Source: Candidatus Eiseniibacteriota bacterium (GTDB taxonomy: Bacteria > Orphanbacterota > Orphanbacteria > Orphanbacterales > Orphanbacteraceae). Taken from it: 56,270 bases of DNA. Positions 1-56,270 of this stretch are shown one piece after another; the first letter of the stretch is position 1, and every line of letters begins with the position of its first letter. The DNA lies in NCBI GenBank assembly GCA_043809585.1, contig JBDROZ010000097.1, positions 1 to 56,270 of the forward strand, in the 5' to 3' direction. A model generated the notes under the pieces. That model ran no database searches, was not told the origin of the DNA, and saw nothing but the letters and a program-made list of their open reading frames with translations. Made by a program: the position numbers and the translations under genes.

Positions 1-2
1 GG

Positions 3-1502
3 GAGACGAAACCCGTCGGCATCTGGATCCGTGTCTCGACGGAGGACCAGGCTAGGGGCGAGAGCCCCGAGCACCACGAGCATCGGGCTCGCTCGTATGC
101 CGAGGCGAAGGGGTGGCACGTCCGCGAGGTGTACCACCTGGAGGCGGTCTCCGGAAAGAGCGTCATGGGGCACCCAGAGACCGAGCGGATGCTCGAGCAC
201 GTCCGCGCGGGCCACATCTCCGGTCTCATCTTCTCGAAGCTCGCAAGGCTCGCCAGGAACACCCGGGAACTGCTCGAGTTCTCCGACATTTTCCGCGAGC
301 ACGACGCCGACCTCATTTCGCTCCACGAGTCGATCGACACGACGACTCCCGCGGGACGCCTCCTCTACCGCATGATAGCCTCGCTCGCCGAGTGGGAGCG
401 GGAGGAGATCTCCGAGCGGGTGGCCGCGTCGGTGCCGATCCGCGCACAGCTCGGGAAGCCGATCGGAGGCGCCGCCCCCTACGGCTACCAGTGGAAAGAT
501 CGGGAGCTCCTCCCGGATCCGAAGGAAGCACCCATCCGGAAGCTCATGTACGAGCTCTTCCTCGAACACAAGCGGAAGCGGACCGTTGCCCGGCTTCTCA
601 ACGAGCGGGGACATCGCACGCGGAGAGGAGCGAAGTTCTCCGGAACGACGGTCGATCGCCTCCTCCAGGATCCGACCGCGAAGGGGATCCGGCGAGCGAA
701 CTACACACGGTCCCTCGGAGATGGGAAGCAGTGGGTCCTGAAGCCCAAGGAGGACTGGGTCCTGATCCCCGTGGAGCCGATCGTCTCGACGGAGCTCTGG
801 GACCAGGTCAACGCGATCATCGAGGAGCAGCGCCGGAACGGCCGGCGCCCCGCGAAGAAGAGCCGTGATCTCTTCACCGGCTACGTCTACTGCTCCTGCC
901 GGCCGGGCCAGAAGATGTACGTCCCCTCGAACACCCCGAAATACGTCTGCTACGAGTGCCGAAATAAGATCCCGCGCGAGGACCTGGAAGCGGTCTTCGC
1001 CGAGCAGCTCAAGAGCTTCTTCCAGAGCCCGAAGGAGATCGCCAGCTACCTGGAGCAGGCCGACGAGGCGATCAAGGAGAAGGAGGCCCTCCTCGCCGGC
1101 TTGGAGAAGGAGCACGATCGCGTCCAGAAGGAGATGAAGAAGGTCTACCGCGCCTATATGGCAGACGAGATCTCCATGCAGAGCTTCGGGCGGGAGTACC
1201 GGCCTCTCGAAGCCCGTCTCGCCCAGATCGACGAGGAGCTCCCGCGCTTGCAGGGGGAGGTCGATTTCCTCAAGATCCAGTATCTCTCCCGCGATGAGGT
1301 CCTCACCGAGGCGAAGGACCTCTATGCCCGCTGGGCTGCCCTCGGCGAAGAGGAGAAGCGCCAAGTCATTGAGAATGTTGTCGAAAGGATCGTCGTCGGC
1401 AAGCGAGAGGTCGAGATCGACCTCTGCTACCTCCCCTCCCCCTCCCAAATGGTGACAGAAAGGCCACACAACCTCAGGGGTTCATGGCGGCGGAGGGAGT
1501 GA
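3..1502 (+). CDS. Large serine recombinase (resolvase + recombinase + zinc ribbon + coiled coil), 5' end cut by the window edge
   Basis: The frame is open from position 3 and reads ETKPVGIWIRVSTEDQ (serine recombinase catalytic RVSTxxQ motif), then KLARLARN, TPAGRLL, APYGY and CSC...CYEC. The ORF-track start at 129 is internal. Confidence 0.95.
   Translation, partial: ETKPVGIWIRVSTEDQARGESPEHHEHRARSYAEAKGWHVREVYHLEAVSGKSVMGHPETERMLEHVRAGHISGLIFSKLARLARNTRELLEFSDIFREHDADLISLHESIDTTTPAGRLLYRMIASLAEWEREEISERVAASVPIRAQLGKPIGGAAPYGYQWKDRELLPDPKEAPIRKLMYELFLEHKRKRTVARLLNERGHRTRRGAKFSGTTVDRLLQDPTAKGIRRANYTRSLGDGKQWVLKPKEDWVLIPVEPIVSTELWDQVNAIIEEQRRNGRRPAKKSRDLFTGYVYCSCRPGQKMYVPSNTPKYVCYECRNKIPREDLEAVFAEQLKSFFQSPKEIASYLEQADEAIKEKEALLAGLEKEHDRVQKEMKKVYRAYMADEISMQSFGREYRPLEARLAQIDEELPRLQGEVDFLKIQYLSRDEVLTEAKDLYARWAALGEEEKRQVIENVVERIVVGKREVEIDLCYLPSPSQMVTERPHNLRGSWRRRE
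1455..1500. mobile_element. Probable attL/attR junction of an integrative element lying to the left; candidate core GGGGTTCATGGCGGCG (1477-1492)
   Basis: The recombinase C-terminus (NLRGSWRRRE) runs across this motif. Its reverse complement reads gcc gcc atg aac ccc (AAMNP), the conserved comM/YifB motif. Host-type genes follow immediately. Confidence 0.55.
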
Positions 1503-1540
1503 ACGGAGAGGAAACGCGGAGGGACCTTTCGATCCCCGCC

Positions 1541-3757
1541 CTACGAAAGCCCCCGCCTCTTCCGGAGCCACCACTCGGTGGAGAGGAGGGCGAGGACGAG
1601 GAGGAAGAGGACCCAGTGGTTCCAGATCTCCCGCTCGTCCAGGATGCGGCGGGAGCGGGAGGGGAGGGAGAGGTCGCCGTCCCATTCTCCCACGGAGTCG
1701 GCGGCGATGACGGCCCCGCCGGTGGCTCGGGCGAGGGAGCGGAGGAGGGGAAGATCGGTTTCGGTCTCGAGGAATTCGGCGCTGAAGTCGCCGACCGAGA
1801 ACTCCCCCCGGTCCTCGCCGATCGGCGCGCTCCCCCGGACCACGGACGCTTCGTAGGCGTAATCTCCGGGCGGGAAGGGGCCGACGGTCCGGCGGTAGGC
1901 CCCCGGCTCGGCGGGATTGGGCTCGAGGATGAACTTCTCCTCTTCCCCTTCGGGGCGCCGGAGGGTCACCTCGACCCGGGCGTCCGGGACCGGTGCGAGA
2001 GAGCCGTCCATGGCGAGCCCCCGGAAGGTGACCGTCTCCCCCCGGTTATACGTCATGTTCTCGGGCCGCACCGTCACGTTCTGGTAGCCGCCCCGCGAGA
2101 CGAGCCACCGCACCGCGTTCGACCAGAACCGCTCGTAGGTTTCGTTCGACTTGCCGACGCCCCACATGCGGAAGTCCCACCGCCACATTCCGGCGCCGTT
2201 CCCGAAAAGGACCCGGCCCTTCCCCGCCGCGGCGAGGGCGAGGATCGGGACATCTTCCCCGTCCGCGCGAAGTCTCGGGTGGACGGCGAGGACCTCGGCG
2301 GACGGTTTCGCCGGCCCGAGCCGGTGGGCCCCCGCGAGCGGGGGGAGCTCGGCCCACTCCCGTTCGCTCTCCTCCGGGTCCTGGTGGAGGCGGAGCATCG
2401 GGTGGCGGCGCCCCCGGTCGGTCAGCTTGATAGGGAAGGGGGCGGAGTCGAAGTCGGGACGGCGGCGCTCCATCCGGACCGGCGCGATCTCCGCGATCGA
2501 TTCCGGATAGGGGGAGGCCATGGGGTCCGTGGCGAGGAGAAAGAGCGCCCCCCCCCGGACGCGGACAAACTCGGCGAGGGTCGCGCCGAAGTCCCGCGAG
2601 AGCGCCGCCGGCTGCCCCATCACGATGACGAGGTCGTAGCGGAAGAGATCCTCCCGGTCGAAGGGGAACCCGCTCCCCCCCCCGGGGTCGCCCACATCTT
2701 CCGGCGATCCGTCCCTCCCCTGCACGAAGAAGCGGGCCTCCACGTTCGGGTCTCTCTCGAGGACGCGGCGGAGAAAGGCGAAGTCCCAGCCGGGGCGATC
2801 GGCGTAGACGAGAAGGCCGAGCTTCTCCTTCACCGCCTCTACGGTGAAGAGGATCCGGTTGTTCTCCTCCACGAGCTCCCCCTCGGCCACGGGCACCTCC
2901 ACCCGGTACCGCTTCACCCCCTCTTCATGGACGGGAAAGCCGAGCGTGAGGGTCCGCGTCTCCCGGCGCTCCTCGAAACGCACCCTCTCCTCGGCGACCA
3001 CCGCCTCGCCGTCGAGGACCCGGACCGTCGCCTCTTCGCCGGCGAAGCCCTTCGCCCGGACCGTCGCCTCCACGGCGACCCGGCTGTTCACATAGACCAG
3101 GCGGTTCGAGAGGACCTGCTCGAGGGCGATGTCCCGGGGGGGCGTCGGGTCCCCGACGGGCACCGCGTAGACCGCCGCGCCCAGCTCCCCCGCGGCCCGC
3201 ACCGGGTCCCGGCCGGCGGTGACGATGCCGTCCGAGAGGAGCACGAAGGCGTCGACCCCCCGCTCCCATTCCGCTTCCATCGTCTCCTCGAGGGCCCGGG
3301 CGATGTCGGTGGCGTCCCCCCCTTCCGCCCCCGCGGCGTCGACGAGGCCGCCCGCGAAGGAGTGGAGCGAGACGTCGTACCGCCGCTCGAGCGTCTCCAG
3401 AAGCCCCTCGTCCTCGCCCCCCAGGATCCGCTCCGCCGCCTCGATCCGCCGGACCGTCTTCCCCCCCGCCGCCGGGTTCCCGTCCTCGATGCCCATGCTC
3501 GACGAGCGGTCGACGAGGACCGCCACGCTCGGCCGGATGGTGAGGACCGACTCGAAAGTGACGAGAGGATCGAAGAGGACGAGAAGGATCACGCCGTACG
3601 CGCCGAAACGGAGGAGGCCGAGAAGGCGCCGGGCCCCAACCGGGACCGGGGGCATGGTCCGCCGGTACGCCCATGCCGCGGCGGCGGCCGCCAGGAGGAG
3701 AGCGACGGCGAAGAGGAGAAAGCTCCCCCGCTGCAGGGTGAAGGAGATCCCGCCCAC
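1541..3757 (-). CDS. Membrane-anchored VWA-domain protein with a class I glutamine amidotransferase-like domain
   Basis: Two N-terminal hydrophobic helices, MIDAS motif DRSSSM, LLSDG, 'WRW...YERFW...VRWL', and a C-terminal TM helix ending EWWLRKRRGL. Confidence 0.8.
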   Translation of the reverse strand: MGGISFTLQRGSFLLFAVALLLAAAAAAWAYRRTMPPVPVGARRLLGLLRFGAYGVILLVLFDPLVTFESVLTIRPSVAVLVDRSSSMGIEDGNPAAGGKTVRRIEAAERILGGEDEGLLETLERRYDVSLHSFAGGLVDAAGAEGGDATDIARALEETMEAEWERGVDAFVLLSDGIVTAGRDPVRAAGELGAAVYAVPVGDPTPPRDIALEQVLSNRLVYVNSRVAVEATVRAKGFAGEEATVRVLDGEAVVAEERVRFEERRETRTLTLGFPVHEEGVKRYRVEVPVAEGELVEENNRILFTVEAVKEKLGLLVYADRPGWDFAFLRRVLERDPNVEARFFVQGRDGSPEDVGDPGGGSGFPFDREDLFRYDLVIVMGQPAALSRDFGATLAEFVRVRGGALFLLATDPMASPYPESIAEIAPVRMERRRPDFDSAPFPIKLTDRGRRHPMLRLHQDPEESEREWAELPPLAGAHRLGPAKPSAEVLAVHPRLRADGEDVPILALAAAGKGRVLFGNGAGMWRWDFRMWGVGKSNETYERFWSNAVRWLVSRGGYQNVTVRPENMTYNRGETVTFRGLAMDGSLAPVPDARVEVTLRRPEGEEEKFILEPNPAEPGAYRRTVGPFPPGDYAYEASVVRGSAPIGEDRGEFSVGDFSAEFLETETDLPLLRSLARATGGAVIAADSVGEWDGDLSLPSRSRRILDEREIWNHWVLFLLVLALLSTEWWLRKRRGLS

Positions 3758-3761
3758 GGCG

Positions 3762-4511
3762 TTACGAGTCCTCGACCGGACGGGAAAAGGCCCGGTCCAC
3801 GAGAAGGGGAAGGATCTCCGCCGCCTTCCCCCGGAAGGAGAGGTCCGCGAGGGGCGTCAGGGGCGTCTCCTCCGGGTTCACCTCCACGAGGCGCGCCCCC
3901 CGGTCTTTCGCGATCAGGGGGAACGATGCGGCGGGGTAGACGATCGCCGACGTGCCGATCACGAGGAAGAGGTCCGCCGACGCCGATGCCCGGTGGGCCT
4001 TCGCGATCGCATTCTCCGGGAGCGTCTCGCCGAACCAGACGATGTCGGGGCGCATCGTGTGGCCTCCCGGGCAGGCGGGGATCGTCTCCTCCTCCGCGCC
4101 GGTCAGTTCCCGATTCGCCCCGCACACCGTGCAGCGGGCGCGGAAGATGTCGCCGTGCACCTCGACGAGGTTTCGCGACCCGGCCCGCCGGTGCAGGCCG
4201 TCCACGTTCTGCGTGATCAGGGTGAACCCCGGCGCCCGCTCTTCGATGCGGGCGAGGGCGGCGTGGGCGGCGTTCGGCGCCGCGGCGGCGCAGATCCCCT
4301 GGCGGTAGCGGTACCACTCCCAGACGAGGATCGGGTCCCTCGCGAACGCCGACGGCGTCGCGAGGTCCTCGGCCCGGTACGTCCGCCAGAGCCCCCCCTC
4401 CCCGCGGAAGGTGGGGATGCCGCTCTCGGCGGAGACGCCCGCCCCGGTTAGGGCGACAATGGACCCGGCGCCGGCGAGCCACCGCGCGGCGAGGTTTGCG
4501 TGGTCTTCCAA
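3762..4511 (-). CDS. cobB: NAD-dependent protein deacylase (sirtuin, class III)
   Basis: GAGVSAESGIPTFRG, YRYR (YxxR), TQNVDGLH, HG, RPDIVWFGE and GTS motifs. TTG start at 4511 lies 9 nt after GGAGGAG. Confidence 0.92.
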   Translation of the reverse strand: MEDHANLAARWLAGAGSIVALTGAGVSAESGIPTFRGEGGLWRTYRAEDLATPSAFARDPILVWEWYRYRQGICAAAAPNAAHAALARIEERAPGFTLITQNVDGLHRRAGSRNLVEVHGDIFRARCTVCGANRELTGAEEETIPACPGGHTMRPDIVWFGETLPENAIAKAHRASASADLFLVIGTSAIVYPAASFPLIAKDRGARLVEVNPEETPLTPLADLSFRGKAAEILPLLVDRAFSRPVEDS

Positions 4512-4570
4512 GGGAACGGACTCCTCCCCGGGGCACGGGGCGGGGAAAAGAGGGCCGGAAAAGGCCGCGA

Positions 4571-5950
4571 TCAGCTCTTCACCCGTGAGGCGGTGCAGGC
4601 CACCATCTTCACGGCCTTCGTGTAGTCGAAATCGGGGCTCCACTCCTCGGTGTGGCACCCGAGACAGATCTTCTCGTCCACCTTCGGGCGGGCGTCTCCT
4701 CGGACGTGCTCGGTGCCCATGCCGTGGCACGACTCGCACTGCACGTTCCAGAGGGCCGGCTCGAGGGAGGTCCTCGGGTGGCCGGTGCTCTTGCCGTATC
4801 CGACGGTGTGGCAGTTCCAGCACTCCGGGTTTTCCCACTCCTCGCTCTGGGCGACCGATTGAAACGCCTGCGCGTGTGGTGTGGTGGCCCAAAACGATTG
4901 AACGTCCGCGTGGCAGAGGGCGCACTTAACGCCCCCCATGTACTCCGCGGCGATCTCCTTCTGCTTCACCTCCCCGGCTTCGGCCTTGTCCGGGCTCCTT
5001 TCGTTCTTCTTCGGAATCCGGTTCCCGTTTTCGTCCAGATCGAGATAGGTCCAGGTGATCGCCTTGATGTGCTCGTCGAAAGGACCGCCGTCGAGCTTCA
5101 GTTCATAGGTATGGCCACTGAAGGTCTGGACCTGCTTCTTCTCGACCGTGAGCGTCAGTTCGCCGAGCCAATCGCTACGGGCGCCCGAGGCGGCGAGGAT
5201 GACGCCGTTCTCCTTGACCGGTTCGTCGAGCTTCTTGCCGCCGTAACCGACCAGGACCACGTCGTAGCCGGCGAGGTCGGCGGTCCACTCCTTGGCCTTG
5301 TCGAGACCGGCGTGGGCGATGATCACCGTCACGTCGACCTTCTTGCCGCGAAGGGCCTGCAGTATCTCGTGGGAGGACTCCAGGGGGTCGGCGAGATCGA
5401 TACCCTCCCGCTCCTTCAAGGTCCGGGGAACCACGGCGGCGCCGCCTATGGTCGCGGTGACGCCCACCTTGAGACGGCCGACCTGGACGATGCGGTACGG
5501 CTCGAACCGGTAGTCGCCCGTTTCGGTGTCCATGATATTGTTGGAGACGATGTGGAGGCCGCGCACCGAGATTTCCTGCTCCAGCTCGTCCAGACCCCAG
5601 CTGATCTCCTTCTCGCCGACGGTGAGCACGTCGTACTTCATGTACTGCAGCGCGTCGAGAGAGATCGGCGTGTCGTAACCGTACGGGGGGTTCTTCCGCG
5701 CCACGAAGTTGCCCGTGTCGATGAGGAGCACGGGGTTCTCGGCGCGCTTCGCGGTGACATCGGCGGCCCGCCGGGCCAGCCCTCCTTTATTCTTGGAGTG
5801 TCACCCGCACGGCTTCAATTCGCCGACGGTCTCGTTCGAGAAGACGATCGAAAACGTCTCGGGCCCCTTCGGGCCGAAGAGCCCGAAGAACGTGCACCCG
5901 CTCCCCATGAGAAGCAGGGCGCCGAGCCCCGCCAGGATCCGCTTTTTCAT
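4571..5950 (-). CDS. Selenocysteine-containing lipoprotein: UshA/5'-nucleotidase-like N-terminal domain fused to a tetraheme cytochrome c (459 aa, Sec at codon 50)
   Basis: ATG at 5950 with an upstream GGAGG. The N-terminus reads MKKRILAGLGALLLMGSGC (lipobox-like). An in-frame TGA at 5803-5801 lies within GELKPCG-U-HSKNKGGLARRA and the frame continues into the 4571-5731 ORF. Four CxxCH motifs: CALCH, CWNCH, CESCH, CLGCH. Confidence 0.88.
5763..5780 (-). promoter_or_regulatory. Candidate bacterial SECIS hairpin
   Basis: The minus strand reads GC-U-GGCCC[GGC]GGGCC-GC, a stem with a bulged U and a G-starting loop 28 nt after the UGA. Confidence 0.65.
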
Positions 5951-6014
5951 GGCCGCTTCCTACCTCCTTAACTTCCGCAGGACGGCTCTTGGGGGCAAAT
6001 GTTACAGATTCATG

Positions 6015-6043
6015 AAGTTAGCACAGCCGGGCCGGGCTGTCAA
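6015..6043 (-). promoter_or_regulatory. Sigma70-type promoter for the selenoprotein gene
   Basis: TTGACA-17 bp-TAACTT with an extended -10 TG on the minus strand. Confidence 0.65.
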
Positions 6044-6143
6044 GGAGCACGCCGATCCGCCGACCCCGGTCACACCCCGCCCCGGGAAGGGATGTTCCCG
6101 TGCAAGATGAGTGGGGAATGCGTGCAAGAGGGTTGCATGGGAG

Positions 6144-6199
6144 CCCGAAGTGCTATCTTCCTCGGACCCCTCCTCTGCACCTTGGAGCAGTGGTGCTCG
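6144..6199. repeat. Dispersed repeat family D; inverted copy at 33382-33438, partial direct copy at about 6354-6377
   Basis: gctatcttcctcggacccctcctctgcaccttggagcagtggtgctcg here versus the reverse complement of the 33.4-kb copy, gctatcctcctcggactcctcctccgcgccctggagcagttgtgctcg. Confidence 0.75.
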
Positions 6200-6422
6200 T
6201 GTGCAGTACCCGTCCGGAGGGGGACAGGGTCCGCTGAGGTCAAACTTGTGTCTTCCGAGCCGGAGGCTCGGGCGGAACCAGTCCCCCACTCATTCCAGAA
6301 TGGCTGAGCTCAGATGAGCAATGCACCGGCTCATTCCAAAGTTCTATTCTCCCCGGACTCCTCCTCTGCACCTTGGAATGGTGGGTGGGGTTGGGGAAGT
6401 TAATACCGCTCCGGCGGCGCGA

Positions 6423-6583
6423 GGGGACCGGCTTCGGGAGGGAGGGGGGCATCACCGGGGAGTTGTTGCCGTCTTCCTCAACGCCACCTCTACGAGCCCG
6501 GAGAATGGGAGGGTTCTCTCCCGCCGTGCGACGAGCGTCCCAGTCTGCCCCCACATCCCTCCCGGAGCCGATCCCCCGCCCCG
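6423..6583. repeat. Dispersed ~160-bp repeat family C, copy 1 (inverted relative to 6829-6994 and 56135-56270)
   Basis: Core cctctacgagcccggagaatgggagggttctctcccgc is the reverse complement of the cores at about 6887-6925 and 56198-56235. Confidence 0.85.
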
Positions 6584-6662
6584 CCTACGAGCGATGACAC
6601 GGCGTCGAGGGAGTTGCCCCATCTCTCGAGCGCGGCACGAATCGAACGCGCGACCGGGCTTG

Positions 6663-6689
6663 TCCGCCGAAGCCGCAGGCGAAGGCGGA
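6663..6689. repeat. REP-like palindrome TCCGCCGAAGCC-GCA-GGCGAAGGCGGA
   Basis: Imperfect hairpin with GAA/GAA internal mismatch, a typical extragenic palindrome form. Single copy in the window. Confidence 0.55.
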
Positions 6690-6722
6690 TGGGCGAACGC
6701 CATCCATTCCCCTTCCGGCGGC

Positions 6723-6769
6723 CCTTCGATACGGCTCTCGCTACGCTCGAGCCTACTCAGGACGAACGG
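6723..6769. repeat. REP-like family 'CCGTTCGTCCTGAGT...TATCGAAGG'; other copies 17693-17739, 18698-18744, 19716-19763, degenerate 56077-56109
   Basis: Conserved outer arms enclose a variable inner hairpin, with four different inner stems among five copies. Confidence 0.85.
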
Positions 6770-6828
6770 AATCATCAGATCCGGCTTCGGCAGTCCTTGC
6801 TGATCATTCCCTGCCACGGGCGGGTAGC

Positions 6829-6994
6829 CGGGGCGGGGAATCGGAGGAGGGATGGGGATGGGGCAGGCTAGGACGCTCGTCGTGCTGCGGGAGAATACCC
6901 TCCCATTCTCCGGGCGCGTAGAGGAGGCGTTGCGGAGGACAAGCACAGCTCCCCGGTCATGCCCCGCCCCTCCCGACTCCGATCCCCCGCCCCG
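6829..6994. repeat. Repeat family C, copy 2, preceded by a fragment of family B (6788-6838)
   Basis: Inverted match to 6423-6583 and direct match to 56135-56270. Confidence 0.85.
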
Positions 6995-7037
6995 GCGGCT
7001 TCCCCCAGGAGCGCGTGCGCGCCGCGCGTGCTCCCCC

Positions 7038-10000
7038 TTACAATCCGAGCCGCCGCTCCCCCTTCTCATAGTAGATCTCCGGGTGCGCCTTGATCCGGAT
7101 GTTGAAGTAGTACTCCCACTCGTCCCCCGAAAACCGGGCACGGAAGCTCGCCTCCCAGCAGTGCAGGTCCCGCTTGAGCCGGAGCCCCTGGCTCACCGTC
7201 TTCCGCTCCTCGAGGTCGTACCGGTTCTCGTAGTCCAGGTCCCATCCCTTCGTTAGATTGATGCCGAGGCTCGAGTTCAGCCACTGCGTGAAGTTGTCCC
7301 GCGTCGTCCCCCGGGAGAACCGGTGGGAGAAGCTCGCGTTCCAGGGGATCACCGACGAGTCCCGAGGGCCCTGCCGCCGTCCCCCTCCCCCGAGCTCGTC
7401 GCCGAAACCGGTCTCCGCCGTCACCGAGCGGTCCTCCTCGAAGGGGGAACGCTCCGTCGGCGACGAGAGCGTCTCGGTCGGGTCCTGCTCCTCCCCCTCC
7501 CCCTCCCCTCCGCTTCCCCCCTTCTTCGATTCGCCGAGACTGCCCGAAAACCGGACGCTCGACTGAAACGAAAGGGACGTGAAGCGCCTCGACCTCACGT
7601 CGTGGGTGAGGGAGAGCTCGGAGCTGAAGGGGCGGACCGGCTCGAATCGGAGCGACGACGAGAGTGGGGACCACGGGTATTCTCCCGGATCCCTCTGCTC
7701 CAGATCGTAGGAGATCGAGTTCGAGAGGGCGAGGAGCTGGTCGTTCCGCTTCTCCTCCCCCTTCCACATGTACTTCGTCTGCAGTTTGTTCCCCAGGCTG
7801 AAGGAGACTCTCCTGCTCCGCCGCCGGGAACCGCCGAAGCCCCCGACACTATAGAAGCGGTCCTGCTCGTTCCCGTTCTCGTCCCGGTAGAAGTGGTCTT
7901 CGTTCTTCGGCTGGTAGGTGAAGGAGACGGAGGGTGTGATGATGTGGCGGACCCCCACGAGGGGCCCGACGCGGGGGAAGAACGTGCCGTAAATATTCGT
8001 GTTCACCGACGACGAGGCGTTCCACATCCCCCGGCGCACGTACCGCTGCCCGACCTTGTCCCGGTCGTACCAGGTCTCGCTCCATCCGAATCGGGTGCTG
8101 TAGCCGAGCCACCCCCGGAACTTGCGGGAGAAGTTGGCCGAGAGATCGTGGTCCCATCCGGCGCGGTCCTCCCGCTTGTCGCCGCTTTTCTCTCTCGAGT
8201 TTAGCAGCTTCGACGAGTACTGATAGTAGACGTCGTTGAACCACTTCCTCTCGATACTCTTCCCCCGCTTCGAATCGGCCGGCGGGATCAGCTCCCGGCG
8301 GCTCTGGGTGAACTGGAGCGAGGGGAGAGTCTCGTCGATGCGGTCCTGGTCGAGCCGCTCCGTCCGCGTCAGCTGCATCGAGAATGAGCGGTCGCTCCAC
8401 CGCTTCTTCAGGACCAGGTCCGACTTCAACGTCCGGTCGAGCTCCTCGAGGGTCGTCGACTGCTCCACCCGGTACGTCTTGTCGCTCACGAAGTTCGCCC
8501 GCATGGTGAGGTCCGTGCTCTCGCCGATCTCCTGGTTGTGGCCGGCCTGCACGCTCCACCGCCGCCGCCCCCCCTGGGAGCTCTGGTAGGACGAGCGGAC
8601 GGTCCCGTTCAGGAGATACCGGAGCCGGTATCGCCCGTCCAGATAGCTGACCCAATGGGAGTCCTCGAAGAAATCCCCCCGGAAAGTCAGGTCCGCGTAG
8701 TCGTTGATCGCCCAAAAATAACCGCCGTTCCGGACGAATCGCCCCTTGCTCTCGGAGAAGCCGAACTCGATCGTGGGGAGGATGAACCCGCTCGAGCGCC
8801 CCCCCTTCAGCGGGAAGAGGTAGTACGGGAGGGCGAGGACGGGGATGTCGGCAATGTGCATCACGATCGGCCGCACCACGATCTTGTCGTCGAGATAGAT
8901 CTTCATCCGGTTCGCGAGAAAGTAGTAGTGCGGGTCCGGATCGTCGCAGCTCGTGTACTTCCCCCCTTCGAGGAGGAGCGTCTTGTTCGACGCGCGGTGG
9001 ATCCTGTCGCCGTAGCAGATGCCCGCCTCGTAGTGCGTCACGCCGTCGTAAATCGTCCCCTGCCCGACGTCCACGTTGTAGACCATGCGCCGGCCGTCCA
9101 CCTCCTGGTCACCGTCCTTCAGGATCGGGTTCCCCTGGGCGGTCACGAGGTCCCGGTCGATGTCGAATCGGATCCGCTCCGCGTCGAGCTGCATCTGCCC
9201 CTGGTCGACGTGGGCGTTCCCCTGGAGGTAGACCCGGTTCCGCCTCACGTCGAAGCGGACCCGGTCCCCCCGGTAGCGGACCGTCTCGCTCTTTTCCGTC
9301 GCCGAGTCGGCATCCATTTCCACCGAGAGCTGGTCCCCCGTGGCCTTTCCCGACACTTCGATCGTCTCGAGCTCCTCTTCGCCCAAATGGAAGCGGATCG
9401 TATCCCCCTCGGCGTGATTCCTCTCCCGGCGGGCTTTCATCCCGTCCCGCACCGACCGGTCGCTCTTGGCCCTCCCCGTCACCGCCACCTTCCGGAGATC
9501 GCCGGCGTCGAAGAAGAGCGTCATCCGGTCCCCCGCCGTTCTCCCCTCCTCGGAGGTCAGCGAATCCGCACCCTCGCTCTCCATGGTCGCGCCCCCCCGG
9601 ACCACAACCCGCTCGATCTCCTCCTCTTCGGCGGAGAACCGGACGTCGATCGAGTCCCCCCACAGGCTCTCCCCCTCCCGCACGAGCCGGGGATCGCCGG
9701 TCAGGAAGACGAAGTTCGAATCGCTTTCCATGACGGTGACTCCGGCGAAGGTCTCCACCTTCCGGTAGTCGCCGTGCGTGGAACCCCGGGCGATCACGCG
9801 CCCCGCCTCCGGCTCGATCGTGATCGTGTCCCCCGTGAGCGTTCCGGAGACCTCGCCGAGGCTGTCGAGTTCCTCCATGACCGGGTCCCCGGTCACGACG
9901 ATCCGCACGTTGTCGAAGTCGGCCCGGCGCCCCCGGACCCGGTACGACTCCCGGTAGAGTTCGAGGCTCACACCGCCGAGGGCGGTTCCCCCCTCCGCGC

Positions 10001-10526
10001 CGGGATCGACCTCGAGCGTGTCGGCGAGGACTTGCCTCGCCGAGTCGAGAACGGCCACGGACCCCGTGAAGAGCACCCGCTCCGTCTCCTCGTCCTCTTC
10101 GCTCAGATAGAAGATCGCCCGGTCGGCGACGATGGTCCTTCCCGCCTCCACGACCATCACACCCTTGGGGTATTCGAGGGTCGAGCGCTCCTCGTCGATC
10201 ACCGCCACCCGGCCGTAGGCCCAGCTCTCATCCCGGTAGACCCGCGCGTCGCCGGAGAGCTGAAGGCGCCCCGTGCTCTCCCGCCAGATCCCCCGGCGCC
10301 CGAGGGCGGCGATCCGCCGGTCCGGCGCGAGGAAGCGCACGTTTCCCGCGAGGTCGAGGACCGGCTCCTCCCCCCGGAGGCCGCTCCCCCGGAGACGGTC
10401 GCCCGTGATGTAGACGGGAACGTCGGCCTTCTTCCCGGGAGGATCCGCGGAGAGGACGGGGGAGAGAGAAATGAGGACGAAGAGGAACGGAAGGGGCGTG
10501 AAACGGGGGGAACGCCGGCCGGTCAC
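7038..10526 (-). CDS. lptD: LPS assembly outer-membrane protein LptD with an extended multi-OstA N-terminus (about 1162 aa)
   Basis: GTG start overlaps the accD stop (GTGA). Signal peptide, repeated OstA-like beta segments, YTSCDDPDPHYY, RSSGFILP, and C-terminal RDLHCWE...YYFNIRI. Confidence 0.85.
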   Translation of the reverse strand: MTGRRSPRFTPLPFLFVLISLSPVLSADPPGKKADVPVYITGDRLRGSGLRGEEPVLDLAGNVRFLAPDRRIAALGRRGIWRESTGRLQLSGDARVYRDESWAYGRVAVIDEERSTLEYPKGVMVVEAGRTIVADRAIFYLSEEDEETERVLFTGSVAVLDSARQVLADTLEVDPGAEGGTALGGVSLELYRESYRVRGRRADFDNVRIVVTGDPVMEELDSLGEVSGTLTGDTITIEPEAGRVIARGSTHGDYRKVETFAGVTVMESDSNFVFLTGDPRLVREGESLWGDSIDVRFSAEEEEIERVVVRGGATMESEGADSLTSEEGRTAGDRMTLFFDAGDLRKVAVTGRAKSDRSVRDGMKARRERNHAEGDTIRFHLGEEELETIEVSGKATGDQLSVEMDADSATEKSETVRYRGDRVRFDVRRNRVYLQGNAHVDQGQMQLDAERIRFDIDRDLVTAQGNPILKDGDQEVDGRRMVYNVDVGQGTIYDGVTHYEAGICYGDRIHRASNKTLLLEGGKYTSCDDPDPHYYFLANRMKIYLDDKIVVRPIVMHIADIPVLALPYYLFPLKGGRSSGFILPTIEFGFSESKGRFVRNGGYFWAINDYADLTFRGDFFEDSHWVSYLDGRYRLRYLLNGTVRSSYQSSQGGRRRWSVQAGHNQEIGESTDLTMRANFVSDKTYRVEQSTTLEELDRTLKSDLVLKKRWSDRSFSMQLTRTERLDQDRIDETLPSLQFTQSRRELIPPADSKRGKSIERKWFNDVYYQYSSKLLNSREKSGDKREDRAGWDHDLSANFSRKFRGWLGYSTRFGWSETWYDRDKVGQRYVRRGMWNASSSVNTNIYGTFFPRVGPLVGVRHIITPSVSFTYQPKNEDHFYRDENGNEQDRFYSVGGFGGSRRRSRRVSFSLGNKLQTKYMWKGEEKRNDQLLALSNSISYDLEQRDPGEYPWSPLSSSLRFEPVRPFSSELSLTHDVRSRRFTSLSFQSSVRFSGSLGESKKGGSGGEGEGEEQDPTETLSSPTERSPFEEDRSVTAETGFGDELGGGGRRQGPRDSSVIPWNASFSHRFSRGTTRDNFTQWLNSSLGINLTKGWDLDYENRYDLEERKTVSQGLRLKRDLHCWEASFRARFSGDEWEYYFNIRIKAHPEIYYEKGERRLGL

Positions 10527-11413
10527 CGCCTCTCCGGATCCTCCCCGGACCCCGGGGCCGCCGAGGGCGGGGCGGGCGTGGGGAAATAGCGCAGCACCTT
10601 CGCGAGGGTGCTCTTCAGCTCCTTGCGGGGCACCACCATGTCCACCATGCCGTGTTCGAGGAGGAACTCGGAGCGCTGAAATCCCTCCGGGAGATCCTGG
10701 CCGATCGTCTGCTGGATCACCCGGGGGCCGGCGAAACCGACGAGCGCCTTCGGCTCGGCGATGATCACGTCCCCCTGCATGGCGAAGCTCGCCGACACGC
10801 CCCCCGTGGTCGGGTGGGTCACGATGGAAATGAAGGGGATCGAATTCTCGGCGAGCCTGGCGATGGCGACGCTCGTCTTGGCGAGCTGCATGAGCGAGAG
10901 GATCCCCTCCTGCATCCGGGCGCCGCCGGAAGAGGAGAGAATGACCAGGGGATGGCCGGTCTTGTAGGAGAGGTCGGCGGCGCGGACGATCTTCTCGCCC
11001 ATCACCGAGCCGAGGCTCCCGCCGCCGAAGGCGAACTCGAGCACCCCGAAGACCGAGCGGATCCCCTCGACGGCGCCGGTGCCCGTGCGGATCGCCTCCT
11101 TCATCCCCGTCTTCGCCTGGTACGCTTTGAGACGGTCGGGGTACTTCTTCGAGTCCCGGAAATGGAGTGGATCGGTCGGCTCGAGATCCATGTCCATCTC
11201 GCGCCACGTCCCCTCGTCGATCAGGATGCGGATGTAGTCGGCGGACCGGATGCGGAAGTGGAAGCCGCAGCCGTGGCAGGTCCAGAGGTTCCGCTCGAGC
11301 TCCTTCCGGTAGAGGATGTCCTCGCAATACTCGCATCGGACCCAGAGGCCGTCCGGGACGTTCTTCTTCTCGCCCCCCTTCAGGCCGCGGTCACTCTTTC
11401 GAAACCAGGCCAC
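10523..11413 (-). CDS. accD: Acetyl-CoA carboxylase carboxyltransferase beta subunit
   Basis: GLWVRCEYC...CHGC zinc finger, GGSLGSVMGEKI, SGGARMQEG, PTTGGVSASFA, FQRSEFLLEHG. Confidence 0.97.
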   Translation of the reverse strand: MAWFRKSDRGLKGGEKKNVPDGLWVRCEYCEDILYRKELERNLWTCHGCGFHFRIRSADYIRILIDEGTWREMDMDLEPTDPLHFRDSKKYPDRLKAYQAKTGMKEAIRTGTGAVEGIRSVFGVLEFAFGGGSLGSVMGEKIVRAADLSYKTGHPLVILSSSGGARMQEGILSLMQLAKTSVAIARLAENSIPFISIVTHPTTGGVSASFAMQGDVIIAEPKALVGFAGPRVIQQTIGQDLPEGFQRSEFLLEHGMVDMVVPRKELKSTLAKVLRYFPTPAPPSAAPGSGEDPERR

Positions 11414-11885
11414 CCGAATCCTCCCCCGAAGGCGAGAGATCGCTCAGCATGATCAACGCGTCCTCGCCGTTGTCCACGTAATACGCGGTGCGGACGGCCA
11501 CCTCCCGGAAGGCCCGGCTCCGGTAGAGCCGGATCGCCGGTTCGTTGGACATCCGGACCTCGAGGGTCGCGAACAGGCAGCCCCGGCGCCGCGCGTCCAC
11601 CAGCATTTCGTCGAGCAGCACGCCTCCAAGCCCGCGGCCTTGCCGGGACGGCCGCACCGCCATGTTGGCGATGTGGAACTCGTCCCCCACGTACCAGCCG
11701 ATCCCGTAACAGACGACCGTCTTCCCGTCCGATCCGACCACCGCGCAGGCGGCTTCTTCCTCCTCGATATCCGCCAGGAACATCGCCTCCGGCCAGGGGT
11801 CGGAGAAGAGTTCCCTTTCGAGGGCGACGATCTCCGGGAGGTCGTCGGCGGTCATCCGCCGCCACGCCACCGGTGGTTCGATCAA
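11391..11885 (-). CDS. rimI: Ribosomal protein S18 alanine N-acetyltransferase
   Basis: LERELFSDPW, HIANMAV, QGRGLG, LEVRMSNEPAIRLY, YYVDNGEDALIM. TTG start overlaps the tsaB stop. Confidence 0.9.
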   Translation of the reverse strand: MIEPPVAWRRMTADDLPEIVALERELFSDPWPEAMFLADIEEEEAACAVVGSDGKTVVCYGIGWYVGDEFHIANMAVRPSRQGRGLGGVLLDEMLVDARRRGCLFATLEVRMSNEPAIRLYRSRAFREVAVRTAYYVDNGEDALIMLSDLSPSGEDSGGLVSKE

Positions 11886-12565
11886 CGGCGGCGCCCCTTC
11901 GCCGGCTTCGCCGCGTCCGCGCCGCGCAGATAGAGGGGCTCGAGGTCGTCCACGCCATCCCCCTCTCCCCCTCCGGCCAGCCGCGCGTACCCCCGGAGGG
12001 CGATGCGCGCCGCGTCGGGGTAGTTCCTCCGCCCGCCGAGAAAGAGCGCCCGGGGTCCGAGCCCCTCCTCGATCTTCTCCCGGTAGCGGATCGCGCCGTT
12101 GCCGACGAAGAGGACTTCGTCCGCGCCGGTCCGGCGGAGAAGCTCCTCCGGCCGGGCCGTCCGACCCGGAGCGGTCTCCCCCCCCGCCCGGAAGAGCGTC
12201 CCGTGCGCCTCCCCCCGGCCGGCGTCGATCCAGACCTCCGTCTCCCCCTTCCAGGGAAGGGCCGCCTCGGCAAGGACCGGCGGCAGGGGGATCCCGACCA
12301 CGGGGCACCCCCGCGCGAGGGCCAATCCCTTCGCCGCGGCGAGCCCGATCCGGAGCCCCGTAAACGATCCGGGCCCCAAGGAGACCGCGACGCCGCCGAT
12401 CGACCCGGGAGCGAGGCCGGCCGCTTCGAAGAGCCGCACCGTCAGAAGGTGGAGGTGTTCGGTCCGCCCCCCCTCCTGAAGATGAAACTCCCCGAGCAAT
12501 CCCTCGGGCCCTGCGAGGGCCACGCCGGACCAGCGGGACGAGGTCTCGATGCCGAGGACGATCAT
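11882..12565 (-). CDS. tsaB: tRNA t6A biosynthesis protein TsaB
   Basis: MIVLGIETSS, GPGSFTGLRIG, IDAGRGE, LEPLYLR. ATGA overlap with tsaE. Confidence 0.93.
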   Translation of the reverse strand: MIVLGIETSSRWSGVALAGPEGLLGEFHLQEGGRTEHLHLLTVRLFEAAGLAPGSIGGVAVSLGPGSFTGLRIGLAAAKGLALARGCPVVGIPLPPVLAEAALPWKGETEVWIDAGRGEAHGTLFRAGGETAPGRTARPEELLRRTGADEVLFVGNGAIRYREKIEEGLGPRALFLGGRRNYPDAARIALRGYARLAGGGEGDGVDDLEPLYLRGADAAKPAKGRRR

Positions 12566-13023
12566 CGCACCGCCTCCCGAAGCCCTTCGAGCCGCGGGTC
12601 GTCCCAGCGGACTCGGATCTCGCGGCTCCCCTCGTCCTTCCCGGCGTCGATCTCGACCACGATTGCGCCCCCGCCGAAGAGGGCTTCGATCGACTCCCCC
12701 CATTCGACGAGGGCAACTCCCTCTGCCATACGATCTTCGACGCCGAGGTTAGGCCAATCCCCCAGGCCTGTCAACCGGTACAGATCGACGTGAAAGACGG
12801 GGAAGGGACCCTCGTATTCCCGGACCAGGACGAAGGTCGGGCTCCGGACCTCCCCGGCGCAGCCGAAGGCGCGGCAGATTCCCCGGACGAGCACCGTCTT
12901 GCCGCTGCCGAGATCCCCGACGAGAAGGGCCACGTCCCCCGGGCGGAGGAGGGCGCCGAGCCGCCCGCCGAACCTCTCGGTCTCCTCTGGGGAACCGCTG
13001 TGAAAGAGGACCGGTCCGCCCAT
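12562..13023 (-). CDS. tsaE: tRNA t6A biosynthesis ATPase TsaE
   Basis: GDLGSGKT, SPTF, HVDLYRL, VEWG. Confidence 0.95.
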   Translation of the reverse strand: MGGPVLFHSGSPEETERFGGRLGALLRPGDVALLVGDLGSGKTVLVRGICRAFGCAGEVRSPTFVLVREYEGPFPVFHVDLYRLTGLGDWPNLGVEDRMAEGVALVEWGESIEALFGGGAIVVEIDAGKDEGSREIRVRWDDPRLEGLREAVR

Positions 13024-13041
13024 GGCCGACTCCGGGTGGCG

Positions 13042-14592
13042 CTATCGCCGGGGGGTCAACGTGACGCACGGGAGCACCATCTCCTCGAGGGAGATGCCGC
13101 CGTGCTGGAAGGTGTTCCGGTACTGTCGTTCGAACTCGTGATACCGGGTGGGATAGACGAAGTAGTAGCTCTCCTTGGCGAAGATGTAGTTCTTCGAGAG
13201 TACGCCCCCCGGCAGGCGGTAGTCTCGGGGGTCTTTCACCTTCACGGCGTGGCGCTCGTCACAGCCGAGGTTTTTGCCGAACTTGTAGCGGAGGTTGGTG
13301 GACGTCTCCCGGTTGCCGTAGACGGTGGTCGCCTTCCTCCCGAGAATCGCGCCGTGGTCGGAGGTGAGCACGACGCGCACGTCCGGCTGTGTGGCGACCG
13401 CCCGGAGCATCTCGAAGAGGGCCGAGTGCTGGAACCACGACTCCATGACCGACCGGAACGCCGCCTCGTCCGGCGCGAGCTCCTGTAGGATTTCCGACTC
13501 GGAGCGCCCGTGGGCGAGGATGTCGACGAAGTTGATCACCATGGCGGTGAACTGGATCGAGAAGAAGGAGGAGATCTGGCGGCGAATGTTGTTCCCCTCC
13601 TCCACGTTGAAGATCTTGACGTACTTCGGCGGCTGCCGGAGGACCAGCTTCCTCTTCTTGAGGTGGGCTTCGACCAGGTGCCGCTCGTACCGGTTCTTTC
13701 CCCCCTCGTCGTCACCCGCCTCCTGCCACCACTTCGGATACTGCTCCGCCAGGTCGAGGGGGAAGAGCCCTGAAAAGATCCCGTTTCTCGCGTAAGGGGT
13801 CGCCGATGGGAGGATCGACAGGTAGTAGTCGGTCTCGATCTGAAAGTACGGGTCGAGGAGGCGCTCGATCGCGAACCAAAGGTCGAGGCGCATGCAGTCG
13901 ATGACGACCAGGAAGATCCGGTGCCCCTCCCGGAGGGGGGGGACCACGTGCAGGTCGAGGAAGTCCGGCGAGAGAGGGGGCCGGTCCTCGGAGTTGACCC
14001 AGTGGCCGTAGTTCGTCTCCACGAAGCGGCCGAACCCCGCGTTCATCTCCCTCCGGATGTCCGCGTGGGTCTGCTTGAAGCCGATCTCCCGGAACCGCTC
14101 GAGTTCGATGTCCCACCGGGAGAGCCGGCGGTGAATATCGATCCACTCCTGCCACGTCGCGGCGTGGGAAATGGCCCGGATCCGGTTGAACTCGGCGAGG
14201 TAGTCCTTGGTGACCTGGGTCGACTCGAGGCGCCCTTTCTCGAGCACCCGGCGGAGGGCCGAGAGGATTTGCACCGGGTTGACCGGTTTCAGGAGGTAGT
14301 CGTTGATCCGCTTCCGGATCGCCGTGTCGACGAGTTCCTCTTCCTCGCTCTTGGTGATCATGATGACCGGGAGGTCCTCCCGGAGCTCCTTGATCCCCTC
14401 GAGGGTGGAGAGGCCGTCCCGGCCCGGCATCATCTCGTCGAGAAGAACGGCATCGAAGTTCGATTCCGCCACGCGCCGGATCGCCTCGTCCCCGGACGAG
14501 ACGGTCACGACCTCGTAACCACGCTCCCTGAGAAAGATGACGTGGGGCTTCAGGAGGTCGATCTCGTCGTCGGCCCAAAGAATGCGGCTCAT
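13042..14592 (-). CDS. porX: PorX-like response regulator (receiver + PglZ/alkaline-phosphatase-fold domain)
   Basis: ILWADDEIDLLKPH, LDEMMPG, MITKSEEE, ILPSATPYARN, TSDHG, FQHGGISLEEM. Adjacent to tsaE, as in Bacteroidota. Confidence 0.88.
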   Translation of the reverse strand: MSRILWADDEIDLLKPHVIFLRERGYEVVTVSSGDEAIRRVAESNFDAVLLDEMMPGRDGLSTLEGIKELREDLPVIMITKSEEEELVDTAIRKRINDYLLKPVNPVQILSALRRVLEKGRLESTQVTKDYLAEFNRIRAISHAATWQEWIDIHRRLSRWDIELERFREIGFKQTHADIRREMNAGFGRFVETNYGHWVNSEDRPPLSPDFLDLHVVPPLREGHRIFLVVIDCMRLDLWFAIERLLDPYFQIETDYYLSILPSATPYARNGIFSGLFPLDLAEQYPKWWQEAGDDEGGKNRYERHLVEAHLKKRKLVLRQPPKYVKIFNVEEGNNIRRQISSFFSIQFTAMVINFVDILAHGRSESEILQELAPDEAAFRSVMESWFQHSALFEMLRAVATQPDVRVVLTSDHGAILGRKATTVYGNRETSTNLRYKFGKNLGCDERHAVKVKDPRDYRLPGGVLSKNYIFAKESYYFVYPTRYHEFERQYRNTFQHGGISLEEMVLPCVTLTPRR

Positions 14593-14626
14593 GATCGGTG
14601 TCTGCTTTCTCTCGGGGGGATCCCGG

Positions 14627-15937
14627 TCAGGAGACGGGAAGGGAGATGGCGATGACCGTGCCTTTCTCCCGGTGGCTCTTCACGATGGTCATGCGGCCGC
14701 CGTGGTACTCCTCGACGATCCGCCGGGAGAGGGGAAGGCCGAGCCCCCAACCCCGCCGTTTCGTGCTGAAGCCGGGGTAGAAGGCCTTCTTCTGCTCCGC
14801 GGGGGTCATCCCCCGCCCGTCGTCGGTGAAAGTGATCTTCACGCCGTTCCCCAGCCGGTTATACCCGGTCTCGATGGCGATGGTTCCCCCCTTCTCGCTG
14901 AGGGCGTCAATCGAGTTCCGGAAGAGGTTCTCGATCACCCACTGGATCAGCTCCTTGTTGATGCGGACCGCGGGCAGGTCGCCGAAATCGGTCCGCACCA
15001 CCACGTCCTTCCCCACCCGGTCGAAGCGTTTGCGGAGATAGAGCAGCGCGTCATCGAGAACCGGGTTGAGCTCCTGGGACAGCAGGCTCGGTAGGGAACC
15101 GATGTTGGAGAAGCGGTAGGCGATCTTGTTCAGCCGGTCGACGTCTTCCTCCATCTCCCGGGTCAGCTCGTCGAGGTCCGCCTTGCGGAGGGAGACCCGG
15201 TCGCCGACGGCTTCGGCGCTCCGCTCCCGGAGGAGGTGGAGCCAGCCAAGAAGGGACGAGATCGGCGTGCCGAGCTGGTGGGCGGTCTCCTTCGCCATAC
15301 CGATCCAGATCGAGCGCTGCTCCCCTTCCTTCAGCCCCCGGTATCCGATGTAGGCGAGGAGGACGAAGATCGCCACGAGGGCGAGCTGGATGAAGGGAAT
15401 CACCCGGAGCTGCTTGATCGTGTCCGGGTCGTCGTAGTGCACGTGGCCGACCAGGCTCCCCCCCCGGATATCGTAGAAGGGGATCGGCGGGTTGCTCCGG
15501 TCCATGTGGCGCGCGAGGGCGAGCATCTCCGCCATGGGGCCCGGGAGCGGGCTCTCGGGATCGGCGCGGACGAAGTCCCGGTATGAGACGTCCTCGATGC
15601 GCACCGAGTGGCCGTTCAGTTCGTCCGGGATCCCGTGCCAGGTCCACGGCACGCCCCGGCGGTCGGTGACGATCACGGGGAACGGGATGCTCTCCACCAC
15701 GTCGCTGAAGATGCCCGAGATCTCCTCGTCCTGGGCGGCGGGCATGATCGTGCCGGCGCAGAACTGGGCGAAGATGCGCGAGAGGAGCTCCGTCTCCCCT
15801 TCGAGCCGTTTGATCAGGTGGTTGGTGTAGAAGAAGAGGGCGAGCACCAAGAACCCGCTGCCGAGGAAGATGTAGGCCCGGAGCATTCCGGAAGTGATCC
15901 GTCCGGGCGTTGATGATCCCCGCGGCTTCGTCGCCAT
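14627..15937 (-). CDS. Membrane sensor histidine kinase
   Basis: Two TM helices, H-box WIGMAKETAHQLGTP, ENLFRNS, DDGRG, PGFSTKRRGWGLGL. Confidence 0.93.
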   Translation of the reverse strand: MATKPRGSSTPGRITSGMLRAYIFLGSGFLVLALFFYTNHLIKRLEGETELLSRIFAQFCAGTIMPAAQDEEISGIFSDVVESIPFPVIVTDRRGVPWTWHGIPDELNGHSVRIEDVSYRDFVRADPESPLPGPMAEMLALARHMDRSNPPIPFYDIRGGSLVGHVHYDDPDTIKQLRVIPFIQLALVAIFVLLAYIGYRGLKEGEQRSIWIGMAKETAHQLGTPISSLLGWLHLLRERSAEAVGDRVSLRKADLDELTREMEEDVDRLNKIAYRFSNIGSLPSLLSQELNPVLDDALLYLRKRFDRVGKDVVVRTDFGDLPAVRINKELIQWVIENLFRNSIDALSEKGGTIAIETGYNRLGNGVKITFTDDGRGMTPAEQKKAFYPGFSTKRRGWGLGLPLSRRIVEEYHGGRMTIVKSHREKGTVIAISLPVS

Positions 15938-15952
15938 GGTCGTGCCTCCTGG

Positions 15953-17221
15953 CTAAGCGATGACGTCCAATCCGTCCATGTAGGGCCGAAGGGCCTCGGG
16001 CACCGCCACGGTGCCGTCCTCCCGCTGATAGGTCTCGAGAAGGGCGATGGTCGTGCGGGGGAGGGCGAGACCGGATCCGTTCAACGTGTGCACGGGCCGG
16101 TTCCCTTTCCCGTCGGCCGGTTTGTACCGGATCTTCATCCGCCGGGCCTGAAAGTCCTCGAAGTTGGAACAGGAGGAGACCTCGAGCCACCGCTCTTGGC
16201 CCGGCGCCCAGACCTCGAGGTCGTAGGTCAGGGCGGAGGCGAAGGAGAGGTCCCCCGACGCGAGGATCACGGTTCGGTACGGGAGGCCGAGGCGGCGGAG
16301 CACTTCCTCGGCGTTCGCCCGGAGCTCCTCGAGGTGGTCGTACGAATCCTCGGCGCGCGTGAACCGGACGAGTTCCACCTTGTCGAATTGGTGCATCCGA
16401 TTGAGCCCCCGGGTCTCCTTCCCCGCCGAGCCCGCCTCGCGGCGAAAGCAGGCGGTGTATCCGACGTACTTCTTCGGCAGCTCTTCGTCGGCGAAGATCT
16501 CGTCCCGGTGGAGGTTCGTGATCGGCACCTCGGCGGTCGGGATCAGGAACAGGTCGTCCTTGTCCGCGTAGTACATGTCCGCCTCGAGTTTCGGCAACTG
16601 GCCGGTGCCGAACATGGAGTCCCGGTTGACGAGATAGGGGGTGTACACCTCCCGGTAGCCGTGCTCCCGCACATGGAGGTCGATCATGAAACGGATGAGG
16701 GCCCTCTGGAGAAGGGCGCCGGGGCCGAGATAGACGGCGAAGCCGGAGCCGGAGACCTTGGCGGCCCGGGCAAAATCGAGAATGCCGAGGGCTTCGCCGA
16801 TCTCCCAATGGGTCTTGCCCGGGAAGGGAAGCTCTTTCGGCTCCCCCCACTCGGCGACGATTCTGTTGGCCGACTCGTCCCCTTCGGGGACCGAGGGATG
16901 GGGGACGTTGGGGATCCAGCGGTGAATCTCGGCGAGGGTCTCTTCGGTCTTCCGGATCTCTTCGTCCAGGGCCTTGATCCGGTCCCCCACGTCCCGCATC
17001 TCGGCGATGGCCACGGAGGCGTCTTCTTTCGCCTTCTTCTTCCGGCCGATCTCCTCGCTCACCCGGTTCCGGAGGGCCCGGAGTTCGTCGTTTTGGACGA
17101 GGAGTTCGCGGCGCCGGGCGTCGGAGCGGATCCAGGCGTCGACGTCGGCTTTTTCGTTCTTCATCCGGACGGCGCTGCGGACGCGGTCGGGGTTGTCGCG
17201 GATGAACGCGGGGTCGAGCAA
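15953..17221 (-). CDS. serS: Serine--tRNA ligase
   Basis: N-terminal coiled coil, LIPTAEVP, CFRREAG, HQFDKVE, EVSSCSN, HTLNGSGLA. Confidence 0.98.
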   Translation of the reverse strand: MLDPAFIRDNPDRVRSAVRMKNEKADVDAWIRSDARRRELLVQNDELRALRNRVSEEIGRKKKAKEDASVAIAEMRDVGDRIKALDEEIRKTEETLAEIHRWIPNVPHPSVPEGDESANRIVAEWGEPKELPFPGKTHWEIGEALGILDFARAAKVSGSGFAVYLGPGALLQRALIRFMIDLHVREHGYREVYTPYLVNRDSMFGTGQLPKLEADMYYADKDDLFLIPTAEVPITNLHRDEIFADEELPKKYVGYTACFRREAGSAGKETRGLNRMHQFDKVELVRFTRAEDSYDHLEELRANAEEVLRRLGLPYRTVILASGDLSFASALTYDLEVWAPGQERWLEVSSCSNFEDFQARRMKIRYKPADGKGNRPVHTLNGSGLALPRTTIALLETYQREDGTVAVPEALRPYMDGLDVIA

Positions 17222-17278
17222 GGGGGAACCTCCTGATGGGCGCTCGGGGGCGGCCGGACCGCCCGCCTCGAAAATCTA

Positions 17279-17307
17279 ACGCTAGCACGGGGATGGGCGG
17301 GCGTCAA
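17279..17307 (-). promoter_or_regulatory. Sigma70-type promoter upstream of serS
   Basis: TTGACG-17 bp-TAGCGT with extended TG on the minus strand. Confidence 0.55.
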
Positions 17308-17386
17308 CGGGGATGGAGGGCCGCGCGGGCGGGGGGCGGACGCGGGGACCCAAACCCCATTGGAGGACCCTGATTCGGGGCCCTCC

Positions 17387-17494
17387 AGAGCCATCGGACG
17401 GGCGGGGCTGAACCAAGCCGTCGGACGGGCGGGGCCTGCCAGAGTCCTCGAACGGGCACGGCCTGCTGAAGTCCTCGAACGGGCGGGGCCTGCC
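17387..17494. repeat. Four imperfect 27-bp tandem repeats
   Basis: tcg(g/a)acgggc recurs at 17394, 17421, 17448 and 17475 with no unique spacers. Confidence 0.85.
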
Positions 17495-17681
17495 CGCTCC
17501 TGTCCGCTGCGATGCTCGCCAGTCGCACACCCGTTCTTGGTCGCCTGTTAATGTGTGAACCGCACGTTCCGCTCTCGGTGAAACGAAGCGCATCGGGATC
17601 TGGTGCTTGGTGGCTGCGCGTCTCGCGGACTCCTGTCGCGGCCACCCACCCGTGGCCGGGAATGATCAGCAAGGACTACCG
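17477..17681. repeat. Dispersed ~200-260-bp repeat family B; inverted copies 18434-18613 and 19440-19683, direct copy 55746-56003, fragment 6788-6838
   Basis: Shared blocks ctcctgtccgctgcgatgctcgccagtcgcac, gcgcgtctcgc...tcctgtcgcggccaccc and gaatgatcagcaaggact. 17593-17656 is an exact 64-bp inverted match to 19518-19581. Confidence 0.9.
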
Positions 17682-17811
17682 AAAGACTCCCCCCGTTCGT
17701 CCTGAGTGCCGCGGCCCTGAGGCCGCGGTGTATCGAAGGGGGAACCGGGGGAAGGGGAAAACCCCACATCCTCCATCGGCTTTGGATTGAGACGCTTCCG
17801 CGTCCGCGCCT

Positions 17812-18375
17812 TCACCGGAAGAGCTTCTTCACCCGCCCCCAGGTCGTTCCTTCGGTGCCGGTGGGGATGCCGGTGCAGACCGTCGGCTCTACTGAGGGCA
17901 CGGCCCACTCGCAGTCCCAGATGTCACATAACGCACAGCCGGAACCCCAATCCTGGACGATCAAAGTGCCGCAATCTTGATCAGTCATGCTCTGAAAGGT
18001 GAGGACGGCGATCTTCCACGGCGAGTAGAGGCACGAGTATGGGGGACGCCACTCGACCCCGAATACGACGGTCACGCTGTCCACATGGTAGAGAACCGAC
18101 TCCCATCCCTCGGGAGGATAGAACTGTATATCTTGGAAATGGAACGCCCCCTCGGCGTCCTCCAGGCGAATCGCCGCGGCGAGCAGGCCGTTGTTGTCCG
18201 GATGAATCCATGCCCCCACCTCGAACGTCTCCCCCAACCCCACCTGGATCGTGTCCGGGCCGTTGCCGGGGATTCCGTCGACGTCCAGCTCGATGAGGGG
18301 ATTGGCGCTGCCGGAAGAGGGAATGAGAAAGCAGGCGGAGACAAATAACGGGATGAGACGGAAGCGCGGGAACAT
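17812..18375 (-). CDS. Secreted 187-aa beta-rich protein with six mature-region Cys and C-terminal TWGRVKKLFR motif (paralog 1)
   Basis: Signal peptide ending SGSA, RBS-like GAGGGGG, upstream TGGTATAAT (18430-18422), and ungapped paralogy to 18817-19380. Confidence 0.85.
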   Translation of the reverse strand: MFPRFRLIPLFVSACFLIPSSGSANPLIELDVDGIPGNGPDTIQVGLGETFEVGAWIHPDNNGLLAAAIRLEDAEGAFHFQDIQFYPPEGWESVLYHVDSVTVVFGVEWRPPYSCLYSPWKIAVLTFQSMTDQDCGTLIVQDWGSGCALCDIWDCEWAVPSVEPTVCTGIPTGTEGTTWGRVKKLFR

Positions 18376-18433
18376 GGCGACCCCCTCTCTCGAAGAGAGC
18401 CGAACAGCTATTCTTGTCTAAATTATACCATGG

Positions 18434-18613
18434 TCGGCGGGGCGGACGCTCCGCCCAATCCTCTTTTCCGCTTCTTCCCCTTCCGGCGGCAGTCCTTGCT
18501 GATCATTCGTAGCCACGGGCGGGTGGCCGGGGCAGGGGTCCGTGAGAAGCGCAGCCACCAAGCACCAGATCCCGACCACCGGGACATTACCGAGGATGAA
18601 ACGTGCGGTTCAC
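18434..18613. repeat. Repeat family B, partial copy upstream of paralog 1
   Basis: Direct match to 19440-19620. Confidence 0.85.
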
Positions 18614-18626
18614 GCAGTGCCCGTTG

Positions 18627-18669
18627 TGGGGACACAATACCGAATCATGAATTCAGTATTGTGTCCCCA
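18627..18669. repeat. GGGGACACAATAC palindrome (REP-like) at the junction of the ~1-kb tandem duplication
   Basis: Perfect 14-bp inverted repeat tggggacacaatac / gtattgtgtcccca, extended by gaat/attc. Confidence 0.9.
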
Positions 18670-18816
18670 GTCGTTTAGGACTACCGAAAGACTCCCCCCG
18701 TTCGTCCTGAGTGCCGCGGCCCTGAGGCCGCGGTGTATCGAAGGGGGAACCGGGGGAAGGGGAAAACCCCACATCCTCCATCTGCTTTGGACTGAGCCGC
18801 TTCCCCGTCCCCGCCT

Positions 18817-19380
18817 TCACCGGAAGAGCTTCTTCACCCGCCCCCAGGTCGAGCCCGCGGTGCTCGTGGGGGCACCGACGCAGATCGTGGGTTCGATGGA
18901 CGGCACGACCCACTCGCAATCAAAGATGTTGCACCAAATACAGCTGGACACGCCTTCCTGGACGATCAGAGTGCCGCAAGCCTCATCGACCATGGACCGA
19001 AAGGTGAGGACGGCGATCCTCCAAGGGGAGAAGATGCACGAGAGGGGTGGCATTGTCCCGACGGCGAATAGGACTGTCACGCTGTCGGTGTAGACAAGAT
19101 ACGACACCCACCCCTCCGGGGGAAAGAACTGAATATCCTCGAACAGGAATGTCCCCTCGGCGTCCTCCAGGTAGACGGCCGCACTGGCAAGGCCGTTGTT
19201 GTCCGGATAGACCCACGCCCCCACATCGAACGTCTCCCCCACACCGACATGAATCGTGTCCGGGCCGTTGCCGGGTATGCCGTCGACGTCCAGCTCGATG
19301 AGGGGATTGGCGCTGCCGGAAGAGGGCAGAAAGAGACATGCGGAGAAGACGATCAGGAAAAGATGGAAACGAGAGATCAT
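18817..19380 (-). CDS. Secreted 187-aa protein with C-terminal TWGRVKKLFR motif (paralog 2)
   Basis: ATG at 19380 after GAGGAGGGG, upstream TGGTACAAT (19436-19428), and 129/187 residues identical to paralog 1 by manual count. Confidence 0.85.
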   Translation of the reverse strand: MISRFHLFLIVFSACLFLPSSGSANPLIELDVDGIPGNGPDTIHVGVGETFDVGAWVYPDNNGLASAAVYLEDAEGTFLFEDIQFFPPEGWVSYLVYTDSVTVLFAVGTMPPLSCIFSPWRIAVLTFRSMVDEACGTLIVQEGVSSCIWCNIFDCEWVVPSIEPTICVGAPTSTAGSTWGRVKKLFR

Positions 19381-19439
19381 GGCTCCCCTCCTCGGCATCG
19401 GAGAACCGCTCGGTTCTTTTCGCTTCAATTGTACCATGA

Positions 19440-19845
19440 TCGGCGGGCCGGAGGGCAGCCTACTCCGCTGTTTCCGTCTCTTCTCCTCCCGGCGGCAGTC
19501 CTTGCTGATCATTCGTAGCCACGGGTGGGTGGCCGCGACAGGAGTCCGCGAGACGCGCAGCCACCAAGCACCAGATCCCGACCACCGGGGCATTACCGAG
19601 GATGAAACGCGCGATTTTCATGTCGCAGCCGGAGAGCGCCTTCGTGCGACTGGCGAGCATCGCAGCGGACAGGAGCGGACAGGCTCCGCCCGCGCTCCGA
19701 CTCTCCCCCCTTCATCCTTCGATACACCGCCTCCCTTCGGTCGGCGGCACTCAGGACGAACGGGGGGATTGGCGGGCCCGCCAAGGACGCCGCCGGGCAT
19801 CTTTGTGGAGCGCGTGTGCATACACGCGCTCCCATTTCATCCGAA
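19440..19845. repeat. Repeat family B long copy, with an inserted REP (19716-19763) and a terminal hairpin (19807-19832)
   Basis: Inverted, co-linear similarity to about 55672-56003. Confidence 0.8.
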
Positions 19846-19881
19846 AGGGATTACAAGGCACCACTTGCATCGACTACCGGA

Positions 19882-20883
19882 TTACTTGATCGGCACCCGC
19901 GACAGCCTCGCCCCGCTGACGAGGGAGAGCGTCGCCACGAGGAAGAGCACGGTGAAGATCACCGCGCTGTCGCCGACGAGGGAGAGGAGGACGCCGATGC
20001 CGCCGAGGAGGAAGCAGATCCCGTAGACCGCGATCGCCGTCCCCCGGACGTTCGCCATGAGCGTGCCGAGCCGGTGGGAGGAGTGGTCCTTCCCGGGTAC
20101 GGTGATCCTCGTCCCCCGGGCGATCCGCGTGAACACGACGAAACCGATGTCGAAGATCGGGTAGCCGAGGATCAGGACCGGTACGACCAGGAAGAGATAC
20201 GACGTCTGGTGCCAGGTCGACATGATGCCGAGCGAGGCGAGCACGTAGCCGAAGAAGAGGGACCCCGCGTCGCCGAGGAAGATCGACGCCGGGTGCCAGT
20301 TGAAGCGGAGGAACGCCAGGGCCGATCCGGCGAGGGCGATGGCGATCACCGCCGGCATCACCTGGCCGTGGGCGAGGGCGATCGCGAAGAAGCCCATGGA
20401 GGCGAGGAAGGTGATCCCCGCCGCGATACCGTCCATGTTGTCCAGAAAGTTGATCGCGTTCATGAGCCCCACGACCCAGAGGAAGGAGAAGAAGAGGTCG
20501 AGGGGCGCGCTCGTGATCAGGCCGTTCGTGTTGCCCGAGAAGAAGAGGAAGGCGCAGGCGACGATCTGTCCGATCAGCTTCGCGAGGGGACCGATACCGT
20601 ACTTGTCGTCCACGAGCCCGACGAGGAAGACGAAGATCCCGCCGGTGAGGAATCCGAGGATGGGGAAGGAGAATTGGGCTTCGTTCAGCCGGATACCGAT
20701 CAAGAACGCCGCCATGAACCCGACGACCGTCGCCACGCCGCCGAGAAGGGGCGTGGGCGTCCGGTGCACCTTCCGCTGGTTCGGCTGGTCGAGAAAGCCG
20801 GAACGGAACGCGAGCCGGCGAATGGCGGGTGTGACGAGCACCACCGCCCCGAGGGCGACGAGGAATGGAAAAAGGTAACTCAT
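19882..20883 (-). CDS. MraY/WecA/TagO-family polyprenyl-phosphate sugar-1-phosphate transferase
   Basis: RKVHRTPTPLLGG, GLVDD, NAINFLDNMDG, FNWHPASIFLGDAGS, KDHSSHRL; multi-TM. Upstream TTGACA-18 bp-TAGAGT. Confidence 0.93.
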   Translation of the reverse strand: MSYLFPFLVALGAVVLVTPAIRRLAFRSGFLDQPNQRKVHRTPTPLLGGVATVVGFMAAFLIGIRLNEAQFSFPILGFLTGGIFVFLVGLVDDKYGIGPLAKLIGQIVACAFLFFSGNTNGLITSAPLDLFFSFLWVVGLMNAINFLDNMDGIAAGITFLASMGFFAIALAHGQVMPAVIAIALAGSALAFLRFNWHPASIFLGDAGSLFFGYVLASLGIMSTWHQTSYLFLVVPVLILGYPIFDIGFVVFTRIARGTRITVPGKDHSSHRLGTLMANVRGTAIAVYGICFLLGGIGVLLSLVGDSAVIFTVLFLVATLSLVSGARLSRVPIK

Positions 20884-21037
20884 CCAAAATCCCCAGGTTT
20901 CCCGGATGCGAACGACCTACTCTAGGTTCGGGTCCGAAAGAGTGTCAAGGTAATTCCCGGGGAGTGCCGGCCGCGAGGCGAAGGAGGGACAGGCTCCGAC
21001 TCAAGGGGATTGTCGAAGATAATTCCTTATAATAGAT

Positions 21038-21053
21038 CGAGTTGCGCAACTCG
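21038..21053. promoter_or_regulatory. Perfect 16-bp palindrome CGAGTTGCGCAACTCG, candidate regulator site
   Basis: Exact dyad symmetry in an AT-rich intergenic patch next to TATAAT (21028-21033). Confidence 0.45.
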
Positions 21054-21139
21054 GAAATCTCGGTGTGAATGACGAGGACCGGGTTCCGGAGTTTCCCTCC
21101 GAGACCCGGCCCCGACGGCGTTCCCTCTGTCGCTTCGCC

Positions 21140-23140
21140 CTATCTGAGGAGGACCACCTTCGCCCGGAGCTCCGAGGCCCCCGACCGGACGCGGACGAAG
21201 TAGACGCCCGAAGCCACCGCCTCGCCGCCGTCGCTCTCCCCCCGCCAGACGGTCTGGAACGAGCCGTCATGTCGAAGGCCCCTCTCCAAGGTCCGGACGA
21301 TCCTCCCCGAGAGATCGTGAACCGTCAGGGTCGCCTCCCCCGCCTCGGGCAGATCCGCCCGGATCGTGACGGCCGGGTTGAAGGGCGTCGGCCATGCGGC
21401 GAGACGGGCCCGGATCGCTCCGGGGGCCCGGCCGGCGACGTCCGTATTGATGTCCGACGAGACCCGCCAAGTCAGGGTGTCGGCGAGGGACCCGTCGGTG
21501 GCGATCACGGTCACCGTGTCGACCCCGCCGGCCACGTGGAGGTAGGTCGAATCCGCCGAACTCTGGACCGACGAACCGTTCACGATCCACTCGTAGGTCG
21601 TGGCGTCCCCGTCCTCGTCGACCACGGCCGCCGAGAAGAGGAGCGCGCCGGCGGCGACCGTCGTGTCGAGCGACACCGGGCGATGGTCGACGATGGCCGG
21701 CCAGGCGTTGCCGAAGCCGAGATCGAAGGTCATCACCGAATCGGAGAGGCTGATGTTGGTGATCCAGACGCCGCTCGCCCCGGTGTACCAGTCGGTGTTC
21801 GGGAAGGTGGCCGGCGTGAACTTGTTCTGGCCCGGATCCTCGGCGGCGTAGGCGGCGCCGATCCGGAACTCGTAGGGGTACCACTCCTCCGAGTACTCGT
21901 CATAACCGTCCCATGGCGTCGCCGGATCGTAACCCGCGTCCTCGACGATCACTTTGTAATGGGGCGAACCGTTGTTGTTCGACGCCAACTCGTAGACGTG
22001 GTAGACGAGGAGCCCCGCGTCCTTCGGGTTCCTCCCGGGGGTGAACCAGGGACAGTAGGCGGAGAAGTCCGAATCGAGATGATCGAAGCGGAACGATCCC
22101 TGGGTGTTCCGGTTCTCGATCAGGAAGTACTCGTTCCCGTTGCTCCCGGGGCGCCGGATCTGGTACGCGAGGGGGTTCGTCTGTACCTCGGGCACCTCGA
22201 TGTCGTGCCGGTCGGCGGAGAGAATCGTCGGCGTGAGCCACCCGAGTTCCTTCTTCGACCAGGCGCAGTGGTGCTGGGGGCAGGGCTGGTTCGTCCCGTA
22301 GCTCATGATGTTGTAGCCGCCGTAGCCCATGAGGCACCAGTCCACGAGGGGATGGTCGTTGGCGTCGTTCGGCGTGTAGTACGTCGTCGTGTCGAGCTTC
22401 GCGTCGTAGTCGTACAGGTCGGGCAGGCCGAGAACGTGGGAGGCCTCGTGGGCGGGCACCCGGATGCTGACGATCTCACCCCCCGCGTGCTCCTCCGGGT
22501 TGCACGAGTACCGATCGACGATGACGCCGTCGTCGCTCATCCAGTCCAGCCCGTAGACGGCGTACGACCAGATGTGGTCCGGGTCGTGGGTTTCCTCCTG
22601 GCCCGGCCCGGCGTGAAAGATCCAGACCGCGTCGGTGTACCCGTCGCCGTCCCGATCGTAGTCGGAGAAGTCGACGAGGGCGTCCGCCTGCTCGAGGAAG
22701 TCGGTGAACCAGGCGCCCGGATCATAGGTCGGTTCCTGGAGCCACCCGACCACGTTCCCTTCGATCCAGTAGTCCCCGTAGGAAACTTCGAGGAAGAACT
22801 CGCGCATGCTCCCCGGGTCGAGCACCCCCTGGCTGAAGAGGAGTTCCTCGTAGGCCGACGGCGGGTGGTTCGTCTGGTCCGCCGGGTCGTCCGCCCACTC
22901 GCAGAGAAGGACCAGGACGACGCCGGTGTCGGAGGGCGCCCTGGTTTCCACGGCCCCCCGCCTCGCCGCCATATCCTCGTAGGGAATGGCGAGGCGACTC
23001 TCGATCTCCGCCGGCGGCAGATCGAAGACGACGAAGTTCGGGTTCCGCTCCGGCGGCGTCCAGTCGGCCGCCCCCGCGGCCGGCCAAGAAAGAGCGAGGA
23101 GGAGAAGGGCGCCAATCGAGACGGAGGGGGCACGATGCAT
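21140..23140 (-). CDS. Secreted M6-family (immune inhibitor A-like) metalloprotease with FlgD-Ig/T9SS-like C-terminal domain
   Basis: Signal peptide, EVSYG, HAGPGQE, HEASHVLGLPDLYD, WCLMGYG, EYFLIENR, and C-terminal PTPFNP...SGVYFVR...KVVLLR. Confidence 0.9.
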   Translation of the reverse strand: MHRAPSVSIGALLLLALSWPAAGAADWTPPERNPNFVVFDLPPAEIESRLAIPYEDMAARRGAVETRAPSDTGVVLVLLCEWADDPADQTNHPPSAYEELLFSQGVLDPGSMREFFLEVSYGDYWIEGNVVGWLQEPTYDPGAWFTDFLEQADALVDFSDYDRDGDGYTDAVWIFHAGPGQEETHDPDHIWSYAVYGLDWMSDDGVIVDRYSCNPEEHAGGEIVSIRVPAHEASHVLGLPDLYDYDAKLDTTTYYTPNDANDHPLVDWCLMGYGGYNIMSYGTNQPCPQHHCAWSKKELGWLTPTILSADRHDIEVPEVQTNPLAYQIRRPGSNGNEYFLIENRNTQGSFRFDHLDSDFSAYCPWFTPGRNPKDAGLLVYHVYELASNNNGSPHYKVIVEDAGYDPATPWDGYDEYSEEWYPYEFRIGAAYAAEDPGQNKFTPATFPNTDWYTGASGVWITNISLSDSVMTFDLGFGNAWPAIVDHRPVSLDTTVAAGALLFSAAVVDEDGDATTYEWIVNGSSVQSSADSTYLHVAGGVDTVTVIATDGSLADTLTWRVSSDINTDVAGRAPGAIRARLAAWPTPFNPAVTIRADLPEAGEATLTVHDLSGRIVRTLERGLRHDGSFQTVWRGESDGGEAVASGVYFVRVRSGASELRAKVVLLR

Positions 23141-23372
23141 GATGACCTCTCTTTCTATTCGCAGACAAACGGGGGAGCGGCGAGGATCGCCCGCGGAGCG
23201 GAGAAACCCCGGAGCGACTGAGTCGGCAAACAATGATTATTGTACCATTGGGCGGCACTTACATCAAGAGGCGGGGCCCGGCGCCGCCGAGGGCTACGGG
23301 AGAAGGCCCCGGGCATGGTATCATGAGGGACGAAACCCCGCCGGATTCCCCGGCCCTGTCGGGAGTGGCCCC

Positions 23373-26204
23373 ATGATCTACCTGCTCTTCTTCTTTTCCG
23401 GAGCCGCGGGGCTCGTCTACGAGCTGATCTGGGTCCGGGAAATCACCCGCATCCTCGGCGGAACCACGCACGCCATCACCACGGTGCTCGCCGCGTTCAT
23501 GGGGGGCCTCGCCCTCGGAAGCATGATCTCCGGCCGCCGGGCGGGGGGCATCCGGTCCCCCCTCCGGACATACGGCCTCCTCGAGATCGGCATCGGGCTC
23601 GCGGCGGTGGCGGTTCAGATCGGCTTCGCCGCGGCGGTCCCCCTCTACCGGGCCCTCTACCGGGGGGCGGGCCCCGAGGGAATGCTCCTCCTCGCGGCGG
23701 CTCGCTTCTTCGTCTCCGCCCTCCTCCTCGTCATTCCGACCACACTGATGGGCGCCACCCTCCCGGTCCTCGTGGAGCATGGTGTCCGGCGGCATTCGCG
23801 GTTCGGCAATGTCACCGGTCTCTTTTACGGGCTGAACACGGTAGGGGCGGCGGTGGGCGCGGGGCTCGGCGGCTTCCTCCTCCTCCCCCGGCTCGGCCAG
23901 CGGGGGGCCCTCTCCGCGGCGGTGGGGACGAATCTCCTTCTCGGCGCCGCGGCCCTTCTCCTCCGGCGGCGGTTCGAGGGGGAGGCCGGGGCGGGGCGGG
24001 AGGCGGATCGGACAGTTCTCGAAAGAGAATCCGCGCCGGGGGCGGCTCTGGGCGCCCCCATCCGTGCCCTGGTCCTCCTCTCGGCCGCCCTCTCGGGCTT
24101 CGCGGCCATGACCTACCAGATCGGCTGGACCCGGCTCCTCATGGTGATCCTCGGCTCTTCGACCTATGCGTTCACGTCGGTCCTGGTCGTCTTCATCCTC
24201 GCCCTCGGCGCGGGGGCCCTGATCGTCGGCGCCACGGCCCACCGGATCCGGCGCCCTGTCTTCGCCCTCGGCGTCGCCCAGGGGGTCGTCGCCCTCGGGG
24301 CCCTCGGGATCCTCCCCTTCTTCGGCGGTCTTCCCGAAAAGGTGGCGGAAGAGCTCCGCCTGGCCGGGGGCGTCGACTTCACCCTCCTCGCCCGCCAGTT
24401 CCTGCTCGTGCTCCGGCTGCTCGCCCTCCCCACCCTCGCCCTCGGCACCACCCTCCCCCTCGTGGTGCTCACCATCACGAGGCGGTCGGAGGAGGCCTCC
24501 CGGCGGGTCGGAGCGGCGTACGCGGTCAACACGGCGGGCACCATAGCCGGGTCCGTCGTGGCCGGATTCTGGCTCCTCGCGGGACCGCCGGGCATCGCCG
24601 GGACCCTCGGGATCGCGATTACCCTCTCCGCGCTCCTCGGGGCCGTACTGATCGCCGGGGACGGAACCGCGGAGCGCTCCCGGCGGGCGGCCGCGCTCGC
24701 CATCCTCCTGATCCTTCTCGGGGCCGGAACCTACCAGGCCCGGCGAAACCCCCTCGACCGGGCGACACTCACGGCGGGGGCCTTCCTCGGGAGGATCGCC
24801 GAGCCGGGGCGTATCGTCTATTACCGGGACGGCGCGGACGCGACCGTGTCGGTCCACGTGGTCGATCGGGACGTCCGCATCCTCCGCATCAACGGGAAGC
24901 CGGACGCGAGCACCGATTTCGGGGACATGCCGACCCAGGTGGCGTGTGCCCAGGTCCCCATTCTTCTCTCGCCCCGGCCGGAGCGGGTGATGATCGTCGG
25001 TCTCGGAGGCGGGATCACCCTCGCCTCCGCCGTCTCCCACCCCGGAGCGAAGTCGATCGACTTGCTCGAGATCTCGGACGCCGTCATCGAAGGGGCGACG
25101 CTCCACTTCGCCCCCCTCCTCGGCGGCGCCTTCGAGGACCCGCGGGTTCGCATTCTCCGGAACGACGGGCGGAACCACCTTCTCCTCACACCCCACCGCT
25201 ACGACGTGATCATCTCCGAGCCCTCCAATCCGTGGCTCACCGGAATCGCGTCCCTCTTCACGGAAGAGTATTTCCGGCTCGCCCGGGACCGTCTCGCCGA
25301 GGGGGGCGTCTACGGCCAGTGGCTCCAGTCGTACGGGATGTCGCCCCGGGACTTCCGGATGGTGGTGCGGACCATGGCGTCCGTATTCCCGGAAGTCAGC
25401 CTCTGGCAACCCCAGTACGCGGATTTCCTTCTCATCGGCCGGACCGATCCGTCGCCAGTCCCCCTCGACTCGATCGCCGCCCGGATGAGGGAGCCGTCGG
25501 TCTATCGGGATCTCGAGTCGGTCGGACTCGAGCACCCTTCCCGGCTCCTCGGCGCCTGTCTCCTGGACGACAAGGTTCTCCGGGCCTGGCTCGGACCGGG
25601 CCCCCTGAACACGGACGACAACGGTCTCCTCGAGTTTTCCGCCCCCCTCCAACGCCTCCGGGACTGGTCCCGCACCCTCGCCGGCTCCCTCGCCCGGTCG
25701 CCCGGAAGCGCTTTCAACGGCATCGTCGCCGCCGATTCCGGGAATCCCTCCCACCGATCGGTGATCGACGGCGCCGCGCGGAACCGGCAGGCCCTCTTCG
25801 CCATCTACGAGATCACGGGGCGCGCCCCCGACCGCCTCACGCTCGTCCGCTCCGTGGAACGGCTTCTCTCTCTCGACGGGGCGGACTGGCGTGTCTTCCG
25901 GCAGATCCGGAGCGCCGCCGTCCAACTCAGGAACTCGCTCGCCACCGATCCCGGGCCCGGGCTCGCCGAGACTCGGCGCCTCGTCGGCCGGCTCGACCGG
26001 GAGCTCCACCCCCCACCCACCGGTCCCCTCACCCCCCCCGGCGTGAAGGAAGCCCTCGCCCCCACCTGGCTCGAGGAGGCGAAAACCGCCGGGGCGGAAG
26101 GCCGGGAGATCGACGCGGCCGAGCTCCGGGCGCGGGCGGGGCTCCGCGGCGGGGCGCCGGGTCCTCTTGACGCTGGCTATCCGGCGCAAGATCATGTAAA
26201 ATAA
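23373..26204 (+). CDS. Fused MFS-like membrane domain / spermidine synthase-like protein
   Basis: FFSGAAGLVYELIWVR repeat unit, GLGGGIT, DGRNHL, YDVIISEPSNPW, NTDDNGLLEF. Confidence 0.9.
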   Translation: MIYLLFFFSGAAGLVYELIWVREITRILGGTTHAITTVLAAFMGGLALGSMISGRRAGGIRSPLRTYGLLEIGIGLAAVAVQIGFAAAVPLYRALYRGAGPEGMLLLAAARFFVSALLLVIPTTLMGATLPVLVEHGVRRHSRFGNVTGLFYGLNTVGAAVGAGLGGFLLLPRLGQRGALSAAVGTNLLLGAAALLLRRRFEGEAGAGREADRTVLERESAPGAALGAPIRALVLLSAALSGFAAMTYQIGWTRLLMVILGSSTYAFTSVLVVFILALGAGALIVGATAHRIRRPVFALGVAQGVVALGALGILPFFGGLPEKVAEELRLAGGVDFTLLARQFLLVLRLLALPTLALGTTLPLVVLTITRRSEEASRRVGAAYAVNTAGTIAGSVVAGFWLLAGPPGIAGTLGIAITLSALLGAVLIAGDGTAERSRRAAALAILLILLGAGTYQARRNPLDRATLTAGAFLGRIAEPGRIVYYRDGADATVSVHVVDRDVRILRINGKPDASTDFGDMPTQVACAQVPILLSPRPERVMIVGLGGGITLASAVSHPGAKSIDLLEISDAVIEGATLHFAPLLGGAFEDPRVRILRNDGRNHLLLTPHRYDVIISEPSNPWLTGIASLFTEEYFRLARDRLAEGGVYGQWLQSYGMSPRDFRMVVRTMASVFPEVSLWQPQYADFLLIGRTDPSPVPLDSIAARMREPSVYRDLESVGLEHPSRLLGACLLDDKVLRAWLGPGPLNTDDNGLLEFSAPLQRLRDWSRTLAGSLARSPGSAFNGIVAADSGNPSHRSVIDGAARNRQALFAIYEITGRAPDRLTLVRSVERLLSLDGADWRVFRQIRSAAVQLRNSLATDPGPGLAETRRLVGRLDRELHPPPTGPLTPPGVKEALAPTWLEEAKTAGAEGREIDAAELRARAGLRGGAPGPLDAGYPAQDHVK

Positions 26205-26278
26205 GCGGGTATGGGACACCATCCTCGCCCGGGCCGTCCGGGATTACTCAAGTAGCGCTCCCGCGAAAGGAATCGTCC

Positions 26279-28909
26279 ATGAAACGCCTGGCGCTCACCA
26301 TCACCGCCTTCACCGCCGCCCTGATCGGGGCGGCCCTGCTCTTCGCCCCGGGAGATTCACGCCGCTCTCTCACGACGGACGAAGTCGCCCGAGAAATCCG
26401 GGCGATGAAGAGCGAAAGCCGAGCGGCGCGCGAGGAGGCGGGTCTTCCCGTCGGACCGGGCGCGGAGCCGAACGACTGGGCGTACCGGCAGAGGGCCTAT
26501 CCCTTCGGCCGGCTGAACTTCGAGGAGCTGACCGTAGCGGGGGCGGAGGCGCGGGCGATGCGGGGGGCGGCGAAGGCATCTTCCCTCTCCTGGACCGAGC
26601 GGGGCCCGAGCAACATCGGCGGCCGGGTGACGGACCTCGAAGTGCACCCGGCGAACCCGAGCATTCTCTACGCCGCCATGGCGAGCGGCGGCGTCTTCCG
26701 GTCGGCCGACGCCGGCGTGAGCTGGACCCCGATCTTCGACGAGCAGGCGGCGCTCACCATCGGCGACATCGCCATCGACCCGGAGAACCCGGACGTGGTT
26801 TGGGTCGGCACGGGGGAGGCGAACTCGTCGAGCTTCAGCTGGTTCGGCATCGGGGTCTACCGCTCCGACGACGCCGGGGCGACCTGGAGCTACGCCGGCC
26901 TCGAGGAGACCCGGTACATCGGCCGGGTGGTGGTGGACCCGGGGAACCCGGACCGGGTGTGGGTCGCGGGGGCGGGCGTCCTCTTCGGCACGAACCCCGA
27001 GCGGGGCGTCTACCGGACCTTGAACGGCGGGTCGACCTGGGACCGGGTCCTCTTCGTAAACGACTCGACCTCCGCCGTCGACATCGCCATCGACCCGGCG
27101 AAACCGGACACGGTCTTCGCGGCCATGTGGGAGCGGGTCCGGGGCCTCACCTACCGGCGAAGCCGGGGTCCGGGGAGCGGCCTCTATCGCTCCCACGACG
27201 GCGGCGACACATGGATGAAACTGACGGGCGGCCTCCCGACGGGCGACAAGGTCGGCCGGATCGGCGTGTCGGTCTGCGCGGGATCGCCAAACGTGGTCTA
27301 CGCGATCTACGACATGGAGAACACCTCCGGCAGTCTCGAGTGCCGGGTCTACAAGTCGACGAACGGCGGCAACACGTGGGCGCGAACGAGCGACGGCGCC
27401 CTCTCCGGCATCTACAGCACGTTCGGCTGGTATTTCGGCCAGGTCCGCGTCGACCCGACGAATTCGAACCGGGTCTTCGCCCTCGGCGTCCCCTTCTACC
27501 GGACCGAGAACGGGGGATCGAGCTGGAGCCAGGTCGGGTCCTCGAACCACGTGGACCACCACGCCCTCGTCTTCGACCCGGTCACGCCTACCCGGATCTG
27601 GGAGGGGAACGACGGGGGAATCTACGTCAGCGAGAACCAAGGCGACTCGTGGACGAAGCTCTACGACCAGCCGACGAACCAGTTCTACAAGATCGAGATC
27701 GACAACCTCCAGCCCCAGCGGATCTATGGGGGGACCCAGGACAACGGCACGCTCCGGACGCTGACGGGGGCGACCGACGACTGGACCAACATCTTCGGCG
27801 GCGACGGGTTCACCACCCTCGTCCATCCGGCGAACTCGAACATGATCTGGGCGGGCTACCAGTACGGGAACTACTACGAGTCGACCGACCTCGGATCCTC
27901 GTGGGACTGGGCCCTCAGCGGGGTCAGCAGCGCCGACCGGCGGAACTGGTCGTCCCCCCTCGTGTTCGATCCCTCGGACCCGGAGACCATGTACTACGGA
28001 ACCTACCGGGTGTGGCGGTCCGTGAACGGGAGCGCGTCGTGGACGTCGATCAGCCCGGACCTGACGGGGGGCGATCACGGCTCCGGATTCGGAACGGTGA
28101 CCACCATCGCCGTCTCGCCGGCGGATCCGGACGTGATCTGGGCCGGGACGGACGACTCGAACGTGTGGGTCACGCAGAACGGCGGGTCGACATGGAGCAA
28201 CGTCTCCGCCTCCTTGCCGAACCGGTGGGTCACGTGCGTGGAGCCGGACCCCGCCAACCCGTCCGTGGCCTACGTCACCTTCTCCGGGCTCCGCTGGGAC
28301 CAGGAGATCTCCCACGTCTACCGGACCGGGAATCTCGGTTCCACGTGGTCCGACATCAGCGCCAACCTGCCCGAGTCGCCGACCAACGTGATCCTCGTCG
28401 ATCCGGGCGCGCCGTCGACCCTCTACCTCGGTTCCGACGTCGGCTGCTTCTACTCGACGGACACGGGGGCATCCTGGTCGGTCCTCGGTGCGGGCCTCCC
28501 CGCGGTGCCGGTCTGGGATCTCGATTTCCACGAGCCGACCCGCACGCTCGTGGCGGGGACCCACGGGCGGAGCGCCCACTCGATCGACCTCTCCGTCTCC
28601 ACGGCGGTGGAGGAGGGGATCCCCTCGGCCCGGACCGGGGCGCGGCTCGAGAACGCGCCGAACCCGTTCAACCCGTCGACGACGGTCACCTATCGCCTCG
28701 GAGAGGCGTCGGACGTGACCCTTTCGGTATACGATCTCGCGGGGCGCCGGGTCCGCGCCTTGGACGAGGGGATGCGGAGCGCCGGCGAACATCGCGCCGT
28801 CTGGAACGGCGAGGACGAAGGGGGCCGGGCCGCGGCGAGCGGCACGTACTTCCTCCGCCTCGAAACGGAAGGCGGGACGTTGACCCACAAAATGAGCTTG
28901 GTCCGGTAG
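26279..28909 (+). CDS. Secreted BNR/VPS10-type beta-propeller protein with FlgD-Ig/T9SS-like C-terminal domain
   Basis: GPSNIGGR, many SxDxGxTW Asp-box repeats, GTHGRS, and C-terminal NAPNPFNP...SGTYFLRL. Confidence 0.88.
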   Translation: MKRLALTITAFTAALIGAALLFAPGDSRRSLTTDEVAREIRAMKSESRAAREEAGLPVGPGAEPNDWAYRQRAYPFGRLNFEELTVAGAEARAMRGAAKASSLSWTERGPSNIGGRVTDLEVHPANPSILYAAMASGGVFRSADAGVSWTPIFDEQAALTIGDIAIDPENPDVVWVGTGEANSSSFSWFGIGVYRSDDAGATWSYAGLEETRYIGRVVVDPGNPDRVWVAGAGVLFGTNPERGVYRTLNGGSTWDRVLFVNDSTSAVDIAIDPAKPDTVFAAMWERVRGLTYRRSRGPGSGLYRSHDGGDTWMKLTGGLPTGDKVGRIGVSVCAGSPNVVYAIYDMENTSGSLECRVYKSTNGGNTWARTSDGALSGIYSTFGWYFGQVRVDPTNSNRVFALGVPFYRTENGGSSWSQVGSSNHVDHHALVFDPVTPTRIWEGNDGGIYVSENQGDSWTKLYDQPTNQFYKIEIDNLQPQRIYGGTQDNGTLRTLTGATDDWTNIFGGDGFTTLVHPANSNMIWAGYQYGNYYESTDLGSSWDWALSGVSSADRRNWSSPLVFDPSDPETMYYGTYRVWRSVNGSASWTSISPDLTGGDHGSGFGTVTTIAVSPADPDVIWAGTDDSNVWVTQNGGSTWSNVSASLPNRWVTCVEPDPANPSVAYVTFSGLRWDQEISHVYRTGNLGSTWSDISANLPESPTNVILVDPGAPSTLYLGSDVGCFYSTDTGASWSVLGAGLPAVPVWDLDFHEPTRTLVAGTHGRSAHSIDLSVSTAVEEGIPSARTGARLENAPNPFNPSTTVTYRLGEASDVTLSVYDLAGRRVRALDEGMRSAGEHRAVWNGEDEGGRAAASGTYFLRLETEGGTLTHKMSLVR

Positions 28910-28930
28910 CTCGAGAAGAAGGGGAGAGAG

Positions 28931-31135
28931 TTGTTCGATCGAACGGGAATGAAGGGGATTTCGTTCGTACCGCTCCTGGCGGCGCTCTTCGCCTCCCCCG
29001 CCTTCGGGGACGGGCAGTACGAGAATACCTACGCCAAGGACTTCATCGCCGACGCGCCGTGGCGGGTCACGGACGAGGCGACTCCGATCCCGGTCACGGT
29101 GGTCTTGAAAGACTGCGACGTCGACGACATCCGGGAGTTGCACTGGATCCGGTGCACCGACGCGACGGGCGGCGGCGGGCCGGTCGTTCTCTTCCATCAC
29201 GACTTCGGTGACGAGCGGCTCGGCGACGATCCGCCGGAGCACAACTTCTGGACCTACGTCACGAACGTGACCGAAGGGCACCCCTCCCTGCCGGACGGCA
29301 CGCCTCTCGCGCCCGCGAATCTCGGATACGGGCCCGGCGACGCCATCCAATTGAAAGTGGAGATCTACTACCGGGACGACATTTTCAACTACACCGACGG
29401 CCGCACGCTCCGGGTCCATGTCGGGCACGGCCCTTTCCCCTGGCCCGAGGGGTGGTACGGCGGCGACACCCACTACCACACCATGTACACGAACGACCTG
29501 TACGAGTTCGGGGCGCCTCTCCCGGCCGTGCGCTTCTCCGCGGCCGCCCTTGGGCTCCACTGGCTCACCGTCACCGACCACTCGTGCGACCTCGACGAGC
29601 GGGGGGACGGCGCCTACTCGTACGGCACCGACCAGTGGGAGGCGACGATCCGGACGAGCGGCGGCGCGTATACGATCGTCCGCGACGTGAACGACCACGG
29701 CGGATCGTGGGGGGCCATCGGCGCGGACGCCGCCGAGTGGAGCGGCCCCGACCTCCGGATCTACCGTGGCGTCGAGATCAACCTCGCCTCGGTGGACGGC
29801 GACTCGTACGACAAGACCCTGCACGGGCTCTTCTACAACCCGTCCGAGATCCCCTCCCCCCTCTCCGGAGCGCCGGGCGAGCGGCCGGTGACCCCCTCCC
29901 TGACCGCGGGGCTCGACGCCTTGAGCGGGGGGGGCTTCGCCTACGCCGCCCACCCTCTCTCCGACCTCTCCGCCGACTTCGGCGGGATCGACTTCGGGGT
30001 GAACGGCGCCCGGTGGGGGGACGAAGATTTCGCGGCCGCCCTTCTTCGGGAGGGTTTCCGCGGGCTCGAAGCATTCAACACGCGGATCACCAGGGAGTCG
30101 AACGACGAGAACGACCCGTGGGGGGACTTCGACGCCGGCTCGGCGCCGGGCGATCCCTATCCGAACGAGCTTCTCGCCGGGATCTCGCTCTGGGACCAGA
30201 TGCTCGCGAACGACCTCGCGGCCCACCCCGGCGCGCCCCGGAAGGTCTTCCTCTCCGGCGGGAGCGACGCCCACGGCGACTTCAACTACGCCTCCCACCT
30301 CGGACTCAACGATTACGCGGACGACAACGCCATGGGAAAGGTGCAGACCGTCGTGCGGGTCCCCGGATACGGAACGGACAGCCTCCCGCCGGTGGAGGAG
30401 ATCCTCTCCGCCTTCCGGGCGGGACGTTCGACGGTGACCGACGGCCCCTTCCTGGAGATCGCCGTCGACCGGAACGATGACGGCGACTGGAACGGAGCGG
30501 GCGATCTCGGCCATGGCGACCACGGCTACGCGGCGCCCGGGGTGTACCTCCCCCTCCGCGTTCGATGGGCGTCCCTTCCCGAGTTCGGCCCCGTGACGGA
30601 CGTTCGTCTGGTCCGGGGAGACCCCCTCGGCGGCGCGGCGACGCTCCACCAGTTCGACCCCGCCGCCGGCGGCGAGGGGTACGGGGGAGAGGCGACGATC
30701 GATCTCGGCGCCTTCGGGTTCGAGGGGGACCGCTTCTTCCGGGCCGAACTCGTGACGGACGACGGCGGCGCGGGCCACCGGGCGTACACCAACCCGGTCT
30801 GGATCACCTTCGACGCGTCCACCGAAACCGTGTCCGCTTCCTCCCCGCCTCCCACACCCCCTCTCCGTCTCGCCGCCGCGCCGAACCCGTTCAACCCGGC
30901 GTTGACGATCGCCTTCTCCCTCCCCACCCCCGGGGGGGTGCGGCTCGAGGCGTTCTCGGTGGGCGGGCGAAAGGTCCGCACTCTGATCGACGGGGAATTC
31001 CGGGACGGCGGGCGGGGGGAGATCGTCTGGCAAGGCACGGGGGACGACGGCCGTCCCCTCCCGAGCGGCGTCTACTACCTTCGCATGGAAGGGGCGGGGA
31101 GGACCGCGACGGAGAAGGTCCTGTTGCTGCGGTAG
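28931..31135 (+). CDS. Secreted PHP-fold metallohydrolase (CehA/McbA-like) with FlgD-Ig/T9SS-like C-terminal domain
   Basis: GDTHYHT, TDH, GVE, AAHP, GGSDAH, TDGPF, YTNPVW, and C-terminal PNPFNP...SGVYYLR. Start at 28931 (TTG) or 28949 (ATG). Confidence 0.8.
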   Translation: MFDRTGMKGISFVPLLAALFASPAFGDGQYENTYAKDFIADAPWRVTDEATPIPVTVVLKDCDVDDIRELHWIRCTDATGGGGPVVLFHHDFGDERLGDDPPEHNFWTYVTNVTEGHPSLPDGTPLAPANLGYGPGDAIQLKVEIYYRDDIFNYTDGRTLRVHVGHGPFPWPEGWYGGDTHYHTMYTNDLYEFGAPLPAVRFSAAALGLHWLTVTDHSCDLDERGDGAYSYGTDQWEATIRTSGGAYTIVRDVNDHGGSWGAIGADAAEWSGPDLRIYRGVEINLASVDGDSYDKTLHGLFYNPSEIPSPLSGAPGERPVTPSLTAGLDALSGGGFAYAAHPLSDLSADFGGIDFGVNGARWGDEDFAAALLREGFRGLEAFNTRITRESNDENDPWGDFDAGSAPGDPYPNELLAGISLWDQMLANDLAAHPGAPRKVFLSGGSDAHGDFNYASHLGLNDYADDNAMGKVQTVVRVPGYGTDSLPPVEEILSAFRAGRSTVTDGPFLEIAVDRNDDGDWNGAGDLGHGDHGYAAPGVYLPLRVRWASLPEFGPVTDVRLVRGDPLGGAATLHQFDPAAGGEGYGGEATIDLGAFGFEGDRFFRAELVTDDGGAGHRAYTNPVWITFDASTETVSASSPPPTPPLRLAAAPNPFNPALTIAFSLPTPGGVRLEAFSVGGRKVRTLIDGEFRDGGRGEIVWQGTGDDGRPLPSGVYYLRMEGAGRTATEKVLLLR

Positions 31136-31364
31136 GCGTCAGTCCGTGCGCCGCACGACGACGAGGGTCATGTCGTCGGGGGACACAATACCGAATAGGT
31201 AGTTCGAGGGACACAATACTGAATGCCCTATTCGGTATTGTGTCCCCCGAATGCCGTTCCTACCTTCGCATGGAAGGGGCGGGGAGGACCGCGACGGAGA
31301 AGGTCCTGTTGCTGCGATAGGCGTCAGTCCGTGCGCCGCACGACGACGAGGGTCATGTCGTCGG
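31075..31364. repeat. 105-bp direct duplication (31075-31179, 31260-31364) flanking an 80-bp GGGGACACAATAC palindromic insert
   Basis: The copies differ at one base (31132 G versus 31317 A). Perfect 24-bp inverted repeat at 31176-31199/31227-31250, with a third arm at 31204-31225. Confidence 0.95.
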
Positions 31365-32652
31365 ATTGGGCCCGGCCGGCGGTGTGGGCGCGCACGGCCT
31401 TCACCACGGCGTCGACGATCTCGGCGGAGCTCTTTCCGAAGTTCTCCCGGAGGAGCGGCTCGAGGCGCTCCTCACCGAACTCCTCGCCCAGCTCCCCCCC
31501 CCCCGCGGCCATCGCCTCCGTGATCCCGTCCGAGTAGACGACGAGGGTGTCCCCCGGCGCGAAGAACAGGCAGTCGTGCTCGTACGGGACGCCTTCCATG
31601 GCGCCCAGCATCATTCCCCCCGGCTCGAGGCGCACGGGATCCTTCCCCTCGGAGAGGAGATACGGGCGGTCGTGACCGGCGCTGCAGTAGCAGACCTCGT
31701 CCTTCTCCCGGCAGAGGACGCCGTAGAAGAGGGTGGCGAACTTCACGGGGTCCGTGCTCCGGTAGAGGAGTTCGTTGGAACGGCTCATGCACTCGCATGG
31801 AGTGCAGTCGGCGAGGGTCTGGCCCCGGATCGTGGCCTGCAGGTTCGACATGAGCATCGCCGCGGGGAGACCCTTGCCCGTCACGTCGCCGAGACAGAAG
31901 GCGAGACGCCCGTCCCGCACCGCGATGAAGTCGAAATAGTCCCCCCCCACGTCCTGGGCGGGGATCGTCTTTCCGGCGATGTCGTACCGCTCCACGGTGG
32001 GCGCCGCTTTCGGGAGCAGCCCCTGCTGGATGTCCGAGGCGAACCGGAGTTCCTCCCGCACCCGGGAGAGGGCCTTCTCCTCCTCGTAAAGGCGGGCGCT
32101 CTCCACCACCTGGGCGGACTGGCCGGCAATGATCGCGAGGATCCGTTGGTCGTCGGCGGTGAATCCGCCCTCCCCTTTCTTGTTGTACACGGAGAGAACG
32201 CCGGTCAGCTCCGACTTCACCATGAGGGGGACGGAGAGCAGATTCCGGATCGACTCCTCCCATTTCACACCCCGGAAGCGGTCGTCCTCCCGGGGCCCGT
32301 TCGTGAGGAGCGGCTTCTTGTGAATCTGCATCCAGCCGAGAAGGGAACGGTCGAAGTGGTACGCCGTCCCCGCCGTCGACGTGGTGAGGTTCGTCCGCAC
32401 CAGGGTCTTCATGAGGTCGTCCTCATCCACGGTCTTCTTCTCGACCAGCGTGACGACCCCCTGCTCCGCCTCCACCACCTGGAGGGATCGGCGGACGATG
32501 CTGTTGATCACCCGCTCCCTGTCGAGGGTGCCGGCGATGTCCCGGGCGAGATCGTTCAAGATCGCGAGCTCCTCGAGGGCCCGCTTCAGACGGACGTTCT
32601 CCTCGGCGAGTCCGGCGACCTGGTCCTTGGAATCCTTGCTTCGACCGAGCAC
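31324..32652 (-). CDS. GAF + PP2C (SpoIIE/RsbU-like) serine phosphatase
   Basis: GAF domain, IQQGLLP, VGGDYFD, GDVTGKG, YSDGITE, QSDDMT. Confidence 0.93.
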   Translation of the reverse strand: MLGRSKDSKDQVAGLAEENVRLKRALEELAILNDLARDIAGTLDRERVINSIVRRSLQVVEAEQGVVTLVEKKTVDEDDLMKTLVRTNLTTSTAGTAYHFDRSLLGWMQIHKKPLLTNGPREDDRFRGVKWEESIRNLLSVPLMVKSELTGVLSVYNKKGEGGFTADDQRILAIIAGQSAQVVESARLYEEEKALSRVREELRFASDIQQGLLPKAAPTVERYDIAGKTIPAQDVGGDYFDFIAVRDGRLAFCLGDVTGKGLPAAMLMSNLQATIRGQTLADCTPCECMSRSNELLYRSTDPVKFATLFYGVLCREKDEVCYCSAGHDRPYLLSEGKDPVRLEPGGMMLGAMEGVPYEHDCLFFAPGDTLVVYSDGITEAMAAGGGELGEEFGEERLEPLLRENFGKSSAEIVDAVVKAVRAHTAGRAQSDDMTLVVVRRTD

Positions 32653-32818
32653 GGTGCGCCTCCGGCGGGTGATGGGGGGTGTTTCCGGACTTGGGTCATC
32701 TTACCCCCGCGGGGCATCGCCGCACAAGGAGGAAGGGGCGGATCGTGGTATGCTCGGCGGGCCGCGTCATCGGCATGCCGGGAGGTTGCGAGTGTCCCCA
32801 ACAAGGAGAAGACCGTCC

Positions 32819-33316
32819 ATGCTGGCGCCCACCCTGGTTCTCGCCGTTCTCGCCCTGGTTCTGCTCGGCCTCGGATACTCCCGGGGGGGCGGGGAACACC
32901 TCCAGGGCCTCCACATCGCGTACCGGATGATCCTCCAGGTGCTCCCCCTCCTTCTCTTCGCGTTCGTCACGGCGGGGATGATCCAGGTGCTCCTCCCCCA
33001 GGAGACGGTCTCCCGTTGGGTGGGGGCGGAATCGGGCTGGCGGGGGCTCCTGCTCGGAAGCCTCGCGGGGGGACTCGCGCCCGGCGGACCTTACGTCAGC
33101 CTTCCGATCGCGGCGGGACTCGTCCGGTCGGGGGCCGGGGCGGGCACCATGGTCGCCTTCCTGACCGGGTGGTCCCTCTGGGCGGTCGGGCGGATACCGA
33201 TGGAAGTGGGGATCCTCGGCTGGCGGCTGACGATGATCCGGCTCGCGAGCGTCCTCGTCTTCCCCCCCCTCGCCGGCTGGATCGCCCACCTGCTCTTCCG
33301 GCATGTCCCGCTATGA
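32819..33316 (+). CDS. Small permease (ArsP/DUF318-like)
   Basis: ATG after AAGGAG; hydrophobic, with GGLAPGGPYVSLPIAA and VAFLTGWSL. Confidence 0.75.
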   Translation: MLAPTLVLAVLALVLLGLGYSRGGGEHLQGLHIAYRMILQVLPLLLFAFVTAGMIQVLLPQETVSRWVGAESGWRGLLLGSLAGGLAPGGPYVSLPIAAGLVRSGAGAGTMVAFLTGWSLWAVGRIPMEVGILGWRLTMIRLASVLVFPPLAGWIAHLLFRHVPL

Positions 33317-33381
33317 CCGCCGCACCCCCGATCCCTCCCGAAGCCGGACCACCGACCCGCCGCCAAATCGGGAAAGCACGG

Positions 33382-33438
33382 CGAGCACAACTGCTCCAGG
33401 GCGCGGAGGAGGAGTCCGAGGAGGATAGCCACTACGGG
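33382..33438. repeat. Repeat family D copy, next to a 16-bp piece of family C (33332-33347)
   Basis: Inverted similarity to 6144-6199. tccctcccgaagccgg is the exact reverse complement of 6428-6443. Confidence 0.7.
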
Positions 33439-33450
33439 TGAGCGCTCTTG

Positions 33451-34419
33451 TCACCGTTCAAAATAAGTGATCACGCTCTTGATCAGGTCGTCGAGGGCGA
33501 CGACGGGCTCGAAACCGACCGTCTCCCGGACCCGGGAGAGGTCCGGCACGCGCCGGCGCATATCCTCGAAACCCTGTTCGTAGGCCTTTTCGTAGGGGAC
33601 GTGCTCGATCTTCGACGTGGAGCCGGTGAGGGCGATCACCCTCTCCGCGAGCTCTTCGATGGAGATTTCCGTGTCGGCGCCGATGTTGAAGATCTTCCCG
33701 ACGGCGGCGTCGGACCGGGCGAGACGCATGACTCCTTCCACCACGTCGTAGACCGAGGAGAAGCAGCGGCTCTGTTTGCCGTCGCCGTACACCGTGATCG
33801 GCTGGCCGAGGAGCGCCTGTTTGACGAACCGGGGGAGCACCATGCCGTACTGCCCGGTCTGCCGGGGGCCGCAGGTGTTGAAGCAGCGGACGATCACCAC
33901 GGGCACCTTCTTCTCCCGGTGGTAGGCGAGGGCGAGGATCTCGTCCACCGCCTTGGTCGCCGCGTAGCTCCACCGGTTGATCGTGGTCGAGCCCATGACC
34001 CGGTCCTGCTCTTCCGAGAAGGGGAGGGAGTTCGATTTTCCGTACACCTCCGACGTCGAGAAGAAGACCACCTTCTTCTTGAACCGATTCGCCTGCTCGA
34101 ACACGATCTCGGTTCCGCGAATGTTGATCTGGATCGACTTGAGTATGTTCTCGATGACATAGGCGACGCCGACGGCCGCGGCGAGGTGGTAGACCACGTC
34201 GACCTCCTCGATCAGGTCGGCCATGGCCTCCTCGTTCAGGATCGTGTCGATCACGTACCGGAAGTTCGGATGCCCTTCAAGATGGGCGATGTTCTCGAAC
34301 GACCCCGTCGAGAGATCGTCGATGATCGTGACCTCTTCGCCGTCGCTTAGGAGGCGCTCCGCCAGATGGGAGCCGATGAATCCCGCCCCGCCGGTGATGA
34401 GGGCCCGTGTCTTCGCCAT
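33451..34419 (-). CDS. NAD-dependent epimerase/dehydratase (extended SDR)
   Basis: TGGAGFIGSHL, HLAAAVGV, STSEVYGK, YAATK. Confidence 0.92.
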   Translation of the reverse strand: MAKTRALITGGAGFIGSHLAERLLSDGEEVTIIDDLSTGSFENIAHLEGHPNFRYVIDTILNEEAMADLIEEVDVVYHLAAAVGVAYVIENILKSIQINIRGTEIVFEQANRFKKKVVFFSTSEVYGKSNSLPFSEEQDRVMGSTTINRWSYAATKAVDEILALAYHREKKVPVVIVRCFNTCGPRQTGQYGMVLPRFVKQALLGQPITVYGDGKQSRCFSSVYDVVEGVMRLARSDAAVGKIFNIGADTEISIEELAERVIALTGSTSKIEHVPYEKAYEQGFEDMRRRVPDLSRVRETVGFEPVVALDDLIKSVITYFER

Positions 34420-34428
34420 CGGAATGTC

Positions 34429-35574
34429 CTATCCTTTCGAACCGCCGCGGCCCGCCGCCTTGCCCAGCCCCTCCCCGACCTCGAAGGCGACACGCCGGGC
34501 GTCGTCGTCCGTCAGCTCCGGATGGATCGGGAGACAAAGAACCTCCCGCGCCGCTCTCTCCGCCTCGGGAAAGGCCCCGAACCGCCCCGCAAAGACGGGC
34601 TGCTGGTGGATCCCCGCCGGGTAGTGGATCGACGTCGCGATTCTCCTTTCCCCGAGGCGCCCCTGCAACTCATTTCTCCCGGCGACGCGGATCGCGAACT
34701 GATGGTAGACGTGCTTCGAGCCGGCCGGCTCGAAAGGAAGCCGGGCCGTTGAATCGGCGAGGGCCTCTCGATAGAGATTCGCGAGAGCGCGGCGCCGGTC
34801 GTTCCACCCGTCCAGGAGCGGGAGCTTGATGGAGAGGATCGCCGCCTGCATCGCGTCGAGCCGGCTGTTCCACCCGAAGGAGGAGTGCTCGTACCTTCCC
34901 GTCTGTCCGTGGTCCCGGAGCCGCCGCACGAGCCGGGCCACGTCATCCCGGGAAGTCGTCACGAGGCCGCCGTCACCGCAGGCGCCGAGGTTCTTCGTCG
35001 GATAGAACGAGAAGGCGGCCCCGTCACCGAGGGCGCCCGCCTTCACCCCGTCCGCCTCGGCGCCGAACGCCTGGGCGGCGTCCTCCACGATGGCGATCTC
35101 CCGGCCCCGGGTGGCCTCACGGATCGCGGCGACCGGGGCGGGCAGCCCGTACAGATGGACCGGGACCACGGCGCGGGTCTTCTCCGTGATCGCCGCCGCC
35201 ACACCCTCGGCGGAGACATTGAACGTCACTCCGTCGATGTCGACCAGGACGGGAACGGCCCCCACCCGGTCGATCGCCTCGGCGATGGCGAAGAAGCTGT
35301 ACGCGGGGGTGATCACCTCGTCCCCCGGCCGGACGCCGGCCGCCCGGAGCGTGAGATCGAGGGCGTCCGTCCCGGAGGCGACGCCGATCGCGTGTTTCAC
35401 TCCCAGATAGGCGGCCGCCTCCTCTTCGAAGCGCTCCACCGCGGCGCCGAGCACGAAAGCGCCCGAATCGAGGAGTTCCCCCAATGCCCGGAGGATCGGC
35501 TCCTTCAGGTCACGATGCTGGGCGGGAAGATCGAGAATCGGTACGGGATGCCCCGCGGCCTGGTTCTTTTCCAT
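34429..35574 (-). CDS. DegT/DnrJ/EryC1/StrS-family PLP-dependent aminotransferase
   Basis: SGTDAL, PVHLYG, EDAAQA, SFYPTKNLG, NSRLD. Confidence 0.93.
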   Translation of the reverse strand: MEKNQAAGHPVPILDLPAQHRDLKEPILRALGELLDSGAFVLGAAVERFEEEAAAYLGVKHAIGVASGTDALDLTLRAAGVRPGDEVITPAYSFFAIAEAIDRVGAVPVLVDIDGVTFNVSAEGVAAAITEKTRAVVPVHLYGLPAPVAAIREATRGREIAIVEDAAQAFGAEADGVKAGALGDGAAFSFYPTKNLGACGDGGLVTTSRDDVARLVRRLRDHGQTGRYEHSSFGWNSRLDAMQAAILSIKLPLLDGWNDRRRALANLYREALADSTARLPFEPAGSKHVYHQFAIRVAGRNELQGRLGERRIATSIHYPAGIHQQPVFAGRFGAFPEAERAAREVLCLPIHPELTDDDARRVAFEVGEGLGKAAGRGGSKG

Positions 35575-35639
35575 AAGAGCGGGAGTTTACCACAGGCGGG
35601 GGCCCGGGGATACCATCCCGTTCCGCGACGATTCGGAGT

Positions 35640-36581
<942 letters not shown>

Positions 36582-36657
36582 ATCGAAACCTCCCCCGGGG
36601 GCGGGGCGCCGCTCCCGATCGGTTCAGGGTCTTTCGTCGTTCGCGCCGGCGGGACGC

Positions 36658-37965
36658 CTACGGCCTCCCCACCGAGTAATAAGTGAACCCCGACTCGCGC
36701 ACCTTGCGCGGCTCGTACACGTTCCGGCAATCGACGAGGACCGGTGCCGCCATGATGTTCTTCAGCTCCCCGAGGTCGAGCTCCCGGAATTCGTTCCATT
36801 CGGTCATGAGCACGAGGACGTCGGCGCCCGTCGCGGCGTCTTGGATCGATTCGGCGAGAGGGAGGTCCGGCATCTCCCGGAGGCCGTTCGGCCCCGCCAC
36901 GGGGTCGAAGGCCCGCACGTCCGCCCCCCACTCCCGGAGAAGGCCGATGACGGCGAGGGCGGGCGACTCCCGCACGTCGTCCGTGTTCGGCTTGAAGGCG
37001 ATCCCGAGGACGCCCACCTTCTTCCCCCTCACGTCGCCGCCGACGGCGGCCTTCACCTTCTCCGCCATGACGCCCCGGAGCCGGTTGTTGAGCTCCACGA
37101 CCGCCCGGGTGATGGTCGGATCGACGCCCGCCTTCTCGCCGATCTGAATCAGAGCGCGGGTGTCCTTCGGGAAACAGGAGCCGCCGAATCCGGCGCCGGC
37201 GTGAAGGAACTTGGAACCGATCCGCTTGTCGAGCCCCATCCCCTTCGCGACGATGGAGACGTCCGCCCCGACCCGGTCGCAGATGCCGGCGATCTCGTTG
37301 ATGAAGGAGATCTTGGTGGCGAGAAAGGCGTTGGACGCGTACTTGATCATCTCCGACGTGGCCACGTCGGTCTTCACGATCGGTGTCTCGAGGAGATAGA
37401 GGGGCTCGTAGATTTCGGAAATCATCCGCATCGCCTTCGGGCTCTCGGTGCCGACGATGATCCGGTCCGGGCGCATGAAGTCCTGGATCGCGCTCCCCTC
37501 CCGGAGGAACTCGGGATTGGAGACGACGTCGAACTCGTGCTCCCCGGTCAGGTTCTCCCGAATGATCCCCGCCACCATCCCGCCCGTCCCGATCGGCACG
37601 GTGCTCTTGGTGACGATCACCTTGTACCCGTTGAGGGCGCGGCCGATGTCCCGGGCCACGTCCTTCACGAAAGTGAGGTCCGCGTTTCCGGCCCCGTCGC
37701 TCGGCGTTCCGACGGCGATGAAGATCACCTCCGCCCCCTGCACCCCCGACTCGACGGAAGTGGAGAAGAGGAGCCGCCTCCCGGCGGTGTTCCGTCTCAC
37801 CATTTCCTCGAGTCCCGGCTCGTAGAAGGGTATCTTTCCGGACTGGAGCCCCCGGATCTTCTCTTCGTCCACATCCACGCAGGTGACTCGGTTGCCGAAG
37901 TCGGCGAGGCAGGTCCCGGTGACGAGTCCGACGTAACCGGTGCCGACCACACAGATCTTTTTCAT
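36658..37965 (-). CDS. ugd: UDP-glucose 6-dehydrogenase
   Basis: [47 protein letters not shown]. Confidence 0.95.
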
Positions 37966-38093
37966 GGGTCCTCCCTCGAAGCGCTCCGGGCGCGCGCGGC
38001 CGATCCCTGGAGTTCAGGTTCGCCATTGTCTCAGGGCGCTCACGGTAAAGTCAATGACGAATGAGGCTTTGCCGTGCTAGGCTCGGGGCCGCC

Positions 38094-39164
38094 ATGGGTG
38101 TTTTCTACCGCAATCTACTCCGTCCCCTCCTCTTCCGCGCCGACCCGGAGCGGGTGCACCGCGCCGCCTTGGCCGCTCTCCCCCTCCTGCCCGGCCGACG
38201 CCCCCCCGAGGGGGCCCGGCTCGGGATCCGAGTGGCGGGAGTCCCCTTCGTCCACCCCGTCGGCCTCGCCGCCGGCTACGACAAGGAGGGGACCGGCGCC
38301 GGGCTCTTCGGCCGCCTCGGTTTCGGACACGTCGAAGTGGGCACCGTCACCCCCCGGCCCCAAACGGGGAACCCCGCGCCCCGGCTCTTCCGGGTCCCCG
38401 AGAAAGGGGCGGTGGTGAACCGGATGGGATTCAACAACCCGGGGGCCGAAGCGGTGGCCCGGAACCTGGCGGCCCGGTTCGCGGCGGACGGGCGGACGAT
38501 CCGGATCGGCGTGAACGCGGGAAAGCAGAAGGAGACGCCCCTCGAGGAGGCGGCGGCGGATTACCGGGCGGTGATCGGCCGGCTCCTCCCCTTCGCCGAT
38601 TACCTGGTGATCAACATCAGCTCGCCGAACACGCCGGGTCTCCGATCCCTGGAGGAAGCCGAGTTCCTCCGGCCCCTCCTCGAGTCGGCCCGGGAGGAAG
38701 CGGAACGCGCGGCCGGGGCGGCCGGAACGAATCGCCCTCCCCTCTTCGCCAAACTCTCCCCCGATCTCCCGGCGGACCGTCTCGAAGCGGCGGCGGACGC
38801 CGCGCGGGCGGCCCGGTTCGACGGCGTGGTCGTGACGAACACGACCGTGGACCACTCGGCGGTGGCGGGGATTCTGGACGAGGAGGGGGGCCTTTCGGGG
38901 CGGCCTCTCGCGGCGCGGGCCCTCGAGGCGGTCCGGGTCGTGCGGAAGGGGGTCGCCGGAGAGCTCGCGATCATCGGCGTGGGGGGCGTGTTCTCGGGGG
39001 CCGACGCCTACGAGAGGATCCGGGCCGGCGCCTCCCTCGTTCAGATCTACACGGCTCTGGTCTACGAAGGCCCCGGGCTCGTCCGGCGCATGGTGCGCGA
39101 CCTGGACCGGCTCCTCGCGCGGGACGGCTTCCGGAATGTGGAGGAGGCGGTGGGGACGGAGTAG
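38094..39164 (+). CDS. pyrD: Quinone-dependent dihydroorotate dehydrogenase (class 2)
   Basis: GLAAGYDK, GNPAPRLFR, NRMGFNN, NISSPNTPGLR, GGLSG, QIYTALVYEGP. Confidence 0.95.
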   Translation: MGVFYRNLLRPLLFRADPERVHRAALAALPLLPGRRPPEGARLGIRVAGVPFVHPVGLAAGYDKEGTGAGLFGRLGFGHVEVGTVTPRPQTGNPAPRLFRVPEKGAVVNRMGFNNPGAEAVARNLAARFAADGRTIRIGVNAGKQKETPLEEAAADYRAVIGRLLPFADYLVINISSPNTPGLRSLEEAEFLRPLLESAREEAERAAGAAGTNRPPLFAKLSPDLPADRLEAAADAARAARFDGVVVTNTTVDHSAVAGILDEEGGLSGRPLAARALEAVRVVRKGVAGELAIIGVGGVFSGADAYERIRAGASLVQIYTALVYEGPGLVRRMVRDLDRLLARDGFRNVEEAVGTE

Positions 39165-39185
39165 GGCCGCGATCCGCGGCCACTG

Positions 39186-39647
39186 TCAGTCGCCTTCCCG
39201 ATCCTCGCCAGTGCCTCCCCCTTCCCCTCCCTTCGTCCACTCCCTGAGAAGCGACAGGTCCCCGGGGGAGAGCCGGGCGTCGGGGTGGAGACGGAGGTAT
39301 TTCCCGAGGGGCATCCCCCCTTCCGACACTTCCGTCCAGATCTCCTCGAGGTCGTGATTCCTCTTTCCCGGGGAGAGGCCGTCCCAGACGGAAAAGTTCA
39401 GCCGGCCCCGCGCCTCGTGGACATCGTGGGCGACGAGCCACGACACGGGGGCGACCTTGGAGTACCAGGGCCACCGGGTCTCGTGGGAGTGGCAGTCGAA
39501 GCAGGATCGCCGGAGAAGGGAGAGCACGTCGTCCGGGGCGGCGATCTCCGATCTCCCCGGAGGGTTGGTCCGGTCGACCGGCACGAACTGGATGCCCGCG
39601 ATTCCCGCCGCCGCCAGCACGGCCGCCCGCTTCAACGACTTCTTCAT
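39186..39647 (-). CDS. Heme-binding domain protein (monoheme cytochrome c-like)
   Basis: Signal/TM segment, SCFDCHS, WPWYS..APVSWL, LNFS, MP...Y...H. Confidence 0.85.
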   Translation of the reverse strand: MKKSLKRAAVLAAAGIAGIQFVPVDRTNPPGRSEIAAPDDVLSLLRRSCFDCHSHETRWPWYSKVAPVSWLVAHDVHEARGRLNFSVWDGLSPGKRNHDLEEIWTEVSEGGMPLGKYLRLHPDARLSPGDLSLLREWTKGGEGGGTGEDREGD

Positions 39648-39675
39648 GAGATGGGCCTCGTTCTTCCCTTTCGGT

Positions 39676-40074
39676 TCAGAGATCCCGGGCCGAGGGGTCG
39701 GGCGTGAAGCTGTCTGCGACGAGCCACCAGCGGCCGCTCCGGCGGATCAGCACCATCAGGTCCCGGCCCCGGGGATTCACGCGTTCCCCCTCCCGCTCCC
39801 CCGCGAGGGAGTACCGGTAGGCGACCACGGCGGTCCGATCGTACACGCGGACGGCCCGGTCCCGGGTTTCCCAGGAGAGGATCTTCGTGCCCTTCGCGTA
39901 GGCGGTCCACGCCGCGACACACTCCTTCCCCCCGATCAGGGGCTCCTGGTCTCCCGGTGTGACGGCGATCATGGACTCGTGAAAGAAACCGGCGAGATCC
40001 GCCGGGTCCCCGGCGGTCCAGCACGCGTTCAGGGCCTCCACAGTTTCCCATACTTCGCGTTCCGTCTCGTCCAT
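39676..40074 (-). CDS. NTF2/SnoaL-like (DUF4440) protein
   Basis: N-terminal helix ending W..GD...L, VRVYDRTAVV, GRDLMVL...GRWWLV. Confidence 0.75.
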   Translation of the reverse strand: MDETEREVWETVEALNACWTAGDPADLAGFFHESMIAVTPGDQEPLIGGKECVAAWTAYAKGTKILSWETRDRAVRVYDRTAVVAYRYSLAGEREGERVNPRGRDLMVLIRRSGRWWLVADSFTPDPSARDL

Positions 40075-40116
40075 ACTCCTTTTCTCTGTCCCCCGGCGGC
40101 GAACCCCGCCCCCCGG

Positions 40117-40485
40117 TCACGCCTGCCTGATCTTGGAGCCCCTATTGTACCCCGCCTCGTCGAAGGGCCGGAGCTTCTCGATCCAGATCTCCTCGAGAAG
40201 GGACAGCTCGTCTTCCACGCGAAAGCCGGGGTCGTCCCGGACCTCCACGCTCTCCAAGATCTCGAAGACGAATCGGTCGGCGCCGAATTCGTTCCAGTCC
40301 TCCTGCAGGGCCCGGTTGCGGTGGGCGCCGGTGCTGAGCATGAAGCGGTGGGCGTTCAGCGGGCCGTCGATGTTCAGGCTGCTCCCGAGGAGCACCTTCC
40401 CGTTCGCCTTGTTCTTGATCTGAAAAACCCCGGCGACGCGCTCCCGCTCCTTGTATTCCCTCTTGATGTCTCTTCTCGCCTGCAT
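40117..40485 (-). CDS. Small GIY-YIG-like family protein
   Basis: ATG after AGGAGAGAGG; GVFQIKN...LLGSS, HRNRALQEDWNEFG..FVFEILE, GYN. Confidence 0.75.
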   Translation of the reverse strand: MQARRDIKREYKERERVAGVFQIKNKANGKVLLGSSLNIDGPLNAHRFMLSTGAHRNRALQEDWNEFGADRFVFEILESVEVRDDPGFRVEDELSLLEEIWIEKLRPFDEAGYNRGSKIRQA

Positions 40486-40519
40486 CCGTTCCTCTCTCCT
40501 GGCCGGCACGGCGCCCAAG

Positions 40520-40602
40520 GCACTCTCGCCCGCGGGCCGCATGCAGTCGTACACGAGACGGGAAAGGCGAATTTCGCTCTTCCCGATGACGATCGATTCC
40601 AT
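40520..40602 (-). pseudogene. N-terminal remnant resembling an aldo/keto reductase
   Basis: MESIVIGKSEIRLSRLVYDCMR resembles the AKR start (..G.S.L.VSRL.YGCM). It has a GGGAGG RBS but no further AKR sequence. Confidence 0.45.
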
Positions 40603-40624
40603 GCGCCTCCCGTCCCGTCCCCTT

Positions 40625-40753
40625 CTACGTGATGGCGCCCGGCGACGGTTTGTCCTTCTTCTCCTTCTTCAGCTTCCGTTTCTCCTTGAGCGTGTGTTGG
40701 GCCTTCTTCTGTTCTTCCCTCTTCCCCTTGTCTTTCTTCCCTTTGTCCGCCAT
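40625..40753 (-). CDS. Small lysine-rich protein (42 aa)
   Basis: MADKGKKDKGKREEQKKAQHTLKEKRKLKKEKK after a strong AAGGAG RBS; candidate promoter CTGACG-17 bp-TATTCT upstream. Confidence 0.65.
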   Translation of the reverse strand: MADKGKKDKGKREEQKKAQHTLKEKRKLKKEKKDKPSPGAIT

Positions 40754-41022
40754 GTTCGGTTCTCCTTGCCCGAAACCCCTCGGTTGGTCAGAACTCGTTT
40801 CAAAACCCCGAGAACAGAATAGCAAAAAAGGGGCGCGCCGTCAGGGGCCCCGGCGGGCGAAGGTCATCCTTCGGTGGAACGCTTCCGAAGCGAGCCTACC
40901 CGTTCCGCGGCCTCCTGTGCAGGGGAATCCCGGCTTCCGCGGTTTCGTTCCGTCGATGAATGTTCGAAAGGCGACGGGAGAACCGTCGAGGGGGAGAGGG
41001 GAATCGAAGGTGTTGTGGCGTC

Positions 41023-43167
<2,145 letters not shown>

Positions 43168-43322
43168 ACACCCGGCTCACCCGGGAGAACGGCACGCACC
43201 TTCTCCTTTCCGAGATTTCGGCATTTTGGAAGATGGACTTGAGCCGGCCGAGCCGAGCCTTCGGCGTCAGGGAGCCGCCGGGCCAGGTGCTGCGAGACGC
43301 GGGACTTCAGGACAGGATCTAA

Positions 43323-43509
43323 CCTTGATTCTCCATAAAATCTCGGCTCAAAACGCTGACGCTCGCATGATAGCACGCCATCTGCGACAGTGCTCGCATT
43401 CACCAATGCTCACATATCTTTGGATATGCTCTGCTTGGTGAATGCTGCGCGCTGCCGCATCTGGCGCACTCTCACGCGTTTGCTCTCGAGATTTTATGGA
43501 GAATCAAGG
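43323..43509. mobile_element. 187-bp MITE-like palindromic element
   Basis: Perfect 23-bp terminal inverted repeats ccttgattctccataaaatctcg (43323-43345/43487-43509), nested internal inverted repeats, lower GC than flanks, no credible ORF. Confidence 0.8.
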
Positions 43510-43532
43510 CTAACTTTCAATAGTCAGAGAAG

Positions 43533-44309
43533 TCACCGGAACTCGAGGACCTCCGTCTCCCGGTGCTGCTCGGCCAGGATGATCTTGGTCCTGTTGCCGT
43601 TCTCCCGGAGGGCCTCCCGGGCGGTATCCATGGCGAGGCCGGGCCGATTGTTCTCCGCCGAGAGGTGGGCGAGGACCACCGCCTCGAGACCGTCATGGCG
43701 GGCGGAGGCGAGGGCCGACCGGGAGTCCCCGTTCGACAGGTGCCCGTGCCGGCTCCGGATCCTCTCCTTCAGATACCATGGGTACGGCCCGTTTATGAGG
43801 AGCTCCTCGTCGTGGTTCGACTCCAGGACGAGGACCCGCACCCCGCCGATCGCCTCCCGCACGCCGTCGTCGACCGTTCCGAGATCGGTGGCGAAGGCGG
43901 CGTCCCCTTCTTCCGCCCCGATCCGGAATCCGACCGGATCGGCGGCGTCGTGACAGACCCGGAAGGGGGTGATCCTGAAAGGGCCGACGGCGAAGGGGCG
44001 GCCCGGCTCGACGGGACGGACGTGATCCCGCCCGGCTCGGAAGGGGAGGGTCTCCCCGGTCGCGGCGGTCCCGTAGATCGGGACCGGGCATCCCTTCCGG
44101 AAGACCTCGAGACCGGCCGTGTGGTCCCGGTGCTCGTGGGTGAGGAGAATCCCCTCGATCGCTCCGGGGGAGACCCCGACCCGCCCGAGGGCCCTCCGGA
44201 TCCGGAGGGAGGAGATCCCGCAGTCGATCAGCACGTAGGATCCGCCCGACCCGATCAGATGGGCGTTCCCGCTCGACCCGCTCGCGAAGGAACAGAGGGT
44301 AAGGCTCAT
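43533..44309 (-). CDS. MBL-fold metallohydrolase (YycJ/WalJ-like)
   Basis: ASGSSGN, THEHRDH, HDAADP, LESNHD, GHLSN, AHLSAENN. Confidence 0.9.
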   Translation of the reverse strand: MSLTLCSFASGSSGNAHLIGSGGSYVLIDCGISSLRIRRALGRVGVSPGAIEGILLTHEHRDHTAGLEVFRKGCPVPIYGTAATGETLPFRAGRDHVRPVEPGRPFAVGPFRITPFRVCHDAADPVGFRIGAEEGDAAFATDLGTVDDGVREAIGGVRVLVLESNHDEELLINGPYPWYLKERIRSRHGHLSNGDSRSALASARHDGLEAVVLAHLSAENNRPGLAMDTAREALRENGNRTKIILAEQHRETEVLEFR

Positions 44310-44887
44310 CCGACCTGCGTGCCCCGGCTGCCCGGCTTCCGCAAGGGCTCTCCCTTCGCGCAGACCGGGCAGCGGTCCGGAGGATAAACGTCCAGGGAGA
44401 GGGTGGCCACCGAGCGGAAGGGGACCGGGAACCGCGCCCTCCCTTCGGAGCGGTCGACCAGGGCCGCCGCCGATACGACCCGCGCCCCGAGGGCCACGGC
44501 CATCGAGATCACCTGCCGGAGGGAACCGCCCGTGGTGACCACGTCTTCCACGATGGAAACGTACTCACCGGGCCCCAAACGGAATCCCCGCCGGAGGAGG
44601 AACTCGTCCCCCTTCCGCTCGGCAAACAGAAAACGGAGGCCGAGGGCCCGGGCGGTCTCGTGACCGATGATCATGCCCCCGAGCGCCGGGGCGAGGATCG
44701 TCTCCGGCGCGTCCCCCCGGAGGAGGTCCGCCACCGCCGCGCCGGCCCGCGCCGCGAGATCCGGCCTCGCGAGCATGAGCGCTGACTGAAGATATCGATT
44801 GCTATGCATGCCGGACCGAAGCTGGAAATGCCCCTGGAGAAGCGCCCCCGCCTCTTCGTAAAGTCCGAGAAGCTCCTTGCCGGTCAT
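44306..44887 (-). CDS. pyrE: Orotate phosphoribosyltransferase
   Basis: GHFQLRSGMHS..Y, FAERK, VEDVVTTGGS, KPGSR. Confidence 0.95.
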   Translation of the reverse strand: MTGKELLGLYEEAGALLQGHFQLRSGMHSNRYLQSALMLARPDLAARAGAAVADLLRGDAPETILAPALGGMIIGHETARALGLRFLFAERKGDEFLLRRGFRLGPGEYVSIVEDVVTTGGSLRQVISMAVALGARVVSAAALVDRSEGRARFPVPFRSVATLSLDVYPPDRCPVCAKGEPLRKPGSRGTQVG

Positions 44888-45561
44888 GACGGCCTCCCGC
44901 CGGAACTGATTTCCACCAGAATCCCCTCGAGAGCGGCAAGGGGATCGTGCGCCTTCGTGACCGGCCGACCGACGACGAGAAAATCGGCCCCCGAGGCGAT
45001 GGCCTCCGCAGGCGTCGCCACCCGGGCCTGGTCATGCCGGTCCGCGCCGGCGGGACGGATTCCGGGCGTCACGACCAGGAACTCCCGGCCGAGGGTTTCC
45101 TTGATCGCCCGGGCTTCGAGGGCCGAAGCGACGACGCCATCGGCCCCCGAATCCTGAGACCTCCGGGCGAGGTCGAGCACCCGGGAGGGCACCTCGTCTC
45201 CCTCCGAACTCGTAAGCACCGTAACGGCAAGGATTTTCACCTGGCGATCCCCGCGGGCCGCCACCGCCGCCTCGATCATGGCCGGTCCGCCGGCGGCATG
45301 GAGGGTAAGCATCGACGGTTTCGCCTCGCAGGCGGCCCGGACGGCGCCCGCCACGGTGGCCGGGATATCATGGAATTTGAGATCGAGGAAGACTTCTTTC
45401 CCCTTCGATCGGACCTGATCGACCAGTTTTGGACCATGACGAGTGAACAGTTCCAAGCCGATCTTATAATGTCTCACGCCCCCCGCGAGGCGATCCACGA
45501 GCGCCAGAGCTCCTTGATCGTCAATTCCGTCCAAGGCCACGATAATTCGATTATATTCCAT
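44884..45561 (-). CDS. pyrF: Orotidine-5'-phosphate decarboxylase
   Basis: IIVALD, KIGLEL, FLDLKFHDIPATV, VTVLTS, TPGIRP, DQARVATP, VVGRP. Confidence 0.95.
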   Translation of the reverse strand: MEYNRIIVALDGIDDQGALALVDRLAGGVRHYKIGLELFTRHGPKLVDQVRSKGKEVFLDLKFHDIPATVAGAVRAACEAKPSMLTLHAAGGPAMIEAAVAARGDRQVKILAVTVLTSSEGDEVPSRVLDLARRSQDSGADGVVASALEARAIKETLGREFLVVTPGIRPAGADRHDQARVATPAEAIASGADFLVVGRPVTKAHDPLAALEGILVEISSGGRPS

Positions 45562-45618
45562 GGAGTGAACAGGTAGCACAATCCCGGCCCCGGGGCCATC
45601 GGAAACCTCCCCTATCGG

Positions 45619-45647
45619 TTGACGAATCTAAGAATCGATGCTAATGT
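45619..45647 (+). promoter_or_regulatory. Sigma70-type promoter for the MarR-family gene
   Basis: TTGACG-17 bp-TAATGT with extended TG. A second TTGACT at 45684 and an inverted repeat gagcatg/catgctc (45692-45726) follow. Confidence 0.6.
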
Positions 45648-45798
45648 GTGGACTCGTTTTGGACGATCGTGTTAATATTGGTATTGACTTCGAGCATGAG
45701 ATTCCATAAATAGATGGTACATGCTCAAAGGGTCCTCGTCTCGGTGCCCCCATGGGGGGGGTAAAGAGGGCGATGGACATAAGGTAAAGGAGAGAACC

Positions 45799-46254
45799 AT
45801 GGCAGCTAAGAAGGTGTCTTCAGGGACATGGGAGACACTCTCCCAGTGCTACCAGATGACCCAGAAGCGATGCCGGGACGCCCTGCGGGGGACCGGCCTG
45901 ACTCAGCCCCAGTTCCTCGTGCTGACGCAGATCGCCGAGGAGGAGGGGATTCCCCTCACCCGCATCGGCGAGAACATGCTCGTCACGGGGGGGAATATCA
46001 CCGGGATCATCGACCGCCTCGAGCGGGAGGGCCTGGTGAAGAGGAAGCGCGACCGGGAAGACCGCCGGATCATCCGCGCCTATTTCACGGCGAAGGGGAA
46101 GAAGACGTATCAGCAGGCCCTTCCGTCGTACGACCGTTTTCTCCGCGCCACTTTCGGCGACCTGAGCACGGCGGACCTCGCCAAGCTCCACCGCTCTCTT
46201 GAATCGCTGCACCTGAACCTCTCGGGGAACGGCTCGAACGGGAACGGCTCCTAG
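45799..46254 (+). CDS. MarR-family transcriptional regulator
   Basis: AAGGAG RBS; GLTQPQFLVL, NITGIIDRLEREGLV, DRR...TAKG. Confidence 0.93.
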   Translation: MAAKKVSSGTWETLSQCYQMTQKRCRDALRGTGLTQPQFLVLTQIAEEEGIPLTRIGENMLVTGGNITGIIDRLEREGLVKRKRDREDRRIIRAYFTAKGKKTYQQALPSYDRFLRATFGDLSTADLAKLHRSLESLHLNLSGNGSNGNGS

Positions 46255-46278
46255 AGACGGGGCGACCGCGGAAACGAA

Positions 46279-48084
46279 TCAGGGACTCGGACGGATCTCG
46301 AACTCGAGAATCGCCGTCCGGGTCCCTTTCACGTTCTCCGAATAATACCGGTGCTGGTAGGCGGCGGCGAGGGCGGGCCCTTCGAAGGCCCGCGCCGAGC
46401 TCCTGATGATCCGCGCGTCTTCCACGCGCCCTTCCCGGTTCACTTCGACTTCCACCTTGACCTTCCCCTTCGGCCGGTCTTCCCCCTCCAGAATGGGGTA
46501 GGCCGGGTCCGCGGTTCTCCAGGCTTCGAGGGGCCCCGGCGGTCCCATGAGCGTGAAGACTCCTTCCTCCCCCTCGCCCGAGAGGCTCCCCTCGGAACCG
46601 GCCGGAAGGAGCCCGCCCTCGTCTCCGGGCTCACCGGCGGCTTCGGCGATCACGGCCACGGAATCGGTCGTCTCCGGATGGGCCTCCTCCCAGAGGACGA
46701 CCCACGCCTCCAGCGACTCGGGCGGGGCCGTGACATCTCCCCGGTCGAGAACTTCCGTGGCGGCCGGGCTCTTCGGGTACTTCCGGACCATCAGCCGGAG
46801 AAGCGAGTCCTTCTCGGCTTCCCGGCCTTCCATCCGCTCCAGGATGTACGCCCGGGCGGCGAGGGCCCGCGGGGCGAAGCGGGAACCGGGGAAGCCGTCC
46901 GAGACGTGCCGGTACCGGAGGAGCGCCGAATCGGGCTGTTCGAAGAAGAAGAGATCGTTTTCGGCAAGGAGGAAATGGACCCGGGCCGTGTCGGCTCCCC
47001 CCGCGGCGTAATCGACCTTCAGTTGCAGATAGTCGCCGAGGAACTTCGATTTCCGGCCGGCCTCCTCCTTCAGGTCTTCCTCCCCGGGATAGGAGACCGC
47101 CTTCCGGTACGCCGCCGCCGCCGAATCCTTGTTGTCGTACTCTTCCAGGTAGATCTCGCCGAGCAGGTAGGCGATCTTGCCCGCCGCGTCGTTCGACGGG
47201 GCTCCCTCGAGGGCGCTCCGGAGAAACTCGACGCCCTCCTCCAGCCGTCCCTCGGCGATCATCGCCTTCCCCTCGTAGTACTCGATCCGGATCGAGTCGT
47301 TGACGCTCCCGGTTTCACTCCGGATCTCGTCAAGTACCCGGAAAGCCTCGTCGAAACGGCCCTGATCGACGAGGGCGTCCGACAGGTCGAGCACGGCCTG
47401 CAGCCGCTCCTGGCCGGCGAGGAGGGGGTTTTCCAGACGGTCCCGGAGGACCCGCTCCGCCTTGGCGCTCTCGTTCAGGTTCCGGTACGACTCCCCGAGC
47501 TGAGCGAGCACTTCGTCCCGGCTTCGGGTCCCCTTCCCCTGGGCGAGATACAGTTCGAACCCTTCCGCCGCGCCCGCGTAGTTCTCCCGCTCGAACTCGA
47601 CGAGGGCGAGGAGGTAGAGCGCCTCGGCGCGGAGATCGTCCTTCTTCCCCTCCCGGAACTCCTGGAGGACCGGGACCGCATCGTCGAACTGCTCGAGGGC
47701 GACCAGGGTCCGGGCCTTGCCGAACCGGGCCTGCCGCCGGAGGTTCGACTTTTCGTAATAGAGGAGGATCTCGTCGAACTTGCGGAGCGCGGCCAGATAA
47801 TCCCCTTTCGCGTAGAAGCGCTTCCCCATGAGGAGGATCGCGTCGTCCACCCACCGGGAATCGGGGTACTCGAGGATCACTTTGGCGCACTTCTGCATCG
47901 ACTTCTCGTACATGTCGAGACCGACCGTCGAGCGCCGATCCTCCGCCGCCGCGGTGCGGGACTTCTCCGCCTGCGCATAATACTGGCGCGCGTGATAGAA
48001 GGTGTTGTAGTACGCGCACGAACCCGCGCCCGTGAGGAGGAGGAAGGCCAGGATGGCGGCGGTAAGGCGGACGTCTCGGGTCAT
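46279..48084 (-). CDS. TPR-repeat lipoprotein (PorW/SprE-like N-terminus) with C-terminal TonB_C-like domain
   Basis: Lipobox-like AGSC followed by AYYNTFYHA, YPDSRWVDDA, TPR helices, and C-terminal PAYP...GKVKVEVEVNREGRVEDARIIRSS..F..AL.A. Confidence 0.75.
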   Translation of the reverse strand: MTRDVRLTAAILAFLLLTGAGSCAYYNTFYHARQYYAQAEKSRTAAAEDRRSTVGLDMYEKSMQKCAKVILEYPDSRWVDDAILLMGKRFYAKGDYLAALRKFDEILLYYEKSNLRRQARFGKARTLVALEQFDDAVPVLQEFREGKKDDLRAEALYLLALVEFERENYAGAAEGFELYLAQGKGTRSRDEVLAQLGESYRNLNESAKAERVLRDRLENPLLAGQERLQAVLDLSDALVDQGRFDEAFRVLDEIRSETGSVNDSIRIEYYEGKAMIAEGRLEEGVEFLRSALEGAPSNDAAGKIAYLLGEIYLEEYDNKDSAAAAYRKAVSYPGEEDLKEEAGRKSKFLGDYLQLKVDYAAGGADTARVHFLLAENDLFFFEQPDSALLRYRHVSDGFPGSRFAPRALAARAYILERMEGREAEKDSLLRLMVRKYPKSPAATEVLDRGDVTAPPESLEAWVVLWEEAHPETTDSVAVIAEAAGEPGDEGGLLPAGSEGSLSGEGEEGVFTLMGPPGPLEAWRTADPAYPILEGEDRPKGKVKVEVEVNREGRVEDARIIRSSARAFEGPALAAAYQHRYYSENVKGTRTAILEFEIRPSP

Positions 48085-49400
48085 CACGCTTCTTCGTCGG
48101 GGAAGGCTCCGGCCCCCCCCCGCTCGGGGCCGTCCAACCGGCGGTCGCCGATGAGAACGCATATCACGACGCCGAAGAGACGCTCTCCGGCGAAGGGCGT
48201 GTTCCGGGAAATCGACTGGAGCCGGTACGGGTCGACCACCCACGACGCGTCGGGATCGAAGAGCGTGAGCGACGCCTCCGCCCCCTCGACGAGACCGGGA
48301 TGATCGAGGCCGATGATCCGGGCGGGGCCGGAGGTGAGGCGCTCGATCAACGCCGGGAGGCCGAGGTGCCCCGTTCGCACGAGATAGGTGATCGCCACGG
48401 GAAGGGCCGTTTCGAGGCCGAGCACGCCGAAGGGGGCCTCGTCGAACTCGACATCCTTCTCGTGGGCCGGGTGGGGGGCGTGGTCGGTGGCGATCGCGTC
48501 GAGTACCCCTTCGGCCAGCCCTTTACGGAGGGCGTCCCGGTCCGCCGCCGACCGGATCGGCGGATTCATCTTGCGGTTCGTGTCGTATCCGGCGAGGGAC
48601 TGGTCGGTGAGGGCGAGATAGTGGGGGGCGGTCTCGCCGGTCACGAAGAGCCCCTTCTCCTTCGCCCGCCGGATGATCTCGACGCCTCCCGCCGTCGAGA
48701 CGTGGCAGACGTGCAGTCGCCCCCCCGTCATCTCCGCGAGCCGCACGTCCCGGTCGATGGCGGCGGTTTCGCTTTCCGACGGGATCCCCCGGAGGCCGAG
48801 CCGGAGGCTCATCTCCCCCTCGTGCATGACGCCCCCCCGGGAGAGTTCCGGGATCTCGGCGTGGGTCATGACGGGGATGTCGAACATGCGGGTGTACTCG
48901 AGGGCCCGCCGCATGAGCCGGGGGTTCTCGACGGCGTCCCCGTCGTCGGTGACCGCCACGGCGCCCGCCCGGACCAGTTCGCCGATCTCCGAGAGCCGCC
49001 CCCCCTTGCGGCCGGACGTGACCGCCGCCACGGGGAGCACCTTCACCGGTCCCGCCTCCGCCGCCCGCTCGAGGATGAAGCGGACCGTGCCGGCGTTGTC
49101 CATGGGCGGGTCCGTGTTCGGCATGCACGCCACGGCGCCGAAGCCGCCCGCCGAGGCCGCCCGGGTCCCGGACTCGATCGTCTCGGCGTCCTCCCGGCCG
49201 GGCTCGCGAAGATGCACGTGGAGGTCGACGAAAGAGGGAGAGAGCACCATTCCCTTCCCCTCGATCGTCTCCGTATCCCCTTCGGGACGGAGGTCGCCGC
49301 CGATCTTCGCGATCCTCCCCTTCTCGATGAGGACGTCTCCGGTCCGGTCGATCCCGTTCGCCGGATCGAGGAGACGGGCCCCCTTAACCAACCTTGCCAT
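48084..49400 (-). CDS. pyrC: Dihydroorotase
   Basis: [39 protein letters not shown]. Confidence 0.96.
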
Positions 49401-50325
49401 GTTCCACCTCGCCGCCGGTAAGAAGGTAGATCACCGCCATGCGGACCGCGACGCCGTTCGTCACTTGATCGAGGATCACCGACCGAGGGCCGTCCGCCAC
49501 GTCCGGGTCGAGTTCGACGCCCCGGTTGATCGGTCCCGGATGCATGATGAGGCAGCTCGGTTTCATCTTCTCCGCCCGGGCCCGGTTGATCCCGAAAAAC
49601 CGGGCGTACTCGCGCAGGGAAGGGAGGAAGAACCCGTCCTGCCTCTCCTGTTGGATCCGGAGCACCATGACCACGTCCGCCCCGTCGATCGCCCGGTCCA
49701 CGTCGGTGTCGATCGAGACGCCGAGGCTCTCGAACTCCGCGGGCAGGAGCGTGCGGGGGCCGCAGAGGGTCACCTTCGCGCCGAGCGTGTTCAGGCCGAA
49801 GATGTTCGACCGGGCCACGCGGCTGTGGAGCACGTCGCCGACGATCACCACCCGGAGCCCTTCGAGTCCGCCGAACCGCTCGCGCATGGTGAAGAGGTCG
49901 AGAAGCCCCTGGGTCGGGTGTTCGTGGGCGCCGTCGCCGGCGTTCACGACCGACGCTTCGAGCCGGGATGCGAGAAAGTGAGGCGCGCCGGCGGCGGAGT
50001 GGCGCACGATCAGGAAGTCCATCTTCATGGCCTGGAGGTTGCGCACGGTGTCGAGGAGGGTTTCCCCCTTGCTCGCGCTCGAACCGGTTTTCGAAATGGA
50101 AACCGAATCGGCGGAGAGTCTCTTCTCCGCCAGCTCGAAGGAGATGCGGGTGCGCGTGCTCGGCTCGTAGAAGAAATTGACCGCCGTCTTTCCCCGGAGG
50201 GTCGGCACCTTCGGGATCTTCCGCTCGAGAACCTCCTTGAAGGACTCCGCCGTGTTCAGGATCAGCTCGATCTCGTCCCGGGACATTCCCTCGAGACCGA
50301 GCAGGTCTTTCCGCGCGAGTTTCAC
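49384..50325 (-). CDS. pyrB: Aspartate carbamoyltransferase catalytic subunit
   Basis: [39 protein letters not shown]. Confidence 0.97.
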
Positions 50326-50864
50326 ATCGATGCCTCCCGCAGGAATACGCCGTCTTCTCCGTCTTTCTCCCGGACCATTACGTCCACCACCTGTGTTTCC
50401 GAGGTGGGGACCACTTCTCCCGTGAAGTCGGCCGCGATCGGCAGCTCCCGGTGTCCCCGATCGACGAGAACCGCGAGCCAGATACGCTTCGGCCGGCCGA
50501 AGTCGATGATCTCGTCGAGGGCCGCGCGAACGGTCCGCCCCGTGTAGAGCACATCGTCGACGAGCACGAGGATCTTCTCTTCCACGTCGAAGGGGATCTC
50601 GGTTCCCCGGATCACGGGCTGGGGACCGATCGCTTGCAGATCATCACGATACAACGTGATGTCCATAATGCCAAGGGGAACCGCCTGCCCCACGATCCCC
50701 TTCATCTCGTCGACGAGTCTCTTCGCGAGGTGGGCGCCCCGGGTCCGGATGCCCACCACCACGAGGTCGTCGATGCCCCGGTTCTTCTCCAGAATTTCGT
50801 GGGCGAGACGCGTGATCGCCCACTGCATCTCCCGTTCGCCCAGAATCGTCGTTCTTGGCGTCAC
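50322..50864 (-). CDS. pyrR: Pyrimidine regulatory protein / uracil phosphoribosyltransferase
   Basis: [47 protein letters not shown] overlap with larC. Confidence 0.96.
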
Positions 50865-52030
50865 TCCTTCTCCTCTCCGTCTCGGAGCGCATCTTCCCAC
50901 ACCCGCAGGAAGGGGACGCTCCGCCGCCGCGCGACGGCGGCGCAGTCCTCGTATTCGGGGGCGAGACGCACACGCCCCCCCGGAAGCACGGCCCGTTTGA
51001 AGCGGATCGGCCCGAAACGCGTCTCCCTCTCCACCACCTCCCGGTCCGCGACGATCCGCTCCGTCTCCCGGATCCGGATCCCGAGCGTGCCGGTCTCGTC
51101 CATGAGCAGGCGGGCGAGCCGGTCCCGGTCCTCCGGCCGGACGATCAGGGTGAGCCTGTGGCCCGGCCGGTTCTTCTTCATGATCACGGGCGCCGCCGTC
51201 ACATCGAGGGCGCCCTCCTCGAAGGCCCTCTCGAAGAGGTGCCCGATCACCTCGGCCGGGACGTCGTCCACGTCCGTCTCGAGGAGGAGGACCAGGTCCG
51301 TCCCGGGCGCCCGGACCGTCTCCCCGAGGGTAAGGCGGAGCACGTTGGGCGCCTCCCGGCGCTCGGCTTCCCCCACGCCGTAGCCGACCCGATCCACCCG
51401 GAACGGGGGAGGCGGCCCGAATCGTTCGGTGAGACCGACGAGGAGGGCGGCCCCCGTCGGGGTCAGCAGCTCCCCCTCCACCTCGCTCGGACGGCATTCG
51501 CGGCCGCGGAGAACCTCCACCGTCGCGGGCGCGGGCACGGGGAGTACGCCGTGGGCGGCCCGGACCGTCCCCCGGCCGGTCACCGGGGGGGCGGCGTAGA
51601 CGCGCTCCACGCCGAGGCGGTGAAGGCCGGCCACGGCCCCCACGATGTCCACGATCGAGTCGACGGCCCCCACCTCGTGGAAGTGGACCTTCTCGAGCGC
51701 GATCCGGTGGACGGCCGCTTCCGCCTCTCCGAGAAGACGGAAAACGGCCACCGCCCGCTCCTTCACGGCCCCCGGAAGGGCCGACCCCTCGATGGCCGCG
51801 GCGATCTCCGGGAAGCCCCGGTGTTTGCCCCTCGCTTCGGGGATCACCCGAACCCCGGTGCCGCCGATGCCGTGCCGGGAGCGGGGCTCCGGCTCGATCC
51901 GGAACGGCTCGAGAGCGAGCGAGGAGAGGTCCGACCGGAGGTCGTCCAGGGGAAGTCCCCCGTCGAGGAGCGAGCCGAGGATCATGTCGCCGCTCGCTCC
52001 GGAGGGGCCGTCGAAGAAGGCGATCTTCAT
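50861..52030 (-). CDS. larC: Nickel-pincer cofactor biosynthesis protein LarC
   Basis: SGASGDM, HFHEVGAVDSIVD, AHGVLPVPAPAT, TPTGAA, MKKNRPG, PEYEDC. Confidence 0.95.
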   Translation of the reverse strand: MKIAFFDGPSGASGDMILGSLLDGGLPLDDLRSDLSSLALEPFRIEPEPRSRHGIGGTGVRVIPEARGKHRGFPEIAAAIEGSALPGAVKERAVAVFRLLGEAEAAVHRIALEKVHFHEVGAVDSIVDIVGAVAGLHRLGVERVYAAPPVTGRGTVRAAHGVLPVPAPATVEVLRGRECRPSEVEGELLTPTGAALLVGLTERFGPPPPFRVDRVGYGVGEAERREAPNVLRLTLGETVRAPGTDLVLLLETDVDDVPAEVIGHLFERAFEEGALDVTAAPVIMKKNRPGHRLTLIVRPEDRDRLARLLMDETGTLGIRIRETERIVADREVVERETRFGPIRFKRAVLPGGRVRLAPEYEDCAAVARRRSVPFLRVWEDALRDGEEKE

Positions 52031-52785
52031 TCGCGCCTCGGGCCGGATTGGAGGATGCGATGGGCGGCGCAGGCGGCGCCGAAGCCGTTGTCGATGTTAA
52101 CGACAACGGCCCCGGAGGCGCAAGAGTTGAGCATCCCGAAGAGGGCGGTGATGCCGCCGAGGGCGGTCCCGTACCCGACGGAGGTGGGGACGCCGATCAC
52201 GGGGACCCGGACGAGACCGGCCACGACGGAGACCAGGGCCCCCTCCATGCCGGCGACCACGATGAGCGCCGGGGCCCCGTCGATCGCCCCCCGGGCGTCC
52301 CGGAGGCGGTGGATGCCGGCGACCCCCACATCGTAGACCGGGCGGGGCTCGTGGCCGAAGAGCCGAAGGGTCTCGGCCGCCTCCTCGGCGACGGGCATGT
52401 CCGACGTGCCGGCCGTCAGGATCGGAACCACGCTCCCCTTCGCCGGCTCCTTCACGATCTTCGTCGCCGTCCGGGCGAGCCGGTTGTAGCGCACCCCCTC
52501 GACCGCCTTATCGAGGAAGGCGAAAGACTCGGGCGAGAGCCGCGTGGCGAGAAGGTTCGAACCGTGATCGACGATGGACCGGGCGATTCCCGCCACCTGC
52601 TCCGGGGTCTTCCCTTCGCAGAAAATCGCCTCCGGCCAGCCTTGACGAAGGGATCGATGGTGGTCGACGCGGGCGAACTCGAGGTCCTCGAAGGGGAGGT
52701 GGCGGAGACGGTCGAGGGCGGAGGCGACGTCCATGTGGCCCGCCCTCACCTCCTCGAGCATCTCCCGGAGAAGGTCATGATCCAT
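52027..52785 (-). CDS. larB: Nickel-pincer cofactor biosynthesis protein LarB
   Basis: ARVDHHR, AGTSD.PVAEEA, DVGVAGIHRL, PTSVGYG, VVNIDNGFGAA. Confidence 0.96.
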   Translation of the reverse strand: MDHDLLREMLEEVRAGHMDVASALDRLRHLPFEDLEFARVDHHRSLRQGWPEAIFCEGKTPEQVAGIARSIVDHGSNLLATRLSPESFAFLDKAVEGVRYNRLARTATKIVKEPAKGSVVPILTAGTSDMPVAEEAAETLRLFGHEPRPVYDVGVAGIHRLRDARGAIDGAPALIVVAGMEGALVSVVAGLVRVPVIGVPTSVGYGTALGGITALFGMLNSCASGAVVVNIDNGFGAACAAHRILQSGPRRE

Positions 52786-53752
52786 GTGCCGCTCCCGCGG
52801 CGAGACGGCCGAAGAAGCCGGAAACGCTTTCCTCGAGTTCCTCCCGCGATTCGATCCTGTTCGCTCGGTTCCGGAAGGCGGCGCTCCCCGGGAATCCCCT
52901 GACGTAGCACGAGAGGTGGCGGCGAAACTCGCGGATTCCCACGACCGGCCCCCGGTCCTCGATCTGGAGGGCGAGGTGGTCGAGGATCGTGCGGAGCCGC
53001 CCGGCGGCGTCCGGCTCCCCGGCGTCCTCTCCGTCGGCGATGGACCGGAAGATCCAGGGATTGCCGATCGAGGCCCGGCCGACCATCACCGCGGCGCATC
53101 CGGTCTCCTTCATCCGCCGCTTCGCGATCGCCGCGCTCGTCACGTCCCCGTTCCCGATCACCGGGATGGAGACCGCCTTCACCGCTTCTTCGATCCACCC
53201 CCAGTTCGCCTCCCCTCCGTAGCCCTGAGTGCGGGTCCGGCCGTGCACGGTGAGGGCCGCACCCCCCTCCCCCTCCACGATCCGGGCGATCTCGGAAACC
53301 ACGATGGACTTCTCGCTCCAACCGGCCCGGATCTTCGCCGTCACGGGGGTCGCCACCGCCGCCGTCACCGCCTTCACGATCGCCCGAACCTTCGCGGGGC
53401 TTTTCAGGAGGGCCGCCCCCTTGTCGTTCTTCGTGAATTTGGGGACCGGGCAGCCGAAGTTCAGGTCGATCACGTCGGGGGCGACCAGATCCTCGACGAT
53501 CCGGGCGGCCACGGCGACGCGCTCCGGATCGCACCCGAAGATCTGCACGCCCATCGGCCGCTCCTCCGGGTCGAAACGGGACATCTCGAGGGTGCGCGCG
53601 TTCATCTGGAAGAGTCCGTCGGAAGAGATGGTTTCGGAGAATACGATGGACGCGCCGAACCGCCGGCAGATCTTCCGGAACGGCCGGGTCGTGACGCCAC
53701 AAAGGGGCGCGAGAAACGCCCCCTCGTCGATTTGGAGGTTTCCCAGATTCAT
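52775..53752 (-). CDS. dusB: tRNA-dihydrouridine synthase
   Basis: LAPLCGVT, DLNFGCP, KIRAGW, VHGRT, NGDV, GRASIGNPWIF. Confidence 0.92.
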   Translation of the reverse strand: MNLGNLQIDEGAFLAPLCGVTTRPFRKICRRFGASIVFSETISSDGLFQMNARTLEMSRFDPEERPMGVQIFGCDPERVAVAARIVEDLVAPDVIDLNFGCPVPKFTKNDKGAALLKSPAKVRAIVKAVTAAVATPVTAKIRAGWSEKSIVVSEIARIVEGEGGAALTVHGRTRTQGYGGEANWGWIEEAVKAVSIPVIGNGDVTSAAIAKRRMKETGCAAVMVGRASIGNPWIFRSIADGEDAGEPDAAGRLRTILDHLALQIEDRGPVVGIREFRRHLSCYVRGFPGSAAFRNRANRIESREELEESVSGFFGRLAAGAAHGS

Positions 53753-53774
53753 GGCTCGCCGAAAGACCCCGCGA

Positions 53775-55439
53775 TCACTCCCGCGCGGCTCCGCTCTCGC
53801 CGGCCCGGACGGTGACGTCCAGGCTGTCCCCCGCCGTTTCGCCCGCCGCGACCGCCGCGTCCTCTTCCTTCTCCCGCTGGAGCCGCCACTCCTCGGAGAG
53901 GGCGAAAAGGGCGTCCAGGTCACCGGCCCGGCGGAACAGATCGAAAGTCCCCTGGAGCTGGGTGTCGTAGGCGGTCATGACCCGGTAGGCCGCCTGATCG
54001 CCGAACTCCTTGCGATACAACTCCCGTTTGATCCCGTTCCGGATGTACGGCTCCGACTCGGTCCACTCCTCGGCGGTGTACTCCACTTCCTTGTCTTTGA
54101 GGAAGCCTTCGAACTGGGCGACCGACTCCTCGTCCGGCTCCCAACCCTCCGTGATGTTGTGGTAAGGATAGTACTCGACGCCGAAGGTAAAGAAGAGTCC
54201 CCGGCGCTCGATACGCGCCTCGAGGGCCTCCATCTTTCGCTGTTCGATCTCGATGTCCGGCGATATGCCGCCCCCGCCGTACACGGACCGCCCCGCGTTC
54301 GTGTGGAAGATCTCCCGCTCGGCCCCTTCCTTCTCGGCAGCGCCGGCGACGGCGTCCGGGTCCTCCCGGTCGAACTCGTCCCGGTGGATGCACCGGCCGC
54401 TCGGCGTGTAGTACTTGGCCGTGGTCAGCTTCAGGCCCGTCGACTCGTCGAGGGGGATCACGGACTGAACCGATCCTTTGCCGAAGGTGGTCCGCCCCAC
54501 CACGAGGCCCCTGTCCCAGTCCTGCACCGCACCGGAGACGATCTCCGAGGCGCTCGCCGAGTGCTCGTCCACGAGCACCACGAGAGGGTAGCGCCGGTGC
54601 CGGCTGTCGCTCTGATCATAAAAGCGGTTGTTCGCGTTCCGCTTCCGCCCCTGGGTGTAGGTGATCATCTGGCCGCTGTCGAGGAAGAGGTCCGAGACCA
54701 TCACCGCCTGGTCGAGGAGACCGCCCGGATTGGAGCGGAGATCGACGACGAGGCCGCTCATGCCGAGGGCCTCGAGGCTGTCGATGGCTTCGTCGAGCTC
54801 CCGGGTCGTGGTCTTCGAGAACTGGGAGACGCGCACGTAGCCGACGCCGTCGTCGGTCACGTACTTGTATGGAACCGACTTCAGCTTGATGATGTCCCGG
54901 GTGATGGTGTACTCGAGGAGTTCCGCCTCCCCTTCCCGGCGGATCTTGATCGTCACCTCGGTCCCCTCGGGACCCCGGAGGAGGTTCACCGCGTCGTCGG
55001 CCGTGAATCCCTTGGTCGACCCCCCTTCGATGTAGAGGATCTGGTCCCCCCCCTGGATGCCCATCCGGTGGGCCGGCGTCCCCTCGATCGGTGCGATCAC
55101 GGTAAGGATCTTGTCGCGAATGGAGATGACGATGCCCAGGCCGCCGAAGCTCCCCTGGGTGCCGGTCATGAGGTCGGAGTACTGTTTCTTGCCGAGGTAC
55201 TGGGTGTGGGCGTCGAGGCTGCCGAGCATCCCCCGGATCGCCTCGTCCACCAGGTCCTCGATGTCCGTTTCCTCCACGTACTCGGTCTGCACGCGGCCGA
55301 GCACTTCGCTGAACCGCTGAAGCTGCCGGTACGCGTTGGTCCGCTCGTCCTTGGCCTCGCTCCGCGACCAGGCCGCCGCGAGCAGAATCAGCAGAACCAG
55401 GATGCCGGGCTTCCACCAGCGGCGGCGGATTTCGGTCAT
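53775..55439 (-). CDS. ctpA: S41-family C-terminal processing peptidase
   Basis: Signal peptide, PDZ GLGI, DLRSNPGGLL, SASASEIVSG, TFGKGSVQ, YYTPSGRCI. Confidence 0.92.
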   Translation of the reverse strand: MTEIRRRWWKPGILVLLILLAAAWSRSEAKDERTNAYRQLQRFSEVLGRVQTEYVEETDIEDLVDEAIRGMLGSLDAHTQYLGKKQYSDLMTGTQGSFGGLGIVISIRDKILTVIAPIEGTPAHRMGIQGGDQILYIEGGSTKGFTADDAVNLLRGPEGTEVTIKIRREGEAELLEYTITRDIIKLKSVPYKYVTDDGVGYVRVSQFSKTTTRELDEAIDSLEALGMSGLVVDLRSNPGGLLDQAVMVSDLFLDSGQMITYTQGRKRNANNRFYDQSDSRHRRYPLVVLVDEHSASASEIVSGAVQDWDRGLVVGRTTFGKGSVQSVIPLDESTGLKLTTAKYYTPSGRCIHRDEFDREDPDAVAGAAEKEGAEREIFHTNAGRSVYGGGGISPDIEIEQRKMEALEARIERRGLFFTFGVEYYPYHNITEGWEPDEESVAQFEGFLKDKEVEYTAEEWTESEPYIRNGIKRELYRKEFGDQAAYRVMTAYDTQLQGTFDLFRRAGDLDALFALSEEWRLQREKEEDAAVAAGETAGDSLDVTVRAGESGAARE

Positions 55440-55671
55440 GGCCGTCTCCTTCTCTTCCCGAACGATGACGGGACGGACAGTACTTGCGCCGTCCGGATCG
55501 TTTTCACACCCCACGGGGCCGCCCCGTTCCGTGGGGGGCGGCGCTTAATCTACAAATATCACAATCTCCCTCCCCCGGCTACCCGTTTCCCCATGGAACG
55601 GAACGATTTCGAGGCCGGGGGCCAATAATTCAGACGAGACTCGGGGCCAATTCGCCAAAGAAATGGTCGAG

Positions 55672-56003
55672 TGGATGGGGAGGATGGGGAGTGCGTGCGA
55701 TGACACGCACTCCCGAGTAGAGGCCAGCGGCGTCCTCATACTTGAGAACGGGCAGGTCCTGTCCGCTCCTGTCCGCTGCGATGCTCGCCAGTCGCACGCC
55801 GTTCTCCTCCTCCGTGCAACGTGAACCGCGCCTAATGCCTTCGCTGACATGACGGTGTGCGGGATCGGGTGCTTGATGGCTGCGCGTCTCGCCTGACGCT
55901 CCTGTCGCGGCCACCCCCCCGTGGTTTCGAATGACCAGCAAGGACTGCCGCCGGAAGGAGAGGAAACGGAAACTGCGGAGCAGGCGGCCCTCCGGCCCGC
56001 CGA
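55672..56003. repeat. Repeat family B long copy including the terminal hairpin (55687-55714)
   Basis: Direct similarity to 17477-17681 and inverted similarity to 19440-19845. Confidence 0.85.
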
Positions 56004-56134
56004 ATTATTCGGGCTCCTCATCAGTCTCACCGCTCTTAGTGCTTCGGAGTGAGGGGGAGACTGACACCGTCCGAGCCCTTCGAAACGGACATTCGGTCCT
56101 ACTCAGGACATGCCTCCGGCCCGGCTTCGATCAT

Positions 56135-56270
56135 CGGCGAGGCGGGGGGGCCGGCTGAGGGAGGGATAGAGGGGCGGACTTGAACGCTCGTCGTGCTGCG
56201 GGAGAGAACCCTCCCATTCTCCGGGCTCGTAGAGGAGGCGCCCAGGAAGACGGCAACAACTCCCCGGTTA
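56135..56270. repeat. Repeat family C, copy 3 (cut by the window end)
   Basis: acgctcgtcgtgctgcgggaga..accctcccattctccggg.cgtagaggaggcg matches about 6873-6929. Confidence 0.88.

Follow-up and report, generated by a model that had tools for sequence, protein, structure and literature searches.

The stretch of DNA analyzed here (56,270 nucleotides, hereafter the window) carries on its minus strand one continuous reading frame at 4574..5950, running from an ATG start codon (5950-5948) through a single in-frame TGA (5801..5803) to a terminal stop TGA (4573-4571). In the list of open reading frames the gene was split into two ORFs of the same frame, a 49-aa ORF (5801..5950, minus strand) that ends at the internal TGA and a 386-aa ORF (4571..5731, minus strand) with a GTG start. 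With the TGA read as selenocysteine (U), the translation comprised 459 residues, U being residue 50 in the context ...GELKPCGUHSKNKGGLARRA..., motif PCGU. The homolog search match likewise spanned 4574-5950 with 1 internal TGA, and in the alignment the C-terminus coincided with those of the homologs. The N-terminus is MKKRILAGLGALLLMGSGC; its first segment was read from the sequence as a signal peptide ending in a lipobox-like GSGC with Cys19 (5894..5950, minus strand). The lipobox consensus has Leu/Val/Ile at position -3 and an invariant Cys; in the window N-terminus (LLMGSGC) position -3 is Gly, not Leu/Val/Ile. Equivalent sites in orthologs read LAGC, LTGC, FAGC and VLGGC, and 19/22 listed frames of the phylum (homolog groups A and C) begin with a hydrophobic segment that closes with a Cys at the corresponding position. 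Upstream of the gene, the same reading gave a Shine-Dalgarno-like AAGGAGG (5963..5969, minus strand) 12 nt before the ATG and a second purine run, AGGAAG, 5 nt before it. An earlier note on this DNA had described the truncation of the gene call at 5731, the frame extending through one TGA to an ATG, the ribosome-binding site and the lipoprotein-type signal, and all of these held, the last as a prediction. Its promoter did not: TTGACA (6043-6038) and TAACTT (6020-6015) are readable 17 nt apart, but a consensus scan of 4300-7200 returned 0 promoter-like sites because the second hexamer matches at only 3/6 positions. A contig from an RNA library covered 4675-4879 only; it may represent DNA carry-over and was not taken as evidence of expression.

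Homologs were present in 10/10 genomes of the phylum, and TGA occupied the selenocysteine column in 24/24 homologous frames of these 10 genomes, in the context (E/K)P(C/V)GU. Across 8 orthologs, differences at first, second and third codon positions numbered 111/64/264 upstream of the TGA and 138/90/240 downstream, a third-position excess on both sides that indicates coding constraint on both flanks. Among distant full-length proteins, 16 of the 18 aligned had Cys in place of selenocysteine and ran continuously across the site, and the same column in 60 distant loci held Cys in 30 and selenocysteine in 28 (2 undetermined). A contig from an independent run (X4 record 14) kept the TGA while its three preceding codons were synonymously different. 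The source genome (completeness 97.47%) contained tRNA-Sec, selA, selB and selD, all over curated cut-offs, and its selD itself had 1 TGA. The earlier note had proposed a hidden selenoprotein and had named missing Sec machinery, homologs without Cys or selenocysteine at this column and a misread TGA as the findings that would count against it; on all three points the results favored its proposal.

The alternative is that there is no recoding: the TGA could be a genuine stop codon, arise from faulty sequencing or mark a lesion in a pseudogene, in which case the real product would be the 386-aa ORF from the GTG at 5731, or TGA could encode an ordinary amino acid under another code. Public gene calls do cut the gene, and its 28 best database matches are 352-400 aa long and cover 75-85% of the query. 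However, a TGA held in one column across all 24 frames, the constraint on both of its sides, the Cys homologs that continue across the site and the independent contig with synonymous changes in adjacent codons all speak against a lesion, an error or a stop. The truncated ORF contains four heme-attachment sites but lacks a signal peptide; since heme attachment requires export, read-through of the UGA is needed (CcsA-type heme maturation genes gave 3 matches over cut-off in this genome). TGA was also the commonest terminator in the genome, ending 1328/2474 frames of at least 500 codons as well as the window gene itself, which argues against a code in which TGA is a sense codon. We find the absence of recoding hardly credible. 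On this comparative evidence the UGA at codon 50 is recoded as selenocysteine, and the gene is a genuine selenoprotein gene.

A SECIS-like hairpin (5762..5781, minus strand) lies 20-39 nt after the UGA, with 3 + 5 bp, a bulged U and a GGC loop (GGC-U-GGCCC/GGC/GGGCC-GCC); a bulged-U hairpin had previously been placed there at 21-38 nt. The 72-nt fold had a free energy of -31.2 kcal/mol (z = -2.16), and 5/200 shuffles folded as well. In the hairpin alignment 88% of cells were paired (33-50% in slid controls), 4/8 pairs had changed on both sides, the covariation score was reached by 0/500 shuffles, and the same helix was recovered by RNAalifold. The apical loop is at +31-33 from the U of the UGA, next to +30-32 in the selD of the same genome; the spacing expected of a bacterial SECIS is 16-37 nt. 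Part of the hairpin's conservation reflects the protein, because it shares sequence with the conserved GGLARRA codons. Its principal compensatory pair is CG in 12 sequences and GC in 9, a split that follows two paralog groups and may have arisen only once. In one ortholog (L023, genome G001) the window-type hairpin was absent and a different hairpin lay nearer the UGA. An Rfam search of 4300-7300 gave only two sub-threshold mir-H1 matches in a repeat-rich spacer, with no match at the hairpin and no SECIS model among the matches.

The N-terminal part of the protein (5123..5866, minus strand) is a 5'-nucleotidase (UshA/SoxB)-like domain that matched positions 20-274 of the NCBIfam profile NF041198 (UshA_like_PCGU, UshA-like (seleno)protein). 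Profile comparisons with PDB entries gave E 3e-36 for 5'-nucleotidases and E 5e-27 for SoxB, and Foldseek matched the domain to 3ivd (E 9e-21, TM 0.52). The dimetal site is degenerate. A canonical 5'-nucleotidase with all motifs is encoded elsewhere in the same genome (contig C47), and relative to it NDLH is changed to NETV, DAGD to DTGN, GNHE to GEKE, SHEG to AHAG and GGHSH to VGYGG in the window protein; 4/5 metal-ligand motifs are lost and only the motif IV His (AHAG) is kept. The alignment to this nucleotidase and the profile and structure matches bear out a UshA-like CxU domain with degenerate NETVG, DTGN and GEKE motifs, as had been noted from the sequence. Across the family alignment the metal-ligand columns were not conserved. 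The 5'-nucleotidase C-terminal substrate-binding domain had no Pfam match at E up to 0.1, and a cytochrome domain is found in its place. Judged from the sequence, the window protein is not a nucleotidase or phosphoesterase, because the classical phosphoesterase metal ligands are lost.

One alternative for the function is a new metal site, in which Sec50 and Cys48 would take the place of the missing His/Asp side chains and coordinate another metal where the dimetal site used to be, the hemes oxidizing or reducing that metal. Formate dehydrogenase and [NiFeSe] hydrogenase offer examples of selenocysteine as a metal ligand, part of the former ligand set is still seen in many members (His213 in 46/74 sequences, His at column 236 in 34/74), and conservation extends to D78 and E/D115. 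The columns that survive vary across the family, however: column 40 is D in 24/48 and E in 9/48, column 81 holds N (32 sequences), D (23) or G (10), and the window protein itself has Tyr at column 236. The neighbouring genes included no metal chaperone or cofactor gene, and we regard such a site as very unlikely.

The C-terminal part consists of a linker and a cytochrome c554-like tetraheme domain (4619..5128, minus strand), which matched NF041198 positions 348-519, PF13435 (51.8 bits, cut-off 20.8) and the c554 structure 1bvb (E 3.8e-10). Its four CxxCH motifs begin at C343 (4910-4924), C377 (4808-4822), C405 (4724-4738) and C429 (4652-4666), all on the minus strand, and together with H359 and H415 they were invariant in 74/74 aligned sequences. 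The tetraheme cytochrome and its four CxxCH motifs were thus as the earlier note had stated. The fusion to the UshA-like domain is also present, but it is not peculiar to the window gene: it is the usual layout of NF041198, whose profile covers the heme domain. Column 452 (Cys452, 4595..4597, minus strand) was H in 57/73 sequences and C in 15/73, the Cys rows being the closest relatives of the window protein plus one other sequence (P0060); in 147 further representatives it was H in 137 and C in 3. Position 452 presumably supplies one heme with its distal ligand, which would be His in most relatives and Cys in the window clade.

A Cys at this position bears on a second alternative, a chalcogen or metalloid enzyme in which the Cys/Sec site on a SoxB-like scaffold would act on S, Se or As species (polysulfide, thiosulfate-type adducts, selenite) while the hemes remove or supply electrons. 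SoxA and TsdA are examples of sulfur enzymes whose hemes have His/Cys ligation, and the N-terminal domain is related to SoxB by the PDB profile match above and by TIGR04486 (E 3.5e-19). Against this, the TIGR04486 score is 68.5 bits where the cut-off is 550, the conserved neighbours include no genes of the sox, dsr, ars or related kinds, and Cys452 is rare in the family (the 3 of 147 above). This function is considered unlikely.

The best explanation overall, to which we assign a probability of about 0.8, is an exported, probably lipid-anchored periplasmic selenoprotein of the UshA-like CxU/PCGU type that acts as a heme-wired (seleno)thiol oxidoreductase. The most likely mechanism, as far as sequence allows, is a Cys-Gly-Sec redox center wired to the c554-like heme chain. 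Cys48-Gly-Sec50 comes after the site of the lost DxH motif and by homology would lie in the loop of the former dimetal site. The Cys48/Sec50 pair would cycle between the selenol/thiol and selenenylsulfide states and exchange electrons with the four-heme chain, which would in turn be linked to the periplasmic respiratory electron pool. A Cys/Sec pair so wired to hemes, combined with lost metal ligands, would point to a heme-wired (seleno)thiol oxidoreductase rather than a phosphoesterase. The first Cys of the pair is replaced by Val in one selenocysteine paralog (L033) and by Ala in another (L097), which indicates that an obligatory Cys-Sec selenenylsulfide is not universal. In the AlphaFold model the CGU loop (residues 48-53) had pLDDT <50 and the pTM was 0.66, values at which domain geometry and the Sec-heme distance are not fixed by the model.

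Thiol/disulfide chemistry on DsbA-type proteins is the best lead for a putative substrate. DsbA-like genes with CxxC and signal peptides lay directly downstream in 5/54 loci, and a DsbA-like domain was fused in 3/19 long forms, only one of the three being over the Pfam cut-off. The source genome encodes a DsbA-like protein with CPYC, and no DsbB or VKOR match was found in it. In the phylum, DsbB was present in 0/10 genomes and VKOR in 1/10; in the five genomes with a DsbA neighbour, whose completeness is not established, the counts were 1/5 and 0/5. The genomes in these counts are related and not independent of one another, and anaerobes commonly lack DsbB and VKOR in any case. It is conceivable, though quite unlikely, that the family is a heme-wired replacement of DsbB/VKOR, in which electrons would pass from DsbA-type proteins to Cys-Gly-Sec and on through the four hemes into the respiratory chain; a reductive route in the opposite direction would be possible too. 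Many phyla carry the family, and with such a replacement they would form disulfide bonds without needing quinones. At the window locus no DsbA gene is adjacent, the neighbours being a Sir2 gene and an LptD-like gene. Across loci the conserved neighbours were LptD, HU, Mur ligase, ROK, DUF1573 and DsbA. The order LptD-HU-(UshA-like gene) was considered as a functional clue and rejected, as it looks like housekeeping synteny in related phyla (LptD at 12/54 and HU at 10/54 loci); the window has no HU gene at that place. In a single case, a UbiE-type methyltransferase gene adjoins the paralog on contig C76 of the same genome.

The window protein is a divergent relative of the already catalogued UshA-like CxU/PCGU selenoprotein family. 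NF041198 matched both of its halves, nucleotidase-like and tetraheme, and the PCG[U/C] motif is present, with a score of 236.1 bits (C substituted for U) that falls below the curated cut-off of 275. The NCBI pipeline would not name the protein from this profile at such a score, while the C76 paralog, at 275.7 bits, reaches the cut-off. In the tree, the window clade and the C76 paralog were placed inside one selenocysteine clade (42 rows, SH-aLRT 95). A profile search for the family gave 44,171 matches at E up to 0.001, 27,137 at 1e-10 and 7,813 at 1e-30, and the family was spread over many phyla; the weaker part of the 44,171 matches probably includes ordinary nucleotidases and cytochromes. 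The 28 best database matches of the window gene were N-terminally truncated proteins with no signal peptide, and 28 of the best 150 family representatives start just after the selenocysteine column. The practical value of the present analysis is therefore an annotation fix, as the database entries for the window gene and for its nearest public relatives lack the N-terminus and signal peptide. To selenoprotein specialists the existence of such a gene is no surprise. Assigning the family a biochemical role, whatever it is, would explain a periplasmic selenoenzyme of wide distribution; concrete experimental leads are the DsbA link and the switch from His to Cys at the presumed heme ligand in the window clade.

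The literature located on the family consists of catalogue entries, and no experimental work on any member was found; nor was a paper found on selenocysteine combined with a multiheme cytochrome and a nucleotidase, or on a cytochrome c554-nucleotidase fusion. A UshA-like CxU selenoprotein ('COG0737, UshA-like') is entered in the catalogue passage of the Global Ocean Sampling selenoproteome of 2008 (PMC2398784), where a table row, taken apart from its column headings, gives 76 sequences with Sec, from 20 samples, and 92 homologs with Cys. Passages of two reviews repeat the entry (PMC9312934, PMC13188914), and in one of them, the 2026 review, the family is entered together with NF041198. The statement in the earlier note that such proteins were known only bioinformatically agrees with these passages. 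The window protein shares with the COG0737 entry both UshA homology and CxU; the heme domain and a function are absent from the catalogue passages themselves (PMC2398784, PMC9312934, PMC13188914).

Compared with NF041198, the two-domain layout and PCG[U/C] are shared, whereas column 452 in the window protein is Cys, not His. Similarity to NF049981 (UshA-like selenoprotein family 2, 262 positions) is weak and limited to the first ~90 residues around the selenocysteine motif, at 40.2 bits, far under the cut-off of 140. The 5'-nucleotidases E. coli UshA and CD73 (PDB 1ush, 4h1s) have the same N-domain fold (Foldseek E ~1e-20, TM ~0.5) and the GG(L/V)ARR helix after the first strand that is also found in the window protein, but the latter is without four of the five ligand motifs and has a cytochrome instead of the C-terminal substrate-binding domain. 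The SoxB thiosulfohydrolase belongs to the same N-domain superfamily by TIGR04486 and retains its dimanganese site, whereas the window protein scores far under that cut-off and its ligands are lost. Cytochrome c554 of Nitrosomonas (PDB 1bvb, 1ft5) aligns with the window protein over the first three CxxCH motifs and the intervening His. It contains one five-coordinate heme, and the three conserved extra His-type columns for four hemes in the window family fit the same arrangement. Unlike c554, a free electron carrier, the tetraheme domain of the window protein is part of a larger enzyme and has Cys at column 452.

The gene at 4574-5950 (minus strand) encodes an exported selenoprotein in which a nucleotidase fold lacking the metal site is joined to a c554-like tetraheme domain. 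The mechanical ORF list contained two ORFs of a common frame, one of 49 aa ending in TGA (5801..5950, minus strand) and one of 386 aa with a GTG start (4571..5731, minus strand). With the TGA at 5803-5801 read as U, these join into a single protein of 459 residues, bearing out the earlier note's claim of a gene cut short by the ORF caller and continuous through one TGA. The N-terminus is MKKRILAGLGALLLMGSGC, U is residue 50 (...GELKPCGUHSKNKGGLARRA...), and a 5'-nucleotidase-related domain of ~250 residues is followed by four CxxCH motifs. An AAGGAGG stands 12 nt 5' of the ATG. The promoter claimed previously (TTGACA / 17 nt / TAACTT) is legible in the sequence, yet it fails the consensus scan, which returned no site over 4300-7200. 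The 386-aa truncated ORF has no signal peptide, although heme attachment needs export; CcsA-type heme maturation genes were found in the genome.

All of the standard bioinformatic criteria argue for selenocysteine at this TGA, as had been proposed from the sequence alone: a shared TGA, coding on both flanks, Cys homologs, Sec machinery and a downstream hairpin. Homologs were found in 10/10 genomes of the phylum, and each of the 24 homologous frames examined in 10 genomes carries one TGA in the same column, within (E/K)P(C/V)GU. Across eight orthologs, third positions dominate the codon-position differences both in the 23 codons 5' of the TGA (111/64/264) and in the 23 codons 3' of it (138/90/240), showing that translation covers the stretch from the TGA to the called GTG start. 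Comparison with more distant homologs, which the earlier note had suggested, placed Cys at the Sec column in 16 of 18 distant full-length relatives; among 60 full-length loci from other phyla the column was Cys in 30, Sec in 28 and undetermined in 2. The Sec machinery was likewise present, with tRNA-Sec, selA, selB and selD all found in the 97.5%-complete genome. An alternative genetic code with TGA as a sense codon was excluded, since TGA ends 1328 of the 2474 frames of at least 500 codons and also terminates the window gene itself. An independent run yielded a contig of 170 nt (covering 5691-5859) that keeps the TGA and differs synonymously in the three preceding codons (5804, 5807, 5810); this independent-sample support is one contig at low depth.

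The bulged-U hairpin described 3' of the UGA was recovered at 5762-5781 (minus strand), 20-39 nt after the UGA, as GGC-U-GGCCC/GGC/GGGCC-GCC, and is conserved with compensatory changes. In an alignment of 24 sequences 88% of cells pair (slid controls, 33-50%) and both sides have changed in 4/8 pairs; the covariation score was reached by 0/500 shuffles, and RNAalifold recovers the identical helix. Three points temper this signal: the helix overlaps the conserved GGLARRA codons, the main compensatory change divides two paralog groups, and one ortholog (L023) has a different hairpin nearer the UGA. The selD of the same genome (G000 C19:30755-31678, locus L010) is a selenoprotein gene too: codon 11 of its matched stretch is an in-frame TGA, and a hairpin of 7 bp follows. 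The loop of that hairpin is 30-32 nt downstream of the TGA, and the apical loop of the window hairpin 31-33 nt from the U of the UGA.

The best NCBIfam match of the protein was NF041198 ('UshA_like_PCGU, UshA-like (seleno)protein'; E 7e-70). In a six-frame search of the genome this profile of 519 positions matched the gene twice, positions 20-274 on the nucleotidase-like domain and 348-519 on the heme domain. The fusion reported in the earlier note is thus real but not peculiar to this gene, as a profile covering both halves makes it the normal architecture of the curated family. Both profile halves are matched, but the score of 236.1 bits falls below the equivalog cut-off of 275, and the gene was therefore classed with NF041198 only as a divergent relative; it does belong to the wider family of UshA-like CxU selenoproteins. 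The same genome has another tetraheme selenoprotein of the UshA-like type (G000 C76:13019-14389; L030:1459-2922; motif LEPCGU; 33% identity), which scored 275.7 bits. It follows UbiE-type methyltransferase and RtcB genes, with an opposite-strand beta-helix/NosD-like gene after it. In a 76-row tree, which omits L061, L120, L126 and partial matches, a 42-member Sec clade holds the window's clade and this paralog (SH-aLRT 95), and three Sec/Cys changes are enough for the whole tree. A third paralog group, from one genus of the phylum (L024:1480-2460, L025:1444-2484, L026:1504-2481), has Sec in AGELKPCGU, no cytochrome domain, and an N-terminal transmembrane-like helix in place of the others' lipobox; it reached only 117 bits with NF041198 and 34 with NF049981 (UshA-like selenoprotein family 2). 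Sec forms without the first Cys occur as PVGU (L033, a paralog from genome G004) and PAGU (L097), so the Cys partner is dispensable in some selenoprotein members and Sec alone may be the essential residue.

'COG0737, UshA-like, CxU' is listed among major selenoprotein families in Global Ocean Sampling data (PMC2398784), and the UshA-like CxU family is listed in two reviews (PMC9312934, PMC13188914), of which the one from 2026 names NF041198. The listings agree with the earlier note's account of such proteins as known bioinformatically without an established function: the portions of the three PMC sources consulted mention neither function nor hemes for the family. No paper was found combining selenocysteine or c554 with a nucleotidase. 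The gene is a further member of a known, uncharacterised selenoprotein kind, and the finding is correct and useful as an annotation fix, as all 28 nearest public proteins are truncated; 28 of the best 150 family representatives begin just past the Sec column.

The downstream neighbour is a Sir2-family gene. Upstream, beyond a 1-kb repeat-rich spacer (5990-7040) with abundant direct and inverted repeats, is an LptD-like gene (7038-11336, minus strand; 1432 aa; PF19838 and an LptD N-terminal domain). Its longest ORF has a ~250-residue low-complexity Arg/Gly/Pro-rich N-terminal extension, and translation may in fact begin further downstream. Within the spacer, 111-nt arms at 6441-6551 and 6860-6970 are 83% complementary, and a ~80-160-nt unit around 6139-6300, with at least 80 matching places on many contigs, resembles a dispersed element of the REP/MITE type. 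In a set of 54 loci from other phyla, an LptD gene is upstream in 12 and an HU gene is shared by 10, which was read as housekeeping synteny.

By profile comparison the N-terminal domain is a homolog of the 5'-nucleotidase metallophosphatase domain (E 3e-36; SoxB, E 5e-27), and an AlphaFold model (mean pLDDT 85.6, pTM 0.66) matches 5'-nucleotidase structures (3ivd, E 9e-21, TM 0.52). Compared with the canonical 5'-nucleotidase of the same genome (contig C47), in which every motif is intact, the ligand motifs are altered from NDLH to NETV, DAGD to DTGN, GNHE to GEKE, SHEG to AHAG and GGHSH to VGYGG, the first three as previously described. The positions conserved in 74 family sequences are G43, L45, P47, C48, G49, C/U50, G56, G57, R60, R61, D78, G80, G112, E/D115 and D230; the classical ligand columns are not among them. 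The 5'-nucleotidase C-terminal domain is absent from the window protein, and from this and the lost ligand columns we infer that it is not a phosphoesterase.

Cys48-Gly-Sec50 would instead form a redox centre in the former active-site loop, alternating between a reduced state and a selenenylsulfide or adduct and exchanging electrons with the heme chain. The substrate may be a small sulfur or selenium compound, a bound metal, or protein thiols reached via partners of the DsbA type. A DUF1573 gene is directly upstream in 7/54 loci from other phyla and DUF1573 is fused in 8/19 long family members; a DsbA-like gene is directly downstream in 5/54, each of the five encoding a protein with a signal peptide and a CxxC motif. 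Three of the 19 long members (P0122-P0124, ~1200 aa, metagenomic) have the domain order UshA-like with CEC/CDC, DsbA-like, second UshA-like with CGC, tetraheme cytochrome; only P0122 exceeds the Pfam DSBA cut-off. The window's genome encodes a DsbA-family protein (C106:9067-9504; L135:1465-2376, minus strand; 303 aa, signal or anchor, CPYC), and neither DsbB nor VKOR was matched in this 97.5%-complete genome. Across the phylum DsbB was found in 0/10 genomes and VKOR in 1/10; in the five genomes with a DsbA neighbour, of unknown completeness, the counts were 1/5 and 0/5. The most novel interpretation, in which the family serves DsbA-type proteins as a heme-wired partner that does not depend on quinones, is improbable.

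The four CxxCH motifs noted earlier belong to a C-terminal domain that aligns to cytochrome c554 (1bvb, E 3.8e-10) and exceeds the PF13435 cut-off. The four CxxCH, H359 and H415 are invariant in the family alignment, and at a third additional column, 452, His stands in 57/73 sequences and in 137/147 further representatives. Cytochrome c554 has one five-coordinate heme, which three distal ligands per four hemes would match. In the window protein and its closest relatives column 452 holds Cys, which would give one His/Cys-ligated heme.
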